From: Pseudomonadota bacterium
Lineage (GTDB): Bacteria > Bdellovibrionota > FAC87 > UBA2466
NCBI GenBank assembly: GCA_043718025.1
Contig: JAYSWN010000167.1
Coordinates: 1 to 21,981 of the forward strand
DNA length: 21,981 nucleotides
Reading direction: 5' to 3'
In this document: positions 1 through 21,981 of the stretch, one piece after another
How the letters are laid out: the number at the start of each line of letters is the position of its first letter
Position numbering within the stretch: position 1 is the first letter of the stretch
Notes under the pieces: generated by a model
The model's database searches: none
The model's input: only the letters and a program-made list of their open reading frames with translations
What the model was told of the DNA's origin: nothing
Made by a program: the position numbers and the translations under genes

Positions 1-2
1 GC

Positions 3-542
3 GCCAGCGAGGCCGATACCAAAAGAATTCGGCGCGGAAACAACCCCGTCACCTTCGAAACCGTTTTTGAAATGCCCGATCGCGCCATGAGCGATCTCAT
101 CAAGTACTACCGCGACCGAAAAGCGGGCGCTGCCACCATTGACGGGGTCACAACAACTCCCCCCTACAACGTGGCGGGATTTGGGCAGATGGATGAAAGC
201 ATGCCGGTTGAAAATTGCGTCACCTTCGCCCTCTCCTTTACCCAGAGCCATTGGGCCAAGGATTATCCCGGCATGCAGTTGGTGCGGCGATCCGCCAATA
301 TAAATCAACTACCGGGTGGCGATATTTTGAATGGCACCACCATTCCGCAATTTTACATGGCCGCCAAGCCGCTGGCCGTGGTGGTTTTCGGTAAAGACGC
401 CTCCGAGCCAGGCTATCGCCCCGAGATTGATATGCTCGAGCAGTTGAGAGTCATGCGCCGGCAAAAGCTTACCGCCACGGATATTCGAATCGAAAAAGAG
501 TGGAGTCCGACGCCAACACTCTCGATTCCCGTATGGCAGTAA
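3..542 (+). CDS. 5'-truncated hypothetical protein, possibly a permuted papain-like (NlpC/P60/PPPDE-type) hydrolase
   Basis: The frame is open from position 3 (ASEADTKRIRRGNNPVTFETVFE) into the 72..542 ORF, so the start probably lies upstream of the window. PPYN...ENCVTFA loosely resembles the Y..NC..F catalytic-Cys motif. Confidence 0.6.
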   Translation, partial: ASEADTKRIRRGNNPVTFETVFEMPDRAMSDLIKYYRDRKAGAATIDGVTTTPPYNVAGFGQMDESMPVENCVTFALSFTQSHWAKDYPGMQLVRRSANINQLPGGDILNGTTIPQFYMAAKPLAVVVFGKDASEPGYRPEIDMLEQLRVMRRQKLTATDIRIEKEWSPTPTLSIPVWQ

Positions 543-744
543 ACTTCGGGAACTGCGGATAGGGGGGCGGGGCGCGGTAGCTCTCACGTTGCTCGTGGGC
601 GTTGGGTGGCGCTTCCATCTGGGTGTGGTTCGGGCGCCTAGTGCAAGGCCGGGCGTTGGCGGCGTGACTAGTCTTTACTTCACTCGCTTTGCCTTTTTGT
701 CTTGAGGGCCACGACCTCACTTCGGGGCTAGTGCTGTTTAGGCG

Positions 745-776
745 GGCTCAGCAATCGAACTAAATCAAAAGCGTTC
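745..776. repeat. Dispersed intergenic repeat, copy 1
   Basis: GGCTCAGCAATCGAACTAAAtcaAAAGCGTTC matches 6375-6406 at 29/32 positions; the first 20 bp are identical. Confidence 0.85.
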
Positions 777-955
777 CACCCGTTCTCGGAGTTTTTTTTT
801 AATTTTTCTTTGTCACCGCCACCACCGCGCGCTGCACGCTGCGAATCAACTGCCGTGATAAAGCATCAGTGGTGTGGACAAAATTTAGCCACAGTATCAA
901 TTCACCATCCAATCGACCGCTTGTTTTTGGATTGGCTTCGGCGCCAGGTAGCCGG

Positions 956-2389
956 ATGAAATTTCCCCCTGCCTGGTTATCTGTTTTTATGGCCGTGGTT
1001 GGCTCACTTTCGCCTGCCCAATCGGATCCGCCGCCGCCCCCGGTCAGTTGTCCCGAATATCTCGTCGCCGTGGTGAACGAACGCTTGCCTGAGCTAGAAG
1101 CGCAGGAGCGCTTTTTTTTAAACCAAGGCGTCGCTGGCAATCGCATTCTTTTGCAGCAGGTTTCTCCTTTCGGGGGAGCTCTGCTCAACTTCGACCTAAT
1201 TGATCTAAGCGGCGACCAGGCTCGCGTGGTCGGGCGATTTGAAAACATGACCCCTTCACACCTTTATGGTGGCTTAGCTCCCCTTTTGAGTGCCACCGGC
1301 AACACGGTACTATTTGCTAACTCATATATTGACGGTGAAGATCTTGGTGTTGTGGTGACCGCCCGCAAGCTTCTTTTTGGGGGGGCGCTCATCGAGCCGT
1401 CCTCGGTTGCCGTGAATGTGCTTTTCACTAGGGCGATGGAACTTCCTTCCCCAGACAGCGGGGATGCCTCCCTGGTTCCCCCTTCCGCGTCCCTGGCGCT
1501 TATTCCCGGTAAGCCGCAGCACATTGCGCTGGCGGTGCGAGCTTATGCGATGGATAAAAAAATACAGCTCTCAATTTTAAAGCTGAGTGAAAACGGCAAG
1601 ACCTTCGCCTTTGATCTCGTCGCCACTTTTGACGACTTAGTTATTAGCGACAGTATTCACTTTGAAGGGGTTGAATACAAAATGTCGCGAGAAACGGGAA
1701 CCATTGGCAGCTATGAGGGCTTTAGCCTAATTTCAGCTACCAGCGATTATTCAGATTATGTACTAAGACAACACCATCCCTATTCTGATTGGGATCCCAC
1801 TCTGGGGCGTACGCTTAACCAGAGAGGGGATAATCTTTTTATCGTGAATGGAAAAATGCTAAACAGCTATCCGGTCCGAAGCCCGCAAAGTTCGCTGGCC
1901 ATAATGCTGCCGAATCAATCTGACGTCTTTATTTGGGAATGGCCTATGACGGTTCAATCGCAATTAGAGATTCAAGTGGATGCTCTGTTTGCCGCCTATT
2001 CGTCGGCCGAACTTTGGACCGCGGGAATTCGGATTGTGGGGCGGCAACGTCCTATGCGACGACCCGAAGGTAACCCCCTTCTTTATCTTTGGGATCCACA
2101 GACGGGCGTAAAGACCGCCGTTCAAAATGCACAATCTTTAGTCGGGCGGCGGAGTGAATTTTTAGTCGCTCTGGTTCACCGTGAAACCATGATCATCGGC
2201 ACCACCGTCGGCACACTTCTTTGGTTTGATCTGAAGCAGAATAAATTGGTTAGGGAGCAGTCGTTTGAAACTCAGTCGCCAATTGACGATTTGCAATGGG
2301 ATTCACAAAAGCAGAGATTTTTGGTGCTCCATCGATCTGGCGAGATAAGGTCCGTAGCGCGCGAGGCTCAAAACGCATCGACTCCTTGA
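956..2389 (+). CDS. Secreted hypothetical protein, beta-rich, possibly beta-propeller C-terminus
   Basis: Long ORF (track start 869). ATG 956 gives a signal peptide MKFPPAWLSVFMAVVGSLSPAQS, then poly-Pro and SCPEYL. The C-terminus has WD40-like strands (LYLWDPQTG, GTLLWFDL, IDDLQWDS, HRSGEIR). Confidence 0.75.
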   Translation: MKFPPAWLSVFMAVVGSLSPAQSDPPPPPVSCPEYLVAVVNERLPELEAQERFFLNQGVAGNRILLQQVSPFGGALLNFDLIDLSGDQARVVGRFENMTPSHLYGGLAPLLSATGNTVLFANSYIDGEDLGVVVTARKLLFGGALIEPSSVAVNVLFTRAMELPSPDSGDASLVPPSASLALIPGKPQHIALAVRAYAMDKKIQLSILKLSENGKTFAFDLVATFDDLVISDSIHFEGVEYKMSRETGTIGSYEGFSLISATSDYSDYVLRQHHPYSDWDPTLGRTLNQRGDNLFIVNGKMLNSYPVRSPQSSLAIMLPNQSDVFIWEWPMTVQSQLEIQVDALFAAYSSAELWTAGIRIVGRQRPMRRPEGNPLLYLWDPQTGVKTAVQNAQSLVGRRSEFLVALVHRETMIIGTTVGTLLWFDLKQNKLVREQSFETQSPIDDLQWDSQKQRFLVLHRSGEIRSVAREAQNASTP

Positions 2390-3341
2390 TTGCAGAAAAA
2401 ATCCCCGACAGGCATTTCAGATTGAGGGGAAATTCTAAGAACGTATGGGCAAGGCCCGCAAAGAGCGCCGCCTGCATCCCCAGCCGGTAGTCGTAGGCGT
2501 AGGCGGATACGATTGCCAAATAGAAAACTCCGATGAGGACCAGGCGCCGGCGACTGATTCGGTGCCACTGAATGACCCGAGATTTAGAAAACCAATTTAG
2601 GTAGTGGTAGGTGTTGGTAAAGGCGATGAAACGCACCGCCGAAACGAACTCTAAACCCGAAGTGTTCCACCCCAGTAATCGAGTGAAGTCATAGTGCAGG
2701 TTACCCGCTTGGCTCATGGTGTGCGCAAGGTAAGCGCTTAACCTCAGGCTACTGGGCGGGGGAGCCAACAAAATTCCCAGCGCCATGAGTGTCATCACGG
2801 CGAGCGATAAAAAACCCGATCGGCTCTTTGCCTTCATTGATCCGTAGAGCACAAATAGCCACGTCGAGCCGCAGCCATGAACCATTAAAATCAAGGTGCC
2901 AAAAGTAAGGTAAGAAAAATGGGTGCCCAAAACTCCGGCGCTTAGAAACAGGGTGGCCACGGCAACTATTTGCCAGATCGGTTTGCGGATTAGTACGACG
3001 GCGAGGCCCGCGCCTAGCGCAATCCATGCCGGCTCGTGTTGTGAAAGCCAACTGGCGGCCATGCCCAGCGGCTGTAGTTGGTGGCGTGAAAGCCACGCCG
3101 CCACTTCGGTGGTTTTTGAGCAGGCCAAAAGGGCAAGGGCCCAGAGCCAGAGGCAATCGTATCGTCCCCGGGCAAAATACTTTCGGTCGTGAAGCCAAGA
3201 GATTTCGGTCAAGTAGTGCAGCGGGCCAAGAATGGCGTAGGCGCCGAGAAATAAATGAAACGGCAAAAAATAAGCCACCACGCCGGTGCCCAGCATCAGC
3301 CCGATATTTAGGTAGTTTATGCGGTCGAGGGCCGGGGTCAT
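2250..3341 (-). CDS. Conserved polytopic membrane protein with His-containing motifs, function unknown
   Basis: 363 aa with many hydrophobic segments. Motifs GPLHYLTEISWLHDR, YHYLNWFSK and HTFLEFPLN match a widespread uncharacterised membrane family as I recall it. Confidence 0.85.
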   Translation of the reverse strand: MTPALDRINYLNIGLMLGTGVVAYFLPFHLFLGAYAILGPLHYLTEISWLHDRKYFARGRYDCLWLWALALLACSKTTEVAAWLSRHQLQPLGMAASWLSQHEPAWIALGAGLAVVLIRKPIWQIVAVATLFLSAGVLGTHFSYLTFGTLILMVHGCGSTWLFVLYGSMKAKSRSGFLSLAVMTLMALGILLAPPPSSLRLSAYLAHTMSQAGNLHYDFTRLLGWNTSGLEFVSAVRFIAFTNTYHYLNWFSKSRVIQWHRISRRRLVLIGVFYLAIVSAYAYDYRLGMQAALFAGLAHTFLEFPLNLKCLSGIFSAIKESMRFEPRALRTLSRQIDGAPKISAFVNPIANRQLATEFQTTAP

Positions 3342-3398
3342 GTTGCAGAAATTTTACTCTAGTTCTTCGGGCGGGGGAATTTTAAGAGGTGCCCATCC

Positions 3399-3416
3399 CC
3401 TTTCCGGCCGGAAAGG
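3399..3416. repeat. Perfect 18-bp palindrome (hairpin or operator) between co-oriented genes
   Basis: CCTTTCCGGCCGGAAAGG is its own reverse complement. No adjacent U-tract on either strand. Confidence 0.6.
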
Positions 3417-3454
3417 TTGCGGGTGCGATTCGGACTTGGTCCAGAGCTGATGTC

Positions 3455-4300
3455 CTATTGCGAAACGATCTCTAGCGCCGTCTTCTTTTCAAGATCAGAA
3501 ACTTGGGTAGAACCGTTTCCAGCGAGGTCAAAAATGTTAAGTGTTTCGAGATGGTAATGGCCAGCCGTGGCATTTTTAGGAACCACAAACCGAATTTCGT
3601 ACTCGCTTGCGCCTATTTTTAAAATGGGCGCCGAGATATGCATATCGGCCACTTCGCCGGTCGGCCCCTTTTCAGTGCTCAGTTGCAGGTGAAACGTAGA
3701 GTATTCGGAACAGAGTTTTTGCTCTTTGTTTTCTTTAGTGCAGATTGGTGAATTTTCTTTATCTTCAACCGAAAAGCTTAACACCACCTCTTCATTGGGC
3801 TTGGCACTTTTGCTATTGAAGCGGCTTTTTAGGACGATGGGCGGATGGATATCGGCAGCGGGGTGCGACGGCACCTCGATCCCCTCTGCTTTCAGTCTGT
3901 TCATATCCCCGTAGCAGTTACTGGTCGGTCCAGAGGCATTGAGAAAGAGCCACCCTATTTTGTAGAGGCCTTGGGCGGTTTTAGGCACTTTGAATTTGCG
4001 TTCGAACTTGGTCTGAATCGCCTTGTTATTCTCTTTTACGAAAAGGTTATCCGAAAAGCCCAGAGAGCCCAGGATTTCATTTCTAAATAGCACCGAAATG
4101 TAAACTTGGGAGTACGGTTTGAGCAGCGTTGCCGCATAGTCAGTGAGCTCAAACTTTATCGGCAAAGTTTCATTGCCGGCCACTGCCTTCTGCGGCAGAC
4201 CATCGACCTGAAGAATGGTCTTTTTGAGTTGCTCACAGTTTTCGTCGGCCAAAAGTAAGGAAGAGGCGGCAAGGGCGAGAGTAACTATCCAAAGGCGCAT
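3455..4300 (-). CDS. Secreted hypothetical protein, probably two Ig-like beta-sandwich domains
   Basis: 281 aa with signal peptide MRLWIVTLALAASSLLLA and an AGGAG RBS. Internal echo KVPKTAQGLYKI / VVPKNATAGHYHL, and a DLAGN motif typical of Ig-like repeats. Confidence 0.8.
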   Translation of the reverse strand: MRLWIVTLALAASSLLLADENCEQLKKTILQVDGLPQKAVAGNETLPIKFELTDYAATLLKPYSQVYISVLFRNEILGSLGFSDNLFVKENNKAIQTKFERKFKVPKTAQGLYKIGWLFLNASGPTSNCYGDMNRLKAEGIEVPSHPAADIHPPIVLKSRFNSKSAKPNEEVVLSFSVEDKENSPICTKENKEQKLCSEYSTFHLQLSTEKGPTGEVADMHISAPILKIGASEYEIRFVVPKNATAGHYHLETLNIFDLAGNGSTQVSDLEKKTALEIVSQ

Positions 4301-4460
4301 AAGTTCTCCTAAATTAGGGCGAACCTATCATAGGCGTTCGGTTGGGCTCAATACGATTCATAACCAAAGTTATGCGACGCTATTGGGCTATTTGGCAGGC
4401 AGGGAAACGCGAAATTCTAGTTTGTAATCTTTGCATTCGGTGGGAGAATTCAAACCTCCT

Positions 4461-4940
4461 ATGAAACCATCATTCTTTGGCATTCTGTTGCTGGCTCTTT
4501 TGCTTTCTGCCTGTGCCTCAAAACAGGCCCGACTTGTTGAGGTGGGCCGGGGGATGACCCCCGAGCAGGTTCGCGATCAGATGGGCACGCCCCAAGACAA
4601 AACCTTTCGCGGCAGCCAAGAGATCTGGACTTACGAGGTAGACGGCCAGAAGAAGGCGGTAATTTTTGAGGGCGGCAAAGTAAAAGAATTGCTCAACGCG
4701 GCGGCCGACGGTGGCAAGAGCCACATGCTGGAGAGCGGCGATGTTTCCACCCGCGACGCCGTAAATTACCGCTGCGCCGAGGCAAATGATTTTGGCAAGT
4801 TTGTTAGTGGCGGAGGCTGCAATCTATACGGTTGCTGGCCGGCCGGCGGGTATTGCAATCAGTTTGGGTGTTCGGCCTCGGGTAGTTGCACGGCGCGTAA
4901 CTGCAGCAACCCGATTAAACCAGTTGTTTGTCAGGATTAG
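4461..4940 (+). CDS. Lipoprotein with SmpA/OmlA (BamE)-like domain and Cys-rich C-terminal domain
   Basis: ATG 4461 gives MKPSFFGILLLALLLSA-C (lipobox). GMTPEQVRDQMGTP...EIWTY...VIFEGGKV is the BamE-like signature. The tail has 8 Cys, including GCNLYGC and YCNQFGC. Confidence 0.85.
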   Translation: MKPSFFGILLLALLLSACASKQARLVEVGRGMTPEQVRDQMGTPQDKTFRGSQEIWTYEVDGQKKAVIFEGGKVKELLNAAADGGKSHMLESGDVSTRDAVNYRCAEANDFGKFVSGGGCNLYGCWPAGGYCNQFGCSASGSCTARNCSNPIKPVVCQD

Positions 4941-4950
4941 GAGCTAAGCA

Positions 4951-5670
4951 ATGAAACATAAATTCACTTGGGCGGCGTTTGCCGTGGCGGTCTGCGGATT
5001 GATATCCGCGTGCGGTTCAAAAGAAAAAACGGTGAGCATGGACGCTCCCGAAAAATTCGACAAGGAGTACGTCACCAAGACGGGCGAGCGCAATGAGGTT
5101 GTCGGCGAAAAGGGTGGCAGCATCGTTATTCAGAAAAAAGTGTCGCTCGAAGAAGACATGTCGAAGGTTCGCGACAGCATTGAGGAGACCGAAAACTCAA
5201 TTTACGGTTCTAGCCGCCAGGACCCCGGTGGTTTGTGGTTGAAGCTAAAAGAGTGTCGAAAAAAAGTGACTGACCCGCGCTTAGGCGGCAACGGAGTGCC
5301 CGACGCCATGGAGAGCTGGGAAAAGATTTCGATCAATGACGCCGCTCAGAAGTACCGCGTCGAAGATAAAAAGAAAGTGGTGGCGGTTAACGAAGAGCAA
5401 CTCGAAGACAGGCTCAGCCGAATGCGCAATGTAAAAAGCGTGCTCGATCGGCGTTTCGGTGAATTCAAAGACCGGCTCGATCGCTGCGAAGAAAAGTACC
5501 ACGCCAACTTAGTTCGGCATGGCCTTGACCCCGAAGACACCAAAGCCACCGGTGAATGGGTGGAAGGCGCGGGCGGTTACCGCGTGTGGAAGATGAAGCA
5601 ACTGCCTACGGATAACCCAGAAGAGTTGATGCGCCGCAAAGAGCTTCGAGAGAAAAAAGGCTCTAATTGA
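4951..5670 (+). CDS. Hypothetical lipoprotein, charged and coiled-coil
   Basis: GGAG RBS at 4940-4943; lipobox ISA-C; K/E/R-rich helical body; 10 bp after the previous stop. Confidence 0.85.
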   Translation: MKHKFTWAAFAVAVCGLISACGSKEKTVSMDAPEKFDKEYVTKTGERNEVVGEKGGSIVIQKKVSLEEDMSKVRDSIEETENSIYGSSRQDPGGLWLKLKECRKKVTDPRLGGNGVPDAMESWEKISINDAAQKYRVEDKKKVVAVNEEQLEDRLSRMRNVKSVLDRRFGEFKDRLDRCEEKYHANLVRHGLDPEDTKATGEWVEGAGGYRVWKMKQLPTDNPEELMRRKELREKKGSN

Positions 5671-6347
5671 AGCGGCTCGTCTCTTTGGGGCTGGGTGTTT
5701 ACTCGGCCTGGCTTAGCGCGATTCCCATTAAAACCAATCAGCTTAGCGTTCCCAATCCACCGGCGTGGATAACCGAACGGCGAATGCAAAAGGTGGTCGA
5801 TGCCATTCAGCAAGCGCTGGAGTGGGATATTCGTCGGCTGCCGGTCTATTTCTACGCCGATGAAAGCCAATTTACCGACGGCTTAAAGCTAAACTTTAAG
5901 GCGGCGGGTTTTTTTCGCCGGGGAGATTGCTCCATTCACCTTGGCCCCGCGGTAAACACGGCAAATTTTGATGAGGTGTTTGGGCACGAGTTGGTGCACG
6001 CCATCTTCTTTCAAAAATATAAGTCGGCGATACCCGCTTGGTTAGAAGAGGGGCTGGCCAATTTTCTCTCGCGCCGCGAAAAGGTTGATTACGGGTGGTT
6101 GAGTAAGCAGCCGGCGGTGGATATCACCACGTTGAGCCACCCCAACGCCGAAACCAACGGCGCCCGCTTTCACTACCAAACCTCTACCGCCGCGGTAGAA
6201 ATGATTTCAAAAAAGTGTTCGCTGCCGGAGTTATTAAAATTGTCGGTGGGGCGAAAGCTCACCACTTACTTGGGAACCTATTGTGAGATCAAAGACGTTA
6301 ACGCCGATTTTCGCGCCTGGCTCGTAAGTAAGGCTAAACTTCGCTAA
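5667..6347 (+). CDS. Putative exported zinc metallopeptidase (clan MA, gluzincin-like)
   Basis: HELVH (HExxH) followed by PAWLEEGLA (third-ligand Glu); hydrophobic N-terminus; TTG start overlaps the upstream TGA. Confidence 0.8.
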   Translation: MKRLVSLGLGVYSAWLSAIPIKTNQLSVPNPPAWITERRMQKVVDAIQQALEWDIRRLPVYFYADESQFTDGLKLNFKAAGFFRRGDCSIHLGPAVNTANFDEVFGHELVHAIFFQKYKSAIPAWLEEGLANFLSRREKVDYGWLSKQPAVDITTLSHPNAETNGARFHYQTSTAAVEMISKKCSLPELLKLSVGRKLTTYLGTYCEIKDVNADFRAWLVSKAKLR

Positions 6348-6374
6348 TTTATAAAAAGCCGAATTCTTTGTGAT

Positions 6375-6406
6375 GGCTCAGCAATCGAACTAAACACAAA
6401 GCGTTC
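6375..6406. repeat. Dispersed intergenic repeat, copy 2
   Basis: GGCTCAGCAATCGAACTAAAcacAAAGCGTTC, 29/32 identical to 745-776, same orientation. Confidence 0.85.
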
Positions 6407-6418
6407 TGGTATTTCGCC

Positions 6419-6510
6419 GTCATAGCGAAGGCGCACGCAGTGTGGCTGAAGCAACCCTTTCACTGCAGGCCAAAGGTTGCCGCGCCTGCTACGCAGGCTC
6501 GGTAAATGAC
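6419..6510. repeat. REP/RPE-like palindromic element
   Basis: GTCAT...ATGAC inverted ends, a GCAACC...GGTTGC inner stem and a GCCTGC-TAC-GCAGGC hairpin. Resembles the GTCATTGCGAG...GCAATC / GATTGC...CTCGCAATGAC class of bacterial palindromic repeats. Confidence 0.7.
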
Positions 6511-6704
6511 CGGAACGCGGCTCTACATAAGGTTTTGAGACACTCTCTTAAGGAAAACGCCCACCCGACTCGATGAAAGGCAAAACCCCGCTGTCAAACC
6601 ATCAAAAATTATCTTTGTTGAGAAACCACCACGATTTCTCCACAGTTCGGTAAGCCTCTAAACTCATTGAGAATACATCGACAAACTGTAACAATCTTAA
6701 CATC

Positions 6705-6733
6705 TTGTGCCGGATTGGGGCTTTCGGTAGTCT
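6705..6733 (+). promoter_or_regulatory. Sigma70-type promoter
   Basis: TTGTGC (6705-6710), 17 bp, TAGTCT (6728-6733). The predicted start near 6740-6741 coincides with the first base of a long stem. Confidence 0.55.
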
Positions 6734-6740
6734 ATTACTT

Positions 6741-6870
6741 GTGGCTCGAAACGGTACGTTGGTGGATTACGAGCAGTTACATTTTTCTGCGCGTTCGCCC
6801 CTCCTAACGTACCTCTCGAACTAAAAACCTATCATCAATTTTTTGGAGTGCGCGTACCGTCGTGGGCCGC
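6741..6870 (+). ncRNA. Structured 5' leader or candidate cis-regulatory RNA with two alternative folds
   Basis: 6741-6758 pairs with 6853-6870 (13 WC + 3 GU of 18). Alternatively 6753-6762 pairs with 6804-6813 (10 bp). Inner hairpin 6769-6776/6787-6794. Confidence 0.55.
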
Positions 6871-6901
6871 GTGTTGCAAAAAGTTTCTCAGGTGAAAAAC
6901 A

Positions 6902-7489
6902 ATGAAAAGTTCAAAGTTGTACGTAATGTTGTTACTCGGAGCAGTGATGTTCTCGGGTGTGGCGAAGGCCGGTTCGAGCTGCTCTCCTACCAATGATGGT
7001 ACGGCGGCTAACGATAAAAACTTTATGCTTGTTGCCGTTCCTGGTGGAGAAGAAGGCACCGACTGTACTACGCTCACCACCAAGATTCGCGCTTACGAAG
7101 GAAGCAATATCACGGATGGAACTTACGACACCATGTTTGTGGTGGCGGCGCCTCCGATTGGTAACGCGGCTCGTACGCTTACCAGCTCTGATGCTTGCGC
7201 TAAACGCGATAGTGGCACGGTGAATGACGAAGACTTTAACGGCGCCACGTTAAACGGCCATGTGGCGGTTTTGGTTAACAACGAAGAAGCTTTGCCAGTT
7301 CGCTTAGCCCCTGCTGTGTACGTAAAAGGCGCGCCGAAAAAGGGCACGAAATGGTCGAAGTTGTTTTTCCTCACGGGCAACGGAACTGCCGGCGCCGCTA
7401 AAAACGTGTGCATGCTTACCGATACGGTTACTGGGCTTGTCCAAGCTTATTGCCGCGTATGCACCAGCAAAGCCAAGGATAACAATTAA
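6902..7489 (+). CDS. Secreted Cys-containing hypothetical protein
   Basis: 195 aa; signal peptide ending VAKA; 6 Cys; Gly/Ala/Thr-rich; CAGGTG RBS-like sequence upstream. Confidence 0.85.
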   Translation: MKSSKLYVMLLLGAVMFSGVAKAGSSCSPTNDGTAANDKNFMLVAVPGGEEGTDCTTLTTKIRAYEGSNITDGTYDTMFVVAAPPIGNAARTLTSSDACAKRDSGTVNDEDFNGATLNGHVAVLVNNEEALPVRLAPAVYVKGAPKKGTKWSKLFFLTGNGTAGAAKNVCMLTDTVTGLVQAYCRVCTSKAKDNN

Positions 7490-7519
7490 ATTAAACGGCC
7501 ATTTTTAAAGGAGTTAATT

Positions 7520-7846
7520 ATGTTGAAACTTATGTTTAAAATTGCCGTGCTAACGGTGATGTTAGGAACGCAAGCCGGGTATGGCATCTATGTATTCGCG
7601 CCGCTGGAAGGAGATTTTAAGTGCGGAGGCAATTTAGAGGGCTATGAATATGGATTAGCAACCGAGCCTTCGAACGGGGCAATCACAATTGTTGTACAAA
7701 CGAGCGGTACAACTGCCTGCCGAGCCGGTCAATTTCGTGATGGAAGTGTTAGCGGACCACTTAGGAATAATGCAAATAACACGGCTGAAGATCCGTTGAA
7801 TACCGTAGCGGCGGTTGAGGAAGCTCTGATATCCTTAGAACCATAA
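7520..7846 (+). CDS. Small secreted hypothetical protein
   Basis: AAGGAG RBS at 7508-7513; signal peptide MLKLMFKIAVLTVMLGTQAGYG; 2 Cys; followed by a terminator. Confidence 0.8.
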   Translation: MLKLMFKIAVLTVMLGTQAGYGIYVFAPLEGDFKCGGNLEGYEYGLATEPSNGAITIVVQTSGTTACRAGQFRDGSVSGPLRNNANNTAEDPLNTVAAVEEALISLEP

Positions 7847-7869
7847 CGAACCCCACTATTCTCTAGTTT

Positions 7870-7906
7870 AAAGGGCCGACAGCACTACTGTCGGCCCTTT
7901 TTTTTT
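7870..7906 (+). terminator. Rho-independent terminator, possibly bidirectional
   Basis: Perfect 13-bp stem AAAGGGCCGACAG / CTGTCGGCCCTTT, loop CACTA, T9 run; lies between convergent genes. Confidence 0.92.
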
Positions 7907-7912
7907 CTGTTT

Positions 7913-8992
7913 TCACGAGGCAAATGCGGGCGCGTTGAGCAGCCAATCTTCGTAGGTTACGGCATTCATCGTCTTTGGCTCTTCGTGGCGCATCGCCTTG
8001 GGCAACAGCCTCATCAAAAGCGGATAGCCAATCGTTTCCGAGGGGCACATGAGCAAATACCCCCCAATTAAGGCCTTGAGCGGGTAATTTAGATCAAGCC
8101 CACTCGTGGCCTTAAACCACTGCCGCATCGCCAGGGCCCGGCCGCGGGTACGCGAATAGGCGCGGTGAATGGCAAACAAATTTGCCGCCAGGTAACCAGC
8201 CCGCTCGGCCGTCATTTGGTTGGTTTGATTTAGGGCCTTAATCCATGCAATGAGAATGGATTCCCAGTTTTCAAGTTGGGCCGCCCCCGCGAAGGTCGAG
8301 ATTCGATCGGCGCCGCCTACCCGCCAGTAGTAATCGCGTCGGCCAAATTCTTGGTAGCGCGCACCAGCCACCAGCGCGCGAAAGTGCAAGTCGGTGTCTT
8401 GCCGCTGAATGTAACCGTCATTAAAGCCGCCGATTTCTTTCAGAAACTCTTTTTTCCAGATACCGCTGCCGGTCATCCACGCAAAGTCGTGGTACAAAAT
8501 TCGGTCAATAGGGTTTTGCGGCTTAGCAATATTTAAGACGTAGGGAAGGTCTCCGGGAAGGTGGTGAAAGATCTGAACCTGAAAAAAGCCCACGTCGAGG
8601 TCAGCCCGCTGGGCCATCGCCGCGCGTCTAGTTTCGAGGCAGCGGGGTTCTAGTACGTCGTCGGAGTCTAAGAACACCACGTAGTTTCCCCGGGCCATCG
8701 AAATTCCAATGTTGCGGCAAGCCGAGGCGCCGGCTTTTGTGGTTGGCTGGCGTGGCACGAAATGAATGCGGGCGTCGGTGGCAATAAATTCTTTGAGTTG
8801 CGTAATCGTAGCTTGATTCGAGCCGTCGTCGACCACGATCGCTTCCCAATCTTGGTCGCTTTGCGCAATCAGGGAACCAACGGCATCAATGGTGAGATCG
8901 GGGCGATTTTTTGTGGGAATGACGACAGAAATCATGGGGCTCGTCGCCATCGTACCATAACCGACCGCCGCGGGTGAGTGCAGTGCCTGCAT
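7913..8992 (-). CDS. Glycosyltransferase family 2 (GT-A fold)
   Basis: ISVVIPTKNR, IVVDDGS, GASACRNIG, VFLDSDD, IGGFN and QDTDL motifs. The real start may be a downstream ATG (MATSP or MISVV). Confidence 0.93.
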   Translation of the reverse strand: MQALHSPAAVGYGTMATSPMISVVIPTKNRPDLTIDAVGSLIAQSDQDWEAIVVDDGSNQATITQLKEFIATDARIHFVPRQPTTKAGASACRNIGISMARGNYVVFLDSDDVLEPRCLETRRAAMAQRADLDVGFFQVQIFHHLPGDLPYVLNIAKPQNPIDRILYHDFAWMTGSGIWKKEFLKEIGGFNDGYIQRQDTDLHFRALVAGARYQEFGRRDYYWRVGGADRISTFAGAAQLENWESILIAWIKALNQTNQMTAERAGYLAANLFAIHRAYSRTRGRALAMRQWFKATSGLDLNYPLKALIGGYLLMCPSETIGYPLLMRLLPKAMRHEEPKTMNAVTYEDWLLNAPAFAS

Positions 8993-9003
8993 TCGGCCGG
9001 GGC

Positions 9004-9939
9004 TTAATTTAGACCCCGTACCCCGCCGCCTTGGTATTGTGGGCGTGCGGGAATGGGCACTGGATTTGGAATGGCAGCCGGCGGTTCAGGTTTTTCTTCG
9101 TCGGCGGGGAAACTGGGTGTGGGATTATCAGTTTTAGTTTTTTTGCGCACGATCAATACCGAGCTATCCATTTGTCTGCGGCCCAGATGGGGGATGAAGA
9201 TCTCGCTCTGTTTTTGCACCGTACCGATTTCAATCGCGTCGCCGTACGTTGATTTTAAAAAGGGAATCACCTGATCAAGTTGCGCGGCCGAAAATCCGTA
9301 GTGACGTGATTCTCCGCCCACCGTGTTGATGCGAATGGCCTCCATCAACACCCTCTTTTTATCGGCCATAACCAGATTGTTAACTAGGTGGTGGCTAAAA
9401 ACTAGGTCTTCCGATTCGTCGGGTAGCGGTATTTTTCTAGCGTCGCCGTTAATCAATGCTTCGGGGGTCTTTTCGTATTGCGCTAAAAACCAATGTAATG
9501 TTTCGGTGCCTAAGCCGCGCGGGTAATCGTTTCGTCCGTACCACACGTCGAGGGCCCGGGCGTTGAATCCATTTTTTCTTAGCATCATAACCACGGAGCT
9601 GGTGCCTTCGCCGAGGCTAAGAATTTTTCGACCTTTAAAGACCTTAAAGTTTTCGTCAGTCCAAGGGGCGTTTTGAGTGGGAATGAAATCAAGGTTGTTT
9701 AGCACTACTGGTTCAGAAAACTCGTCTTTTCCGGTTAGGGCCAGGCCCTTAAACAGCACGCCCGATGGGGTGACCACCCACGGCGTGGCCGGTTTAGTTT
9801 GGGTTTGAACCGGAGGCGGTGGTTGAACTAACCCTAAGTACCTGAGGCAATCGCCCACTAGCCCAGCGTGCGCATTCGACTGAAACGCAATGACCACAAG
9901 CAGTGTTCTTAAAAATGCCACGGCCCACTTGTAGTGCAA
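9004..9939 (-). CDS. Class I SAM-dependent methyltransferase with N-terminal signal peptide-like sequence
   Basis: KILSLGEG (motif I variant), ARALD, and GDARKIPLPDESEDLVFSHH (Methyltransf_11-like). N-terminus KWAVAFLRTLLVVIAFQSNAHA; Pro-rich linker and tail; TTG start. Confidence 0.8.
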   Translation of the reverse strand: MHYKWAVAFLRTLLVVIAFQSNAHAGLVGDCLRYLGLVQPPPPVQTQTKPATPWVVTPSGVLFKGLALTGKDEFSEPVVLNNLDFIPTQNAPWTDENFKVFKGRKILSLGEGTSSVVMMLRKNGFNARALDVWYGRNDYPRGLGTETLHWFLAQYEKTPEALINGDARKIPLPDESEDLVFSHHLVNNLVMADKKRVLMEAIRINTVGGESRHYGFSAAQLDQVIPFLKSTYGDAIEIGTVQKQSEIFIPHLGRRQMDSSVLIVRKKTKTDNPTPSFPADEEKPEPPAAIPNPVPIPARPQYQGGGVRGLN

Positions 9940-9984
9940 ATTTTGAGCCGCTAGTGAAGCAATTTTGTAGTCAGTGAGAATTCA

Positions 9985-11517
9985 CTATTGCCGGATCGCC
10001 CGTTGCAGTGATTCACGCGCGGGGCTGGCTTTTCTTATCGCCACTCCGTAGTGAAAGAGAGTGGGATAGAAATCAAAATCTTTTATGAATTGAGGATGCT
10101 CGACCAACGCCCTTAAAATGGCCGTGTAGTCGCCATGGGGTAACCAAATGAAGTCAGGTTTTCTTTCCAAAATATAGTCGGCAGAAAAACCACCGCGGGC
10201 GATGCGTTTGTCGTGCAACCCCAAGGGATCAACGATGGTCATCTCCGGGTGGCGGGCGCCGATATAGCCGTATTCGGAGGCCACTATCACCAGCTCTTTG
10301 GGTTGCGACGACAGCACCTGGTCCATCGCGACAATATTTTGCCACCAATCAGTTACATCGGGGTTTGGTGGTGGGCTTGCCAACGTAGTTACCACTTTTG
10401 CCTTTACCGAATCTGAACCAAAAACAATCACCAGCGTGAGCAAAGCCATGCACTTAAGGGCAACCAGCGGTTTGGACGCCGTTTGCAAACGAGTGAGGCA
10501 ATCCTTATCCATCACGGCAGCGGCGGCACCCACCAGCAGTGGAAACAGGGGTAGATAAAAACGGGCGTGCGTGCCCATGATTTGAGTCACGGTGGCCAAG
10601 TAACCTACGGTTAACACCACCGGCGCAAGCCAGGCCGCGCCCTTCAGCGCATTCTCCTTAGATACAAAAAAGGCGATGGCCAGTAGGGGAATGAGGCACA
10701 GGCGGCCGAATTCAAAAAGGTACTCGGCCTGATTCCAGTACCAGGCTCCAAGGTAACCTTCGTAAAAACCATTTTGCTTGGCAAAAAAGGGCAGCGGTAC
10801 GGCACTACCCAAGAACCAGAATTTAAAGCCAGCATCGACGGCTACGACGAGGAGAAAGAGCGTCAGGTATTTAATGGCAACGGCAAACTTTTCGCGCGAC
10901 TGCGCCAACGCCGTTAGCGGCAGCAAAATGGCCCCGGCGAGGCCTAACTCGGGGCGTGCTTCAAAGGCGAGAAGGGCGCTTACCAAACACAATAGTAGTC
11001 GCGCGGTCGACGGCACTTTGAGCCAGCTCACCACCGCCACTGCGTGCAGCGCCATCGCGGCTAGGGCTAGCGTGGTTTCCATTCCCGTGCCGGCGTGGAA
11101 ACGAAAGAGCGGGCTTTGAAATACGATGACTGGCGGGAGTAAAAAAAACCAAGCCGAGCGGATGAAAGTCTGAGAGGTCGCTTGGAAAAAGAGGCCGGCT
11201 AGCGCTACCGCGGCAGCCCAAGCGCCCGCAATCGAGGTGTAGATTAGCAAGGTGTTGTCACTCATCGACGTGCTGCCGCGAATCGCGGTCACCAGGGTTA
11301 AGTACAAAAAGCTCGTGCAGCCGTAAGCCGGCCCGTCGGTAATGTTCCAGCTAGGGCCATGGCCGGCCAGCCAATGCTTTGCGTAGCGCAGAAACATGTA
11401 AGCGTCATCGAAGGTGGTGTGGGTCAGCTGACTCATGGCACGAAAAAAAGCGACCCCGGCTAGGGCCGTTAGCGCCATGGCAACGATACGTAAAGTGCGG
11501 GGAGGGGCCAGTGGCAT
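9985..11517 (-). CDS. GT-C-type membrane glycosyltransferase (AftB-like family)
   Basis: TM1 followed by DDAYMFLRYA..W..GHG.SWN and GCTSFLY; also GMET, RPE, RFYLP, DPLGLHD and PDFI motifs; AAGGA RBS. Confidence 0.85.
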   Translation of the reverse strand: MPLAPPRTLRIVAMALTALAGVAFFRAMSQLTHTTFDDAYMFLRYAKHWLAGHGPSWNITDGPAYGCTSFLYLTLVTAIRGSTSMSDNTLLIYTSIAGAWAAAVALAGLFFQATSQTFIRSAWFFLLPPVIVFQSPLFRFHAGTGMETTLALAAMALHAVAVVSWLKVPSTARLLLCLVSALLAFEARPELGLAGAILLPLTALAQSREKFAVAIKYLTLFLLVVAVDAGFKFWFLGSAVPLPFFAKQNGFYEGYLGAWYWNQAEYLFEFGRLCLIPLLAIAFFVSKENALKGAAWLAPVVLTVGYLATVTQIMGTHARFYLPLFPLLVGAAAAVMDKDCLTRLQTASKPLVALKCMALLTLVIVFGSDSVKAKVVTTLASPPPNPDVTDWWQNIVAMDQVLSSQPKELVIVASEYGYIGARHPEMTIVDPLGLHDKRIARGGFSADYILERKPDFIWLPHGDYTAILRALVEHPQFIKDFDFYPTLFHYGVAIRKASPARESLQRAIRQ

Positions 11518-11631
11518 GAATTCCTTTGCTGACGGTAACGCGTAGTAGGATAGCAGATGGGCAAAGGGAGTTACAGCCGCGGGATCTTAGGTAAATTCAA
11601 GTTGGCAAATTAGTTTACCGAAACGTAGGTA

Positions 11632-12918
11632 ATGGAGTCTCCGTTATTTTTAAGCCCAGTGTTCTATTTCTTGGGATTGACCGTCTTCTATTTGCTAGCG
11701 CATGGGATTGCGCGTCATAGCGCCTTCTTTAGCAAGCAACTCGCCACCGATTTGCGCGCCACCACGCAGATTTTTCGTCTTGATGGCTTACGTGGATTGC
11801 TAGCCATTTCGGTGTTCTTTTCGCACGCGGTAATCTCCTATTTCTATTGGATGACGGGGTCATGGGGGCTTCCCCCGTCCCCTTTCTATGCGTCGCTCGG
11901 TGGAGTTCCGGTGCTGCTCTTTTTTTGTCTTTCCGGATTTTTGTTTTGGAACAAATTGCTGTCCCCCAAAAAACCTATCGTATGGAGCTCCTTTTATTTT
12001 GACCGCATAAAAAGGCTTTGCCCCGGCTATTTTCTCGCCGTGAGTCTAGCGTTTCTAATGGTGGGCGTAGAAACCGGTTTTAAAAGGCAGGTCGACCTCG
12101 GGCCGCTAGTTTCAAGTATGCTGCGTTGGCTATCGTTTGGGCTTCCGTTCGCAAGTTTTCCCGCCCTTAATGGCTTTTCGGCCTCAACCGTAATCAATGC
12201 CGGCGTTTTTTGGACGCTTACCTACGAATGGCTGTTTTATCTCTCTCTGCCGGTGCTCGGTTTTTTTGCGCGAGGAAACCGTCTTTTTCTTCTGCTGGCG
12301 GGAACGCTTTCACTCTACTTGATTCTGAGGCGCGGCATCTTTGCGCGAGAGATTGTGGACGGTACCGCCCACTGGCTGGTGCCTAACCTGTTGGCGTTTC
12401 TTACCTACCTTGCCTCGGGATTCGGCATTGGAATGTTTGGTGCTCATTGTCGAAAACGATTTCCTCACTCCGATTTTGGCAAGCGACCGGTCGTCGCGGT
12501 TTTTGCCGTGGTCTGTTTTCTCGTGGCCCTTGCTTTTCCGCTCGGAGAAAACTCCGTAAGATCCCTGGTGCTCGAACGATTGCTCATTGGCACTTTCTTT
12601 TTTTCTATAGTCTTCGGCAACACTCTGTTTGGTCTACTTGAGTCCCGCGCTTTTAGATTGATGGGGCTGGTGAGTTACAGCGTCTACGTTCTGCACGGCA
12701 TTTTTCTTTACGGCTCATTCTTGGTGCTTTCAAAATTTTCTTTGGTTAACCAGTTAAATACCGCCACCTTCTGGCTCTTCACGGGCGCGGTTGGCTTGGC
12801 GGTGGTAGCGCTGAGTGCGGTGAGCTACCGCTGGATTGAACATCCCTTTCTCGTTCGCCCGATTGCCCGCAACGACAACAAAGACGTCTCTCAAGCCCCA
12901 GAAAAAAAAGCCGCCTGA
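11632..12918 (+). CDS. Acyltransferase family 3 (OafA-like membrane O-acyltransferase)
   Basis: LDGLRGLLAISVFFSH, FFCLSGFL, RIKRL.P, WTLTYEWLFY, SYSVYVLH and SYRWIEHP motifs. Confidence 0.93.
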   Translation: MESPLFLSPVFYFLGLTVFYLLAHGIARHSAFFSKQLATDLRATTQIFRLDGLRGLLAISVFFSHAVISYFYWMTGSWGLPPSPFYASLGGVPVLLFFCLSGFLFWNKLLSPKKPIVWSSFYFDRIKRLCPGYFLAVSLAFLMVGVETGFKRQVDLGPLVSSMLRWLSFGLPFASFPALNGFSASTVINAGVFWTLTYEWLFYLSLPVLGFFARGNRLFLLLAGTLSLYLILRRGIFAREIVDGTAHWLVPNLLAFLTYLASGFGIGMFGAHCRKRFPHSDFGKRPVVAVFAVVCFLVALAFPLGENSVRSLVLERLLIGTFFFSIVFGNTLFGLLESRAFRLMGLVSYSVYVLHGIFLYGSFLVLSKFSLVNQLNTATFWLFTGAVGLAVVALSAVSYRWIEHPFLVRPIARNDNKDVSQAPEKKAA

Positions 12919-12920
12919 AT

Positions 12921-14018
12921 CTACTTTCGGCTTATGCCTAAGCTTGCCAGCACTACGTCGGAATAGATCTGGTGACCAAAGTCATTGGGGTGATTGATTC
13001 CGTTAGAGGATAAATCTAGATATTTTTTTGATTGAAGCACTTTACTTGATTGCCCATACACATCGGCCATCACCACTCCCGGCTTTTCTAACCGGCGAAG
13101 TGCGTCCCGGTACCGGTAGATTAGCCCAGGGGAAGTAAGACTCCACTCTGGATTTCCGGGCATTGAGCTTAAGACAATAAATTCAGACGACGGGTTTTTA
13201 AGCAGAATGGCTTTCCTATGCCGCTCAACGCAATCAACAAATTTGTTCGGCGGTATTTTCGAACCCGAATCATTCGTGCCGTAGGCAATCAGCACCAAAA
13301 CTGCGCCCGTGGGCGGCACACTATAGTTCAACTTGAAACCATCTTCACAACGGGCCCCCGGAAACGATTGATTGGCCAGCAGATGAGCTTTCCAATCGAT
13401 CTGTAGCGTTTCAACTACGGTGGAGAGAAAGCCCGCCCGGTTGGGGGGCCGTCCCACCAGGCCCGATGAGCCTTGTCCTTGAGTAATGCTGTCGCCTAGG
13501 GCAAGGAGTGCCACCCTCTCGCCGGCCGCCACCGCCTTCGTCGTTTTTGGGAGAAGATTCTTTTTGCTTGGCACTTCAAACGCGGCCCCCTCTGCCGCCG
13601 CGTAGGCGTAAGTCGCTGCGACTTGCAGCGAATGAAAAAGCGCCCCGTCGGGCGAGAAGAGAAGACTGACTCCCCTTTTCCTCTTGTACCCTTCAATGGA
13701 GTCTTGAGCCCCTCGCGCGGGAAAGAGCCGTGCTTCGGGCAATACCGGAATTTTTGATCCGGCGGTCAGGCAGATTTTTCGGCCTTTCACCTCGTAATCA
13801 ATATCCGCCATAAAGGTGAGTTCACCGGCCTGGTCTTTGATCACGACCGGCGACGAGGGCGAGAAAAGAAGTGTGGCGCAGGGCGTAGTTTCAGCGCTTT
13901 TCTGAATGAAGAGAAGCGGCTCGTTGGAAATTTTTCCCGCCCAGAAAGGTGACCACGCGAAAGCACCTAAGGGCGCTAGACATCCGAGAAGGGCGAGTAG
14001 GTTAAATCGTAATACCAT
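12921..14018 (-). CDS. Exported SGNH/GDSL hydrolase family protein
   Basis: Signal peptide ending AFA; LGDSITQG (block I), YGTND (block III), NGINHPNDFGH (block V). Confidence 0.9.
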   Translation of the reverse strand: MVLRFNLLALLGCLAPLGAFAWSPFWAGKISNEPLLFIQKSAETTPCATLLFSPSSPVVIKDQAGELTFMADIDYEVKGRKICLTAGSKIPVLPEARLFPARGAQDSIEGYKRKRGVSLLFSPDGALFHSLQVAATYAYAAAEGAAFEVPSKKNLLPKTTKAVAAGERVALLALGDSITQGQGSSGLVGRPPNRAGFLSTVVETLQIDWKAHLLANQSFPGARCEDGFKLNYSVPPTGAVLVLIAYGTNDSGSKIPPNKFVDCVERHRKAILLKNPSSEFIVLSSMPGNPEWSLTSPGLIYRYRDALRRLEKPGVVMADVYGQSSKVLQSKKYLDLSSNGINHPNDFGHQIYSDVVLASLGISRK

Positions 14019-14024
14019 CCGCGA

Positions 14025-14030
14025 ATTGTA
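14025..14030 (-). promoter_or_regulatory. -10 element, possible leaderless transcript for the SGNH gene
   Basis: TACAAT lies 6 nt upstream of ATG 14018, with no convincing SD. Confidence 0.4.
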
Positions 14031-14039
14031 CTTGGATAC

Positions 14040-16634
14040 TTACGGCAAACCTAATTCTTCACCCACAAGAACGGAGCGCGAAACCTGGTTCACCACTGCA
14101 GTTTCAATTGCGAATTCAAAACTATCGGTCGGTTGGTCGCCCCGCCAGCGGCAGAGGTTCCATAGGGGAATGGCATAGGTGTGCCGCTGGCCGTCGTTTT
14201 TTAGGGTGAAGGCGATCTTAATGGTTTTTCCGCGGTGGCCTGGCCGTGCGGAGATTCGCAGGTAGGCGGCCGGGTCAGAGCTTACAATCTCCACCTCCCA
14301 CCACCACCATTTTTGTCTGGGGTAGGCCTGGGCGACTCGCCGAACTCCCCTGGCCCCTAACTCGCCGAAATGGAAAGGGGCTCGTTTCATATTGGATTGG
14401 TAATCTAGGGCCTCGGGAAACAGATCGCCCAGTGTCTGTTCAGTGACCACCGCTTTTTTCAGTGCGACGTAAGGGCCAGCCATCCCCTCGTTTTCATAGT
14501 GGGCAAGCACGTAAGCGTCTAAAGTGTGGAAGAGAAGATTGTAGGGAGTCGTTTGCCAGAAAGCCAGGTCTCTCACATTGCGATAAAGCAGTGACGGCGG
14601 CTGGCGTTCAATAATCCCATTTAGCATCCGAGTCTGGTCGGCAGGTTGAAACCCTGCATGCAGGGGAATAAACGGCCTAAAGCCTCCGCCTTCAAGCCAC
14701 AAGGCATCGAGCTCGCTACCGGATAGGTTTGCGAATTTTTTGTGGGCGTTGTTCCATTTAACGAGCGATATAATCGGTTCGGTGTTTACGCTGGCCAAAG
14801 GGCCCGTTCGCGGAAGGTGGCCATTGCTCTGGATCGGGCCTAGAACTCGCTGGGAAAAATAGCCTCGCAAATTAGGTTTGGTGACGCAGACCGCCGCCAG
14901 AAGAAAAACTAAGGAGGGAAAAAGGAATACCCGAAGGCCAGGGCTTCGAGAAAAAGCAATAACGAGGATTATAGCGTCGACCAAAACCGTTCTTTGAACT
15001 CGGTCGGGGTCGTCACTAAATGTTCCGTAAGCCACCAGGCAAGCGGTCGCCAGAAACGGCAAAATCATACCGCCGTCTCGTGACCGCCACCCTTTTTGCA
15101 TTAAGAACCAAAAGCCAACCGCGATACAAAATAGGTGGGCAAGCACCGTCGGATGGAAGGGGTTTTGTTCTTCCCACCGCGCGATGAGATGCCGGCTCAT
15201 GTCCGCCATCTGGGGAAAAGAGTGAAGAAAGCCCGGCAGAATTCCGGCCAGCAAGGCCACGGTGACCAATAACAGGGTGGCCACAAAAAAGTATGCCGTG
15301 GAAAGGCCGACCTCCTTTCGCGATAGGGGGTGAAATCTCCAACCGAGTGCCAGTGCCAATAAAAGCCCCGCGGCAAATCCGCTTCCTAATTCCGGGGTAA
15401 GAAAAATAAGCAGCGGAGTCAATGCGGCGCATGCCGCCAAGGACCGCGCCCGGCCCGTGCAGAAGTAGTGGAGGTAGCAAAAGCTTACAAGGAGCCACGG
15501 CTCCATGCGAAAATAATCGTTGGTCGCGAAGCCGGTCAGGTAGCCAAATGAGAAAATGATCAAGGCAACCACCAAAGCACTTCGCCGCTTGAGAAGGAGA
15601 TTCAAAATTCCCAAAATGGACAGGGCTCGAAGCGCGGGAACAAGTAGGCAGCTCAGTAAGCGGGTAGTCGAGAGAGAAAAGCCAAAAAATAATTCGGCCA
15701 GTAGGCCTGGCAACAGATCAATGCCAACTCCATGCATCATTGAAAAGTCTCGAAAGGGCAGTTTTCCGCTAATCACATTCCAGGCCGGAATCATGTACTC
15801 GGCCTCATGGTGAAAATCTATGGGCAGAGCCCAGAGGTTGGGCTGACCACAAGCTCCGATTATCGCGCAGGGGAGCGCTACCGACCAGATGAGGCTTAGG
15901 TGAAAATTGGCCGGTTTGTCGCTACAGAGTCGAAGATAACGATAAAAGAGAAAGGCAAAAAAAAGCGTGGTCAAAGGTAGCGCAGCCCTAGGCCATTGAG
16001 AAAAGTATAAAAGCGAAGAGAATAAAGCTACCCAAGCAGTGCTTTTCAATTTCCAGGAGTTGGCCTTTTCTCCCCGTAGCCACCATCCCGCACAAATTCC
16101 AAAGGCTGCGCCCGAACAGCCGATTACGGTATGCACGCCCGCCCATGAAAGTGATTTAGCGGGAAAAAGTCCGTAAGCCGCCGCAGAAAATCCGCTGAAA
16201 CAAACCATTAGGGCGAGACTATGGTCGCCGCCGTATTTTTCAGCCGAGACTAACCACAGCAGGAAAACTCCGATTGCTCCCTGCGCGAAAAATAGTCTTT
16301 GGTCCGGCGTTAAAAAAAGAAATGCGCAGGCAACAAAAAATGTCCAGACTAGACCCAGATTTTTAGGGGAGGGAGTCGCTCGGCCGGATAGGCCGACTTT
16401 AAGAAGCAGCAGCAGTAGTAGGCCCACCAGTAGCGAACGTAGTAGGCCGGTGAGAGCGTTCACACCGCTGACGGCCGCGTTGCCTAGAACTCCCGTGAGA
16501 GGAATGTGGTAAGGGACAACAATATGGGGAAAGAGATAGTGCTGAAAAAGTTTAGGAAAAAAGACGAGAGTGGCAATGATAACAAATAGAATCGATCTTC
16601 GACGGCGATCTTCGGCGAGAAGTGGCCCGGTCAT
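14040..16634 (-). CDS. Large polytopic membrane protein, probable GT-C-like glycosyltransferase
   Basis: 864 aa; about 20 hydrophobic segments; IDFHHEAEYMIPAW...GKLPFRDF..MHG loop typical of GT-C; soluble C-terminal domain; ATGA overlap with the upstream oxidoreductase. Confidence 0.75.
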   Translation of the reverse strand: MTGPLLAEDRRRRSILFVIIATLVFFPKLFQHYLFPHIVVPYHIPLTGVLGNAAVSGVNALTGLLRSLLVGLLLLLLLKVGLSGRATPSPKNLGLVWTFFVACAFLFLTPDQRLFFAQGAIGVFLLWLVSAEKYGGDHSLALMVCFSGFSAAAYGLFPAKSLSWAGVHTVIGCSGAAFGICAGWWLRGEKANSWKLKSTAWVALFSSLLYFSQWPRAALPLTTLFFAFLFYRYLRLCSDKPANFHLSLIWSVALPCAIIGACGQPNLWALPIDFHHEAEYMIPAWNVISGKLPFRDFSMMHGVGIDLLPGLLAELFFGFSLSTTRLLSCLLVPALRALSILGILNLLLKRRSALVVALIIFSFGYLTGFATNDYFRMEPWLLVSFCYLHYFCTGRARSLAACAALTPLLIFLTPELGSGFAAGLLLALALGWRFHPLSRKEVGLSTAYFFVATLLLVTVALLAGILPGFLHSFPQMADMSRHLIARWEEQNPFHPTVLAHLFCIAVGFWFLMQKGWRSRDGGMILPFLATACLVAYGTFSDDPDRVQRTVLVDAIILVIAFSRSPGLRVFLFPSLVFLLAAVCVTKPNLRGYFSQRVLGPIQSNGHLPRTGPLASVNTEPIISLVKWNNAHKKFANLSGSELDALWLEGGGFRPFIPLHAGFQPADQTRMLNGIIERQPPSLLYRNVRDLAFWQTTPYNLLFHTLDAYVLAHYENEGMAGPYVALKKAVVTEQTLGDLFPEALDYQSNMKRAPFHFGELGARGVRRVAQAYPRQKWWWWEVEIVSSDPAAYLRISARPGHRGKTIKIAFTLKNDGQRHTYAIPLWNLCRWRGDQPTDSFEFAIETAVVNQVSRSVLVGEELGLP

Positions 16635-18085
16635 GCGGCAAGTTTTTCTGTTTCCGAAGGGGGGATTGAGGTCATCGGGGTGTCTAATCCAGTTTCGGTG
16701 ATCAGAGCCTTCTCTTGGTAGCTATCGTAGTCGGAGTTGACCGACCAGAGATCATGCTTAGCGCCCAGGGCAATGTTTTCTGCCGCCAAAAGCCCCATCA
16801 ATATGCTGTGATCTTGATTGTTGTACTTAAAGGATCCGTAGCGGCCAATCAGCGATAGATTCGAAATTCCCTTGAGGAACTGGGCAATGGTATTCACGTG
16901 GGCCTTATAGCCACGTCGATAGACCGGGTAACAGCGAGGAATTCGTATGACCTTGCCGGCCAAAACCGTCTGCTTTCCAATGAGTTCCGCTTTGCGAATT
17001 TCCGACTTTGCAAGATCGATCAGTTTTTGGTCGTCTTCTTTCCACATCGCGTCGTTGTCATTGCACCAGTACTCGAGAGCTAAGATTGAATTTTCAGCGC
17101 CGTTATTAATGTCGGGAACCCAATTTTTGAAATTGGTCACTCGTCCCATTTTCAGATCGGGAGCGTGGACGTAAAGCCAATTGTCGGGAAAAAGTTTGCC
17201 ACCTTCAACGTGGAGATAGACCACAATGGTATTGCGGTAGGTGAGCGAATCTATCGCGGTAGCCACCGCATTTGGTACCGCTGCAATACTCTTGGCCAGC
17301 ACCGTCATCGGCATCGTCGACACCACGTGATCGTACGCGACGGAGTTTCCGTTGCTCAAGACGAGACCCACGGTCTTACCCTTTTCAATTTGAATGCCCT
17401 TAATTGCGGTGCTTAAGAAAACTTTACCGCCATTTCCTTCAACGAAGGTCGCCATTCGCTCGTAAACCGAGCCCGTGCCCTGTTTAGGATAGGCGAATTT
17501 ATCCACTAACGTACGGTGGCCGCCGTTACCAAAAAGCGCGCTTTTTGCGACTTGAAAAAGAGAGAGCTTACGAATTCTCTGGGCCGCAAAATCGGCATCG
17601 AGTTCGGAACAGGGAATTCCCCAGAGCTTCTCGCTATAGGACTTGAAAAATATTTGAAACAGACGCTGGCCAAATCGATCTTTTACCCATTGTTCGAAAC
17701 TGGGTTCTGAACTTTTAGGTAAGCACTTTTGCCATAGGTAACTCAGGCCACAGTAAAAGGTTTCGAACACTCCAAGTTGGGTAAGCGAATTCAGGGGTTC
17801 TAGTGGGTAATGAAAAAATTTTTTGTTGTAGTAGATGCGCGTCAGACGATCCACCATGGCGTAGTCTCGGCCAACGACTTCGAGCCAAAAGCGATTTACC
17901 CGCAAGTCGTCGCTAAAAAAACGATGGGGTCCAATGTCTACGGTTTGTCCCCACAAAGATAGGGAGCGCGCCATGCCGCCGACTTGGTCAGCCGCCTCAT
18001 AGACGTGAACTTCTACGCCACGTTTGGCCAGTTGGTACGCTGCGGTGAGTCCGGCGGGTCCAGCACCAATTACGGCAGTACGCAT
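16631..18085 (-). CDS. FAD-dependent oxidoreductase (HemY-like / UDP-galactopyranose mutase-like, glycan-cluster associated)
   Basis: VIGAGPAGLTAAYQL Rossmann motif, GGMARS, DIGPHRFFS, and GRYGSFKYNNQDHS; AGGAGA RBS. Confidence 0.9.
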   Translation of the reverse strand: MRTAVIGAGPAGLTAAYQLAKRGVEVHVYEAADQVGGMARSLSLWGQTVDIGPHRFFSDDLRVNRFWLEVVGRDYAMVDRLTRIYYNKKFFHYPLEPLNSLTQLGVFETFYCGLSYLWQKCLPKSSEPSFEQWVKDRFGQRLFQIFFKSYSEKLWGIPCSELDADFAAQRIRKLSLFQVAKSALFGNGGHRTLVDKFAYPKQGTGSVYERMATFVEGNGGKVFLSTAIKGIQIEKGKTVGLVLSNGNSVAYDHVVSTMPMTVLAKSIAAVPNAVATAIDSLTYRNTIVVYLHVEGGKLFPDNWLYVHAPDLKMGRVTNFKNWVPDINNGAENSILALEYWCNDNDAMWKEDDQKLIDLAKSEIRKAELIGKQTVLAGKVIRIPRCYPVYRRGYKAHVNTIAQFLKGISNLSLIGRYGSFKYNNQDHSILMGLLAAENIALGAKHDLWSVNSDYDSYQEKALITETGLDTPMTSIPPSETEKLAA

Positions 18086-18509
18086 GGGGGGAATCTCCTC
18101 GTCTCAACTTGTCGGTTTGATTTCCAAGGGGCTGCAGAGATATTTGCAGTTATGGGCTTCGATTAATGGCTGAGCGCGGTCAATTTTTGGCCATTCGCGT
18201 TAGCGAAATTTAGATGGGGAGCGTCTTTTCTCTTCTTCTGGGGCTGCACAAACAACGGCCGCTGACGTTCTTATAAAATTATACGCTAAGTTAGGAGTAT
18301 GGCGTTCTTCTTTTGAACCAAACCGAGTGAATAGCTAGGAAATTAGTTGCGGATTTGAGCCCGCAAGGTCACCATTTAGAGACGGCGGTTGCCCTCTAAG
18401 GATAACGCGAGGCGCAGTGAGATCTAGTCCCCGGCCCGATCGTCATTTTTCCCGCAAAATTATTCAAGCTGTTCATCAAAATTCCCGACTCCATGAAAAC
18501 TGGCGCACT

Positions 18510-19664
18510 ATGAAAAAAATCCCCTTCAATTTGCCTACCCCTTTGGGAAATGAGCTCACCTATCTTGCGGAAGCTTTGCGCTCGGAGAAAATTTCCGGTG
18601 ACGGGGCCTTCACCCAAAAGTGCCACGATCTGTTGCAAAGCTGGGTAGGTTGCAAAAAGGCCCTCTTAACCACTTCGTGCACCCACGCCCTAGAAATGGT
18701 GGCCCTGCTTTTAGACATAAAGGAAGGCGATGAAATTATCGTGCCCACCTTTACGTTTGTTTCTACCGTGAACGCTTTTATGCTTCGCGGAGCGGTTCCG
18801 GTATTCGTGGATAGTCGAACCGACACCCTCAATATTGACGAGCGTTTAATCGAGAAGAAAATTTCGAAACGAACTAAGGCCATCGTGGTGGTTCACTACG
18901 GCGGGGTAGCTTGTGAGATGGATGAGATTTTAGCGCTTGGTCTCAAGCACAATATTCCCGTCGTCGAAGACAACGCCCACGGTCTAGGTGCCACCTATAA
19001 AGGTCGGCAACTCGGTTCCCTTGGCACCTTCGCCACGTTGAGTTTTCATGAGACTAAAAATTTCTCATGCGGTGAGGGTGGAGCCTTATTGATTAACGAC
19101 CCTCAGTATTTTGAGCGGGCTGAAATCATTCGCGAAAAAGGGACCAATCGTAGCCGTTTTTTTCGCGGCGAGGTAGACAAGTACAACTGGGTCGACGTTG
19201 GTTCTAGTTATCTTCCGTCCGACTTATTGGCGGCGGTATTGTTGGCTCAACTCGAGGCCCGTAACGAAATCTTAAATCGACGTAAAGAGATTTGGGATTT
19301 TTACTACCGGGAGCTTGCCCCCGTTGCCGAGAAGTATGGCATTCAACTGCCGACGGTTCCCCCGACTTGCCAGAGTTCTTACCTTCTCTTTCACCTTATT
19401 GCGCCGAGCGCTGGCCAAAGAGATTCGCTGTTACGCCATATGAAAGCAAACGGGGTCTGGGCACTTTTTCACTACTTACCATTGCACCAGTCTCCGTTTA
19501 TGAAGGCCGGGGGGTACGTGGGGTCTTGCCCGGTTGCCGAAGATTTGTCTGAAAGGTTGATTCGTTTACCGTTGTACTTTTCAATTTTACAAGAGCAGCA
19601 ACGAACGGTTGTTGATTTGTTGCACGCCTTTTTTAGCGCTACCGCAATCAAAGTAGCGGCCTAG
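18510..19664 (+). CDS. rffA: dTDP-4-amino-4,6-dideoxygalactose transaminase (DegT/DnrJ/EryC1/StrS family)
   Basis: Start MKKIPFN at ATG 18510; LLTTSCTHALEM, FVSTVNAF, VEDNAHG, SFHETKN (PLP Lys), GEGG, EKGTNRSRFFRGEVDKY, FHYLPLH and RLPL. Confidence 0.95.
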   Translation: MKKIPFNLPTPLGNELTYLAEALRSEKISGDGAFTQKCHDLLQSWVGCKKALLTTSCTHALEMVALLLDIKEGDEIIVPTFTFVSTVNAFMLRGAVPVFVDSRTDTLNIDERLIEKKISKRTKAIVVVHYGGVACEMDEILALGLKHNIPVVEDNAHGLGATYKGRQLGSLGTFATLSFHETKNFSCGEGGALLINDPQYFERAEIIREKGTNRSRFFRGEVDKYNWVDVGSSYLPSDLLAAVLLAQLEARNEILNRRKEIWDFYYRELAPVAEKYGIQLPTVPPTCQSSYLLFHLIAPSAGQRDSLLRHMKANGVWALFHYLPLHQSPFMKAGGYVGSCPVAEDLSERLIRLPLYFSILQEQQRTVVDLLHAFFSATAIKVAA

Positions 19665-19705
19665 GTTCGATCGTGCTCGATTAGGCCCGGGTAGAAAACT
19701 CGCCA

Positions 19706-20770
19706 TTACCCCCCCTCGTACGACCCTCTTACGTTAAGGCCAGTTAAATTCAAAACTCCGCAATTGCCTCCGTCACCGAAGGCGTCGACACGAATTGAGA
19801 TCAGCAATCTTCCGCCGACTAAAAGCGACGAGGGTGGCACGATATGTCTTAAAGTTCTCTCCGCAGTCCCAGTCACATAAGAATCGGTGACCCAACGGCC
19901 TCGGCCACCCCGCTGCCGGTTGTCCCATAGGCCGATTTGAAACGCAGCTTCCGTCGTGATGGGATTGATACAATTGGGATTGGAATAGAGGGCGGTGCCC
20001 CCCTCGCCTGTGGCAACCACCACCACCTCGTTGTAATTTTCAATGTCAGAGGGGGGGGCGAAAAGAGCATCGACTCTCAGGTGATAGGAACCCAGCTGAC
20101 CGGGTGGCATCGTAGTCGTTCCGATTAATTGATCAAGAATTTGCATGGGCGTAGTATTGAATAGTAAGGGAGGATTGCTCCCTTCCTGGTTCAAGAACTC
20201 AATATTACCGGCACCCGCGGTTTTGGAAATTCCGATGAAACTCTCCGGATTAGTGAAAAAGCCCGCCGTCGCCGGGACGCAATTCGGAACGCGGTCGGGC
20301 GTGGAAGCAGAATAAGTAGAGGTCAGCTGAATTTCCTTCGATGAGATATCCACGGTGTTTTGCGCCAATACGTATTCTTGGGGCGGCGAGTTTGGCACAA
20401 AGAGTTGGGGCAGCGTCGTGGCGTTGGTGGGGATGGCGCCGTGAAAACCGAGCACCGAAAAGCGATAAGTACCGGATGCCAAGTTTAGCGAAACCCCGCT
20501 TTTCGTAAGCTGGGTGTAGGTAAGGGGAAAAATTACGGTGCCGTTAGCGTACAAGCAAGACAGCGAACGGTTTTCTAAAGAGTTTGTTGCCAAGGTGTTG
20601 TTCAGATTTCCCGAAACCACCAATGCATAATATTGAAACTCAGCAATCGGCGGGCCACTGCGTGAGTTGCTTGCCGTAGATTGCATGCGAATCATTACGG
20701 TTGGGGGGGAGGGGGAAAGCGAGCAACGCGACGCGCAAACCAATAGGAGTAAAACCGCCAACATTCTCAT
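19706..20770 (-). CDS. Hypothetical exported protein or lipoprotein
   Basis: Track ORF starts at 20848. ATG 20770 gives a signal MRMLAVLLLLVCASRC with an atypical lipobox; beta-rich body with several Cys. Confidence 0.75.
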   Translation of the reverse strand: MRMLAVLLLLVCASRCSLSPSPPTVMIRMQSTASNSRSGPPIAEFQYYALVVSGNLNNTLATNSLENRSLSCLYANGTVIFPLTYTQLTKSGVSLNLASGTYRFSVLGFHGAIPTNATTLPQLFVPNSPPQEYVLAQNTVDISSKEIQLTSTYSASTPDRVPNCVPATAGFFTNPESFIGISKTAGAGNIEFLNQEGSNPPLLFNTTPMQILDQLIGTTTMPPGQLGSYHLRVDALFAPPSDIENYNEVVVVATGEGGTALYSNPNCINPITTEAAFQIGLWDNRQRGGRGRWVTDSYVTGTAERTLRHIVPPSSLLVGGRLLISIRVDAFGDGGNCGVLNLTGLNVRGSYEGG

Positions 20771-20777
20771 TGGCCAA

Positions 20778-20786
20778 AGAATAGCA
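20778..20786 (-). promoter_or_regulatory. Extended -10 promoter, possible leaderless transcript
   Basis: TG-c-TATTCT lies 7 nt upstream of ATG 20770, with no SD. Confidence 0.45.
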
Positions 20787-20857
20787 TTTTTTTTCGTAGC
20801 GATCGCCCGAATCACGTCGCGGCGATGACGCAGTCGCAAATAGGTCACCTCGCTAAA

Positions 20858-21649
20858 TTAATATAACGAAACGGTTTCTATCGACGCTACGCAGGCGTGG
20901 TAGCAACGGTTGGCCGCCCGCGCCGGTAGGCTTTGCAGCCAGCGGTAGTGTAGGTAGTCACAGGTTTCAATTCCGAGCTCGCCCTCTCCGAACGAGTTCA
21001 GCTCGTTGCAAGAAGCGTTGGCCACTACTGGCGCAGGCGTTGGTGAAATTGAATTGTTGATCGATGTCGCCAAGTAAAGGTATTGGGAAAGACCATCGAA
21101 CTGACTCTGAATGGGAGCGGTAGCTAGATTTCGAATTGGCTGAATTCCAAACAGCCCAACCAATAGTTGATTGCGTAGCATCGCGTCCGATTCGCTCCGA
21201 AGGGTACCGTAAAGCTCTACAAATTCGCGACTCAGAGGAATGATGGGATTGGGTTCCGCCGGAGCGGGTGGCGGTGCGATGGCGATGGGCATCACATCGG
21301 CCGTAATCGCGGTAAGGACCGAGCACACCCCGTAGTTATTGCCGTGGCACAATTTATAAGCATCCCCGACATTCATGGTGCGGGTAAAGTCGGCCGAGGT
21401 ACGAACGGAGTTGGTCGGAACTCCCTTTTCGCAGAAAAAATTTTGTATGTGGATGATCTGGCTATTGGCGTCAACCATATGCACGCAGGTATCGAAGTCT
21501 TTTCTATACGACACCGTGATCTGATTTCCTGATTTTGCAATCCGATAGAGACTGACGCTATCGGCATTGGCCGTTCGTGGAAAAGCCAAGGTTGTGATGA
21601 TGAGAAAAACGAACGCAAGTGTGATCTTACTTAGTGTGATGCCGTACAT
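20858..21649 (-). CDS. Secreted Cys-rich two-domain hypothetical protein
   Basis: Signal peptide ending ANA; 4-Cys beta domain; Pro-rich linker APPPAPAEPNP; helical domain with 4 more Cys; GGGGG RBS-like sequence. Confidence 0.8.
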   Translation of the reverse strand: MYGITLSKITLAFVFLIITTLAFPRTANADSVSLYRIAKSGNQITVSYRKDFDTCVHMVDANSQIIHIQNFFCEKGVPTNSVRTSADFTRTMNVGDAYKLCHGNNYGVCSVLTAITADVMPIAIAPPPAPAEPNPIIPLSREFVELYGTLRSESDAMLRNQLLVGLFGIQPIRNLATAPIQSQFDGLSQYLYLATSINNSISPTPAPVVANASCNELNSFGEGELGIETCDYLHYRWLQSLPARAANRCYHACVASIETVSLY

Positions 21650-21685
21650 TGCTGCCCCCTAGTTACGAATCTAAATAAGAAGAGA

Positions 21686-21701
21686 AGCAGAAATCATACC
21701 T
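21686..21701 (-). promoter_or_regulatory. Putative sigma54 (-24/-12) promoter
   Basis: Minus strand reads AGGTATGATTTCTGCT, with GG and GC at canonical spacing (TGGCAC-N5-TTGCW), about 37 bp upstream of ATG 21649. Confidence 0.45.
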
Positions 21702-21846
21702 AGTCTCACGCCGACCAAAAATCAGCGCTAGACCGGCTTTTTGATTGGGTATTTCGCCGACGGTGCGTCGGTGTGCTAAGGCTTGAGCATTTGGATAACT
21801 ATTAGGCGATCGACTGATCTAGTGACAATGTCGGGGCTCTTTCCCC

Positions 21847-21904
21847 TAAAAGTTGGCGGTACGTTCGCCATCCGTTAAAAGTTGGCGGTACGTTCGCCAT
21901 CCGT
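21847..21904. repeat. Perfect 29-bp tandem duplication
   Basis: TAAAAGTTGGCGGTACGTTCGCCATCCGT occurs at 21847-21875 and 21876-21904. Each unit has a TGGCG-N7-CGCCA hairpin. Confidence 0.95.
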
Positions 21905-21935
21905 CCTTGCGAGCCACGAAGTGGCGCGGCAATCC
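21903..21935. repeat. Left half of a REP/RPE-like palindromic element
   Basis: GTCCTTGCGA-GCCAC-GAA-GTGGC-GCGGCAATCC has the same layout as the left arm of 6419-6510. The right arm is not within the window. Confidence 0.65.
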
Positions 21936-21981
21936 TTGGCCGATGATTGATGAGAGACAAAGTTTTACTTACCTTTATTCC

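Follow-up and report, generated by a model that had tools for sequence, protein, structure and literature searches.

What does the roughly 160-nt leader in front of a 195-aa ORF of this bacterium do, and does it act as RNA at all? A preliminary description of the window, by which we mean the whole 21,981-nt stretch analysed here, had proposed an uncharacterised cis-regulatory leader at this locus. To our knowledge, almost no cis-regulatory RNA motifs have been described from uncultured Bdellovibrionota. Our analysis supports the proposal: the leader belongs to no Rfam family, and cmscan against Rfam 15 at the gathering threshold returned no match in the entire window, in agreement with the earlier remark that it was not recognised as a known riboswitch. 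A U1 match within 6340–6950 (E 0.51) was set aside as chance, and the same search of seven homologous loci returned tRNAs only. A literature survey of titles and abstract openings found nothing on the motif, which the supplements of PMC8040213, PMC8632094 and PMC6429828 could hold. The signal is restricted to one order, spans promoter plus leader and is a larger feature than first noted. Our leading but still tentative reading, drawn from sequence comparison and fold modelling, is that a conserved core in the leader would serve as an RNA handle for a putative trans factor and, at this locus, would also take part in a kinetic translational switch between two folds, A and B. The features used below are as follows.

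6633–6643, + strand: distal upstream box, by alignment a degenerate version of the paralogous promoter's box
6683–6707, + strand: conserved upstream box overlapping the −35 element, a likely regulator site
6705–6733, + strand: sigma70-type promoter, −35 TTGTGC and −10 TAGTCT, predicted start ~6740–6741
6744–6774, + strand: early hairpin P1 (6744–6748 with 6770–6774), retained in four copies of the genus
6753–6764, + strand: core RGTACGTWRGY with an invariant hexamer (6754–6759), defined by conservation in the order
6769–6794, + strand: predicted inner hairpin present in both folds, A and B, with a sequence that is not conserved
6799–6823, + strand: partner A, the inherited strand, aligning with the strand directly before the paralogue's start codon
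6832–6895, + strand: hairpin HP2, locus-specific and incompatible with fold B; 6832–6836 pairs with Shine-Dalgarno (SD) bases 6891–6895
6853–6870, + strand: partner B, a locus-specific 18-nt complement of the 5′ end, identified by complementarity and shuffles
6890–6895, + strand: SD-like AGGTGA
6902–7489, + strand: 195-aa ORF outside any Pfam or NCBIfam family, its N-terminus signal-peptide-like as judged from the sequence
7520–7846, + strand: 108-aa ORF without an assigned family, probably the unit's second gene
7870–7900, + strand: intrinsic terminator-like hairpin closing the two-gene unit, from a terminator scan

The promoter is present as first described, with TTGTGC (6705–6710) and TAGTCT (6728–6733) separated by a 17-nt spacer, and homologues keep it in the same place with an extended −10. 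A generic sigma70 scan omitted it from its list and gave a promoter at 6667–6695 instead (one site versus 2.7 expected); a start near 6741 is credible because the homologues back it, not because of a consensus match. Strong copies of the upstream box at 6683–6707 number only two in the source genome (G000), where a promoter matrix search found no clear additional member. The terminator scan detected no intrinsic terminator between 6705 and 6901. We rejected a sigma54 promoter candidate at 6863–6878, inside HP2, whose score of 9.8 lies below all 48 training sites (minimum 13.2) and is reached or exceeded by 421 of 43,895 sites. Genome-wide, 48 sites in G000 fit the sigma54 consensus at ≥11 of 12 positions, many directly 5′ of genes. 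Upstream of the promoter, 6400–6555 belongs to a dispersed repeat of about 150–200 nt (62 BLAST pieces on 42 contigs, 40 of them within 400 nt of a contig end), MITE- or REP-like, whose full copies have terminal inverted repeats; this copy is without the left arm. Downstream, the 195-aa ORF has one paralogue in G000, without the leader. Near the contig end, 21848–21905 is a 29-nt tandem duplication with CGGTACGTT in each copy.

Both proposed folds could be reproduced. Fold A joins 6753–6762 to 6804–6813 with 10 of 10 positions paired and one G-U, and TCGA is found at 6746–6749 and again at 6816–6819. Fold B joins 6741–6758, including the extreme 5′ end, to 6853–6870 with 16 of 18 positions paired and three G-U. 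The 164-nt leader folds better than shuffled controls (minimum free energy −51.6, z −2.7), with 2 of 200 shuffles equalling it. The fold B partner was equalled by 0 of 2,000 and 0 of 1,000 dinucleotide shuffles, the fold A partner by 90 of 2,000 and the hairpin 6741–6823 by 2 of 1,000, while both partners jointly were matched in 0 of 1,000. Two earlier arguments gave way here. The G-U pairs had been read as a sign of selection at the RNA level, which is weak: of the five departures from a perfect inverted repeat, only three would be tolerated as wobbles, and the two strands, sense and antisense, fold alike (−51.6 versus −51.3). It had also been stated that neither fold obviously covers the ribosome-binding site (RBS); this is wrong for A, because A coexists with HP2, which pairs the SD. 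The sole variant at partner B is one base, 6861, seen in two low-depth contigs, which may be an error. No homologue of partner B was found.

Fold prediction gave A with HP2 as the full-length minimum, with B 4.8 kcal/mol above it and excluding HP2; fold B was absent among the 12,318 structures within 4 kcal/mol of that minimum. The preliminary description held that A forms first and is displaceable by B. The order and the displacement are supported, but A is the full-length minimum and not a mere transient. In the growing transcript, P1 is predicted to dominate at 3′ ends 6775–6785, A from 6815, B near 6872–6875 only, and then A with HP2. The direct path from A to B is predicted to cross a barrier of 6.7 kcal/mol at length 6872 and of 18–26 kcal/mol later; for B to A the predicted barrier is 19.5–21.4 kcal/mol from length 6880 onward. 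The predicted cost of opening the RBS is lowest in B (4.9 kcal/mol), rises to 8.6 kcal/mol in A and reaches 11.5 kcal/mol if the core is kept unpaired; because HP2 forms beside A and pairs the SD, the predicted output is low in A and high in B.

The choice of fold is modelled as kinetic, decided within about 15 nt of transcription. P1 would form first, followed by fold A at about +75. As partner B emerged, at about +130, B would be favoured across a low barrier. A polymerase lingering there would leave B trapped, with the 5′ end fully paired and the SD open, giving high output, whereas one running on would allow HP2 to form, lock A and pair the SD, giving low output. A factor holding the core would block both A and B, and might give the lowest output of all.

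The origin of the leader could be traced within the same genome. The segment 6633–6830 aligns end to end with a paralogous locus (G000:C195; nhmmer E 1.7e-4), in an alignment that takes in the distal box and the promoter and ends immediately before that gene's start codon. The paralogous locus heads a 98-aa ORF, kdsB and pyrG; its leader has orthologues in two congeners (G001 and G002), and reads over it showed no variant. Compared with these three orthologues, the leader at 6633–6830 keeps 71 of the 103 columns that are fixed among them and 36 of the 92 that vary (p 5e-5), and because fixed columns are kept far better than variable ones, the duplicated copy is under selection. The alignment shows the promoter and the 5′ 90 nt to be a duplicate of the leader of the small conserved gene upstream of kdsB-pyrG, with the fold A partner inherited and the fold B partner and HP2 specific to the present locus. 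A protein search of the order's 37 other genomes and a DNA search of 40 relatives returned neither 6831–6901 nor the downstream gene. The 160-nt two-fold unit is thus not supported as the conserved entity: promoter, 5′ core and a fold-A-type partner have homologues, whereas the fold B partner, HP2 and the downstream gene were found in G000 only. The position of the paralogous copy upstream of an operon holding pyrG recalls the pyrG leader attenuator; unlike the attenuator, it has no Rfam match, leader terminator or 5′ G run, and most carriers of the core are not pyrG operons.

The small gene is itself of interest. Of 30 loci in the order, 17 encode a helical protein of 98–135 aa (L031 4116–4409 and orthologues) directly 5′ of kdsB-pyrG, a count that excludes one match with E 0.14. 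Profile searches gave this protein no family and no distant relatives, and a low-confidence structure model (pLDDT 61) had no fold match. Between this ORF and kdsB, each of the three genomes of the genus has a GC-rich hairpin (L031 3985–4110, minus strand; L015 1951–2106; L010 997–1152) whose C-rich loop is conserved and whose stem pairs have changed in G001; it is a candidate second RNA element.

Exact and model searches at first returned no copies beyond the four in the genus. The core RGUACGUW (6753–6760) nevertheless recurs after the same promoter type in the leaders of five gene contexts across seven genera of the order, and outside the order it occurs at background level. By synteny, the small-ORF loci of G006 and G016 keep promoter and core without P1. 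A pattern search with promoter plus core led to a second gene family, which encodes a 152-aa membrane protein, is present in 24 of the 38 genomes of the order and shares the promoter type at its loci. Of these 24 loci, 14 contain GTACGT: in seven it falls in the leader, 9–13 nt past the −10, in six within the first codons and in one at the start. The 12-mer of the present leader has exact copies in G007 and G017. Other leaders with the core precede a gene for a lipoprotein in G004 and one for a membrane protein in G012. Throughout, the core has the sense orientation and lies 4–80 nt from the estimated start, and this combination of fixed orientation and variable distance argues against a fixed promoter element. 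Four loci with the same promoter type, the small-ORF loci of G004, G007, G017 and G010, have no core in the leader.

A promoter-plus-core pattern matched 8 of the 38 genomes (control 2), and a second pattern matched 8 of 38 in the order (control 0) versus 3 of 363 outside it (control 3); these counts are not independent tests, as the patterns were derived from earlier matches and kin are not independent. The three matches outside the order lie in or at coding sequence and equal the control count. A looser −10-plus-core pattern was uninformative: every one of the 38 genomes matched it, and the control counts were much the same. Across the genome, upstream regions show no enrichment of the hexamer (18 seen versus 14 expected). 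A metagenome pattern scan returned three matches, all in ORFs and none with promoter or P1, and a viral scan returned none. We dropped a model match in G010 that resembled a covarying P1, which lies inside a coding 3′ end, and, as chance, two other weak matches of model R1 and 11 weaker matches of the P1 model (R2). We consider the core very likely to be functional.

Several further copies were recorded separately. Six loci of the 152-aa family (g12) and G022, where the hexamer is at the start codon, were excluded from the set of 14 leaders used below because protein sequence may explain the hexamer there. In the six (L138, L139, L142, L146, L147 and L148) it falls in the first codons, with the Lys/Tyr codons fixed and neighbouring third positions varying; these hexamers may represent the leader signal after a shift into coding sequence. 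In the window, a direct copy at 6919–6924 occupies codons 6–8 of the 195-aa gene, preceded by TCAAA, an echo of the leader's TCGAA; this copy may be protein-driven. Two very large lipoprotein-like genes of G000 (1,414 and 1,599 aa; C51 near 28035 and C189 near 491) have similar N-termini and core-like sequence in their leaders, with no significant partner. Upstream of the 152-aa gene (L133–L156), the strongly conserved promoter type comprises a TGTC box, GCATATTG, about 19 nt and GCTANAAT, and is arranged back to back with a tRNA gene.

Does the core act as RNA or as DNA? Within a fixed window from −50 to −10, the core has a partner with p<0.05 in 7 of 14 leaders when shuffles serve as the reference, and likewise in 7 of 14 when 600 real pre-start windows do; the best partner ends 12–31 nt before the start codon in 10 of 14. 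No significant partner was found in G006, G016, G001 or either G004 leader, and that of G012 had p 0.12. The hexamer never varies, while partners carry U-G and G-U cells; over 16 rows, the position after the hexamer pairs U-A five times, A-U four times and U-G twice, in a set chosen by best pairing and hence biased toward paired and wobble cells. A hexamer that stays constant while its partner changes calls for a reader other than the cis partner. Among intergenic complements in G000, no convincing sRNA candidate emerged, and holding the core is predicted to shift RBS access by −2.2 to +4.4 over 16 leaders, in no consistent direction. Antisense pairing is about as good as sense pairing (mean z −1.85 versus −1.66), sense being better in 5 of 14 leaders. 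On balance, the core probably acts as RNA.

The overall equality of the strands would fit the idea that a repressor uses the core as its DNA operator, with the partners as inverted secondary operators and the RNA folds as a by-product. A short invariant site near the start would fit too, as would the near-perfect inverted copies formed by partner A and by the partners in C195, G015, G027 and G028, and the additional direct hexamer copy within the 195-aa gene. Yet the distance from the −10 to the core ranges from 9 to 85 nt, the first copy is in sense in all five gene contexts, and no dyad extends beyond 4–6 bp. The partners of G002, G005, G007 and G017, moreover, pair much better in sense, through U-G and G-U cells that break the DNA motif. 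We regard an operator as unlikely.

A different DNA-level reader would be an elongation factor recognising the 12-mer on the non-template strand at an ops-like pause, with polymerase stopping at U6763. According to PMC5995543 and PMC7819879, RfaH recognises ops, a consensus pause of 12 nt that has a small hairpin in the non-template strand. The core resembles that description in its length of ~12 nt, its sense-only occurrence in leaders and its G-10/Y-1/G+1 arrangement in 10 of 14 leaders. With the hexamer G taken as −10, all 14 leaders have a pyrimidine at −1 and 10 of them have G at +1, against chance rates of 56% and 15% at all 976 genomic hexamers; the tally uses the second tandem copy in G006 and excludes the coding copy at 6919–6924 and the G015 partner copy. 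The position-free core also counts the kdsB-pyrG operon among its targets, an LPS-precursor operon whose first gene has no SD in this genus. The core centre differs from that of ops; the same sources suggest that other proteins might read the variable centre of ops. The DNA hairpin given there (position 3–8 pair) has an equivalent in 5 of 14 leaders only, being absent in nine. Against a pause also stand G012, found later, with T at +1; a single NusG, with no RfaH/UpxY above cut-off, in each of five genomes, all incomplete; and short operons, the unit at 6902–7846 being under 1 kb. The complementary partners downstream are left unexplained, and we consider this account quite unlikely.

The conserved part could also be a static 5′ stabilising stem, with fold B a neutral inverted duplication without switch function. 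In 8 of the 14 leaders, 4–8 nt separate the estimated start from the core, fold B is unique to the locus and loses at equilibrium, and the direction of switching is not common across the family. A purely structural stem should covary, however, whereas here the hexamer is constant while its partner varies; and B sits where the partner of most homologues does, directly 5′ of the SD, and beats all shuffles. A static stem is, in our judgement, distinctly improbable.

Least probable, and very unlikely, is a small-molecule riboswitch with P1 and its conserved loop (6743–6774) as aptamer: P1 is paired in 20 of 20 cells over four copies with one C-to-U wobble change and is predicted to form first and be displaced later, but its covariation is not beyond chance (258 of 500 shuffles as good), it is missing outside the genus although the core is retained, its 11 weaker model matches all lie in ORFs, and the leader has no Rfam match and no common known metabolic theme downstream. 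The restriction of P1 to one genus and its lack of covariation are what make a metabolite aptamer unlikely. The leader shares with kinetically controlled translational riboswitches an early 5′ hairpin, exclusive folds and a predicted timing-dependent outcome; it differs in lacking an Rfam match, in an aptamer fold limited to one genus and in genes that imply no ligand.

We return to the RNA handle with its putative trans factor. Trans RNAs (DsrA, RprA and ArcZ) act on the rpoS leader by anti-antisense switching. As in that leader, a short segment here pairs in cis near the RBS, and a competing binder would alter ribosome access. Unlike in rpoS, it is the 5′ end that holds the invariant strand, which unrelated genes have in common, most partners stop just before the SD and not on it, and a trans RNA is only putative.

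It is possible, though we think it doubtful, that the core marks an undescribed post-transcriptional regulon of one order, in which the present locus would be a duplicated and rewired module with a new second partner and a transcription-speed-dependent switch. If so, an invariant 5′ handle of 8–12 nt, exposed only during transcription and self-masked afterwards, would be carried in the leaders of envelope and secreted-protein genes and read there by a putative factor. Covariation-based searches tend to overlook an arrangement in which an invariant 5′ strand faces an antisense strand that changes freely; the same arrangement points to a putative trans factor. The locus itself offers a rare natural case in which a leader module was copied to a new gene and gained a new alternative fold there.
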